In this document: in pieces, positions 1-64,000 of the stretch | How the letters are laid out: every line of letters begins with the position of its first letter | How positions within the stretch are numbered: position 1 is the stretch's first letter | Assembly (NCBI GenBank): GCA_002269645.1 | Contig: NIVC01001051.1 | Span: 309,132 to 373,131 of the forward strand | DNA from: Macrostomum lignano | Taxonomy: Eukaryota | Direction of reading: 5' to 3' | DNA: 64,000 nt | The notes under the pieces: generated by a model | The model's input: the letters and a program-made list of their open reading frames with translations, nothing else | Database searches by the model: none | What the model was told of the DNA's origin: nothing | Position numbers and translations under genes: made by a program

Positions 1-229
1 TCTTAAAATTAGTTTAAAATTGGACCTCTTCTAAGTGCAATATTGTAGCATCAAGTCTTGTATTTTTAGGAATATAGCTTATATTCACTTATTGTGTTAC
101 AATTATTAATATTTTACTAAATTTTCAAAGTCACTTCAAATAAGTACTGCAAGGCATTGAAATGTAGCATTAAAAGTTATAGAAGCATAGGCCTAGCCTA
201 TATTCCTTTTTGTCATACAATCATCTAAA

Positions 230-760
230 TAATAAAATTATACATAGGTGATTACAAGATGAAATTAAAAGAGCTTTGTTGGTTTTGAATTAAAAACATA
301 CTAAAAGTAGAGTTTTATTAGAGGGATTATATCACAAAATTGAATAGATTAGTATGGTCCCAAATTTGCAGTTTAATTATGTTCATTCTATGGAAACAGA
401 ATCCTAGTCTATGTCAAACAATATATCTTCATCAACAATCTATAGGGTTGAGAGCAAAATTATTCATTATGATAAGCTTATGCACCCCCTCACTTTTGTC
501 TTACAATCTACTCTTAATATAAAAGATATATCTATTTCACTTGGGGGATCATTAAATGAAAGTGAGGGGGAATAGAAGTAGATGCAATAATTAAAGTAAA
601 TCTCCCTTTCTTGCTTCTGCAGAATGTCTAAAATTTCAAAATAAAATTTTACAATAATCCTTTCAATACAACCTTTACTATTAATATAATTGTAATTTGA
701 AACCAATAAAGCTCTTTTGGTTTTATCTTACAATCACCTACAAATAATTTTACCATTTAA
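230..760. repeat. Decayed ~530-bp palindrome (old foldback/MITE-like element)
   Basis: 241-296 (taggtgattacaagatgaaattaaaaagagctttgttggttttgaatt) matches the reverse complement of ~695-747 at roughly 80% by eye. An inner perfect 12-bp inverted pair, ccccctcacttt and aaagtgaggggg, lies at ~485-571. Confidence 0.45.
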
Positions 761-1196
761 AATAAATATAAAACATTTTTTAATATACTAAAGTGCCTTT
801 TTGAATCTTTTTAATGGGGATTGTAAAATGAAACTTGACTTGCTTAGAGATTGTAAAATGAAAGAATGCCTTTTTGTCTTACTCTTAGCCCATAGTTTAG
901 ATAGTATATTAGTATATACTGGATTTAATGCCAGAAAAATGAGACCTCATTTGCACACTAAAACTACAAAAATGTGTCATTGACACAATGTTTCCACTGT
1001 GTCATGTCTACTAGGATATATGCTAATGTATGCTAAAAAAATAGCAAGTATCCTTGTTGTATGCCAAGAAATCCCAGTATACATGTTGCTATCCAAACTA
1101 TAGCTAATGGCTCTTGGCTTATAATTCAATTCATTTTTTCAACTTTATATCTAGGCCTAGCCAGTGGGATGGGCATAGTACATGCAGTTTAGGCTA

Positions 1197-1724
1197 CTGG
1201 TTTGTATTATTACTAAGGATTCTATTAGTGGAGTTTACTGGTTTGAGATTTTGGTAGTTCGCTGCCACCAGGTTCCTGCTGTTCCCTAATTCTAGCTTTA
1301 GGTTTAAAGAACTGAGTCAGGACACTGATAAAGTTAGTTAACACAAGTTTAATAAGAGAAGAAAATTAATTGTTACAGTACAAAAGTTGGTTTGCTACTA
1401 TATTAACTCCTTATTTTCCCTGTGCTCTGGGCAAGACTCCTAATTAGTTTTAGAGGCAAGATTCCTGTGTGCAAGCCTAAATTATATTCCTTTTTTTACC
1501 TCCCCTTCTTATCACTTCTTTCCGTGAAATTTCTAAGTTAAATTCCAGAGGATAGGAGATGCTTTTCCAAGAGCCCAACTGCTCTGTACTTCTAAAAGAA
1601 CCCCAAAACTAGCAAATTTCCCCCACTCTAATTATTTCCCCTAGCTAAAACTACTGACAGTAGGCAAAAAGCATATTAAACCCACAATAATTCCTGTTCC
1701 TAAAATTATGCCCTACTACACCAG
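1197..1724 (-). mobile_element. Possible LTR-retrotransposon relic (short LTR plus primer-binding site)
   Basis: Minus strand reads TGGTGGCAGCG at 1270-1260, complementary to a tRNA-Leu-type 3' end (CGCUGCCACCA). It is preceded by an ATTAAA/GT-rich U5-like stretch and a TGTAGT start at 1720. Boundaries are ambiguous. Confidence 0.25.
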
Positions 1725-2611
1725 GCTATGCTAGCCTATGATATTTTTTTAATAAAATTTGTGTGGAAAGCATTTTTATATAAAATATTATACCTATGTC
1801 TAACTTTTTCTACAAATTAAAACTATATGCAACTTGGAATTGCTTTGGTCTTGCTTTTTGTTTTCTTATTTATAATGACTAATATTTTTTGTTTTTTTTA
1901 GCAATCAAATAATGGCCTCTATATGTATATAGACCTAAATATATATTTTATGTTATAATTAAATATTTTACTGTCTTTAAATATAATTATTTAAGCAGGT
2001 TATTGCTTTGCTTCTTCTAGACTAAGCTATACTATATCACCTTGTTTTTAGCGTAGCCATGTCAAAAAGTCAAAGACTATCTAAAGTTTTTATGGATTTT
2101 ATGAAAAAAAAGTTATTAAGTAAAATAAAAAGACTTATATAAGTTTAAAATTTAAAGAGAATTTCCATTCCCTTAGCTAAAAACTATATGGAATATATGG
2201 TCATAGTAGATAAATTCAAATTATTGCATTTTAACCTATACCAAGAAAATTAAATTGAGTTTTTTGTCCTATAATTCAAAAGTGCATTTTCAATAAGGCC
2301 AAGTATAACTATGGAACTTGAAGGCTTCATGCTAGAAATAGCAACTAAAATGGCATTTTTTTCAAAACCTACAAAAAAATTTGACTTAAAAATCGAGTTG
2401 AACGTATTGTCTTTAACAATATTTCATATGTTCAAATATATCAATTTCTTAGAATGCATTTTATTGCACAAGTAATCTACTTATAATCAAGACAAGATCT
2501 AAAGTGCACAGGTACCCAATAAACAGCCTTGGCAATAGCTGTTATAAAAATCTCTATTTTTAAGTTAACTTTATAAAGGCTTTAATAAAACTTGTACAAT
2601 TTTTTTTTCTA

Positions 2612-3730
2612 TTGGTAAATCCCCAGTGTTCATATCTTAATGCCTTTTTTTCTGGCTTGATTTTTTCAAGCCAAATTTCTATGGCCAGAAACCAGAGGAA
2701 AAAACTCTATCATCGGGTCTCCCAGTCTCAGAGTGGCTTTAATGCTTGCAAAGTTCGAACCAACTTGGAAAACTATTGCACAAATAACTGGAACATATTG
2801 AAAATGTGCTCAACAATGGGCAAAATTGGTAGCTAGTGAGTCTTCACCGATTGCAAAAAGATGAGCTTCTTTATATTCTGTACACTTCTTGCACAATAGT
2901 CTCAACTGCGACACCAAGCTTCAAGGCAGCGCGAATGTTATAAGCCCAATTGTGCATGTGGTGCAGAGAGCATCTGCCAAAATCAACAAGGTTAGTAGGC
3001 TAGTGAATCCATGATTCTTCAGACACACAGCAACTCTACTCTTTGCACCACGCATCACAAGTTGTATTTTTCTCTCATGACAGCCAGGTAGTTAACCTTT
3101 GAAACTGCTTCAGCCAGGTGTTTGGCCATAGCAGAAGTTATATTTGGCAAAGCAATGTATGGATTGTGTATGTTAAACGAATCCCCTGGTAGATAGTGCA
3201 CAACATTGCCAAGGTATTTCACTCCATTGTTTGTCTCATCCAGATGCAGTTGTGTATCACTCTGTCTCTTACTTTGGCAAAAGCTTCCATTAGCAGATAT
3301 GCTTTGCTTTGTTCACAGCGTATCCAACTTATACAGATATGAGGAAGAGATGAAGGATTAGCATACTCGTAGTGCAGCAAAGTGCCAAAGTGTTTTTAGA
3401 TCGCGCAGTTTGCTAGCTTGACTGCTGCTAATTTGTTGAATTGGTTCCATAATTCTCTATTATCTCGCCGTGGTATTTCGGTTCATCCCATTTGCATCCC
3501 TAAGCTACAGTTAATCCCTAGCTACTCTCTATGCCTCTTGGGGCATTCTGAATATTGTATGGCGCTGAGGGCTCTTACAATATACTCGGCTATTTTAACT
3601 GGATTATCAGAGCTGCCAGGGTTTGTACTTTCGAATACTACATCCGCATCAACCCTTCCCAGGGCCCTTCCAGACCCTTGGAGTGTCTCCGCATTTTCAA
3701 TGGTTTTATCATCAACTGGCTTTGTTTTTT
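2612..3730 (-). pseudogene. Degenerate hAT-family DNA transposase remnant
   Basis: Manual minus-strand translation across stops and frameshifts gives LHLDETNNGVKYLGNVVHY (first catalytic DE region), MRGAKSRVAVCLK and LVDFGRCSLHHMHN (hAT CxxH motif), followed by VETIVQEVY. Confidence 0.55.
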
Positions 3731-5070
3731 AATATGATGTAACCGCCCTTGTCGCCTGTCCGCTCCGTTGAGAGACGAACGCATGACTAGAGGGGGCAAT
3801 GACCGTAGGCTGCCTATGACCGGGCAATGGCCTGACGGACCTCCAGCACCAGACTGTCCCGCCCACATGATTGATAGCTTTGGTAGCGCCTTGTGACCAG
3901 AGGGCCAAGGACCCACATGGACCCCACCTGTAGCTAAGGTGCAATAGTTGGTCACTCGGTCATCGTATGACCGAGTGGCTGCCACCACTCTATGTGACCT
4001 GGCGCACCTGGATCTTTCTACCAGACCTCTCGAGGCTAGAGCCCCGCCTGGGATGGTTACCAGGAGATTTAGGCTAACAGGGGAGACACATGCAGCCGAG
4101 TACAGGGACTCTGCTTGGGGCATGATCGGGAACTCTGGGCTCAATCTGGAGGATTTCTCAGCAGGGGATCCTTTGTTGCTGTGATCGAGGCTAACTTGCG
4201 ACTTTGATTACTAAGAGTAGTGTGAGGCGAACATGTACTGTCTATAGTTTAGATTGCTCAGGGCGAAGGGACGCGTCAGCATGGTGTTGCAACCTTCCTA
4301 CTGCCATTCTGTGCCAAGACTCGCTAATCCCTCTACTGCACGCACACGCGGCCCCGCAGCACGCACTCACAGGCGGGCTTTGCACGGGGAGAGGCCATTA
4401 GCTTACCCAAACTTCCTTATGCTTTGCCACCCCGGGAGAAAGGCTTAGCAAGCCATGAGTGAAATGATGGTGAAAGACTGAATAATGATGGGGTTAGTTA
4501 ATAGTTAATAATTAGGCCCTTAGGCGAATAATCAGGCAATTAGGCGGCTTCACTGTTGAGTAAAATACAGCAATAAGTTACGGTATCACAATTGGCTCAG
4601 CTCTCTAATCAGACAATGGAAAATAGGCAAACCCCGGATAAGCAAAGGCAATTAGAGCACAAATTAGTAACAGGAACTTACCGGCAGCTGCACAGAGAGA
4701 GAGAGAGAGGCGGAGTGACCAAGGGCGGCTGTAGGCTGCAGTCAAGCAGACGATGAAGCGGCGATGCGCTGAAGCGACGAGGCACTGATGTAGATCAGGC
4801 GATGCTGATGATGCTGGGCGGTTTCAGACCGCTGGCCGATAGGCGAGCTCACTTGGAGAGCTGAAGATAACTTGGCGGTAACAGACCGCGGACCGGCAGG
4901 GATTCGTCTTATAGACGAATGGGTCAGAACTCAGTCTGACCGCAAGTCCAAAGAAGGACGAGGAGCCGAACAAGATCAAAAAGATTTGAGGATTCTCATG
5001 CCGAAATCGCTTCCTTTTTTAGACCTCACAGCCGCCTCCTCAAGGTCGTTACCATGGCTCCCTCTCTCTG

Positions 5071-5563
5071 ATTGGCTGCCGGCAGAATGACGTCAGAATG
5101 AGTCATGATCATGAGCATGAGACCGGCATAGCAACATGAGAAATCGGGAAATTGCGCAATCCGGAGGTGGGGTGGGGGGATAATTGGCGCAGCGGGTGGT
5201 CGCGAAAGTGTTGCGCAAGCAAACATTGAGAACAATAGGGCTGGGGTCGAGAACAAAGGAATTGGAAATCGGGGATAATTGGGGAGAACTGAGAACAATG
5301 GAAAAGTAAACATTGGGGAAAAGGTGATAATTAGGTGCGAAAACGAGAACAAAAGAAAGAGAAAATCGGAGAAAATGTGATAATTGGTGGGGGTCGAGAG
5401 AACAAAAGAATCAAAAACGAGAACAATAGAAGCGGAGGTGGGGTGGGTGTCACATGAGAAATTTGGGAAGGATAACAATGGCGTGAGAAAAGGTTGCGCA
5501 AGAGAGGGGGATGAGTCATCGATGAGTCACCGAGGGGGGGAAGGGGTCACACGACTTGCGTCA
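5071..5563. promoter_or_regulatory. Cluster of bZIP motifs (CRE, AP-1, C/EBP)
   Basis: TGACGTCA 5088-5095; TGAGTCA 5099-5105, 5512-5518 and 5523-5529; TTGCGCAA 5152-5159, 5211-5218 and 5494-5501; TTGCGTCA 5556-5563; ATTGG 5071-5075. Confidence 0.5.
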
Positions 5564-5684
5564 CCGTTTGGGAGTTTGAGAGGGGATAGGGAGACGGTGA
5601 GCACACAAAATACTGTAAGTAGACACAGGGAAAGAGGGGACAGCGCAGGAAAAGAGTGCAGAGGGAGACAAAGGAGAGGGAGCT

Positions 5685-5824
5685 GGCACCCACCTGGGTG
5701 AATTGAAGCAATTCAGAGTTGAGTGTCTTGCTCAAGGACACAAATTGTTCCGAGTAGATCGAGAATCGAACCCCCGGCCTTTCAGTCGTGAGTCCGACGC
5801 TCTAACCACTAGGCTACAACCCCC
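5685..5824 (-). mobile_element. tRNA-derived SINE fragment with V/CORE-like central domain
   Basis: Minus strand: A box TAGCCTAGTGG (5816-5806) and B box GGTTCGATTCT (5773-5763), then TGTGTCCTTGAGCAAGACACTCAAC, resembling the conserved central domain of V-SINE-like families. Confidence 0.75.
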
Positions 5825-5934
5825 TAGATATCAACCCTCTATGGTGCACATTAAAGCACGAACACTATCCGTAACATTTGAGGTAACGGGCTACGGGCAA
5901 CTCGCCTACACATTGCTGCCACTGCCAGCAAAGC

Positions 5935-8743
5935 ATGGAAGGAGCCGGCCGTAAAAACCTAATGAATTTGACAATCCCAACATCAAGCGCAGGTGGTGGA
6001 AGCGGTGGCGGCGGCGGCAGCGGCAGTGACTCCGAGCAGAAAAGCGCCACAGGCGTAGTCGATGTGCAACGAGTGATGAAGAAGATGGACGAGCAGGGCG
6101 AAGAGCTGGACGAGAGCCAGCGGCAGAAGCTTGTGGAGTTTGTGCGCCGCAAGCACACTATTGGCGAACTGAAGAATGACGACTTTGCCGATATTGTTGA
6201 GCTGGGCTGCGGCTCTTCCGGTGTTGTACAGCGAGTGTTGCACAAGCCGACTAAACAGGTGATGGCTAGGAAGCTGATCCACCTGGAGATTAAGCCGTCT
6301 GTGCGCACTCAGATTATTCGCGAGTTGGAGGTTAGTTCTGGCTGATCAATATTTCATCTCCCTTCATAGTCGTATTGAGACATTTATTATGTTGAAGTCT
6401 ATTAAAAATGTTTTATGATTTGTTTGGAATCACCCTGAACTCCCTCAGAATCACTCTGAACTCCCTCGGAATCACCCTGAACTACCTCAGAAGAACCACC
6501 CTGAACTCCCTCAGAATCACCTTGAACACACTGAGAATCACCCTGAACCCCCTAAGATGCACCCTGAACTCCCTCAGCATCACCCTGAACTCACTCAGAA
6601 TCACCCTGAACTCCCTCTGAATCACCCTGAACTCCCTCAGAATCAACCTGAGCTCTTTCAGAATCACCCTGAACTCCCTCAGAAGCACCCTGAACCCCCT
6701 CAGATGCACCCTGAACTCATTCAGAATCATACTGAACTACTTCAGAATCACCCTGAACTCCCTCAGAATCATCCCGAACTTCCCTCAGAGTTGCCTTAAA
6801 CTCGAACTCAACAATCCTCATGCACTCTCAGCTAATATAATAATTGAACCGCCTGTCAGGTGCTGCACTCGTGCAACAGCCCGTATATTGTGGGCTATTT
6901 CGGCGCATTCTTTGTCGACTCCTCGGCCACAATCAGCATCTGCATGGAGTACATGAACGCTGGCTCGCTCGACTTGGTGTTGAAGCAAGCCGGCCGGCTG
7001 CCCGAGCCTATCGTGTCTAAGATCACCTTCTCTGTGCTTCGGGGCCTCATCTACCTTCGGCAGAATATCAACTGCCTGCATCGGTGAGTTTCGGAGTTTT
7101 GTCATCCTGACCCACGTTCTGACCCACTGGGTCAACATGAACTCTAATCCCGACCCACGTGCTGACCCGTTGGGTCAATAAGGATTCCGCCTACTGACCC
7201 GCAACCATGACCCACTGGGTCAGCAGGGATTCCGCATACTGACCCGCAACCATGACCCACTGGGTCAGCAGGGATTCCGCATACTGACCCGCAACCCTGA
7301 CCCACTGGGTCAGCAGGGATTCCGCATACTGACCCGCAACCATGACCCACTGGGTCAGCAGGGATTCCGCATACTGACCCGCAACCCTGACCCACTGGGT
7401 CAGCAGGGATTCCGCATACTGACCCGCAAGTCTCTCCCTCAACCCGCAGCGACGTGAAGCCGTCGAACATTCTGGTCAACCTGGAGGGCGAGTGCAAACT
7501 GTGCGACTTCGGCGTCTCCGGCCAGCTGATTGACAGCATGGCCAACAGCTTCGTGGGCACCCGGTCCTACATGGCCCCCGAGAGGCTCAATGGCGAAGAG
7601 TACTCAATCCTGTCCGACATCTGGTCGATGGGACTCAGCCTGATCGAGCTGGCCACGGGCCGGTACCCGATCCCGCAGCCGGACAGCCGGGATTACACCA
7701 ACATATTCAGCAGCGACAGGCAGCAGAACCTGCGCGAGCACATGGAAGCGGCCAAGACTGGCAAACGGCTGAGATGTGAGCTCACGATGAGGCTGTGTAG
7801 AAGATTATACAATATTGAGTTTTATAGATTTTAGAAAATCTGTAAACTGTAATGTTTGTAATTTATGTAAACTATTATCAAATATCCAATGCTCAAAATC
7901 TTAGAACTAAATTTATGATCTGTTTGGAATCGCCCTGATCTCCCTCAGAATCGCCCTGAACTCCCTCAGAATCGCCATGAACTCCGTCAGTATCGCCCTG
8001 AACTCCATCAGAATCGCCATGAACTCCCTCGGAATCACCCCTGAAATGCCTTAGTATCGCCCTGAACTCCCTCAGAATCGCCATGAACTCCGCCAGAATC
8101 GCCCTGAACTCTCTCAGAATCGCCCTAAACTCTCTCAGAATCACCCCTGAAATGCCTTAGTATCGCCCTGAACTCCCTCAGAATCGCCATGAACTCCGTC
8201 AGAATCGCCCTGAACCCTCAGAATCGCCATGAACTCCGTCAGAATCGCCCTGAACTCCCTCAGGATCGCCCTGAACTCCCTCAGAATCGCCCTGAACTCC
8301 CTCAGAATCGCCTTAAACTCCCTCATAATGACCCTGAACTTTGTAAACTGTCTTTTCACCTTATAACTATAGCTGTTACTAAAAGTAGGCTGAAGCGAAC
8401 ATCAACCCAATTCCTATAAATGTCCGCAGGCATGGAGGCTCCGCAGAACGGGCCGAAGCAGATGGCCATATTCGAGCTGCTATCCTATATTGTCTACCAG
8501 CAGCCGCCCAAGCTGCCCAGCTTTGCCTTCAGCGAAGAATTCTGCGACTTTGTCGACTGCTGCCTGCGCAAGAATCCCAAAGAACGCGTCGGCTTAGAGA
8601 GCCTGATGCGTCACGATTTCCCTAAAAAGTACGAAGAGGAACCGGAAGTCAGTCTGGGCAAATACCTGGGCGCTATATTAGACCACGGGCATCCGGTGCT
8701 GGGCGCCTCGTCTAGCAGCTCCTCTTTGGCTAATCCGCAGTGA
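5935..8743 (+). CDS. MAP2K1: Dual-specificity MAP kinase kinase MEK1/2 orthologue, 4 exons, 419 aa
   Basis: Exons 5935-6330, 6860-7083, 7450-7775 and 8430-8743 (GT-AG, phases 0/2/1, total 1260 nt). Motifs: N-terminal D-site RKNLMNL, GCGSSG P-loop, [47 protein letters not shown] and MAIFELL. Confidence 0.95.
6427..6790. repeat. 21-bp minisatellite in MEK intron 1 (GAATCACCCTGAACTCCCTCA)
   Basis: About 17 degenerate copies visible. Confidence 0.9.
7150..7430. repeat. 45-bp minisatellite in MEK intron 2
   Basis: About 5-6 copies; each contains the hairpin TGACCC-ACT-GGGTCA. Confidence 0.9.
7926..8340. repeat. 21-bp minisatellite in MEK intron 3 (GAATCGCCCTGAACTCCCTCA)
   Basis: Same family as in intron 1, with ATCGCC instead of ATCACC. 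Confidence 0.9.
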
Positions 8744-8967
8744 GGATATTGGCACTGAAATTACCCAATTGGCAGGTACTAATTTGTGTCCTCATCAGCT
8801 CTAATGCCTCATTAGCCGCTTTGCAACATCCGTCCTCTGTCTCGTCCCGGGATTTCGCTATATTGGCTGATTGCACTCTAGCATATATAAATAAGGTTGT
8901 GAAGTCTTATCTTAAAATTTAAACGGATTAGTTAAACTAATTAGCATGCTTTTATTATACTTGACTA

Positions 8968-10843
8968 GCCCAGACCAAGCTCTTTAGCCCCCGCTGTGCA
9001 GTCTCCCCAGACCAACCCCCAGCCCCCGCCGTGCAGTCACCCCAGACCAAGCTCTAGCCCCCGCCGTGCAGTCACCCCAGACCAAGCTCTAGCCCCCGCT
9101 GTGCAGTCACCCCAGACCAATCACCAACCCCCAGCCCCCGCTGTGCAGTCACCCCAGACCAATCACCAACCCCCAGCCCCCGCTGTGCAGTCACCCCAGA
9201 CCAAGCTCTAGCCCCCGCTGTGCAGTCACCCCAGACCAATCACCAACCCCACGCTGTGCAGTCACCCCAGACCAATCACCAACCCCCCGCTGTGCAGTCA
9301 CCCCAGACCAACCCCCAGCCCCCCGCTGTGCAGTCACCCCAGACCAATCACCAACCCCCCGCTGTGCAGTCACCCCAGACCAATCACCAACCCCCCGCTG
9401 TGCAGTCACCCCAGACCAACCCCCAGCCCCCCGCTGTGCAGTCACCCCAGACCAATCACCAACCCTCCGGTGTGCAGTCACCCCAGACCAATCACCAACC
9501 CCCAGCCCCCGCTGTGCAGTCACCCCAGACCAACCCCAGCCCCCGCTGTGCAGTCACCCCAGACCAACCCCCAGCCCCCGCTGTGCAGTCACCCCAGACC
9601 AATCACCAACCCCCGCTGTGCAGTCACCCCAGACCAACCCCCAGCCCCCGCTGTGCAGTCACCCCAGACCAATCACCAACCCCCCGGTGTGCAGTCACCC
9701 CAGACCAATCACCAACCCCCAGCCCCCGCTGTGCAGTCACCCAGACCAACCCCCAGCCCCCGCTGTGCAGTCACCCCAGACCAATCACCAACCCCCAACC
9801 CCCCGCTGTGCAGTCACCCCAGACCAATCACCAACCCCCAGCCCCCCGCTGTGCAGTCACCCCAGACCAACCCCCAGCCCCCGCTGTGCAGTCACCCCAG
9901 ACCAATCACCAACCCCCAGCCCCCCGCTGTGCAGTCACCCCAGACCAACCCCCAGCCCCCGCTGTGCAGTCACCCCAGACCAATCACCAACCCCCCGCTG
10001 TGCAGTCACCCCAGACCAATCACCAAGCCCCAGCCCCCCGGTGTGCAGTCACCCCAGACCAATCACCAACCCCCAGCCCCCGCTGTGCAGTCACCCCAGA
10101 CCAATCACCAGCCCCCGCTGTGCAGTCACCCCAGACCAATCACCAACCCCCCGCTGTGCAGTCACCCCAGACCAATCACCAACCCCCCGGTGTGCAGTCA
10201 CCCCAGACCAATCACCAACCCCCGCTGTGCAGTCACCCCAGACCAACCCCAGCCCCCCGCTGTGCAGTCACCCCAGACCAATCACCAACCCCCCGGTGTG
10301 CAGTCACCCCAGACCAATCACCAACCCCCCGGTGTGCAGTCACCCCAGACCAATCACCAACCCCCCGGTGTGCAGTCACCCCAGACCAATCACCAACCCC
10401 CCGCTGTGCAGTCACCCCAGACCAACCCCCAGCCCCCCCGCTGTGCAGTCACCCCAGACCAATCACCAGCCCCCGCTGTGCAGTCACCCCAGACCAATCA
10501 CCAACCCCCCGGTGTGCAGTCACCCCAGACCAATCACCAACCCCCCGGTGTGCAGTCACCCCAGACCAATCACCAAGCCCCAGCCCCCCGCTGTGCAGTC
10601 ACCCCAGACCAATCACCAACCCCCGCTGTGCAGTCACCCCAGACCAATCACCAACCCCCGGTGTGCAGTCACCCCAGACCAATCACCAACCCCCCGGTGT
10701 GCAGTCACCCCAGACCAACCCCAGCCCCCGCTGTGCAGTCACCCCAGACCAACCCCAGCCCCCGCTGTGCAGTCACCCCAGACCAACCCCAGCCCCCGCT
10801 GTGCAGTCACCCAGACCAACCCCAGCCCCCGCTGTGCAGTCAC
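8968..10843. repeat. 1.9-kb C-rich variant minisatellite between MEK and KCNQ1
   Basis: Invariant core TGTGCAGTCACCC(C)AGACCAA with variable TCACCAA/CCCCCAG spacers; unit about 27-40 bp. Confidence 0.95.
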
Positions 10844-11417
10844 AAAGCGAATGACAAACCGGAGCAATTTACTTCTAGAATAGTTTTTTACCACTTAAGC
10901 TCGTCAATCATACTATTAAAGCCGGTGGCTCTGAAACAAGCAAAATTAATACGCTAGTATTTTTCATTGTTCGCCTATTTTAACAGCTTACAATAATATA
11001 TAAAGTTTAACTCGTCTAATGATGTTTGGTACAATCGCTTAAGTGAAGTTAGCTTTTAAACTTGAAACCACCATCTAGTCTAGTCGCACTGTCGTTGTTT
11101 CTCTTCGTGAATATATAATTATGCTTTGGTGATTTGATTCACGCTGAATCTGTCTGCTTATTAATTGACTGTCAGTTATTCCTCGTTATATGGATGGCAA
11201 TTGCGTGTGATATCTGGCAATTCAGCATTGCCTCTACACTGTTTTCTGGCTTTTCCTCTAATATCTGTGTTGATAGTTTTAGATGGCACCGTTGTTGCTA
11301 CTTCAAGTAGCGTACTTGCTTCTTTTGCACTGCTGTTTTACGTTAAGAATTTGATAGATTATATTTCGCAACTTTTAAATGTTGTTGATTGTTATAAACA
11401 ATGCTGCACAATGTACA

Positions 11418-11680
11418 CTCTTATCAGATCAGCAACCCCTGCCGCCCACAATGTACTCACCCTTATCAGATCAGCAACCCCTGCCGCCCACAATGTACTC
11501 ACCCTTATCAGATCAGCAACCCCTGCCGCCCACAATGTACTCACCCTTATCAGATCAGCAACCCCTGCCGCCCACAATGTACTCACCCTTATCAGATCAG
11601 CAACCCCTGCCGCCCACAATGTACTCACCCTTATCAGATCAGCAACCCCTGCCGCCCACAATGTACTCACCCTTATCAGA
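11418..11680. repeat. 42-bp tandem repeat, ~6 perfect copies
   Basis: Unit CTTATCAGATCAGCAACCCCTGCCGCCCACAATGTACTCACC. Confidence 0.95.
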
Positions 11681-12380
11681 TCTATGGCACAGCCATAGAC
11701 TAATCCATAGGGTTTAGACCATAGAATACTATATATACTCTGGCACAGCCATAGACTAATCCACAGGGTTTAGACCTATGTCTATTAGCTCTATGTTTCC
11801 TATGTAAAGTCAATTGATAAATTCTCCTGGTATGAAACTATGGCCAAACTATTTACAAGTCAAATTAAGTGATAATCATTAATATGCATGGGGGACAGGC
11901 CATATCAATGCTTTGCAAACCCCAGCTACCATTTATCCTGTTTGCTGAAATAATCAACGAAAATGTTCTGTTAGTAACAAATCAAACGAACTTTACTTTT
12001 AACTGAAAAAGTCAAAACAAAACATTTGATTTTTGGAAGTCCATCCGCTCGTAAGGTTGTTAATAATCTTAGTAGTGTTTAATACTCGTATCGTGTGAAC
12101 TTCCTGTCTCACAACGAAAGCCGATCTCTAGCGAATTTATACGGAGCTAGCGTCCTACCTTCATTATTTATGATGCATTTAGCAACGTCACAGACTGCAA
12201 GTCAGCCATGCAGCCAATGGGGACAATTCATCCCGACCTGCTCAATCCCCACGCTAATAGCTCCCAGACCATCTGAGCTTTGAGTACAAGTACACAAGCT
12301 GCATATTCGCTTGTTAGGGCACGTATTTTTAGACAGGCATTGTTCAGCCGGGTTTTCATCGACTCTTTCAATACACAGCA

Positions 12381-23728
<11,348 letters not shown>

Positions 23729-25732
23729 ATCTGTAGTTTTTAATTGACCGAAATCTCATATTGGAATCGAATCTGAGCTGTATTGTGAAGTTTTATTGCT
23801 CTATAAATCATACTCGTTTTCTTATATTGAATGGGCAGTACTGTAATGGTTTTATTAATAAGAATTGAACCTTATAGTTTTTAAGCATTTCTGTTTTGGT
23901 GGTTGTGCATGTGATATTGAAAACTTATTCGATATGCACATGTACAAATCACAAATATTTTAGAATGACATAAAAAACTTTCTGTCATAATTACAGCTCA
24001 CGCATTTTAGCTTTAGAAATAATTTCGTAGGCTGGTATTTTCTACTTTTGAATTATTGTACTGAAAGTAGCGCGGAAGGAAAAGTCGATATTATCATTTT
24101 TCCTTCGTTCCTTCGTCGTCTGTCTTAATTCATTCATTTTGGCTAGCTGTTATATTCTGCGCAAACGACGCATTTGTGATGAATCAATAATAATATGTCT
24201 TGCGAGTGTTTTACTATATTAATCGATCAATACCTACGCGGCATCAAATATATAGATATAAGGAAATGCACTTCAGACGGTTTTGTAAGGCACCAATTTA
24301 TACCGCGCTTGGGAAATTGCGATCGTCCTGTGTTTTCTGTCGCACAGAGTCATATTTGTGTAAGAATTTTATTAGTGATTTGATCGATACAATTTATATC
24401 AAAATCAAAATCATAAAGATGAAAGATTTCGGTCAAGAAACAGATTCAATAATTTTTTCTACAGGAGCAGGAGTATATTGCCATTGGTGTCAGGGACTTA
24501 CGGGAAGCTGCTTTACATTTTGCCTAGAGACAGTGATTAAGTGCTGAAGTGTATGTCGCATCTCAAATACTGGCTACCAAATTAATTATTCTCACAATTA
24601 AAGCCTAAATGATTAATAAACCCTATGTTATAAATACCCAATTTGTTCGCGTCTATCTGGATATCGACGCGTTAACTCTATTTCGGTGCATCCAGTTCAC
24701 GAGTCGTAAATCGTTTAATTCTGTTATAATTTTCGTACTCAGACGATTTCAAAGAGAATATTTTCAACGAAACAGATCACGGTCTTGTCAAACATCTCAA
24801 ACAAAAAACTGCTAACTTTTCCAGTTTAACTGAACTTTTCAGGCATGATTAACGAGTTCATTTTTTAATTATTGGCAGAATTCCTAGATACACAGCATTC
24901 CTAGTAAACTTTTAGTAACTTTTAGAAAGCTTTTAGTAACTAATTAAAAGCAAAATTTTTGCAACAATGTATATAACATCTTCAAATTCTCTTTTTAAAT
25001 ACAAAACCCTTTGAAACCCTTTGAGAAATTGAAAGAAGCGCCTTGGAACAGTCAGAAAAATATTTTCCATAACTAATAAAAACTTTCAATTCATCATTTT
25101 GTGTTCAAACTTAATGCTTTCCAATTTGGCTTTCAGCTTTGCTTTGAAATTTTTAGGCCTATAGCCAACTACTAGCCTCTGTAAAAATTCTCCTTATTGT
25201 ATGCAATTACAGGCTATAGGTTTGATATTGAATAAATAATTGAAGCTAAGAATTTATAATAGATAATTTAATTACTGAAATGTTGAGATATCTATTTTTG
25301 TTTGTTCTTAGATATATCTTCTATAAATTTAGATGATAATTCTATATTGTTCAAGTCTCTAATGTTCATTAATACTAAAATCTTAAATGAGAAATGAATG
25401 AAATGATAGGCTCCTATTTAATTAAAATAAGTCAAAATACTAATTTGTAATTAAATTTAATTTAATGCTTTGACTAAGCTTTGCCTTACCTAAAGTGTCT
25501 CTAATATTAAGTTTTAAATATAAAAATATAATAATGTTTCCAAAATAAAAGTTTATCTCAAAGTTATGTTGTACAAACAATGAGAATTTCTGCACCAAAT
25601 AGCATACTTTTCTGATGAGCAATGTATTATAGTATAAAAGATGAACTGGTACCTGCCTAATAACAAAGATTCAATAATAGGTAAACTAACTCTGCCATTG
25701 CTCTTCTACATCTGAAATTGGCTCAACTGCAG

Positions 25733-27289
25733 GCTCCATCTCTGCGCCTCTCCGCCAACCTCAGCTGGTTGTTCGCCGACCGGCCTGGCATTGTTGAGCG
25801 GCTGGGCCGCGCGGCGGCTCGCGGCTTTCGCTACGTGGAGGCGATGGACGCCGGCAGCGAGACCCCGGCCAGCCTAGCGGATGCCTGCCGGCACGCTGGA
25901 GGACTTCAGTTCGCCCTTATCAATGCGCCGCCCTGCCGGCCGCCCAGCGGCGATCTTGGCTTAACGGCCCTTCCAGATAGGTGAAATGGAGTGGCAATTC
26001 TTAGCCTACCCCAACCCATCCCCCAATGTACACACGCTCTCAGTCTGCCCCTAAGAATCCCACCCATCCCCCAATGTGCACACGCTCTCATTCTGCCCCT
26101 AAGAATCCCACCCATCCCCCAATGTGCACACGCTCTCATTCTGCCCCTAAGAATCCCACCCATCCCCCAATGTACACACGCTCTCAGTCTGCCCCTAAGA
26201 ATCCCACTCATCCTCCAATGTGCACACGCTCTCAGTCTGCCCCTAATAACTCCACTCATCCCCCAATGTGCACACGCTCTCAGTCTGCCCCTAATAACTC
26301 CACCCATCCCCCAATGTACATACGCTCTCAGTCTGCCCCTAAGAATCCCACCCATCCCCCAATGTACACACGCTCTCAGTCTGCCCCTAATAACTCCACT
26401 CATCCCCCAATGTGCACACGCTCTCAGTCTGCCCCTAATAACTCCACCCATCCCCCAATGTACATACGCTCTCAGTCTGCCCCTAAGAATCCCACCCATC
26501 CCCCAATGTACACACGCTCTCAGTCTGCCCCTAATAACTCCACCCATCCCCCAATGTACATACGCTCTCAGTCTGCCCCTAATAACTCCACCCATCCCCC
26601 AATGTACATACGCTCTCAGTCTGCCCCTAAGAATCCCACCCATCCCCCAATGCACACACGGCTACCAGCCTGCCACTACCAACCATAATATCTTAAATCA
26701 AAAGTTCGAAATGTACTATTGTAACAAAAATTCGAACTTTCCTTCCGGCAGACGCGAAGAATTCCGCGCTGGCCTGTCCGCCGCGGCCGACCTGTGCTCG
26801 GCTCTGTCCTGTCCGACACTTCACGTCATGTCCGGCCGCACGACCGTCCGGAGTCCGGAGGTCCGCGCCGCGTACGTAGACGGTCTGCGTGAAGCTGTCC
26901 AAATTTTTGCGCCTCTCGGCGTCACCTGCGTTATCGAGCCAATTAGCAACATAGCCGATTATTACCTGAACTCGTACACCGATGCGGTGGCCATCATTAA
27001 CGACGTGCCGGGCCTTCGCCTACTGCTGGACCTGTTCCACCTGCAGATGCTAGAGGGCTCGCTTGACTCGCTGCCAGCCTACCTGCCTCTGGCCGGTCAC
27101 GTGCAAATCGCGCAGGCACCTGGTCGCCAAGAACCCGGAGCACCGGGCGATATCGACTATGGCGCGGTGTTGCGTCAGATTGGTGAGGCCGGCTACTCGG
27201 GCTGCGTCGGACTGGAGTACCGACCGAGCGACGGTGCCGAGGCCGGCATCGACTGGCTGATTGAGATGGGCTACCTGCACCCTCATTGA
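25733..27289 (+). CDS. HYI: Hydroxypyruvate isomerase-like (xylose-isomerase TIM-barrel family); genomic CDS lacks its initiator ATG
   Basis: Exons 25733-25980 and 26752-27289 (phase 2). Reads APSLRLSANLSWLF...GFRYVE...LINAP...LHVMSG...VIEPI...LLLDLFHLQ...GHVQIAQAPGRQEPG...CVGLEYRP, matching the HYI pattern (human starts MAPLRFSANLSWLF). Confidence 0.92.
26005..26660. repeat. 48-bp minisatellite in the HYI intron
   Basis: About 13 copies of CCCATCCCCCAATGTACACACGCTCTCAGTCTGCCCCTAAGAATCCCA and variants. Confidence 0.95.
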
Positions 27290-27384
27290 TAGCCACCCGC
27301 TGCGGCCTCTTCAAAGTTTTCCAATTTTCAATAATTATGCCACCGATATGCTTTCGGATAAGGAATTCTAATGTACTACAAAGC

Positions 27385-27550
27385 GGCACCTGGACTGGAA
27401 ACAGGATTTTTAACTTGGGTAGCACCTGGACTGGAAACAGGATTTTTAACTCGGGTAGCACCTGGACTGGAATCAGGATTTTCAACTTGGGTAGCACCTG
27501 GACTGGAAACAGGATTTTCAACTTGGGTAGCACCTGGACTGGAAACAGAA
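27385..27550. repeat. 36-bp tandem repeat downstream of the HYI stop
   Basis: About 4.5 copies of GCACCTGGACTGGAAACAGGATTTTTAACTTGGGTA. Confidence 0.9.
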
Positions 27551-27721
27551 ATTTTAGCATTTCTAAATAACTTTCTGATTGCAATTTTGATTATCCAGAC
27601 ATAAAATTATTTTCAAAGCGCATCTAACTAATTCCTTTGTGGTCCAAACAATTCTATGCTGTTTGCATTCTTCATTCACCGCGAACTGTGCTGCTCCCAT
27701 TGAGACCAAACTGGCCAACCC

Positions 27722-29062
27722 CAAGACGCTGCTGTACACCCTGTGTGAGCGTGTGTATGAGTGTGTGCCTGCGTACAGTATTGGCACTCTTGTATGTGCT
27801 CAGGACTCAGTGGAACGGGCTGAATCGCCTCAGCGCTGGCTGTGGGACCATATCGCCGAAGGGTGCCCGCAGCTCTCCTGCAAATATTTGTCGATAAAGA
27901 CATTTTGAGGTATACTGTTTATTCTGTTAAACTCTTTAAATAAATTTTGAATTGCTACTGAAAGTAGTATCGCATTGCAGAGAAGTATACCACGTGTTTC
28001 TATTTATAGTTCAGAATGTGCATGCCTTTCATAATGAAGCACATACAACCTCATATGGACCGTGTGGAAGTGACTCGTTATTTGACAGATTTTTCAGCAA
28101 TAACTGGGTCAGTTTTCTTACTTGCTCAAGTTCTGGATTAGAAAACATTCAATATATTCAGTCTCAGAGGATGATTTACCAGTTTTTAATAGACACTAGT
28201 ACATTGGCCTAGTTTGTTGTGGTCACCCATCGTAATATTTTGATAAGTCTCTTTATGAGGCCTATGAAGGCTTCAAAAGGTATCAAGTATTCAAGTAATT
28301 TATGGATTTGATCGCATTGATCCAACTAGCTAATATTAGGCGCTAAAAATTCGCTTTTAAATAGGCCTTTAAAACTTTTTTCCCCCAAAGTCTGAATTCT
28401 TCTTGACGCCAGACTTGTTTGTCCTTTTCTGAACTTACTCGGCCTCACTCTATTCCCAATTTGGAGAATTGCAGCCTTCAGAGCCCTGCCAGAGTCTGTC
28501 TCGATAATGCTACAGCCGCTTTCAATCATTCTGCTTAACGAGAAGTGGCGGCAGCTAGAGCCGCACTGGCTGAACCCTCCCCTCTCCCTCCTATCAGGTT
28601 TTATCTTTCATGGCACTTGGCCTGTCTGCAAGCGCCTCTTTGTGCGATGAGGGCGGCCAGTGAGCCTCTGTGTGACGAATCTCTGGTCTGCCATTCCAGT
28701 CAGAAGGAGATCTGAAGTCTGGAGTCTGGCATTGCAGTTTTAGAGACATCCAAAGCATAGCTAAGGTTATGAACAACTTTGAGTAGAACGTTTAACAATA
28801 ATATTAGAGCGGTTATCAATGCAAATTTGAAACGCTTTACCTTAATACTTGAGCTCAAGCTTTGTCTCAATAGCTTCCGTTTTGATTCAAAGACAGTCAA
28901 GTTAGATTTTTGGACTCTAAATAATAATTTCAGTAGGCTTGTGGGCGGCGCCAGTTCTGCCCATTCCCTGACTCCCCTGAGCACATGCATACAAGAGCGC
29001 CAATACTGTACTCAGGCGCGCACTCATACACCGCTCACACAGGGTGCACACATCGGCCTTGA
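27722..29062. repeat. Pair of ~105-bp dispersed repeats in inverted orientation (~27722-27832 and ~28955-29062)
   Basis: Shared core CACCCTGTGTGAGCG-TGTATGAGTG-GCCTG-GTACAGTATTGGC-CTCTTGTATG-TGCTCAGG, about 75-80% identical by eye. Confidence 0.75.
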
Positions 29063-30139
29063 CTGTCTAATCGTCAGGCATGCACACGCCACTCCAGGAT
29101 TTTGTTGAAGATAACCTTGATCCACGTACCCAACCTCGGGTCCGTCTCAGACTGCCGCAGCCGCTCTTCTCCTTCGATCGCCAATTCTCTTCCTGCATAT
29201 CCTCTGCTCAGTTTCCCATCGGACTCTATCAGAGCTGCAGCTCTATTGAGCAGACTCTGTTGATTCAACAAGTGATTCAGGTCAGCCGTCAATAGAACTC
29301 AATCAATGGAATTGCATCGATTTCTATGCTTTTTTAATTACTTTTTTCTTCCCTGTACGCGAACTTCATGATCGAGAGTGCAGGTTGGCCACTATGAACA
29401 GTATAAAGACACTTTAGTCAATTTTGTTAGAAATGAGCCGGAGAGCAATCAGATTTTTATCGCGCATTTCTAAGGAAGCTCATTTCTAAGAAAATCGAGC
29501 GTATCGTCCTTCTATTACAGTTAGCAGCCTATTAAACTGTGCACTAACCGGGACCAAATCTGCTTAACTTGAAACTGGTCCACTCGGTTATACATGTAGT
29601 TATATTTATAGCGATTTCCGCCCGGACAACTTGAACAATTTCGGAACTGTGAACTCTTAGACTAATCATCACATGCCCGGGCCCGTACCCGACATCTTGA
29701 GCAGTTCTCCAAGAAAATTTCCTCTGTACCAACTTGAGCAAGCGGCGGCGTAGGTGCTCAAAGGACTGCCCGAGCTGCCCGAGCAACTGGCAGAGCTGAG
29801 AACCCCGGGGTTTTAAGGGTTTCGATCGCGGGGTCTCTATATAAGCGCATCCCCTGTCGATCTCTTCGCAACCAGCCCCAACCTTCATTCGGCTCAACAG
29901 GAGGATCCGCCTCTCCCCTCAACTCCCCGGAGACCGCCACTCCTGCATGCGTCCTCGAGGCGGACAAACTGTGGAACGGAAGGCTTGCTGGAAATCTTCT
30001 TATTTATAAAATCCTGTCGATCATGGCTTGATTCAAAACTAACCCGCTGCATGGGTGCTCTTGGCTGATGAGGTTAAACTGAAATCCCAGATTTTGACTT
30101 ATCTAAATTTATGTCACGAATTTAAATGCTTCATTGCTT

Positions 30140-31060
30140 ATGGAGGATCTGATCATCGGTCATGAAGAATCTGGTCATAGAGGATCTTGGTATGGAGGGT
30201 CTACACGGTCATATATGATTTTTATCAGTCATGGAGAACCTGATCATGGAGGATCAGGTCATAAAAGACTTGGTCATCGAGGAGCATCTGGTCATAAAGA
30301 TCTGGTTATAGAGGATCTTGTCATGGAGGATCTGGTCATGGAGGATCTGGTCATAAAGATCTGGTTATAGAGGATCTGGTCATGGAGGATCTGGTCTGGT
30401 CGTCAATCGTGGAGAATCTGGACCTAGATCATGGAGGATCTGGTCATCGATCATGGAGGATCTGGTCATCGATCATGGAGGATCTGGTCATCGATCATGG
30501 AGGATCTGGTCATCGATCATGGAGGATCTGGTCATCGATCATGGAGGATCTGGTCATCGATCATGGAGGATCTGGTCATCGATCATGGAGGATCTGGTCA
30601 TCGATCATGGAGGATCTGGTCATCGATCATGGAGGATCTGGTCATCGATCACGGAGGATCTGGTCATCGATCATGGAGGATCTGGTCATCGATCACGGAG
30701 GATCTGGTCATCGATCATGGAGGATCTGGTCATCGATCATGGAGGATCTGGTCATCGATCATGGAGGATCTGGTCATCGATCATGGAGGATCTCGTCATC
30801 GATCATGGAGGATCTGGTCATCGATCATGGAGGGTCTCGTCATCGATCATGGAGGATCTGGTCATCGATCATGGAGGATCTGGTCATCGATCATGGAGGA
30901 TCTGGTCATCGATCATGGAGGGTCTCGTCATCGATCATGGAGGATCTGGTCATCAATCATGGAGGATCTGGTCATCGATCATGGAGGATCTGGTCTTCAA
31001 TCATGGACGGTCTCGTCATCGATCATGGAGGATCTGCTCATGGAAGATCGGGTCATAAAA
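30140..31060. repeat. 22-bp minisatellite (GGAGGATCTGGTCATCGATCAT)
   Basis: Homogeneous core 30420-31040 with degenerate edges. Confidence 0.95.
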
Positions 31061-31814
31061 TATCAGATCAAAAAGGACGTCATCAGTCATCAAGGATCTC
31101 ATCTCAAGGATCTCAAGGAGCTTGCTAATGTACTTTTCTCACTTATAAGCATGAAATTTTCTCTACTTCATCAGTCAATTATCTCAGCTCATAAAACAAA
31201 GTGAACCACCAGTAAATGCAGATGCGAAATGCGAAAATCATGATAAATGATTGGAAGAAATCTTTAAAAATATATGGAACTCTGGAGCAGAATCTGGGAG
31301 CTTCTTTTCTTTCCCAGATATCAAATTAGGTTTCAACCTCGAAAGACATAGTTATCCATCTTGTTTGTGGAGAACATGCAGTTTAATTTGTTTGAAAAGT
31401 GCAGCACCGTTATTCATCAATGTTTGTTACATGTTCTGCCTAATGCGCCTGCGGACATTTCCTATCTGGCCTGCCACTTATCTGTCAGCGGGACCCTGTC
31501 CCAGAATCGATTGTCTGTCTAGCAGCTGTCTGGCGCTGTTGCTAGCCAATAGTAATGGCGCAAAATAGTGTTCTTTTCTCTCTATCGAATTTCAATCAAT
31601 ATTGGAAGGGTAGGAAAGTTGCGAAAAATTCCTAACTAGTAAAAAAACTGAACTAATTTTCTGGTGTCTCTGACTCTCCTCTGTAGCTAGACTGAGCCAA
31701 ATAGCTCTTGGGTCCTGAATATTTGTGATTCTGAGAGAGAGAGAAAATATAGATAATTTACAATCAGAGTTCATGAAGAATGTACATGTAGTTAACGGAT
31801 AGAACTGGAACGAG

Positions 31815-32340
31815 AGGCGGGTTTCTTGAGGGGCAGGGAGTGAGGTGGGTGTCTTGAGGGGTAGAGAGTGAGGTGGATGTCTTGAGGGGTAGAGAGTGAG
31901 GTGGATGTCTTGAGGGGCAGGGAGTGAGGTGGGTGTCTTGAGGGGTAGAGAGTGAGGTGGATGTCTTGAGGGGCAGCTGGTGAGGTGGGTGTCTTGAGGG
32001 GTAGAGAGTGAGGTGGATGTCTTGAGGGGTAGAGAGTGAGGTGGATGTCTTGAGGGGCAGCTGGTGAGGTTGGTGTCTTGAGGGGTAGAGAGTGAGGTGG
32101 ATGTCTTGAGGGGCAGCTGGTGAGGTTGGTGTCTTGAGGGGTAGAGAGTGAGGTGGATGTCTTGAGGGGCAGCTGGTGAGGTGGGTGTCTTGAGGGGTAG
32201 AGAGTGAGGTGGATGTCTTGAGGGGTAGCTGGTGAGGTGGGTGTCTTGAGGGGCAGGGGTGAGGTGAGTATCTTGAGGGGATGGGTGTCGAGAAGGGCAG
32301 GGAGTGGGGTGGGTGTCTTGATGGGTTGGATTTAGGTGGG
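31815..32340. repeat. 28-bp G-rich minisatellite (GTGAGGTGGATGTCTTGAGGGGTAGAGA)
   Basis: About 18 copies. Confidence 0.93.
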
Positions 32341-33259
32341 CATCTTAAGGGGAAATGAGTGAGGTAGGCGTCCTTAATCTCAAGGATTTTCTTATTGTCT
32401 TATTTTCTTTCTTTTTTGTCAGAAATTCACGCAGTTACGGTTCTACTTGTGCTCTCTGTATACTTTTTAATTTTTCGGCTTCGCATCTGCAAACCACAGC
32501 ACCGATTTTTGGCCTTCCCCAAATGGCCGAATTTCAGTCTTTTTCTTGGCCAATGCGCCAGCATGAGGATTAGGCAATTATTTTCCAACACTTCTGAAAT
32601 TCGAGTGCAAGGTCTAAAACTCCGGCTTTCTGTTAATTTTTTACTAAAAAACTGCAGGATCAGCTGCGCTGCAATGAATCGCGGAAGATGAGGAAGATAT
32701 CGCTGTTTAGTAATTGTCTTTTGCTCTGTACCGTGCACGAACGACATTTTGGCATTCGTCTGTGGAGGTCAATCCACGGTTGCCGGTGCTGTAGCACACG
32801 TGTAGTGGCGGCTATGGCGGTCTTACCAGCTTAACACCGTTCCTTGCCCAGGGCTGAGAGTGCTGCAGGGATTTGGAGAGCGGGGGAGCTAATCAAGCCT
32901 GGGGATCTGTCGACAAGCGATCCTCCTAATTCCCTTTGCCGAGCTGTTCACGACTGGCCGGGCTTGAGTGGCCGCGCGAACTGAATTAGCTGCCACTTGC
33001 AACTTGGCCAGTAACTGGTCCCTTTATTGCCTCACACTTGCTTGTTGTGGTAGTAGAGTGCGGCTTTATTATAGTGCACATGGACTACACAGACACAGAA
33101 TTTCGATGGTTCATTGATAAAATTGGCTTAAATTATACTGTACAACATTATATTATTGCTCTATTTTATAATACCGTAGCTGGAAGTGTATGTTTTAGTA
33201 TTATGGTGAGGCAGGTTACGAAAGGAATAGGGAGCGAGTTGGGGGTCGATAGGAACAGG

Positions 33260-34150
33260 AAGTGAGGTGGGTGTCAAGAGAGACATGGAGTGAGTTGGGT
33301 GTCAAGAGAGACATGGAGTGAGTTGGGTGTCAAGAGAGACATGGGTGAGGTGGGTGTCAAGAGAGACAGGGAGTGAGGTGGGTGTCAAGAGAGACAGGGA
33401 GTGAGGTGGGTGTCAAGAGATACATGGAGTGAGTTGGGTGTCAAGAGAGACAGGGGTGAGGTGGGTGTCAAGAGAGACAGGGAGTGAGGTGGGTGTCAAG
33501 AGAGACATGGAGTGAGTTGGGTGTCAAGAGAGACAGGGAGTGAGGTGGGTGTCGATAGGGACAGGGAGTGAGGTGGGTGTCAAGAGAGACATGGAGTGAG
33601 GTGGGTGTCAAGAGAGACAGGGGTGAGGTGGGTGTCAAGAGAGACAGGGGTGAGGTGGGTGTCAAGAGAGACATGGAGTGAGGTGGGTCTCGATAGGGAC
33701 AGGGAGTGAGGTGGGTGTCAAGAGAGACATGGAGTGAGTTGGGTGTCAAGAGAGACATGGGTGAGGTGGGTGTCAAGAGAGACAGGGGTGAGGTGGGTGT
33801 CAAGAGAGACAGGGGTGAGGTGGGTGTCAAGAGAGACATGGGTGAGGTGGGTGTCAAGAGAGACAGGGGTGAGGTGGGTGTCAAGACAGACAGGGAGTGA
33901 GGTGGGTGTCAAGAGAGACAGGGGTGAGGTGGGTGTCAAGAGAGACATGGGTGAGGTGGGTGTCAAGAGAGACAGGGGTGAGGTGGGTGTCAAGAGAGAC
34001 AGGGGTGAGGTGGGTGTCAAGAGAGACAGGGAGTGAGGTGGGTGTCGATAGGGACAGGGAGTGAGGTGGGTGTCAAGAGAGACATGGAGTGAGGTGTGTG
34101 TCGAGAGGGACATGGAGTGAGGTTGGCGTCGAGAGGGACAGGGAATGAGG
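33260..34150. repeat. 26-28-bp G-rich minisatellite (GTGAGGTGGGTGTCAAGAGAGACAGGG)
   Basis: About 32 copies; shares GTGAGGTGGGTGTC with the 31.8-kb array. Confidence 0.93.
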
Positions 34151-34605
34151 TGGGCTTACATTTTTTCTTGACTTTCAATCGACAATCGCAAATTTTTGCA
34201 ACGGAAGCAACAAGAGTTTAGTTGCATTTGTTTTATTTTTTATTGATTGCAGCGCCGTGACAGACGCCATGACATTTTTACCAAGTCAAAGCTAAATGAA
34301 AGATAAAAAGGTCAATTTCATCAGCCGCGAAGACAGTAGGAAGTGTTGAGGAGAGTGATTAGAGTCATTCAGCAAATTTTAATCTCTTTACCAATACCCG
34401 AAGGAGTTCGTCTAAAACTCATAGTACAAGAACGGCACAATCAGCTTAGTACAGTAAAACTTCAAAATTTGGCTAATTATTGATTGTCTTTGATAGTTTG
34501 TGGAGTAAGTAGAGTGCGTCCGAGATCTGTTTCTACCGTTTCTAGGAACAATAAAGTACCATCAATGGCAACCAGGACAAGATCCTAGGTTGCATGCTCC
34601 CATGT

Positions 34606-35689
34606 GGTAACAAGCTACCAGGTAACAAGCTACCAGGTAACAAGCTACCAGGTAACAAGCTACCAGGTAACAAGCTACCAGGTAACAAGCTACCAGGTAA
34701 CAAGCTACCAGGTAACAAGCTACCAGGTAACAAGCTACCAGGTAACAAGCTACCAGGTAACAAGCTACCAGGTAACAAGCTACCAGGTAACAAGCTACCA
34801 GGTAACAAGCTACCAGGTAACAAGCTACCAGGTAACAAGCTACCAGGTAACAAGCTACCAGGTAACAAGCTACCAGGTAACAAGCTACCAGGTAACAAGC
34901 TACCAGGTAACAAGCTACCAGGTAACAAGCTACCAGGTAACAAGCTACCAGGTAACAAGCTACCAGGTAACAAGCTACCAGGTAACAAGCTACCAGGTAA
35001 CAAGCTACCAGGTAACAAGCTACCAGGTAACAAGCTACCAGGTAACAAGCTACCAGGTAACAAGCTACCAGGTAACAAGCTACCAGGTAACAAGCTACCA
35101 GGTAACAAGCTACCAGGTAACAAGCTACCAGGTAACAAGCTACCAGGTAACAAGCTACCAGGTAACAAGCTACCAGGTAACAAGCTACCAGGTAACAAGC
35201 TACCAGGTAACAAGCTACCAGGTAACAAGCTACCAGGTAACAAGCTACCAGGTAACAAGCTACCAGGTAACAAGCTACCAGGTAACAAGCTACCAGGTAA
35301 CAAGCTACCAGGTAACAAGCTACCAGGTAACAAGCTACCAGGTAACAAGCTACCAGGTAACAAGCTACCAGGTAACAAGCTACCAGGTAACAAGCTACCA
35401 GGTAACAAGCTACCAGGTAACAAGCTACCAGGTAACAAGCTACCAGGTAACAAGCTACCAGGTAACAAGCTACCAGGTAACAAGCTACCAGGTAACAAGC
35501 TACCAGGTAACAAGCTACCAGGTAACAAGCTACCAGGTAACAAGCTACCAGGTAACAAGCTACCAGGTAACAAGCTACCAGGTAACAAGCTACCAGGTAA
35601 CAAGCTACCAGGTAACAAGCTACCAGGTAACAAGCTACCAGGTAACAAGCTACCAGGTAACAAGCTACCAGGTAACAAGCTACCAGGTA
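34606..35689. repeat. Perfect 15-bp tandem array (GGTAACAAGCTACCA)x72, left arm
   Basis: No visible variant units; ends in a partial GGTA at the retroelement 5' junction. Confidence 0.98.
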
Positions 35690-36966
35690 CCTCCGCTTCA
35701 CCTATTTATTAGGGCGGAGGCTATGAAGTCTGCCTCCCGGCTTATCAGAGATAAAACGTTAAATAACGCGCCCTCTGGCTTTATGCCAATGAAAACATTA
35801 ATCCCGCATATGGACTTTGTCCGCCGCGACCTTAACAACATCCACATGGACCTGGGCAATGTGGATAGTCGACCTCCCGCCCTCAACATCAGGAGGGGCT
35901 TCAAGACCGCCATCCCTGGCCGAGACAACATTCCGCTGGATGTCGGTGTGAACCGGCGCAGCCAGGGCATTCACTGCTTCACCGACGGCTCGCTGTTCAA
36001 CGGCCGCGCTGGAGCGGGTATTGCCATTTTCCACGAGGGTAAGATGCTTCTCCAGGAAAGTCTGCACCTCGGTGAGAACACCTCAGTTTTCCAAGCTGAA
36101 ATTTGCGCCATTGAGCAGTGTGCCCAGCAACTGTTTCAGGCGAACATTAATAATTTTGACATTAATTTCTACACTGATAGCCAAGCTGCTATTAAGGCCT
36201 TAACCACTGAGAATATCTCCGCTGCTACAGTATCTCAATGCCACCGCAGTGTGCAATCTCTCTCAGTCCTTAACAGGATTAGAATTATCTGGACACCTGG
36301 TCACAGCAACATCCTGGGCAACGAGCTCGCAGACTCTCTCGCCAAGGAGGGCAGCAACCCAGACGGCAACCACCGTCTGATGAGGCTACCCACCCCCAGG
36401 TCGCAAGTCACCCGCCATATCAACAGGTGGCTCCATCAGCAGCACCAGCTCCACTGGAACAGCTGCACCGAGTACAGGCAGAGCCGCTCTGCCATGCCTA
36501 ACCTGAACAGGAAAGTCTCTGATTATCTGATTTCGCTTAACAGAACCGACCTCAGGGAGATGTGCATGGTCCTAACCGGCCACGGATTCTTCCAGAGACA
36601 TATATCGTTGCAAACCGGTTGCCCTCCCACCTGTCCCTTCTGTGGCATAGGAGAGGAGACCGCGGAGCATCACGTCACCTTCTGCCCTTACTTCAACAAG
36701 GCGCGGCACAAATACCTCGGCCACCCCAGCGGATGGACGAGCTGACCACCGCGGACAATATCCGAGACCTCCGCGCCTTCGTCCGGGACTCCGGCCGGAT
36801 GAGGGTCGCCGATGCCTCCACTGCGGACCTGCCGACTACTGGCGGGGACTGGGCGCACCCCCAAGGCTAATCCTTGTGCTCTTTTACCTTGGGGTTGCGA
36901 TAGGGGCCTCGCGGCCTATTCGCGGCGCCTGCGCCCCCCGTCAGTAGTAAGTAGTAAGTAGTAAGT
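35690..36966 (+). mobile_element. 5'-truncated non-LTR retrotransposon with RNase H (LOA/R1/I-group type)
   Basis: [11 protein letters not shown], then RNase H motifs [26 protein letters not shown] and [21 protein letters not shown], followed by LTGHG and the C-terminal knuckle CPFC...[12 protein letters not shown] one-base frameshift falls in the C-run at 36724-36727. There is a structured 3' UTR and an (AGTAGTA)n tail at 36943-36966. Confidence 0.93.
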
Positions 36967-37620
36967 AAGCTACCAGGTAACAAGCTACCAGGTAACAAGC
37001 TACCAGGTAACAAGCTACCAGGTAACAAGCTACCAGGTAACAAGCTACCAGGTAACAAGCTACCAGGTAACAAGCTACCAGGTAACAAGCTACCAGGTAA
37101 CAAGCTACCAGGTAACAAGCTACCAGGTAACAAGCTACCAGGTAACAAGCTACCAGGTAACAAGCTACCAGGTAACAAGCTACCAGGTAACAAGCTACCA
37201 GGTAACAAGCTACCAGGTAACAAGCTACCAGGTAACAAGCTACCAGGTAACAAGCTACCAGGTAACAAGCTACCAGGTAACAAGCTACCAGGTAACAAGC
37301 TACCAGGTAACAAGCTACCAGGTAACAAGCTACCAGGTAACAAGCTACCAGGTAACAAGCTACCAGGTAACAAGCTACCAGGTAACAAGCTACCAGGTAA
37401 CAAGCTACCAGGTAACAAGCTACCAGGTAACAAGCTACCAGGTAACAAGCTACCAGGTAACAAGCTACCAGGTAACAAGCTACCAGGTAACAAGCTACCA
37501 GGTAACAAGCTACCAGGTAACAAGCTACCAGGTAACAAGCTACCAGGTAACAAGCTACCAGGTAACAAGCTACCAGGTAACAAGCTACCAGGTAACAAGC
37601 AACAGGGTAACAAGCTACCA
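36967..37620. repeat. 15-bp tandem array, right arm (~43 units)
   Basis: Resumes at AAGCTACCA; only one variant unit (GGTAACAAGCAACAG) near the end. Confidence 0.98.
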
Positions 37621-37725
37621 GTTCTAGGTTTCAGTCGGATATTAGAAGTTAAAGTCCCTCCCAGTCCCTCAGCTGCACAATATCGCATCAGACAATGAAA
37701 ATTTTTCGCAAGGCAAAAATTCGAA

Positions 37726-40700
37726 TCAGCTGGCAGTCTGCAGCAGTTGGCCATCTTGCCGGCTGCCGCTCCTGCCCAGCATTGCGGTACTCCTGGACTG
37801 AGCGCTGAGAACAGACGGCGAGGTGCACATCGAAGCGTTCATGAACAGTTCAACGTCTCTCAGGTCCGGCCGGCCGGACGAGCCGGCCAGCAGTTTGGGG
37901 ATTCGCATGGGGTTGCGCTTCGACCTGGTGAAGCTGCCGATCAGCTCGTACCAGTAGTATGACGCGCACACCATCAGCAGCTCGGCGAATTCGAACAGGG
38001 TCACTATGCTGAACCCGATCCACAGGCCGAGGACGCCTGCGGATGGGGGAGAGTCAAGTGGGGTCATTGGTTTGGGAGTGTTGTCCACTTGTATGCATCA
38101 ACATTCCCTACACGTTCTTTCAGCCCCAGTGGGATTAATAGAGAGAAACTGAGGAATCACTTATGCCAACCTAGGCCCCTAGAATATAGGGCAGAGCAGT
38201 TCGCGCCACTCTGGCGCCACGACCCCTGGTTCGATTCGATGCAACGCAAAGCACAAAAAAGCAGCATCCCAGTTAAAGGTCGCAATTGAGTGCTTCTGTT
38301 AAAAAACAGAAAGACTTTGCCTTTTAATAGGTACAGTTGCTTTTTAAAAATTCATGTTTTATCGTGTTTTAAATTCTAAGTCGCTTCACCAATCGGGTTC
38401 GTGGGGAGAGTGGGGTCGCCAAGATTTCAATCACTCAGGGTTAGTCCGCAGCCCTTGAGCTCTTGCGGGCTGCAGTGACTCTTAAAATCGAGGCAGCACC
38501 AGGTCAGGGTAGAAGGGGGTGCATAAGCATTGCAATAGTAAATTTTTTACCAATTAAAAGCTTACGTTCTCGCACACTTCAACGCGACAGATATGCGGTG
38601 GCCAGTGGAACCATTTGCGCTGGGAGGGTTGGGAACAGGAACTATACTCAACAAGTCTCTCGATCTGACTAATCGTTTAACTGCAGGATTGAGACCAGTT
38701 TAGCCTATGGACTGCTTTATTAGTTTGTTTTATTCATAGTTTAGCGACTAGGAAGAGACTTCGCTTAATAGGCTACTGGTATATACGCAATGGTTCGGAA
38801 TTTCAATATCACTCCGCGATAAATTATATCACATTGGTTTGGTTAGCATCTCCGACCAGTCCTTATAGGCTCCACTGTTCAGGAAGACGCTTGACGGATG
38901 CCCCGTTCGGTTCGTACCGTATAGCTTATTAAGCTTATTAATAACAATAGTCCAGCTTATTGGCTTCGGCTATGGTGATTTATGACTGACTGTGTCTGCC
39001 AGTGCAGTGCAGTAGGCTCAGAAGGTTTAGTCTAGATTTTGAAGTCCTTCAGTTCGCGCCGCTTTCAACCGCTTCCAACGATTTCGTGTGACCCCGTTAG
39101 CTACGATTATCTGTGAGGCAACTTTAACCATGCAAGATAGTCTTCCTTTGTTAACACCCAGAACTCAGAAACCTGAGCTTGACCTTCACATGACCTTGAA
39201 AACCCCGAAGTCACTTGACCTTGAAGGTAAACACCAAGTCACGTGACTCTGAAAGTATCTAATTCATGAGACCTTGAGCCTCTTCACGGCAATCGGTTCT
39301 AGAACCAGAATCAATTCGAGTTCTAGAACCAGAACCATGTTCCGGAACTGATTCTGTTTTTCGAACCATCAATATGAAGAGCGTCGAACCGGTTCGGAAC
39401 CGGTTCCGTTTTTCGAACCGGCGATATGAAGAGGCTCCTTAAAAGTCGCTCCCGAGCTGTATGATCTTGAAAGGAATCCCAACAATCTGATAGCAAAACC
39501 CCGTTCAGTGCTATGAGTTCTCAAAGAAAATCGTGCATAGCGCATGGATGAATAAAATATCTGGATCGCCAAAAGCTCAATTTGTTTGGTCCTAGCCATA
39601 GACAGGCACCAGCATCACAAGAAGCTCATGACGCCATGAATTTATTGTCTTCACTTGACTCTCATTTGTCAAGTTTGCTTGCAACTCATTTGGCTGTTTG
39701 TTTTCGCCTTTTATTGTTTGTTTGTCAAGGTTTGCAGCTTCTGCAACTGCTATTTGTCTATGTGTGAAAGTACGGCGTCATGCGCTTCTTGTGATGCTGG
39801 TGCCTGTCTATGGCTAGGACCAAACAAATCGAGCTTTTGGCGATCCAGTTACATTATTCATCCATGGTATAGCGTCCTTCTACTTCAGTTGTCCATGGAA
39901 TCTATTTCCAGACTCCGGGACTCCATTTTTCTGTTAACTCTATGAATAACTATCCTATGATAGGCTGTCATAACAAACCTCATACTGCGCTATTAATTAT
40001 TCCATTAGCCGGTTTTATAAGAATACTTTGGAATTCTCGGTGGACAGATCTTCGTCTCTTGTCGATGCGAGAGAAAAATAGATTTAGAATCTCGGTCATC
40101 ACTGGAATTATGGAAAGCATGGAATTATTAATTAAGCCATTAGTTGGCTGCTGCTCAGTTTTGCTAGGCTTTATAGGTCCTAAGTCCGACGTCACGTCTG
40201 CTAGCTAATGACTAAAGGTCTGCGCGTCATCTTATGTCGGCCACACGGCATGGGGGTCATAAAAGCAGGAAGATCCAGGTAATCCCACTTCACACCGTCA
40301 AGTTATTTTTATACATTTGACCTTGAATCATGCACGCTGCGCGTGAAAGGACTAAGAAGGTGGTCCTTGGTCCTAAGCTGGTTATCTGATAGAAGCAGAC
40401 AAGAATATATCTTGTCTGATCCAAATTTTCCAACACTGATCCCTTACTGTAAACGTACCAGGGTATACGTACTCCGACGCACCCTCGCACAGGGTGTACA
40501 AGATTTACGTAGAAAAGCCTTCTTTTACGAAAACAGTTCTATGAAATTTTTGAAGTGCCTTTCCTACTTGAGAAGTCTTTGACCTGCCCCTGCCTGCAGT
40601 ACCACAGCAGTTCAGGGTTCAAATCAATAACCGTCTGTTCTGGGGTTTTCTTTAACTGTAACCCGAATTGACACTGCCCATGCCATGTGGTGCTTCAGTG

Positions 40701-42711
40701 CGTAATACCCCTACCGAACAACAGAAGTGCAGAGTGGTAGACTCTACTGAGCTGGAAGAATCTTGTTTTTTGAAAGCTCCCTGCTGGATTGAGATAATTC
40801 GAAAATCACCTGACGCTTAAGGCACACGTGCAGGAATGCGAGGGCTAATTCTAATTGTTAGTGTGCCGCAACAGTTGTTATAATGTTTAGTAGGCCACAA
40901 CACCAAACAGCCACATCACCAAACAGCCACATCACCAAACAGCCACATCACCAAACAGCCACATCACCAAACAGCCACATCACCAAACAGCCACCTCACC
41001 AAACAGCCACCTCACCAAACAGCCACACAATACAACACAGTTAGCACCATAAAAGCCTATTCTGTAGAAAAAGAAACGCACCACCCATGTCCGAGCAGAG
41101 ATTGACCAGCTCGTAGCTCCTCTCCTCAATGATGTGCCGCACGGTGAGCGTCTCCGGGTAGACCCGCAGCTGCACTATGGATCTGCGCACGAACAGCTGC
41201 ACCCGGTGGCACTCTTTTGGCTCCGGCACCGTCATGTCCTGCGTGTCGTAAGTCTGGCAGCTGTTGGTGTTCAGCTTGTGGTGCTGCATCGACCGTGCCA
41301 AAGCCGACACCGGCATCTCGTCGCCGTGCTGTCGCTCGTACTCGTCAAGCATCTGAGCAATTTTTATCATCTGAATCTGAGCGTTGCGCACCTTGAATGA
41401 GTCTTCAGGCCAAGGGCACTGGGACAGGCTGTACGAGTACTTATTGTAGTTGCAGGAGTCGTAGCAGCTCTCCGGCTTCACTGCATTCTCGGACACATTG
41501 TCGGCGCACATCATCCTGGTTAGGGGCACGTCCAGGCTGGGGTCCATCTGTCGCATTAGTAAGCCGATCTTGATGTAATCGCCCAGGCCTTGGGGTGGCC
41601 CCTCCAGGCTGTCCAGAGCCTTCCTGTAGAGTCGCTTCACAGCGGCAACTCGGCCTGGAGTCGTCACCCCGATCAAGTCGTGGCAAAAGCTCTCGGTGGT
41701 GCTGTTGAAGCCAGGTTTCAGGATCACGTGACTCTCGAGCAGACAGGTGCAGAGCTTGTAAACTTCCTGATGGTACTCGGCTTTGATGCAGTCGAACAGT
41801 TGACGCTCGTAGCTTCGAGTGAAGTTGAACTGATTGTCGAATAGCTCCAGCTGCACGTCCGGCACGCACGGATGCGTGGGCGTGTTGGCCAGAGAGGTTT
41901 TCACCTGCTCGAGGCCGACAGCGGTCAGCGTACCGGTGGGCGCCATGATTCCGTACTCTAACGGGTGCGGGATGGTGTCCCGCTGGTGAATCTGGAACCG
42001 GATGCCGTTATTTTCTAGTCCGGAAGCAAGCCTGGCCAGGCTGTCCAGCTTGAAGCTGGGGTCAGCCGAGGGCACGTAGAGCAGCAGGAAGAGGCCCCGG
42101 TCCATGCCGCTGCTGCGGAGGTGCCTTGCCGGCGGCTTGAATGTGAAGCAGTTGGTGTACAGTCGGTGGTAGAACACCCGGAAGTTGTGATGACTGCAGG
42201 GCTCGCCGTCGAATGTGCAGTAGAGCACCATGTCCATCGGCCGGATGTTTACGTTGGTGATGTTGAGCAGGTGCTCCCAGGTGGTATAGATCATTTCGAT
42301 TGCTTTGCGTTCCTTCCGCCAGTCGTTCTCGGTGCCGAAGTGGCTGTACACCAGGCTATAGGTGATCACCCGTTCGTCCACTCTGTCGGCTTGTTTTGCC
42401 AGTTCTGCGCTGCTGTTGTGAAAGAATCGCTTATTGAGCGGGTCGCAGAAGGTCAGGTCTGGAAACTCGAACGAGTTCGGCTCCTGCCGGTTGGTGCTGC
42501 TCACTGGATACTGCAGGTAGGTCGTCACCTGTTTTGTCGCGTGAATGATGGCACCAAGCAGGGCGCACGACACAATGCCGATCCAGACCATGCGCACCCA
42601 GTTCTGGCCGGAGTTGATCCTGCTGAATCCGTGTGCCGTTGTACCGCTGGTGAAGTTGTGTACGTAGCCGCGAAGCATCGCTCGACGACTGCGCTGCAAG
42701 TCTGACGTCAT
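37726..42711 (-). CDS. DEG/ENaC-family channel, FaNaC-like, 2 exons, 646 aa
   Basis: Exons 42711-41082 and 38036-37726 (phase 1, GTGCGT...CCGCAG). Shows the N-terminal HG motif (TTAHGFSRI), TM1, FPDLTFC, a Cys-rich ectodomain, GIRFQIH and TM2 LCSDMGGVLGLWIGFSIVTLFEF with a GFS filter. Long thumb and knuckle insertions resemble FaNaC-type channels; the subfamily call is inference. Confidence 0.92.
39543..39866. mobile_element. MITE with ~90-bp terminal inverted repeats in the DEG/ENaC intron
   Basis: 39561-39635 (CTGGATCGCCAAAAGCTCAATTTGTTTGGTCCTAGCCATAGACAGGCACCAGCATCACAAGAAGCTCATGACGCC) pairs with 39774-39848 with about 2 mismatches, extending outward to CATGGATGAATAA. The TSD is unclear. 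Confidence 0.85.
40905..41030. repeat. 16-bp minisatellite (CACCAAACAGCCACAT)
   Basis: About 7 copies just inside the DEG/ENaC intron donor end. Confidence 0.9.
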
Positions 42712-43657
42712 TTTGCAAGTCTCTGGCCAGACTGCTGGGAGTCCACAGCATATTGTCCAGACTACTGCATGGCGCCGTGCGAGCGAGTTTTAACAGTAGA
42801 GATTTACCGCTCGAAAAGCTTAGAGGAGGCCGTTCATATGTATATTAGAGTTCAATCTAGTTCGGGTTGGGTGGCACAGCTAGCAGCCAATGGTGGCGCT
42901 CTCAGTCATTCGCTTCCTCTCAGTTGAGGCACAAATATAGCTTGTATTCAGTCGAAGCCATGCGTATTGGGCACCACATTGAGCGTTGCCAGCCAATGTT
43001 TTACGTCTTTTTGCGTTCTAATTCGATAAAACTGCATTCATTTTCATCTTCACCATGAACGCAGTTTTATCGAAATAGAACGCAAAAATGTGTAGTGTTT
43101 GAACAGTTAATGGTGAAGCCAGTGTAAGTTTAGCAGTTCTGTGCTTCCTTGGCAACCAATGCTGTAGCCATAGATAAAGTTCCAAATTACCAATAGCCAT
43201 AACGAAGTACATTATTACAGAGCAGCACTATTGCCAACGTTCTGGCGGTTGATTTAGTCGAATGAAAAATTCAGACAGTTGCCTGAAGAAAAACTTGCAA
43301 AGCTTCAGGCGCTGCATTGCCCATCATTCGTGCTGCGTGCGCGGGGCTGTGGAAACCAGCCCCACACCCGCGCCATCTGCGCGAAGTACTACTTGACTAC
43401 TTGGTCCCGGATTGGGGTAGCGCTGGCTGTTATTAAGGAACTGCTTTTCTTGCACTCGTTTGGCATCGTATATTAAACTAGAAGCAATTCAACAGCAGCT
43501 TCTGCCCGTGAAAGCAGACTTCTTGGTCTGGAAAAATTGATATCTTCTGCTTTTAGGGTATCCGTGCACCGGAAACTCCCTAGCTTTAGACAGTTGCTGG
43601 GGGGTGCACTAGCTGCACTGCTGGAAATAAAGTTAATTGTAGAGGAACAGTTGCTTG

Positions 43658-44438
<781 letters not shown>

Positions 44439-45860
44439 TTCCGCCGCATATTTGCACAACTGGATCTGGTGTGTATTGGAGCTGCAGCAGTTCAGTGCTG
44501 CTTCATGGAATCATAAACTGCCTGCCCTTTATGTGGATGTGTCTTGAAAAATTATTTCATAGCTTTACATGTAGTGCGTTAAGAAATGTTTGTTTTAACG
44601 AAAACGTGCATGCGTTTAAAATTTAAGATTTTCAGCCCAAGACTTGGGCAAGGATTTAGTCGTAGAAGATCAAAAGAGTCAGGTTCTATGATCTCTAGGT
44701 ACAGGGGATGTGCGTAGAATAAAAAATTAACATAGAATCCTAACTTTCTAAACGAATAGCTTCATGACTATCATGTAATGGAGCTACTATGAGAAAAGCA
44801 CAGCATCCCAAAGACATCTGGTCTGCCTCCTATCGAAAGCAATGATATTTTTGTGCTGAAAAATACAAACTTCATATTTACTTAGTGTATTTTTTTCGAA
44901 GAAAACCATTTGGAAATTTCTAAAGTTTCCAAGCTTCCCGTCCTTCTTCTTGAGTAGTCCAAGTGAACTGTGCCGATCCGTTTGTCAAGCTGAATTCAAA
45001 AGTGTGCATTTTATAGAATTAAAATAAAATTAACGTATTGTTTTTTAAAAAAAGTAAAAAATTATAGAACTATAAATGTGACCTAATTATTTACAAAAGG
45101 TCTGAGCAATCTAAGAATTAATACAAATGATTGTGCAAAACAAAAAATGTCATTAAATCCACAACTGGGCGGGAGTTTAAGTTGACTGCGGCGACATAGT
45201 TTTTTTTCAAGGTTAACCTTACTTTAGAGAGTATTTATTTTATTTTTATGTGATTTTACACTTTTTAAAACATAAGAATATTTTCAGTATAGAATAAATA
45301 AAAATATTTGAGTCTCTTTTGGTAATTGCCGCGATGAATGTCATAGAGTCATGAGTCATTACATTCCTTTCAAATCGACTAGAGTCACGAGACTACTGGC
45401 TAGGCGAGGCAAAGACAATTAAGTTGGTCGGATCGGATATAAATTTTTTAATTCAATTTTTAAGTCCAACAACTGCATCATCTCATAGCTCTTAATTTTA
45501 TATATTAAGTGTATACTTTATTTTTATTGCATTTTATATTTATGTATTATAATAATATTAATATTACTAGTTCTTCTAACTTCTAATATTTTAAATATCT
45601 AAGTGATAGATAGTCACTACTAACAAATCAGCCAGTGTTTTATATTAAAGGCTTCTAATTAAAATCAAATTTGACAGGGCCTTCATCACTTTTATATTTT
45701 TAAAAATAGAGAATAGATGTATATTTTTATTGTAAAGCTGATCGAAGGGAATATATCATATATTTTAAATTTTTAGGTTTTTGACTAAACTAAAAAATTT
45801 AACATACTAATTAACCCTACATATATTCTATATTTCAGTGTGCTTAATAAACTGTTTCAC

Positions 45861-48800
45861 ATGGTACAAAGTAAGTATATTTGAAGAAATGCATATTGTT
45901 GTAAAATGTGGAAGAAACCCATCTTAATGCTGCAATATCAGTGCTCTTACCCTCAATCACTTCAGTTACAGAAGATCTAGTTCGGCGAAGAGCTGAACAC
46001 AATGAGTGCCAGATCAGCACTTTGGAAGAGCTGTCTCTGCATCAGCAAGATATTGAAAAGTGAGCTCAAATATTTGCTTGTTAATTTATCAATTAGATTT
46101 TCAAATTTTTAACCTAATTATATTTTCTATTGACAGAATCGAACACTTGGACAAGTGGTGCAGAGATCTGAAAATTCTATACTTGCAGAGCAACCTGATT
46201 GGCAAAATTGGTGAGTTTGAAGATCCTAATTAAAATCTGATTTTTATTTTACATTCAGAGGTGCCACTATTTTCTTCAAGTGGGGTGCAATTAAAAAGAG
46301 GGAGTTCTGGCGCCACCTCCCTCAAACCAGTTCTGGCGCCACCTCCCTCAAACCAGTTCTGGCGCCACCTCCCTCAAACCAGTTCTGGCGCCACCTCCCT
46401 CAAACCAGTTCTGGCGCCACCTCCCTCAAACCAGTTCTGGCGCCACCTCCCTCAAACCAGTTCTGGCGCCACCTCCCTCAAACCAGTTCTGGCGCCACCT
46501 CCCTCAAACCAGTTCTGGCGCCACCTCCCTCAAACCAGTTCTGGCGCCACCTCCCTCAAACCAATTCTGGCGCGTTCTTGGGCCAGCTTATTTACATGTT
46601 GACACCCCAAACCCGCCGTATCCGCACGCAGAGAATGTTGGCCGGCTAAAGAAACTCGAATACTTGAACTTGGCGCTAAACAACATTGAGCGAGTGGAGA
46701 ATCTCGAAGGCTGCGAGTCTCTGGCGAAGCTCGACCTGACGGTGAACTTCATCGGAGATATTCTGTCCTTGGCCAGCCTGACAGGCCTGGTGAACCTTAG
46801 GGAGCTCTACCTCACTGGGAATCCTTGCGCCCAGTTCGAATCCTACAGAGATTTTGTTATCTGCACGTTGCCGCAGCTCAAGGTTTGACCATCTGATCTC
46901 TTCTGAGAATTTGATGCTCCCTTCGAAATTAAGAAGTCTTCTCTTTCCTCTTTCAGTACCTTGATGGAGAAGAGATCAGCCGGTCCGAGCGAATCAAAGC
47001 TGAACAGGTGACTCTTTATTGAAGTACGAATTTGATTGGAACCTAAGTAGTACAATTCTAAATGACGTTAAAAAATCTAGTTCATTGCTAAAGTACAAGT
47101 ATAATTCTAATGCTAAGGTTTTAGTGGACGCTTTGTAAGTCAAATAGACGCAAAAAGCAAATTTAAGGTCGACATTAAAGTGCAAATCTTAGTGCAGTAG
47201 CCGCTAAATGTACAACTATAACTGGCACTAAAGTACAAAAAATGTAGACAATAAAGTAAAAATCAAGGTACACACTAGGGTACAAATCAAGGCAGAAACT
47301 AAAGTACAAGTCGAGGCAGACACTAAAGAACAAGTCAAGGCAGACACAAAAGTACAAGTCAAGGCAGACACTAGAGTAAAATCAAGGCAGATACTAAAGT
47401 AAAATCAAGGCAGACACTAAAGTACAAGTCAAGGCAGACACTAAAGTACAAGTCAAGGCAGACACTAAAGTACAAGTCAAGGCAGACACTAGAGTAAAAT
47501 CAAGGCAGATACTAAAGTAAAATCAAGGCAGACACTAGAGTAAAATCAAGGCAGATACTAAAGTAAAATCAAGGCAGACACTAAAGAACAAGTCAAGGCA
47601 GACACAAAAGTACAAGTCAAGGCAGACACTAGAGTAAAATCAAGGCAGATACTAAAGTAAAATCAAGGCAGACACTAAAGTACAAGTCAAGGCAGACACT
47701 AAAGTACAAGTCAAGGCAGACACTAGAGTAAAATCAAGGCAGATACTAAAGTAAAATCAAGGCAGACACTAAAGTACAAGTCAAGGCAGACACTAAAGTA
47801 CAAGTCAAGGCAGACACTAGAGTAAAATCAAGGCAGATACTAAAGTAAAATCAAGGCAGACACTAAAGTACAAATCAAGGTAGACGTTAAAGTACAATTC
47901 AAGACGACTCTAAAAGTACACCCGTTTTTTATTTTTTATCAGTTTCTTACAATAATTCCTATCTTTCTTATCAACTAAAACTCAGCCACCCATCATCACG
48001 CGCACAGAACTACCCGTTTATTTACGAGCGCACGCGTCAAGCGCAGGCGGACTGGGCCAGACAGCGGGAGGTCGAACGCCAGGAAGCGGCCGAGAGGCAG
48101 CGGGAACGGGAAAAACTGAAGGCTGCGGGTGCCGGACTGGATGAACAGTGAGGCACTGGCAGATTGGGGATGATGGCAGTGAGGCACTGGCAGATTGGGG
48201 ATGATGGTAGTGAGGCACTGGCAGATTGGGGATGATGGCAGTGAGGCACTGGCAGATTGGGGATGATGGCAGTGAGGCACTGGCAGATTGGGGATGATGG
48301 CAGTGAGGCACTGGCAGATTGGGGATGATGGCAGTGAGGCACTGGCAGATTGGGGATGATGGCAGTGAGGCACTGGCAGATTGGGGTTGATGGCAGTGAG
48401 GCACTGGCAGATTGGGGATGATGGCAGTGAGGCACTGGCAGATTGGGGATGATGGCAGTGAGGCACTGGCAGATTGGGGATGATGGCAGTGAGGCACTGG
48501 CAGATTGGAGATGATGGCAGTGAGGCACTGGCAGATTGGAGATGATGGCAGTGAGGCACTGGCAGATTGGGGATGATGGCAGTGAGGCACTGGCAGATTG
48601 GGGATGATGGCAGTGAGGCACTGGCAGATTGGGGATGATGGTAGTGAGGCACTGGCAGATTGGGGATGATGGCAGTGAGGCACTGGCAGATTGGGGGTGA
48701 TGGCAGTGAGGCACTGGCAGATTGGGGATGATGGCAGTGAGGCACTGGCAGTTCGCAGTCTGATTCACCCGCAGGTTCATGCAGGAGAAGGTGCCCTACA

Positions 48801-50480
48801 CGCCCGAATCGCGCATTGAGACGCACGAATTTATGCAGGAGAAGCGGCGGCGCGAGAATCCCGAGCCGTGAGTTGAGCTGGCATGAACTGCTCTGCCTGC
48901 CTGCCTGCTTATCTGTCTGTCTGCCTGTCAGGATAAATTTAACCAGCCTCCCCCATCGATGCCCCCGCAGCGAAAAACCGGCCCCGAAGCAGCACCCGCT
49001 GTTTTTCCCGGACGGCCGACCCTACAATATAAACGAGGCAAAGTGAGTCGTGCCAAAAATTGATTGCTCGGCTTATTTTAAAATCATTGTCACAAGCCAA
49101 CCAGCTCCTACTGGACTGCAGACTCGACTTCACACTCACTGACGATGAAGAGAACAATGCCTATATTCTGGACGTCGCGGTGTTCAAGTGAGTGAGGATG
49201 AGAGGCTGGTGTTTTAGGGTGGAGTGAGTTGCGGACTGCTGGGGAACTACCGGAGATCCGGAAAGTACATGCAAGGGAATTTATTGTGAAATTAGAACTT
49301 TTTGAAATTAATAGATTCGGACAGTCGGGGAATTACTAGATTCGGACAGTCGGGGAATTACTCGATTCGGACAGTCGGGGAATTACTCGATTCGGACAGT
49401 CGGGGAATTACTCGATTCGGACAGTCGGGGAATTACTAGATTCGGACAGTCAGGGAATTACTCGATTCGGACAGTCAGGAAATTACTAGATTCGGGCAGT
49501 CGGTGAATTACTCGATTCGGACAGTCGGGGAATTACTCGATTCGGACAGTCGGGGAATTACTCGATTCGGACAGTCAGGGAATTACTCGATTCGGACAGT
49601 CAGGGAATTACTCGATTCGGACAGTCGGGGAATTACTCGATTCGGACAGTCGGGGAATTGCTAGATTCGGACAGTCGGGGAATTGCTAGATTCGGACAGT
49701 CGGGGGAATTACTCGATTCGGACAGTCGGGGAATACTAGATTCGGACAGTCGGGGAATTGCTAGATTCGGACAGTCGGGGGAATTACTCGATTCGGACAG
49801 TCGGGGAATTACTCGATTCGAACAGTCGGGGAATACTAGATCCGGACATTCGGGGAATTACTCGATTCGGACAGTCGGGGAATACTAGATTCGGACAGTC
49901 GGGGAATTACTAGATTCGGACAGTCGGGGAATTACTAGATTCGGACAGTCGGGGAATTACTAGATTCGGACAGTCGGGGAATTACTAGAATGTTCAGAGA
50001 ATTCCCCCTGCCCGCCGCAGGCACATGGACACCAGCCTGATCGACTGCGATGTGCAGCCCCAGTACATCCGCGTCACCGTCAAAGGCCGCCTGCTTCAAC
50101 TGGCCTTGCCTGGCGAGGTCCGCACCGACGAATCCTCGGCCGTACGCTCAGCCACCACCGGCCACCTGCTGGTCACCATGCCGAAGGCGCATGGAGAGCC
50201 GCTGCGAAAATCGGCGGCATCGGCAGCTGTAGCCAAACCGGCAGCCGCCGTTCCGCCGACAACGAAAACGGAGTCGCAGCCGCGCCACGCCTACTTGGAA
50301 GTCGACGAATCCAGCAGGCGAGGCGTCGTCGACCTCCGTGTGGTGCCGCCAGAAGCCGACAAGGTCAGCGGCGGCAAAAACGGCGGCGGCTTTGCTGGCC
50401 GGTCAACAACGAAGGCCGCCGTTGAGCGGCCGAATTCGCCGGGTTTTGTCGACGATCCCGACGTGCCGCCGCTGATCTGA
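45861..50480 (+). CDS. DNAAF11: Dynein axonemal assembly factor 11 / LRRC6 (LRR + CS domain), 10 exons, 436 aa
   Basis: Exons 45861-45870, 45966-46059, 46137-46210, 46632-46882, 46957-47007, 48008-48147, 48775-48867, 48971-49042, 49122-49187 and 50021-50480 (total 1311 nt). Reads [15 protein letters not shown]...LEELSLHQQ...[15 protein letters not shown]...LALNNI...LDLTVNFI...PESRIE...[12 protein letters not shown]...TTGHL and ends DVPPLI. Confidence 0.96.
46300..46572. repeat. 26-bp minisatellite in LRRC6 intron 3
   Basis: About 10 copies of TTCTGGCGCCACCTCCCTCAAACCAG. Confidence 0.95.
47225..47900. repeat. ~24-bp minisatellite with two interspersed variants, LRRC6 intron 5
   Basis: AAGTACAAGTCAAGGCAGACACTA alternating with GAGTAAAATCAAGGCAGATACTA. 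Confidence 0.93.
48148..48750. repeat. 31-bp minisatellite starting exactly at the LRRC6 intron 6 donor
   Basis: GTGAGGCACTGGCAGATTGGGGATGATGGCA; GTGAGG recurs from 48148 to 48737 = 20 copies. Confidence 0.96.
49315..49990. repeat. ~25-bp minisatellite in LRRC6 intron 9
   Basis: GATTCGGACAGTCGGGGAATTACTC, about 27 copies. Confidence 0.95.
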
Positions 50481-50589
50481 CCTACTCGTTATACATGCAT
50501 ACCTGTAGCTAACACATTTTGCCGATATGATCGAAAGTTTTGCTTGTTAAAGCAAAACTTTACTTTAACATTCTGAGTGTTTTATTAAT

Positions 50590-50595
50590 AATAAA
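50590..50595 (+). terminator. Probable LRRC6 polyadenylation signal AATAAA
   Basis: 110 nt after the stop codon, followed by T/GT-rich sequence. Confidence 0.6.
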
Positions 50596-50929
50596 CTTGT
50601 ATTTTACCGCATTATTTGGCGCATTTTGTCACTGTGCTTAACTTTATTTCATACCAATTGCATGTACGAGCGTATATACATGTACTTACTTGATAATACA
50701 CACCTAGCCGTAATTTAGTTGATTTGTTGCTCACAAAATACAGAAACAATAATTCCTTTCGGCGTCAATTGCTTTTAAAATAATTTAACTGCCTGCTTTT
50801 GGCTCTTCCACAATGTTTCCTATGAACTAATTGACCACTTTTTGGATAATTTATCCACAGATTAGGTTGACACTTTTAGTAGATAGGATACATCATATAC
50901 ATTCAGCAACATTCTGGTCTGGTCTGGTC

Positions 50930-51490
50930 TGGTCTGGCTGCAGGGGCGCAGAGTGAAGGGGGCTGGAAGGCGTAGGGATGAGAGATAAGGCTGCCAATTA
51001 TATGGGGTGTGAATACGGCCAGTCTGTCTGCAGGGGCAGAGAGTGAGGTGGGGCCTCGAAGGGGTAGAGTGGAGAGATAAGGCTGCCAATTATATGGGGT
51101 GTGAATACGGCCAGTCTGTCTGCAGGGGCAGAGAGTGAGGTGGGGCCTCGAAGGGGTAGAGTGGAGAGATAAGGCTGCCAATTATATGGGGTGTGAATAC
51201 GGCCAGTCTGTCTGCAGGGGCAGAGAGTGAGGTGGGGCCTCGAAGGGGTAGAGTGGAGAGATAAGGCTGCCAATTATATGGGGTGTGAATACGGCCAGTC
51301 TGTCTGCAGGGGCAGAGAGTGAGGTGGGGCCTCGAAGGGGTAGGGAGGAGAGATAAGGCTGCCAAATTATATGAGTGTAAATAGGGTCATTCTGGCTGAA
51401 GGGGCAGAGAGTGAGGTGGGGGCCTAGAAGGCGTAGAGTGGAGAGATAAGGCTGATATAGTGTGAAAACGGCCAGTCTGGCTGCAGGGGC
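50930..51490. repeat. 92-bp tandem repeat between converging gene ends
   Basis: TATGGGGTGTGAATACGGCC recurs at 92-bp spacing (51001, 51093, ...); about 5 copies. Confidence 0.92.
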
Positions 51491-52233
51491 ACCGAGTGAG
51501 GTGGGGCCCGGGGAATTAAGGGGTAAAGAAATTGAAATTGAATTAATAAGGCTGATAGCTATATGGGGCCTGGGATATGTACACGGTCAGTTAGGCGGGA
51601 ACTTAGGATTAGGAAGGATAAATAAAGCTTTGTAAGAGTTCAGACATGAAAGTATTTACCACCTGAAAAAACGCGAAATAAATAAAATTAAACAAAAGCA
51701 CCCGGCATCCATGCACTACCGATTTGCAGTACATTTTTTACATGAATACAATTACATCTTAAAATCAAGTGGCAGCAGAAATGCGTTCAGAAAGAGGCTT
51801 TATTCTCGGCATACGTTGAGCAATATGAGAATAACAAACTTCAACTAACAAATAAGAGATAGTACTAAAAGTTCAGAAAACATGAAAATCACTAACTAAA
51901 CCAATTCACTAGCATTCAAAGGTTAAAATGTTACGCCTATGGTAGGGAACTTGTAGTAGAAGTTTAGGCCCATAACAGGGGATTGTTGATCAAGACTGAG
52001 GACCATGAAAGGGGACTATTGGTCTAGCCTGAGGACTATAAAGTGGACTCAAGGACTACTCAAGTAGGGCGGGAAACTTCGTTTCTTAGAAAATTTTAGG
52101 AAGCAGGTTTTACCGATAAAAACCACAACGGAGATAGGGAGTTTTAATTTTTTTCAGCATAAAAATTGTTATTGCTTTCGATATGAGGCAGACCCAATGT
52201 TTATCTTTTGATCTGTTGTGCTTTTCTTATAGC

Positions 52234-52239
52234 TTTATT
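52234..52239 (-). terminator. Probable polyadenylation signal of the hydrolase-like gene
   Basis: AATAAA on the minus strand about 75 nt after the stop. Confidence 0.5.
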
Positions 52240-52312
52240 GATATTCAACTGTGGACCCAGCAGGTACATTTTCACACGCCAGTATCAGACAAAGAGTTAA
52301 CAAAATCGCAAA

Positions 52313-54167
52313 CTAAACAGCGGCAGTCCGTCGCCTGGCAGCCGACTCGGAGGCGAGGCTGCCGGCCCTGTCCAGCAGGTTGCCCGTGTTGGCGGCCGAA
52401 GTTACCGCCGCAGATCTGGCGCAATAGCCGGCCATCCTGACCAGATAGTCGGCAAACAGCCTATAATCGGCATTATCGTTGCCATAGCAACCGGCCGGAT
52501 AAGGCCAGCCGGACACGGAGAGCCGCTTAGCCGGCAGCAGTTGACGAGCCGAGCCGCTCCATTCGATTGGCTCCTCGGACAGCAGGAGCTGCAGCCGTCG
52601 ACTGTCCTTGGCCAAGGCGGTCAGGTGCATCGGCGAGCAGCGCATCGCCACGGCCAGCGAGCGGCCGTTGTCGGAGTCGCGGTGGCGCAGGCCCAGCAGG
52701 TGGTAGGCTCGGAGCCGCAGCCACTGCCGGCCAATCAGTGGCGGCCAGTTGACGAGCGGGCTGCAGGCGGCGATGGCGGCGGCCGGCAGGACGCGCAGCA
52801 CAGAGTGAGACCACAGGCCGGCGGTTAAGTCGGCCAGTAGCCGCAGCGCCGACCATTTCTGCAGCGGGTCCGGGTCGCTGGGAGCCGTCAGCACCGCGCC
52901 AGATAGCAGCTCCGGTGCCAGGGTTGCCATAGCAACGGCTGGCCAGCAGGCCTGACCGGAGGCCACAACTAGCACGGGCCGGTTGGGCATGGATCTGAGA
53001 GCGCGGTTTCTGAGCAGCCGGCACAGCAGGATGGAGTTCTCAGCTGCCGAGTAGGAGAATACCTGCGAGGATTAGTGAGGTGCTCAGTTGATGCTCGATT
53101 CATACTACTGACTGTTTCATTTCCTCGATTTTTATACTACTGACTACTCATTCGATCCATACTACTGACTATTCCCTCGATTTTTATACTACTGACTACT
53201 TATTCGATCCATACTACTGACTATTCCTTCAATTTTAATACTACTGACTACTCATTCGATCCATACTACTGACTATTCCCTCGATTTTTATACTACTGAC
53301 TACTCATTCTATCCATACTACTGACTATTCCCTCGATTTTTATACTACTGACTACTCATTCGATCCATACTACTGACTATTCCCTCGATTTTTATACTAC
53401 TGACTACTCATTCGATCCATACTACTGACTATTCCCTCGATTTTTATACTACTGACTACTTATTCGATCCATACTACTGACTATTCCCTCGATTTTTATA
53501 CTACTGACTACTCATTCGATCCATACTACTGACTATTCCCTCGATTTTTATACTACTGACTACTTATTTGATCCATACTACTGACTATTCCCTCGATTTT
53601 TATACTACTGACTACTCATTCGATTCATACTACTGACTATTATCTCGATTTATACTGACTGGCTACTGAATAGACTCAGTACTGAATATTATACTTAACC
53701 GATTGACAATGACTACTTAATTGACTCATACTACTAATCACCAGCAGACTCACCCGCTCATCCTTAGCCGAGTGACCGGGCGAGCCCAGACCCGGCCAGA
53801 GCGGCAGCAGCACCCGTTGGCCGGCCTCCTCCAGATAGCGGCCGAGAGTCTCAACCTCCGAGTAGCCGCGCCCAAACGGCGCCAACAGGAGGAACAGCGC
53901 GTGCTGAGACTGGTGCTTCTTAGCCGGCACCGGGCTGAGATAGTAGCGCAATTTGAACTGCACCCCGGTGTAAATAGCCCTGTGCAGCCAAGCGTCCGAG
54001 GTTACCAGGGTCTCGCTCAGCGGGCCCAGGTGCTGCAGGTATTCGCTGGCAGTTTTCACTGTTGCAGGGCCGCCAGTTCCATTGGAATTGTTGGTCTCGG
54101 GTCCGGCAGTGCTGGCGAGCTGACGGCGCCAGCAACAGCGGCGCCACGAGAGGAGCCGACGCGGTAA
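52313..54167 (-). CDS. Alpha/beta-hydrolase-fold-like protein, probably catalytically inactive; genomic CDS lacks an ATG
   Basis: Exons 54167-53754 and 53062-52313 (phase 0). The pattern ALFLLLAPFG...LGRYLEEAGQRVLLPLWPGLGSPG...PVLVVASGQACWPAVAMATLAPELLSGAVLTAP parallels ABH strands beta3-beta6. The fold assignment is by eye. Confidence 0.7.
52478..52491. promoter_or_regulatory. Exonic RFX X-box GTTGCCATAGCAAC (copy 1)
   Basis: Exact match to the X-box consensus; lies in codons CYGN. Confidence 0.4.
52923..52936. promoter_or_regulatory. Exonic RFX X-box GTTGCCATAGCAAC (copy 2)
   Basis: Identical 14-mer; lies in codons VAMAT (a different frame). Confidence 0.4.
53100..53660. repeat. 52-bp dimeric (25+27) minisatellite in the hydrolase-like gene intron
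   Basis: Alternating TACTACTGACTACTCATTCGATCCA and TACTACTGACTATTCCCTCGATTTTTA. Confidence 0.93.
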
Positions 54168-54299
54168 CTGAATGATTGGGTTTTTCAGCGATTGGAGTAC
54201 GTAATATGAACACTTATAGCAGGTATTCTTTAGTTATAGCATAACAGGTAATACATGGACCTAAAAATACTCATGGAACTAAGGACGCATATTGCCTAA

Positions 54300-55340
54300 C
54301 GACAGCCTGATGGACCTAAAAACGGGCTGATGGACCTAACAACGGGCTGATGGACCTAACAACAGGCTGATGGACCTAACAACGGGCTGATGGACCTAAC
54401 TACAGGCTGATGGACCTAACAACGGGCTGATGGACCAAACGACAGGCTGATGGACCTAACAACGGGCTGATGGACCTAACAACGGGCTGATGGACCTAAC
54501 AACGGGCTGATGGACCTAAAAACGGGCTGATGGACCTAACAACGGGCTGATGGACCTAACAACGGGCTGATGGACCTAAAAACGGGCTGATGGACCTAAC
54601 AATGGGCTGATGGACCTAACGACAGGCTGATGGACCAAGCGACAGGCTGATGGACCAAGCGACAGGCTGATGGACCAAGCGACAGGCTGATGGACCAAGC
54701 GACAGGCTGATGGACCAAGCGACAGGCTGATGGACCAAGCGACAGGCTGATGGACCAAGCGACAGGCTGATGGACCAAGCGACAGGCTGATGGACCTAAC
54801 GACAGGCTGATGGACCCAACGACAGGCTGATGGACCTAACGACAGGCTGATGGACCCAACGACAGGCTGATGGACCTAACGACAGGCTGATGGACCAAAC
54901 GACAGGCTGATGGACCAAGCGACAGGCTGATGGACCAAGCGACAGGCTGATGGACCAAACGACAGGCTGATGGACCTAACGACAGGCTGATGGACCTAAC
55001 TACAGGCTGATGGACCCAACGACAGGCTGATGGACCAAGCGACAGGCTGATGGACCAAGCGACAGGCTGATGGACCAAGCGACAGGCTGATGGACCAAGC
55101 GACAGGCTGATGGACCTAACGACAGGCTGATGGACCCAACGACAGGCTGATGGACCTAACGACAGGCTGATGGACCAAACGACAGGCTGATGGACCAAGC
55201 GACAGGCTGATGGACCTAACTACAGGCTGATGGACCAAACGACAGGCTGATGGACCTAACGACAGGCTGATGGACCTAACGACAGGCTGATGGACCCAAC
55301 GACAGGCTGATGGACCCAACGACAGGCTGATGGAACTAAA
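54300..55340. repeat. 20-bp minisatellite (GACAGGCTGATGGACCTAAC), ~52 copies
   Basis: Variants occur in blocks along the array; it lies upstream of the ATG-less acceptor. Confidence 0.96.
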
Positions 55341-55905
55341 GAGGAGGCGATGGAAATTATGAAGGGCCGATGGACCTAAACACTAACTTGCTGAAATACC
55401 TTTAAAACTAAGCTAAATAAAAAGGAATAAAAACACGAATATTCCCTTGTCAATGGCGGTGTGTATTTTACAATCATTATGCTATCTTTACCAGCCACAA
55501 CACATCCAAACACACGATTTTATAGTTGAGGTACACAAACAGAAAAAAATATTACAGAATAAATGAACAAAATAATTAGAACAATCTACAGTTTCTCTTC
55601 ACATTGTTTCAGAAGCTTACTACGAGTAAAATCGGGGAAAATCCAGGCGATTATCTGGTTATAAAACTGACTGAGCCGATGCTGAATAACTGAACTTTAC
55701 AGAGCGCGCATGTAGAAACGCACTCCAAGAAATCAGCGGTGAATCTGCTTGTTCGATTGATGCATTATTGATTAAAATAGAAGCGCTCGAGCCGGTTAAT
55801 ACTTTTTAGTATTAATAAAGTTATAAAGTATTAATATGTTTGTACTGGAGTTCGACTGCCGGCTACGGGCCACGGCAGCTTGTGGGGATGGACTAAACTG
55901 AAATT

Positions 55906-56060
<155 letters not shown>

Positions 56061-56680
56061 TGGCACGCCGAGCAAGCCGGATGCCAAAACAAAGTCTCCA
56101 ATTAACAAAACCGGTAAAAATGAAGGCAATAAAAAGCAGATACACAGGCAAAACAGCATATTTGGCCGAACTAAACCACAAAGCGTGGTACAGACTCAGG
56201 CAAAGTGATTTGATGCACAGAAAAAAAAAACAAATTAAGTTTGGCAAGGGCCTGTATGAAAGAGACTGAAGAAATTAAAGCTACATACATACATATTCGT
56301 AAGCCTCACTGTACACGTCTGGGAGTGAACGAACAAGATTAACATCAAAGTATGGGCTGCTGAACTTTAGTTTAATTAATAACAGCCTAGTCATAATTAG
56401 TTACCATAATAATAGAACTGAAGCCTGTACAGTACATGCATTATGACAGTTGAAATTGTTTGATTAATAGGCAGTATGACTCTGGTGAGATCGGGGTTCC
56501 CTTGTTGACCCAGAGAGTAGGCCATGTCAATGAAATAGGTATGGCTCATACGGTTCTCTGAATCTCGTACTAAGTCGAGTCACACAGATAATAAAGACCG
56601 CCAAAGGACAATAGCAGAGCTACCGCGAAGGTCAAGGCAGGTCACGTCAGGAATCGTCCAACACAGACTACTCTGGGGGG

Positions 56681-57052
56681 GGTCACGCCAGGTCAGGGCA
56701 GCACAGGCTTTACTCTCGGGGTCACGCCAGGTCAGGGCAGCACAGGCTCTACTCTCGGGGTCACGCCAGGTCAGGGCAGCACAGGCTCTACTCTCGGGGT
56801 CACGCCAGGTCAGGGCAGCACAGGCTCTACTCTGGGGGTCACGCCAGGTCAGGGCAGCACAGGCTCTACTCTGGGGGTCACGCCAGGTCAGGGCAGCACA
56901 GGCTCTACTCTCGGGGTCACGCCAGGTCAGGGCAGCACAGGCTCTACTCTCGGGGTTACGCCAGGTCAGGGCAGCACAGACTCTACTCTCGGGGTCACGC
57001 CAGGTCAGGGCAGCACAGGCTCTACTCTCGGGGTCACGCCAGGTCAGGGCAG
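56681..57052. repeat. 39-bp minisatellite, 10 copies, whose first unit contains the PLEKHM2 stop codon
   Basis: GGTCACGCCAGGTCAGGGC recurs from 56681 to 57032 at 39-bp spacing. Confidence 0.95.
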
Positions 57053-60000
57053 AGTCTGTTCGCACAGCAGCGTCAGCGCCCTGGCTGAGGCGCGAAGTCC
57101 GCCGGCCCGACCTGGCGGCAGGCGGCGCAGCGGCAGCCGGGGCAGCAGGTGGCGCAGCAGGCGGCCCAGCCGGTTCCGCTCCTCGGCGGAGCCCAGGCAG
57201 ATCAGCCAGGTGGTGGGAGGGCGCAGCCGCAGGGTCAGATAAGTGGGGTAGTGCGGATCGTAGCCAATACTGCGGATCTCGTCTAAAGTGACTAGATCGA
57301 CCGTTTCTACCTGGAAGTTTAGAATGAGAAACAGCTCAACTACAGCTATAGAATGCTCAGATTGCAGCTCAACTGCAGCTATAGAATGCTCAGATTGCAG
57401 CCCAACTACAGCTATAGAATGCTCAGATTGCAGCTCAACTACTACAGCTATAGAATGCTCAGATTGCAGCTCAACTACAGCTATAGAATGCTCAGATTGC
57501 AGCTCAACTACTACAGCTATAGAATGCTCAGATTGCAGCTCAACTACAGCTATAGAATCCTCAGATTGCAGCTCAACTACTACAGCTATAGAATGCTCAG
57601 ATTGCAGCTCAACTACAGCTATAGAATGCTCAGATTGCAGCTCAACTACAGCTATAGAATGCTCAGATTGCAGCTCAACTACAGCTATAGAAAGCCACTA
57701 TAATACGTACAGCTCAAATGCTACTTCACAGGAGCCCCAGATCCCGCCCAAGAGCTGCACTCACCGTCCAGACCCCGGGCAGCTCGGCGCCCAGAGCGAG
57801 GCCATGCTCAGTAACCAACAGCGTCAGAATCTTTGAAGTGGCGCCGCTGCCGCTGCCGCCAGCGCCGCCGCGCACCAGAGCGGTGCAAATTGCCTGTTTC
57901 CAAGTGACAGAGCTCTGGCCGCCGATCATGACGGTGTCACCGCCGGCCAGCGTCACCTCCACTACGGTGCCATTGTCGGCGTCCTGAACCAGGCAGCATC
58001 CCCGACAGCCGGCCAGCGACCACTGCGGCCCGCCGTCGCCCGGAGCGGCCAGCAGCCAGCCGCCGGAGAGTAGCAGTCGTCGGCGACTCCAATCGCCGCG
58101 CGGCGGCCGCACAGGCAGCCGGGCGTCGAGCAGCACCTCGTGCGTAGTTAGCGCGTAGTGCATCGGCGCGCCAGACAAATTGGACGCCTCGGCGCGCAGC
58201 CATTTGCCCAGGCCGACGTCTTGGCAGGGCGAGCCGCGGAACAGCGGCACAGTTGGCAGGCAGCGGCGCAAGTCGCGGGTCGCCGATTCGCCGATCGACT
58301 GGTCGACGCAGGCGACAAAATGGCGGGCGGAGCGGACCACGCCGACCAGGTGAAGCAGGTGGCCCTGGCCGCTCTGGCACACGTGATCGAGCGAATCCGG
58401 CCGCCATTCGCACAGCCTGCGTTAATGCGGATGGAATTCTACTACTTTTAGTAGAGTATGCGAGTTATCCGTGATCTACTGCTGTAATATTTAGAGTAAT
58501 ACTGACACGCCAACCCTCCGGAATCCTCCGCTGCCAGGCCCTCAACCCTCCGGAATCCCCCGCTGCCAGACCCTCAACCCTCCGGAATCCCCGCTGCCAG
58601 GCCCTCAACCCTCCGGAATCCCCCGCTGCCAGGCCCTCAACCCTCCGGATTCCTCCGCTGCCAGGTCCTCAACCCTCCGGAATCCCCCGCTGCCACCACC
58701 TCCTTGAAATCCTACAGTCCCAAATGTACTACAAGTTGATTACACGGTAAAAACTGTTAACAATCAACAATGAAAACAAAGGTGACAGAAGCAGACTCCG
58801 CACCTGGACAGAGAACCGGAAGACACCAGTCTAACCCGGCCAGGCGACAGGCACAGCAGGCAGGCCGCCCAGGCGTCGCCTCGCCACCACAGAGCTCTAT
58901 AAGCTGCGCTGAGTGTCGCATCGCCCAACGTGTCCTGAACCTGACGCAACGGCAACGCGTAGTCGCTAGAGAGAGCCGCCGGTTCAAAAGGATTTGGCGC
59001 ATCTGATGTCACTGAATCGTCCGACAAAGATTCATCAGCGTCAGTGTCAGCATCCGTTTTAGCTTTGGCACTGGCTGCATCCGCATCCGCATCCGCATCC
59101 GCATCCGCATCCGCATCTGCATCCGTATAGGCATTCGCTTCATCTGAATATGTGTACACATCAGCATCCGCATCTGCATCCGCATCAGCATCCGCATCCG
59201 CATCAGCATCCTCATCCTCATCAGCTCGCAAAGCCGCTTCGGCCTCTTGTAGTTCGTCGGCCAGCGACCTGGCCAAACTGGCGGGCTGCTGCTGGCCGGA
59301 CCGCGAGAGTTGGTTGCCCGACGCCGCCGCCGCCGACATGGACAACGGCATCGACATTGGCAGCGGAAGAGACGGTCGAGGATGTCGCTGCTGTTGTTGC
59401 CGATTTCTGGACGATCGAACATCGCCATTCAGTTTGACAGGCTCAGCAGCAGCAGGGGGCGCAGGTTGGCTGTCAGGTTGGCTGTCAGGTAAGCTGTCAG
59501 GTTCATCGCTATCGAGCCGCTGCAGCTGGTTGTGATTGTCGGCTAGCAGGCCAGCGGCAACGGGAAAACAGTCGGCATCGTCGTCGGAGTCCGCCAGCGC
59601 CAGCCGATAATAGTTGGATGACGAGCCACCGTTGGCTGCCTGCTGCTGTTTCTGGCGATGCGTCAGCTTGCGCTCAACAACCAGACTGTCTTCCTGCGAC
59701 ATCGCGATGCTGTTGAAATCGGACGACAGGTCCTGCTGCTGCGGCGGCTCGTCCGGCTGCTCGTCAGTCGGAGGCATTGTTGACGAAGATCGAGACGATG
59801 ACGGCGGCTGTTGATCCTGAGAGGAGCCAGTTGACGACGCCTGCGGATGGCTGTTGGCCTCGGCTGGGTCAGGCAGAGCGGAGAGTGAGCCAGACGAGCC
59901 GGACTCGGTGTCGCCGCGGTGCCGATCGCGCCGGGCCGGGTCCTGACAGCCGACGTCCAAGAAGGTGACGGTGGCCCAGGACACGCAGGACAGGTCGCAG

Positions 60001-60991
60001 TGCTCCAGGCCGGCCAGCAGGGTCTGCAATAGGCGGGTTCTGTTGGCATTGGCCAGCAGGGCGTGCGGCTCGTAGAATTTGCGTAGCAGGGGGACATCGC
60101 CGGCAAGGCTGGCCAGATAGGACTCGAGTAGAGACTCGCTGAGAGCCCGGAACAGCCAGGCGCGAGCTCTGCCGTGATTGGTTAGGAGGTACCTGGGCAA
60201 AGATAAGGGATTGAACGGGTACACTGCTGAGGCATGAGCCTGACTGTGCATACGTGCAAACTGAGGAATATAAGCGTAGAATGGATATTATAAGCTGTGA
60301 GGTGTGTACATTGTGTGTGTACATTGAGGGTAGAGAGGTGTGGGCGAGGGCGGAAAATTGTGTGTACATTGAGGGGTAGAGAAGTGTGGGCGAGGGCGGA
60401 AGATTGTGTGTACATTGAGGGGTAGAGAGGTGTGGGCGAGGGAGGAAAATTGTGTGTACATTGAGGGGTAGAGAGGTGTGGGCCAGGGCGGAAAATTGTG
60501 TGTACATTGAGGGGTAGAGAGGTGTGGGCCAGGGCGGAAAATTGTGTGTACATTGAGGGGTAGAGAGGTGTGGGCCAGGGCGGAAAATTGTGTGTACATT
60601 GAGGGGTAGAGAGGTGTGGGTGAGGGCGGAAAATTGTGTGTACATTGAGGGGTAGAGAGGTGTGGGTGAGGGCGGAAAATTGTGTGTACATTGAGTGGTA
60701 GAGAGGTGTGGCCTCAATGCAGGAGAATATTGGAAGGCAAAGGGCTTTAAGCTAGAGTTACCTGCTGGCTTTAATCTCCCGAATAACATCTTTATGGCTG
60801 AGCTCCACAAGCAGGTCCCAGTAGCCGCGCGACGGTGTCCTTAGGCCGTCAAGAAATACTCGATCTAGACAGTGACAGACTTTTTGCACGCAGGGATTGT
60901 CGCTGGTTAGAGCGATGCTCTCGGTGCAGATGCACTGGATCTCTTTGAGGGCGACGCTAAGCCGCTGCAAATGAGCGTCCTTGATGGACAT
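57044..60991 (-). CDS. PLEKHM2: PLEKHM2/SKIP-like RUN-domain protein, 4 exons, 845 aa
   Basis: Exons 60991-60762, 60192-58804, 58416-57765 and 57310-57044 (total 2538 nt). The RUN domain MSIKDAHLQRLSVALKEIQ...LDRVFLDGL...GYWDLL...HGRARAWLFRALSESLLESYL...RKFY...LLAGLE matches SKIP. It continues into an acidic low-complexity middle, a divergent PH-like region and a C-terminal WLICLGSAEERNRL similar to SKIP WVIYLSCTSELDRL. Confidence 0.85.
57330..57690. repeat. 33/36-bp minisatellite in PLEKHM2 intron 3
   Basis: CAGCTCAACTACAGCTATAGAATGCTCAGATTG, about 10 copies. Confidence 0.93.
58511..58700. repeat. 32-bp minisatellite in PLEKHM2 intron 2
   Basis: About 6 copies of CAACCCTCCGGAATCCCCCGCTGCCAGGCCCT. 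Confidence 0.9.
60300..60710. repeat. 46-bp minisatellite in PLEKHM2 intron 1
   Basis: About 9 copies of ATTGTGTGTACATTGAGGGGTAGAGAGGTGTGGGCCAGGGCGGAAA. Confidence 0.93.
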
Positions 60992-61172
60992 TTTCGCGTT
61001 GAGCGCGAAAAAGTGAAACAATTGTTGCTTAACCAAATTTTGCTGGCATCATGCAGTTTTATGAAAAAAACTTAAGAGTGAAAATTATGTAATACAATTT
61101 TTAATATACTGTGGTTTTGCCTACCAAATCTACCAATGTGCACGACTTAGCTCGTATAACTAACATTTTAAA

Positions 61173-61680
61173 CAGTTCAGGCCATAGACATAGCAACTAC
61201 ATCCAGACCATGAGGCACTGGCTGACCTGCTCAACAACAACAGTTCAGGCCATAGACATAGCAACTACATCCAGACCATGAGGCACTGGCTGACCTGCTC
61301 AACAACAACAGTTCAGGCCATAGACATAGCAACTGCATCCAGACCATGAGGCACTAGCTGACCTGCTCAACAACAACAGTTCAGGCCATAGACATAGCAA
61401 CTGCATCCAGACCATGAGGCACTAGCTGACCTGCTCAACAACAACAGTTCAGGCCATAGACATAGCAACTACATCCAGAACATGAGGCACTAGCTGACCT
61501 GCTCAACAACAACAGTTCAGGCCATAGACATAGCAACTGCATCCAGAACATGAGGCACTGGCTGACCTGCTCAACAACAACAGTTCAGGCCATAGACATA
61601 GCAACTACATCCAGAACATGAGGCACTGGCTGACCTGCTCAACAACAACAGCTCAGGCCATTGACATAGCAACTGCATCC
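61173..61680. repeat. 68-bp tandem repeat upstream of PLEKHM2, ~7.5 copies
   Basis: CAGTTCAGGCCATAGACATAGCAAC recurs at 61173, 61241, 61309 and onward. Confidence 0.94.
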
Positions 61681-62344
61681 GTCATTGTGAATTTAAGTAA
61701 AGAAAATACATAATACAAACTAAAACAGCTTGAAAGCCAAAAATAACTTTTATATTTATCAAAATGAAAGTGTGAAACGAAAAAAGCAATTCAGTCATCA
61801 AGTTCTAAAATAGTCTGAATTTTTTAAAAACTAAACTAGGACATGGTTATTTGATATACGAATCAATCAAGAGAATGAATACTAATCAAATGGATTAGTA
61901 ATGCAGAATGTTACATGGAATTCGCAGACCCGCACTACTAGATAAGAGCTAAGAACGAGTTAATGCAAGTATAGAAACCAATACAATGCTGTGCATACGC
62001 ATACGCTAGCAACTAAGCCAGCTGGTATCGAATCAAACGGTTAGATGAGCAGTAAAACCATCTACCTAACATTTTTTCTAAGAAATGCCGAGAAGTGTAA
62101 CTATATGACGGCGCAGTACTTGAGTACATTGACTTAATAACGGCTAGTGTTTTCATAATCTACGAGTGGTATATAGATAATAAACATGTTAATCATCATC
62201 TACTCGTAGCTAGATTTAGACTAGAAGTCAAGCAAATGTTCATTATAAAACAATCAAGCACTTCTTTGTTAAAGGCAGGTGAAAGCGCATTGAAAGCCGA
62301 TTTTAAGACTACTTCCGGTAGGTTGCATGTAATACACTAACCGA

Positions 62345-62775
62345 ACAGCTGATGAAGCAGCTGATCAAACAGCTGACCAAACAGCTGATCAAACAGCTGA
62401 TCAAACAGCTGATCAAACAGCTGACCAACACCTAATCAAACAGCTGACCAACAGCTAATCAAACAGCTGACCAACAGCTGATCAAACAGCTGACCAACAG
62501 CTGATCAAACAGCTGACCAACAGCTGATCAAACAGCTGACCAACAGCTGATCAAACAGCTGACCAACAGCTGATCAAACAGCTGACCAACAGCTGATCAA
62601 ACAGCTGACCAACAGCTGATCAAACAGCTGACTAACAGCTGATCAAACAGCTGACCAACAGCTGATCAAACAGCTGACCAACAGCTGATCAAACAGCTGA
62701 CCAACAGCTGATCAAACAGCTGACCAACAGCTGATCAAACAGCTGACCAACAGCTGATCAAACAGCTGACCAATA
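62345..62775. repeat. 23-bp (12+11) minisatellite made of CAGCTG modules
   Basis: CAGCTGATCAAA + CAGCTGACCAA, about 18 dimers. Confidence 0.95.
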
Positions 62776-63100
62776 CAGTTGATATTTTTAAGGATAAAAT
62801 GTCTTTTAAAATCGGCCCTCAAAAATATTGACAAAGTAGTTTGAAATGTGCATCACTGTTAAAAAAAGAAATTAAAAAATAATTTCCCCAAACAAAAGTC
62901 AGAACAGGATTCCAGCAGTTGAACAGCACTGCAGCTGGGCAGCCGCATCTCTGCCATAGCTGATGGGCTCCACCACTGACAGACCGGGTCTGAGATCGTC
63001 CGCGAGTAGGCCGGGGCAGTCGCCGATCTCAGCTGGAACAGCGGCGCCGAGGTCTCAGGTTCGAGCTCCATCTCGCCGCCGATCTCATTACAGTTGGCCG

Positions 63101-63202
63101 CTATTGCTGAGTCTTCAAACGAACCCTTTCGCTGGCTCGTGTGCCGAAACAGGCGATGCTCTGCAGCAGGGCGGAAACCTCCGACTCAAAGTTTACGCTG
63201 GC
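63101..63202 (-). CDS. Possible terminal exon of an upstream minus-strand gene
   Basis: A pyrimidine-rich acceptor CTCTCTCCTCACCCGCCCTTCCAG precedes ASVNFESEVSALLQSIACFGTRASERVRLKTQQ*. GC-rich, coding-like sequence continues to ~62890 in another frame, so the true frame is uncertain. Confidence 0.3.
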   Translation of the reverse strand, partial: ASVNFESEVSALLQSIACFGTRASERVRLKTQQ

Positions 63203-63304
63203 CTGGAAGGGCGGGTGAGGAGAGAGTGAATAGTTTGAATTCGCGCCAACGTGCTGAATCCGAATTCTAATAATCATTTCTAAGATTAACAAGATTCATC
63301 TCAT

Positions 63305-64000
63305 GGATTACCAATAATCCAACAGGATTACCAATAATCCAACAGAATTACCAATAATCCAACAGGATTACCAATATCCAACAGATTACCAATAATCCAA
63401 CAGGATTACCAATGATCCAACAGATTACCAATAATCCAACAGGATTACCAATGATCCAACAGAATTACCAATAATCCAACAGAATTACCAATGATCCAAC
63501 AGGATTACCAATAATCCAACAGGATTATACAATATCCAACAGGATTACCAATAATCAACAGAATTACCAATGATCCAACAGGATTACCAATGATTCAACA
63601 GGATTACCAATGATCCAACAGGATTACCAATGATCCAACAGGATTACCAATGAATCCAACAGGATTACAATGATCCAACAGGATTACCAATGATCCAACA
63701 GGATTACCAATGATCCAACAGGATTACCAATGATCCAACAGGATTACCAATGATCCAACAGGATTACCAATGATCCAACAGATTACCAATAATCCAACAG
63801 GATTACCAATAATCAACAGGATTACCAATAATCCAACAGGATTACCAATAATCCAACAGGATTACCAATGATCCAACAGGATTACCAAATGATCCAACAG
63901 GATTACCAATGATCCAACAGATCACCAATATCCAACAGGATTACAATATCCAACAGACCACATAATCCAACAGGATTACCAATAATCCAACAGGATTACC
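63305..64000. repeat. 20-bp minisatellite (GGATTACCAATAATCCAACA) running off the window
   Basis: Units contain GGATTA-CCAA-TAATCC. Many single-base indels suggest lower consensus accuracy here. Confidence 0.93.

What the first reader, a model, noticed from the sequence alone, without database searches (positions are those of the whole stretch)
25681..25760. HYI has no ATG: coding sequence starts in phase 0 at a splice acceptor, fitting a start codon donated by the spliced leader
Seen: an in-frame stop at 25682-25684, no in-frame ATG after it, CTAAC (branch-point-like) at 25686-25690 and ...CAACTGCAG|GCT CCA TCT CTG CGC CTC TCC GCC AAC. Adding a single ATG gives MAPSLRLSANLSWLF, end-to-end with human HYI MAPLRFSANLSWLF. 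The first internal Met would delete the conserved SANLSWLF. Established: flatworm spliced-leader exons end in AUG, and this AUG can act as the initiator. Inference: this gene depends on SL trans-splicing to be translated. A formal cis alternative exists: an AT-rich, non-coding-looking ORF 24195-24359 ending at TGT|GTAAGA is in phase 0.
Basis: partly seen in the sequence, partly recalled or inferred. Interest (0 to 1): 0.8.

Follow-up and report, generated by a model that had tools for sequence, protein, structure and literature searches.

The report
ATG-less HYI gene needing spliced-leader AUG
A hydroxypyruvate isomerase gene of the flatworm Macrostomum lignano has no start codon of its own and begins exactly at a splice acceptor, so it most likely borrows the AUG at the end of the worm's spliced leader; this is one more example of a mechanism already described in flatworms.

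Summary
The window is Macrostomum lignano contig NIVC01001051.1. A two-exon HYI gene (25733-25980, 26752-27289) opens in phase 0 directly after CTGCAG|G. An in-frame TAA lies 17 codons upstream, with no ATG between. All three genomic copies share this layout.

Homology to HYI reaches the first codon. Mammalian HYI starts MAPLRFSANLSWLF; this gene starts APSLRLSANLSWLF. The next Met (residue 37) lies after invariant residues.

The M. lignano spliced leader ends in ...TTGCATG, and the acceptor fits the published trans-splice motif [T/C]TNCAG. Four UniProt models start exactly at the acceptor without Met, and the GenBank models are flagged partial.

It is frameshifted and has lost its GT donor in one paralogue whose HYI is intact.

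One public model joins a donor in the upstream ion-channel gene (23647|GT) in frame to the same acceptor. This suggests co-transcription and remains a minor rival.

No read-level evidence of SL joined at 25733 could be obtained.

The use of the SL AUG as initiator in flatworms has been known since 2006. This is a new member of a known kind, of modest interest.

The parts
25682..25684 (+). In-frame TAA closing the reading frame 17 codons upstream of the coding start
   Evidence: The equivalent in-frame stop is present in all three genomic copies.
25685..25732 (+). 3' end of the outron/intron. It holds CTAAC (25686-25690), a pyrimidine-rich stretch CTCTGCCATTGCTCTTCTACATCT, and the acceptor hexamer CTGCAG (25727-25732). 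There is no in-frame ATG.
   Evidence: The hexamer fits the M. lignano trans-splice acceptor motif [T/C]TNCAG (PMC8629364). The last 25 nt are identical in all three copies. CTAAC is lost in L001.
25733..25980 (+). HYI coding exon 1, phase 0 at the acceptor, encoding APSLRLSANLSWLF...LPD(R). The donor is AG|GTGAAA.
   Evidence: UniProt A0A1I8H9T6 is identical and starts at this base.
25981..26751 (+). Intron of 771 nt, mostly a 48-bp tandem repeat x13.5 (26014-26660)
26752..27289 (+). HYI coding exon 2, ending with TGA at 27287-27289
   Evidence: Pfam AP_endonuc_2 covers residues 26-254, E = 6.3e-33.
23380..23728 (+). Last coding exon of the upstream ion-channel gene (gene 19274-23728). An internal donor ACG|GTGAAC at 23647|23648 is joined in frame to acceptor 25733 in one public model (A0A1I8JS92).
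24195..24359 (+). AT-rich 55-codon ORF ending at TGT|GTAAGA.
   Evidence: paralogue L002 has a 2-bp deletion in it and GT changed to GA at the donor; 6 such ATG...|GT phase-0 candidates were observed against 5.6 expected from shuffles.

Best explanation
This is the hydroxypyruvate isomerase (HYI) gene of Macrostomum lignano, and it encodes no initiator codon. Its pre-mRNA is either transcribed from its own upstream region or made as a read-through from the ion-channel gene 2 kb upstream. It is processed by spliced-leader trans-splicing at CTGCAG|G (25732|25733). The 35-nt SL exon (CGGTCTCTTACTGCGAAGACTCAATTTATTGCATG) ends in AUG. The mature mRNA therefore reads ...UUGCAUG|GCU CCA UCU..., and the SL AUG starts a 262-residue protein, MAPSLRLSANLSWLF..., colinear with animal and bacterial HYI from the first residue. 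Translation of a full-length enzyme therefore depends on trans-splicing. Shown here: the gene structure, the absence of any own ATG in three copies, the N-terminal completeness at the acceptor, and the fit of the acceptor to the motif. Taken from the literature: the identity of the SL and its terminal ATG. Inferred: that the SL is actually joined at this site and that ribosomes start at its AUG.
For: (1) The organism is M. lignano. The protein is 100% identical to UniProt A0A1I8H9T6 and GenBank PAA72937.1, and locus L003 (NIVC01001051.1) contains the window sequence exactly.
(2) The M. lignano SL ends in ATG, with a GTAAG donor immediately after it. 30% of genes are trans-spliced, and the acceptor motif is [T/C]TNCAG (PMC8629364). 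[quoted passage not shown]
(3) The acceptor here is CTGCAG|G in phase 0. All three genomic copies have an in-frame stop upstream and no in-frame ATG. They also carry 5-7 ATGs opening short uORFs (2-24 codons) in the 300 nt upstream, which would hamper translation of an unspliced RNA.
(4) The N-terminus is complete at the acceptor. In an exhaustive HMMER search (4446 hits), query residues 4-5 align to residues 2-3 of most homologues. In about 118 of 145 homologues with the motif, it begins 2-6 residues from the N-terminus. Mammalian HYI starts MAPLRFSANLSWLF.
(5) The only internal Met is residue 37, after invariant A8, G31, V35 and E36 of the family alignment.
(6) Four independent UniProt models (A0A1I8H9T6, FU30, FT49, HG90) begin at exactly the first base after the AG, without Met and without the 16 open codons upstream. 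This is as expected if the transcript evidence ended at a splice junction whose 5' partner does not map locally. The three GenBank models are flagged partial.
(7) The SL-AUG context would be G at -3 and G at +4 (GCAUGG), read from the sequences.
(8) Precedent: Cheng et al. 2006, as summarised in PMC9851317. The SL AUG is in frame in 28% of S. mansoni trans-spliced transcripts, and more than 40 cDNAs need it.
Against: No read, EST or cDNA showing SL joined to GCTCCATCT was available. No M. lignano transcript contigs for this gene were found in the searchable collections. The supplements of the M. lignano transcriptome papers that are held do not list the gene. The GenBank models start 30-33 nt inside exon 1 rather than at the acceptor, so they were apparently not anchored on an SL-read peak. 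One public model (A0A1I8JS92) uses the same acceptor in cis from the upstream gene. The stretch immediately upstream of the AG is only moderately pyrimidine-rich, and the CTAAC is not conserved in L001.
Confidence: 0.78

Rival explanations
1. Cis-spliced fusion or read-through. The acceptor at 25733 is mainly used in cis with the donor ACG|GTGAAC (23647|23648) inside the last exon of the upstream ion-channel gene. HYI would then be translated as the C-terminal part of a channel-HYI fusion that starts at the channel's ATG (19274).
For: UniProt model A0A1I8JS92 (P0021) reads ...SATGLT|APSLRL. Its N-terminal part maps to window 23417-23647, ends at a GT, and is in phase 0. The donor region is identical in all three copies. 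Sharing of acceptors between cis- and trans-splicing is reported as common in flatworms (PMC12582326).
Against: Only 1 of 8 public models is fused. That model comes from an error-containing assembly: it shows a frameshift at its 5' end and read-through of the stop at its 3' end relative to Mlig_3_7. It is itself 5'-partial. The donor GTGAAC lacks the G at +5 of the M. lignano consensus GT[G/A]AG. The splice would remove the channel's last 27 codons and attach a cytosolic TIM-barrel enzyme to a channel tail, an architecture not seen among the best 150 HYI homologues, most of which are about 260 aa. GenBank annotates the two genes separately. An in-frame junction has a 1-in-3 chance.
Confidence: 0.07
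2. An unrecognised cis 5' exon carrying ATG supplies the start. This could be the reader's 24195-24359 ORF or another short exon further upstream.
For: The ORF 24195-24359 exists, ends at a consensus-like donor GTAAGA, and is in phase 0.
Against: In paralogue L002 the ORF has a 2-bp deletion (frameshift) and the donor GT is mutated to GA, while the HYI ORF is intact. The number of ATG...|GT phase-0 candidates in the 2 kb upstream equals the chance expectation: 6 observed against 5.6 +/- 3.1, and 2 against 0.76 for GTRAG. The ORF is 36% GC against 65% for the HYI CDS and has no homology. It would add 55 residues to an N-terminus that is already complete. No public model uses it.
Confidence: 0.05
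3. Non-AUG initiation, or use of Met37, on an unspliced or differently processed mRNA. Initiation could be at the in-frame CTG at 25727 or 25742. Alternatively the locus produces no functional protein.
For: In-frame CTG/TTG codons lie just upstream of and within the first codons. Near-cognate initiation exists in eukaryotes (established knowledge; also PMC9851317).
Against: The unspliced leader carries 5-7 upstream ATGs with short uORFs. CTG 25709 is not conserved in L001. Starting at Met37 removes invariant residues. The ORF, splice sites and family-invariant residues are intact in three copies, and the gene models are transcript-derived, so it is not an obvious pseudogene.
Confidence: 0.05

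Closest known systems
Flatworm mRNAs that take their initiator Met from the 3'-terminal AUG of the spliced leader (Cheng, Cohen, Ndegwa & Davis 2006, J Biol Chem 281:733; called 'slORFs' in PMC9851317)
   Same: The SL exon ends in AUG. The acceptor sits in phase 0 directly in front of the first conserved codon. The gene has no in-frame AUG that could give a full-length protein.
   Different: The known cases were shown with cDNAs and translation assays in Schistosoma mansoni. Here the species is the free-living macrostomorph M. lignano, where SL-AUG use has only been remarked on in passing (PMC10468722). For this gene the SL junction is inferred, not observed.
Hydroxypyruvate isomerase, HYI/Hyi (Pfam PF01261 AP_endonuc_2, xylose isomerase-like TIM barrel)
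   Same: The match is full-length: 44% identity to mammalian HYI and 35-42% to bacterial Hyi. The invariant residues of the family alignment are present, and the N-terminal motif is the same.
   Different: Other animal orthologues recovered (mole-rat, shark, Drosophila, three transcript contigs of unknown invertebrates) all encode their own ATG. The M. lignano gene does not.
Downstream genes of SL-resolved operons in M. lignano (Wudarski 2017; Ustyantsev & Berezikov 2021)
   Same: A same-strand upstream gene is present, and one fused model indicates a shared precursor. An SL-type acceptor lies at the 5' end of the downstream gene.
   Different: The intergenic distance is 2004 bp, against a mode of about 100 bp and a 1-kb repeat-adjusted threshold in the published definition. 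The repeat-adjusted distance could not be computed here.

Membership tests
SL-AUG-dependent trans-spliced flatworm mRNA | The species has an SL RNA whose exon ends in AUG immediately before the GU donor | tested here: met
   Species identified as M. lignano. The SL is CGGTCTCTTACTGCGAAGACTCAATTTATTGCATG followed by GTAAG (PMC8629364). The SL RNA gene itself is not in the window.
SL-AUG-dependent trans-spliced flatworm mRNA | [quoted passage not shown] | tested here: met
   CTGCAG|G at 25727-25732 fits [T/C]TNCAG and is conserved in three copies.
SL-AUG-dependent trans-spliced flatworm mRNA | The SL AUG is in frame with the ORF, and the gene has no own in-frame AUG able to give the complete protein | tested here: met
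   Phase 0. A stop lies 17 codons upstream with no ATG between. The next Met is residue 37, after invariant residues.
SL-AUG-dependent trans-spliced flatworm mRNA | Transcripts are observed with the SL joined at that acceptor | not testable with these tools
   No M. lignano RNA reads or transcript contigs are reachable, and the held supplements do not list the gene. The only indirect evidence is that four UniProt models start exactly at the acceptor.
SL-AUG-dependent trans-spliced flatworm mRNA | Translation actually starts at the SL AUG | not testable with these tools
   This needs N-terminal proteomics, ribosome profiling or a reporter assay.
Hydroxypyruvate isomerase (PF01261) | Full-length match to the family, with the family's invariant residues | tested here: met
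   Pfam E = 6.3e-33 over residues 26-254. The 17 columns invariant in the 17-sequence alignment, including E145, D176, H179, H199 and E238, are by definition also present in this protein. There are 4446 HMMER hits, and the named top hits are HYI. Enzyme activity was not tested.
M. lignano operon, downstream gene | Same-strand upstream gene within 1 kb after subtracting repeats, and the downstream gene SL trans-spliced | tested here: inconclusive
   The upstream gene ends at 23728 and the acceptor is at 25733, a raw distance of 2004 bp. Repeat-adjusted distance and SL reads are not available. One fused model hints at co-transcription.

The most novel reading that the evidence does not exclude
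The HYI acceptor is a switch point shared between SL trans-splicing, which gives a free 29-kDa enzyme started by the SL AUG, and in-frame cis-splicing from the upstream ion-channel gene's last exon, which gives a channel-HYI fusion. The enzyme's synthesis would then be gated entirely by splice-partner choice. In addition, because all copies in this early-branching flatworm lack an ATG, obligate dependence on the SL AUG would be an old, fixed property of the gene rather than a parasite-specific oddity.
Probability: 0.12. Interest if true: 0.45.

Novelty: new member of a known kind. Interest (0 to 1): 0.25.

Why it matters
If confirmed, this gene would be a clean, conserved-enzyme example that the spliced-leader AUG is used as an obligatory initiator in Macrostomum, outside the parasitic flatworms where it was demonstrated. 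M. lignano is the one flatworm with stable transgenesis, so the requirement could be tested directly there.

It also has a practical side. GenBank calls the gene partial and drops 11 conserved codons, and UniProt lists a Met-less protein. Annotation pipelines for SL-AUG species should add the SL-derived Met instead.

It does not change the understanding of the mechanism.

Tried and rejected
1. Direct transcript evidence. An exact-sequence look-up of the 261-aa protein found no contig on record. The 90% cluster holds only UniProt and GenBank genomic models and no transcript assembly. Two word-index searches gave no M. lignano fragments.

2. Gene-level records in the literature. A full-text search for Mlig031072/Mlig001525 gave nothing. 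The held supplements of Grudniewska 2016 and 2018 contain no HYI entry.

3. SL RNA gene or SL sequence in the window or the paralogous loci: none. There is no Rfam family hit in the window.

4. Flatworm orthologues for the same ATG-less acceptor. The best non-Macrostomum hits are vertebrate, Drosophila, bacterial, or unnamed transcript contigs. The three Logan contigs examined all have their own ATG and no recognisable SL, so this comparison could not be made.

6. Synonymous versus non-synonymous counts between copies are too few to say anything: 2 synonymous changes (plus a TGA/TAA stop-codon variant) and 4 non-synonymous between the window and L002. My script failed to locate the L001 donor because of a synonymous CCA-to-CCT change, and I did not pursue it.

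7. Gene names such as Mlig001525.g1/.g3 cannot be used as evidence of position in an operon. The prefix marks a 95%-identity cluster.
Full report
**What is there**

The window is part of Macrostomum lignano assembly Mlig_3_7, contig NIVC01001051.1. The fetched locus L003 contains the window sequence exactly, with window coordinate = L003 coordinate + 15765. The predicted protein is 100% identical to UniProt A0A1I8H9T6, 'Putative hydroxypyruvate isomerase, Macrostomum lignano'.

The gene has two coding exons:
- Exon 1 runs from 25733 to 25980, with donor AG|GTGAAA.
- The intron is 771 nt and consists mostly of a 48-bp tandem repeat.
- Exon 2 runs from 26752 to 27289, with acceptor CGGCAG|A and a TGA stop.

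Together the exons encode 261 residues. They match Pfam AP_endonuc_2 over residues 26-254 with E = 6.3e-33.

**Check of the observation**

- TAA lies at 25682-25684.
- Sixteen sense codons without ATG follow it.
- CTAAC lies at 25686-25690.
- The junction reads CAACTGCAG|GCTCCATCTCTG, with the first coding base at 25733.
- A 55-codon AT-rich ORF at 24195-24359 ends at TGT|GTAAGA.

Sixteen codons without ATG mean nothing on their own. What matters is that homology to the HYI family begins at the very first codon after a phase-0 acceptor.

An exhaustive HMMER search of 1.84 billion representative proteins gave 4446 hits. Query residues 4-5 align to residues 2-3 of most full-length hits. In about 118 of 145 homologues with the hydrophobic-[AS]-A-N-L motif, it begins 2-6 residues from the N-terminus; with a Met added, it would begin 6 residues in here.

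Named top hits include HYI of Heterocephalus glaber (MAPLRFSANLSWLF..., 44% identity), a shark and a Drosophila species.

The first Met in the M. lignano ORF is residue 37. It lies after invariant A8, G31, V35 and E36 of the family alignment.

**Paralogues**

M. lignano carries duplicated chromosomal material. Two further genomic copies were fetched: L001 on NIVC01003031.1 and L002 on NIVC01002811.1.
- All three copies keep TTGGCTCAACTGCAG|GCTCCATCT.
- All have an in-frame stop upstream and no in-frame ATG.
- All carry 5-7 ATGs opening uORFs of 2-24 codons in the 300 nt upstream.
- L001 has a 24-nt insertion in this upstream stretch. It removes the CTAAC and changes one in-frame CTG, so those two features carry little weight.

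An assembly error as the cause of the missing ATG is therefore excluded.

**Does the species fit?**

Yes. The M. lignano spliced leader is a single 35-nt sequence, CGGTCTCTTACTGCGAAGACTCAATTTATTGCATG. In the SL RNA gene it is followed directly by a GTAAG donor. About 30% of genes are trans-spliced. The top motif at trans-splice acceptors is [T/C]TNCAG, found at 9551 of 21754 sites (PMC8629364). The acceptor here, CTGCAG, fits that motif.

Joining the SL to 25733 gives ...UUGCAUG|GCU, with G at -3 and G at +4. That this is a favourable context rests on general Kozak rules and is an inference for flatworms.

**Indirect transcript evidence**

Four UniProt models from the earlier ML2 annotation (A0A1I8H9T6, A0A1I8FU30, A0A1I8FT49, A0A1I8HG90) begin at exactly the first base after the AG. 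They have no Met and do not include the 16 open codons upstream. This is what one expects if the supporting transcripts ended at a splice junction whose 5' partner does not align locally.

The three GenBank models are transcript-derived (Wudarski 2017) and are flagged partial. They start 30-33 nt inside exon 1. They confirm expression and the absence of a start codon, but they do not place an SL site.

I could not obtain reads or contigs with the SL attached. The gene is not listed in the held supplements of the M. lignano transcriptome papers.

**Cis alternatives**

Its GT donor is changed to GA. The HYI ORF of that same copy is intact.

The 2 kb upstream holds 6 ATG-started open stretches that end in phase 0 at a GT with a partly consensus-like donor, 2 of them at GTRAG. 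Shuffles give 5.6 +/- 3.1 and 0.76 +/- 1.1. This candidate is a chance ORF.

Its first part maps to window 23417-23647, which lies inside the last exon of the upstream gene. It ends at ACG|GTGAAC and is in phase 0.

That upstream gene (19274-23728, + strand, own ATG) is an ion channel (Ion_trans and Ion_trans_2). From memory of KCNQ sequences it looks KCNQ-like, but I did not test this.

The fused model is itself 5'-partial. It carries frameshifts relative to Mlig_3_7 at both ends, so it comes from an error-containing assembly. Its donor lacks the +5 G of the consensus.

I read it as a by-product of co-transcription of the two genes, that is a shared precursor. This is common in SL organisms, where acceptors are shared between cis- and trans-splicing (PMC12582326). 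It is not the main product. It nevertheless confirms independently that 25732|25733 is a real acceptor.

Whether the pair counts as an operon is open. The raw spacing is 2004 bp, against a published repeat-adjusted threshold of 1 kb.

**Mechanism and confidence**

The best explanation is that HYI mRNA is matured by SL trans-splicing at 25733 and that the SL's terminal AUG is its initiator. This gives MAPSLRLSANLSWLF... (262 aa), confidence about 0.78.

- Shown here: gene structure, phase, lack of any own ATG in all copies, N-terminal completeness, and the fit of the acceptor to the motif.
- Taken from the literature: the SL sequence.
- Inferred: the SL junction at this site and initiation at its AUG.

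The rivals are:
- cis fusion as the main product, about 0.07;
- another cis 5' exon, about 0.05;
- non-AUG or Met37 initiation, or no protein, about 0.05.

**Comparison with what is known**

The mechanism is established. Cheng et al. 2006 (J Biol Chem 281:733) is cited. As summarised in PMC9851317, the SL AUG is in frame in 28% of S. mansoni trans-spliced transcripts, and more than 40 cDNAs need it. All reported parasitic-flatworm SLs end in AUG (PMC12582326).

The dedicated M. lignano trans-splicing study does not discuss the AUG as an initiator. This gene would therefore be a useful worked example in a transgenic model species. It is a new member of a known kind, not a new mechanism.

Interest is 0.25.

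Noticed in passing
window 26014-26660 and 27386-27556: The HYI intron consists mostly of a 48-bp tandem repeat (13.5 copies, 93% matches). A 36-bp repeat (4.8 copies) lies just 3' of the stop codon. Long ORFs through these repeats are artefacts.
   Followed up: partly
window 19274-23728 (+): The upstream same-strand gene is an ion channel: Pfam Ion_trans and Ion_trans_2 hit exon 19579-20043. From memory it looks KCNQ-like. Its introns are packed with tandem repeats of 61-, 23- (30 copies), 13-, 12- and 31-bp units.
   Followed up: partly
window 25766 versus 25733: GenBank model PAA72937.1 (BOX15_Mlig031072g1, 'partial') starts 33 nt inside exon 1 and omits 11 conserved N-terminal codons. UniProt A0A1I8H9T6 starts at the acceptor but has no Met. 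Both public records are incomplete at the N-terminus.
   Followed up: yes
window 41044-42789 (-) and 37729-38097 (-): A 582-codon uninterrupted ORF encodes an amiloride-sensitive sodium channel (ASC, E = 3.4e-47). A second weak ASC-like fragment lies nearby. ASC genes also flank the paralogous HYI loci L001 and L002, so the duplicated block is larger than the HYI gene.
   Followed up: no
window 7391-7831 (+) and 58767-60287 (-): A protein-kinase exon (Pkinase, E = 8e-26) and a RUN-domain ORF (E = 7e-13) belong to other genes of the window that were not examined further.
   Followed up: no
window 23729-25732 versus 25733-27289: There is a sharp composition contrast. The HYI coding sequence is 64.6% GC (71% at third positions). 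The 2 kb upstream is 30.6% GC.
   Followed up: no
L001 about 9896-9970: Paralogue L001 has a 24-nt insertion in the stretch upstream of the acceptor. It removes the CTAAC and replaces in-frame CTG with TTA. The last 25 nt before the AG stay identical in all copies.
   Followed up: yes
UniProt A0A1I8JS92 (P0021) versus window 23380-23416 and 27287-27350: This older-assembly model is frameshifted at its 5' end and reads through the HYI stop codon at its 3' end relative to Mlig_3_7. This points to indel errors in the ML2 assembly.
   Followed up: partly

Follow-up and report, generated by a model that had tools for sequence, protein, structure and literature searches.

The analysed window, a stretch of 64,000 nucleotides, is the end of scaffold NIVC01001051.1 of the Macrostomum lignano assembly GCA_002269645.1 (Mlig_3_7). 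Our analysis identified the minus-strand gene at 52,313 to 54,167 as Mlig005851: spliced and translated, it gives 387 aa that match three GenBank entries of M. lignano at 99–100%. These proteins belong to the copies BOX15_Mlig005851g1, g2 and g3 (PAA72940.1, PAA55104.1 and PAA53740.1), and the protein of the window equals PAA72940.1 from residue 3 on. The sites equivalent to 54167 in the other two copies lie on NIVC01002811.1 and NIVC01003031.1. Upstream on the same strand lies a RUN-domain PLEKHM2-like gene (stop TGA 57046-57044), and downstream on the opposite strand lies DNAAF11/LRRC6. All three copies are labelled partial. The label was considered as a sign of a missing ATG and rejected, since the PLEKHM2-like gene and DNAAF11 own an ATG yet carry the same flag. 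Mlig005851 was not found by name in the searchable papers or supplements.

The features of the locus are collected in Table 1. Exon 1 ends at a GAGCGG↓GTGAGT donor (at 53753; arrows mark splice or cleavage points), and a 52-bp satellite fills the intron (53119-53667). The 22 codons that follow the in-frame TAA (LKNTCYKCSYYVLQSLKNPIIQ) include no ATG, and the ATG-less state is structural, since this stop bounds the frame. Reading of the minus strand confirmed every coordinate that the first-pass annotation had given for the stop (54236-54234), the ATG-less stretch and the CATTCAG acceptor with its phase-0 base at 54167. The annotation had also placed the first in-frame ATG (52990) halfway through the fold; it is indeed there, as codon 163, just before the nucleophile elbow. 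A search of the region for an SL RNA gene, any Rfam family or a tRNA found none.

Table 1. Positions of the features discussed in the text, numbered from the first base of the window
Feature	Position	Strand	Description
In-frame TAA	54234..54236	-	Closes the frame upstream of exon 1; no ATG between TAA and acceptor
Putative SL trans-splice acceptor ATCATTCAG↓	54168..54176	-	Followed by TTA CCG CGT CGG; first exon base 54167, phase 0
Exon 1	53754..54167	-	138 codons (414 nt), none of them Met; begins and ends in phase 0; GC 0.70 from base 1
Residues 2-22 (LPRRLLSWRRCCWRRQLASTA)	54105..54167	-	Arg-rich, acid-free, presequence-like, RQL↓AS
Intron	53063..53753	-	GTGAGT...CGCAG; 691 nt in the window copy, 347 nt in the other copies
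Exon 2	52313..53062	-	Begins after CCTCGCAG↓, includes the degenerate nucleophile elbow A-S-G-Q-A and ends with the stop codon
First in-frame genomic ATG	52988..52990	-	Codon 163 of the genomic ORF, residue 164 counting the SL Met
AATAAA poly(A) signal	52234..52239	-	74 nt past the stop codon
Putative outron/intergenic region	54168..57043	-	2876 nt, from the PLEKHM2-like stop to the acceptor
Tandem arrays in the outron region	54295-55379; 55906-56060; 56679-57052		20 bp x54; (GTCT)n; 39 bp
Cis candidate ATG...ACA↓GTGAGG (MLILFVHSQTCT)	56310..56345	-	Donor GT at 56309, GC 0.42
Hydroxypyruvate-isomerase / 2-oxo-tetronate-isomerase homologue	Acceptor at 25733	+	CTGCAG↓GCT CCA TCT; TAA 25682-25684, no ATG, phase 0

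Predicted product of Mlig005851

On its sequence, Mlig005851 is a lineage-restricted two-exon gene with an alpha/beta-hydrolase-like product. A HMMER search over 1.84 billion representatives returned four proteins in all, and the word-indexed homologue search returned M. lignano entries only. The sole foreign relative is a Logan fragment (L004, SRR31628394), which is 51% identical and keeps the frame and the motif ASGQAC. This fragment carries the last (3') exon only, so that the acceptor and the presequence are not comparable across species.

The matches to the hydrolase family were weak: Pfam Abhydrolase_1 was hit with E=0.047 and 13.8 bits, below the cut-off of 25.8, the PDB entries 3qit and 9jux were hit with E=0.026 and E=1.6, respectively, and the UniRef names for fragments read "Hydrolase_4 domain-containing". 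In the weak PDB matches, residues 84–131 align to the first strands and the oxyanion region of alpha/beta hydrolases, and residues 115–237 align to the nucleophile-elbow region. Since these segments correspond to the hydrolase N-terminal strands and elbow, exon 1 would have to be translated. The sequence VVASGQA aligns to the GHSMG elbow of 3qit and places Gly where the catalytic Ser would be, and thus a G-x-S-x-G with Ser is not found. The product is probably a non-catalytic pseudo-enzyme.

The gene is maintained, as indicated by three intact copies (3/3 keep the 387-codon frame), by 5 synonymous and 5 nonsynonymous differences between the homeologues, and by its own AATAAA signal behind the stop codon. 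The three genomic copies are 97–99% identical everywhere; therefore, conservation cannot tell exon from outron.

Origin of the initiator methionine

The deposited 5'-partial coding sequences of the three copies begin 0, 3 and 6 nt after the acceptor AG. The M. lignano annotation pipeline (TBONE) cuts gene 5' ends at peaks of spliced leader (SL) reads (PMC5730564), and the DNAAF11 model begins 1 nt past a TTTCAG acceptor. The published trans-splice motif of M. lignano is [T/C]TNCAG (PMC8629364); the acceptor of two other copies, CTTCAG, matches it perfectly, and that of the window copy, ATTCAG, has one mismatch. The GC content rises from 0.37 upstream to 0.70 downstream, with the step exactly at the acceptor. 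The neighbouring genes that own an ATG have AT-rich 5'UTRs (GC 0.31–0.39), and this comparison suggests that the coding sequence of Mlig005851 begins at the first exon base. As to the staggered starts, a fuzzy transcription start could also yield them, and reads that carry the SL would be expected to produce them as well when they fail to map end to end (method in PMC5730564).

M. lignano has a single 35-nt SL, CGGTCTCTTACTGCGAAGACTCAATTTATTGCATG, which ends in ...TTGCATG (PMC8629364; PMC10468722), and 30–39% of its genes are trans-spliced (PMC8629364; PMC5730564). Wiberg et al. 2023 (PMC10468722) described the ATG with which the Macrostomum SL ends as a translation start codon. When the SL is joined to 54167, the junction reads ...GC ATG TTA CCG..., with the SL AUG in frame and no stop between. 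An ORF of 388 codons follows from this AUG in the modelled mRNA. Two further AUGs come before Met164, both in other frames and with ORFs of only 8 and 33 codons, and initiation at Met164 would give half a fold. No alternative AUG exists for the full-length protein.

We consider it likely that trans-splicing occurs at 54167 and that translation begins at the SL AUG, the two steps being taken together. The pre-mRNA would arise from an upstream promoter of the gene itself, or together with the PLEKHM2-like gene ahead of it, by read-through or in an operon, and would be trans-spliced at CAG↓54167 to the 35-nt SL. The 3'-terminal AUG of the SL would then stand directly in frame with TTA CCG CGT, would be the first AUG met by the scanning ribosome, and would open the 388-codon ORF beginning MLPRRLLSWRRCCWRRQLAST. 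The SL-Met proteins of two alleles had no exact match in the protein collection.

An operon origin of the transcript can be compared with the operon rule for M. lignano, which calls for a trans-spliced downstream gene and a same-strand neighbour within 1 kb once repeats are subtracted (Ustyantsev & Berezikov 2021, PMC8629364). Mlig005851 resembles the downstream genes of M. lignano operons in having a same-strand upstream gene, here the PLEKHM2-like gene, and a repeat-filled spacer. It differs in that its spacer is borderline to the rule and the upstream gene's 3' end is putative: the distance from stop to acceptor, minus the tandem arrays, is ~1270 nt, or ~940 nt if the putative ATTAAA site marks the end of the upstream mRNA.

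It is very unlikely, in our view, that the SL AUG is not used. In that case, transcription would start near 54167, or the trans-spliced mRNA would be read from a near-cognate start (in-frame GTG/CTG at codons 37–62) or from Met163, and the protein would then be shortened or truncated, or the locus would be in decay. The stagger of the annotated 5' ends could be read in this way, as could the weak Kozak context of the SL AUG (U at -3 and U at +4), the loss of the nucleophile Ser and the equal numbers of synonymous and nonsynonymous differences between copies, which indicate only mild constraint. However, the stagger is also expected from SL-bearing reads that fail end-to-end mapping, the first AUGs in a transcript lacking the SL are out of frame, and a start at Met163 would delete the strands aligned to the hydrolase N-terminus. 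The frame, moreover, is intact in all three copies, and the 51%-identical relative from another sample keeps both the frame and the same ASGQAC motif.

A second alternative places the ATG in a cis-spliced upstream exon, in which ATG 56345 to 56310/56309 would be joined to 54167 to give MLILFVHSQTCT-LPRR.... This candidate, already raised in the first-pass annotation, exists as described there: it has an ATG, its frame is open, its donor fits the GTGAG consensus and the join would be in phase 0, all of which is intact in 3/3 copies, and flatworm acceptors are often common to cis- and trans-splicing (PMC12582326). Its intron would be 2.1 kb long and satellite-filled. However, the 2876 nt hold two GT[GA]AG donors only, and at least one combination of an ATG and a donor appeared in 55% of block shuffles of local composition (P=0.55). 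The GC content of the candidate is 0.42, as against 0.65–0.70 at real coding starts, and the exon would begin ~30 nt past ATTAAA (56376-56371), the one poly(A) signal that the upstream gene has and its probable poly(A) site. It also appears in 0/3 of the RNA-seq-guided gene models. We regard a cis-spliced start exon as very unlikely.

A convincing positive control for initiation at the SL AUG is provided by the second ATG-less gene, the HYI-like homologue on the plus strand, the sequence of which indicates that the SL-Met mechanism would be at work in the M. lignano genome and in the same window. With the SL Met, this gene would start MAPSLRLSANLSWLF (N-terminus MAPSLRLSANLS). The N-terminus was compared by NCBIfam and PDB searches: its residue 6 lines up with residue 3 of E. 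coli YgbM (1k77) and with positions 2–3 of NF043033 and TIGR03234. SL initiation is practically required in this gene, because the N-terminus of the family leaves room for no more than a few residues ahead of it and no ATG is available in the genome. When exon 1 of the HYI-like gene was searched for homologues, there were no matches. The gene shares with Mlig005851 the in-frame stop, the absence of an ATG, the acceptor in phase 0 and a rise in GC content at that point, from 0.38 to 0.65 in the HYI-like gene. The two differ in that the N-terminus of the HYI-like protein can be checked against a conserved family, whereas that of Mlig005851 is without informative homologues.

The first-pass annotation had further argued that two phase-0 genes were unlikely to occur by chance. 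This argument is weak, as the genes had been picked for being in phase. Its central proposal, a Met donated by the SL, is supported indirectly: the SL ends in ATG, the copies start within 6 nt of the AG, the GC content steps at the acceptor, the cis candidate is at chance level, and the HYI-like gene serves as a control.

Nature of the arginine-rich N-terminus

With the donated Met, the N-terminus of Mlig005851 reads MLPRRLLSWRRCCWRRQLASTA, with six Arg and no Asp or Glu before E25. The sequence bears out the earlier reconstruction of this N-terminus, including its six Arg, the lack of acidic residues in 22 aa and the R-3-like motif. R-3 class presequences are cleaved by MPP, after which Icp55 removes one residue, according to the pattern R-x-(F/Y/L)↓(A/S). 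In Mlig005851, R16-Q17-L18↓A19-S20 fits this pattern, which is a motif of low specificity. The Arg-rich, acid-free first ~18–20 residues would, as the last step of the proposed mechanism, form a probable mitochondrial matrix-targeting presequence and be cut near RQL↓AS.

Comparison with R-3 matrix presequences showed both likenesses and differences. The two are alike in the N-terminal position, the Arg-richness, the absence of acidic residues and the R-x-(F/Y/L)↓(A/S) motif. The N-terminus of Mlig005851 differs in that it is rich in Cys and Trp and its amphipathicity is not demonstrable: the hydrophobic moment over 18 residues, 0.325, was not above that of shuffles (p=0.61). Over 14 residues, the moment was 0.575. 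AlphaFold, run once on the single sequence and once on a 4-row alignment, predicted a helix, but with a pLDDT of ~34, which is unusable. From the composition and the R-3-like motif, we rate the chances that the Arg-rich N-terminus directs the protein to mitochondria as evenly balanced.

A third alternative concerns the targeting half of the proposal only. It accepts the SL Met and holds that the Arg-rich N-terminus is no presequence, being instead a by-product of GC-rich codons, a basic patch for nuclear, nucleolar or RNA-binding functions, or a disordered linker. Arg is favoured by GC-rich codons, and of the stop-free 22-aa windows of the six-frame translation, matched for GC content, 3.3% have the same composition. 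The hydrophobic moment that does not exceed shuffles, the two Cys and two Trp, which are unusual in presequences, and the low pLDDT of both AlphaFold models are consistent with this explanation, as is the lack of a homologue of known location in a lineage-restricted family. On the other hand, the Arg-rich, acid-free composition is confined to the extreme N-terminus of the protein (3/367 windows), with no acidic residue until E25, and the RQL↓AS motif stands at a typical distance. In addition, ~65 residues precede the fold, leaving room for a cleavable signal, and WRR[C/F]C, in which the alleles have C12 or F12, may resemble the phi-x-x-phi-phi motif of TOM20. An N-terminus without targeting function is a reasonable possibility, which we hold to be on the less likely side.

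Relation to flatworm spliced-leader genes

Initiation at an SL AUG is not new; it is already described in flatworms and acknowledged for Macrostomum, and Mlig005851 represents no new kind of mechanism. A 3'-terminal ATG is reported for all flatworm SLs, and in Schistosoma it was shown to provide the initiator Met for mRNAs without their own (Cheng et al. 2006, J Biol Chem 281:733, as cited in PMC9851317, PMC12582326 and PMC7653826). As related in PMC9851317, the same work gives 28% of trans-spliced transcripts as in frame and more than 40 cDNAs as requiring the SL AUG. Mlig005851 resembles the Schistosoma slORFs in the flatworm SL ending ...UUGCAUG, in an acceptor in phase with an AUG-less ORF and in an SL that gives Met1. 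It differs from the Schistosoma genes in that it belongs to a free-living basal flatworm, is lineage-restricted, carries a donated Met at the head of a putative targeting peptide and is known here from sequence alone. The S. mansoni phytochelatin synthase was considered as a precedent for an SL-dependent mitochondrial isoform and was rejected, since the paper reports no trans-splicing.

Genes that have no start codon of their own may be a regular class in Macrostomum, for which trans-splicing would be obligatory for translation, with the SL in the present case also supplying residue 1 of a mitochondrial presequence; we put this forward tentatively, as somewhat doubtful in its full extent. If true, both the synthesis and the organelle import of a lineage-specific pseudo-hydrolase would depend on SL addition, and operon RNA that stays unspliced or is read through would yield no protein. 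With its SL-donated Met, Mlig005851 would bring a case from a free-living, early-branching flatworm to a mechanism that experiments have shown in Schistosoma only. It would lend support to the view that flatworm SLs retain their conserved ...UUGCAUG end because of the genes that rely on the SL AUG.

Addition of the SL Met probably completes many "5'-partial" coding sequences of M. lignano, and all three copies of Mlig005851 are examples. Trimming or ignoring the SL ATG would bias the number of genes counted, the prediction of N-terminal signals and the inventory of organelle proteomes in this species. Transgenesis exists for M. lignano, which makes both the dependence of translation on the SL and the targeting function directly testable.

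Start sites of other genes in the window

The hydroxypyruvate-isomerase/2-oxo-tetronate-isomerase-like (HYI-like) gene is the clearest candidate within the window for initiation at an AUG donated by the spliced leader (SL). The stop codon TAA at 25682-25684 is followed by the acceptor CTGCAG|GCT at 25733 (+), and addition of the SL Met gives the N-terminus MAPSLRLSANLSWLF. The alignment of this protein begins at position 2-3 of the family profiles and at residue 3 of E. coli YgbM.

The annotated start of DNAAF11/LRRC6, the downstream neighbour of the hydrolase-like gene Mlig005851, lies 1 nt past TTTCAG| (45838). Its exon 1 of 32 nt carries its own ATG at 45861, ends with ATG GTA CAA A|GTAAGT and is joined to CTTCAG|TT ACA GAA (45966). 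Were the SL added to this transcript, its AUG would lie outside the reading frame and start a uORF of 3 codons (ATG TGT GCT TAA).

The annotation of the PLEKHM2-like RUN-domain gene, the upstream neighbour, begins at 61045 as an open frame with no AG preceding that position, and the gene has its own ATG at 60991 (-). Since this gene is annotated as "partial" despite its own ATG, the GenBank "partial" flag in the same assembly is also applied to genes with a start codon.

Features of the window discussed here
Feature	Positions	Strand	Remark
HYI-like gene	25682-25980	+	without genomic ATG
DNAAF11/LRRC6 5' region	45839-45967	+	
Nucleophile elbow A-S-G-Q-A	about 52950-52965	-	counterpart in L004 at 200-217
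39-bp x 9.6 tandem array over PLEKHM2-like stop	56679-57052	-	
PLEKHM2-like RUN-domain gene, 5' end	60989-61045	-	

Copies, database entries and elbow of the hydrolase-like gene

The CDSs of the other two Mlig005851 copies, g2 and g3 (loci L001 and L002), are identical to each other and differ from the window copy (PAA72940.1) in 10 codons, five of them synonymous and five nonsynonymous, the latter including C12F in the presequence-like segment. The large chromosome is known to be duplicated in the M. lignano DV1 line, and the identity of g2 and g3 beside a differing window copy fits this duplication plus one homeologue.

The UniRef entries A0A1I8FPM5 and A0A1I8FHQ1 seem to derive from this locus as it stands in the older ML2 assembly, translated with frameshifts; their UniProt names, "Exostosin domain-containing protein" and "Pecanex-like protein", are thus both misleading. 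In A0A1I8IIN3 and A0A1I8GQB1, translation continues across the Mlig005851 acceptor (NPI[IL]Q-LPRR...).

In the nucleophile elbow, Gly replaces the expected catalytic Ser. ASGQAC is also found in the 51%-identical relative L004, a Logan fragment from SRR31628394, and the hydrolase-like protein is probably a conserved pseudo-enzyme.

Tandem arrays

Between 46000 and 64000 of the window, on both strands, nearly all introns and intergenic spacers contain a tandem array of their own. The tandem-repeat finder TRF listed 30 rows over these 18 kb; the periods range over 4-118 bp, and copy number reaches 54. Array copy number varies among homeologous copies; the hydrolase intron, for example, measures 691 nt in the window, against 347 nt for g2 and g3. 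The PLEKHM2-like stop codon lies within the first unit of the 39-bp array, so that the 3'UTR starts as this array.
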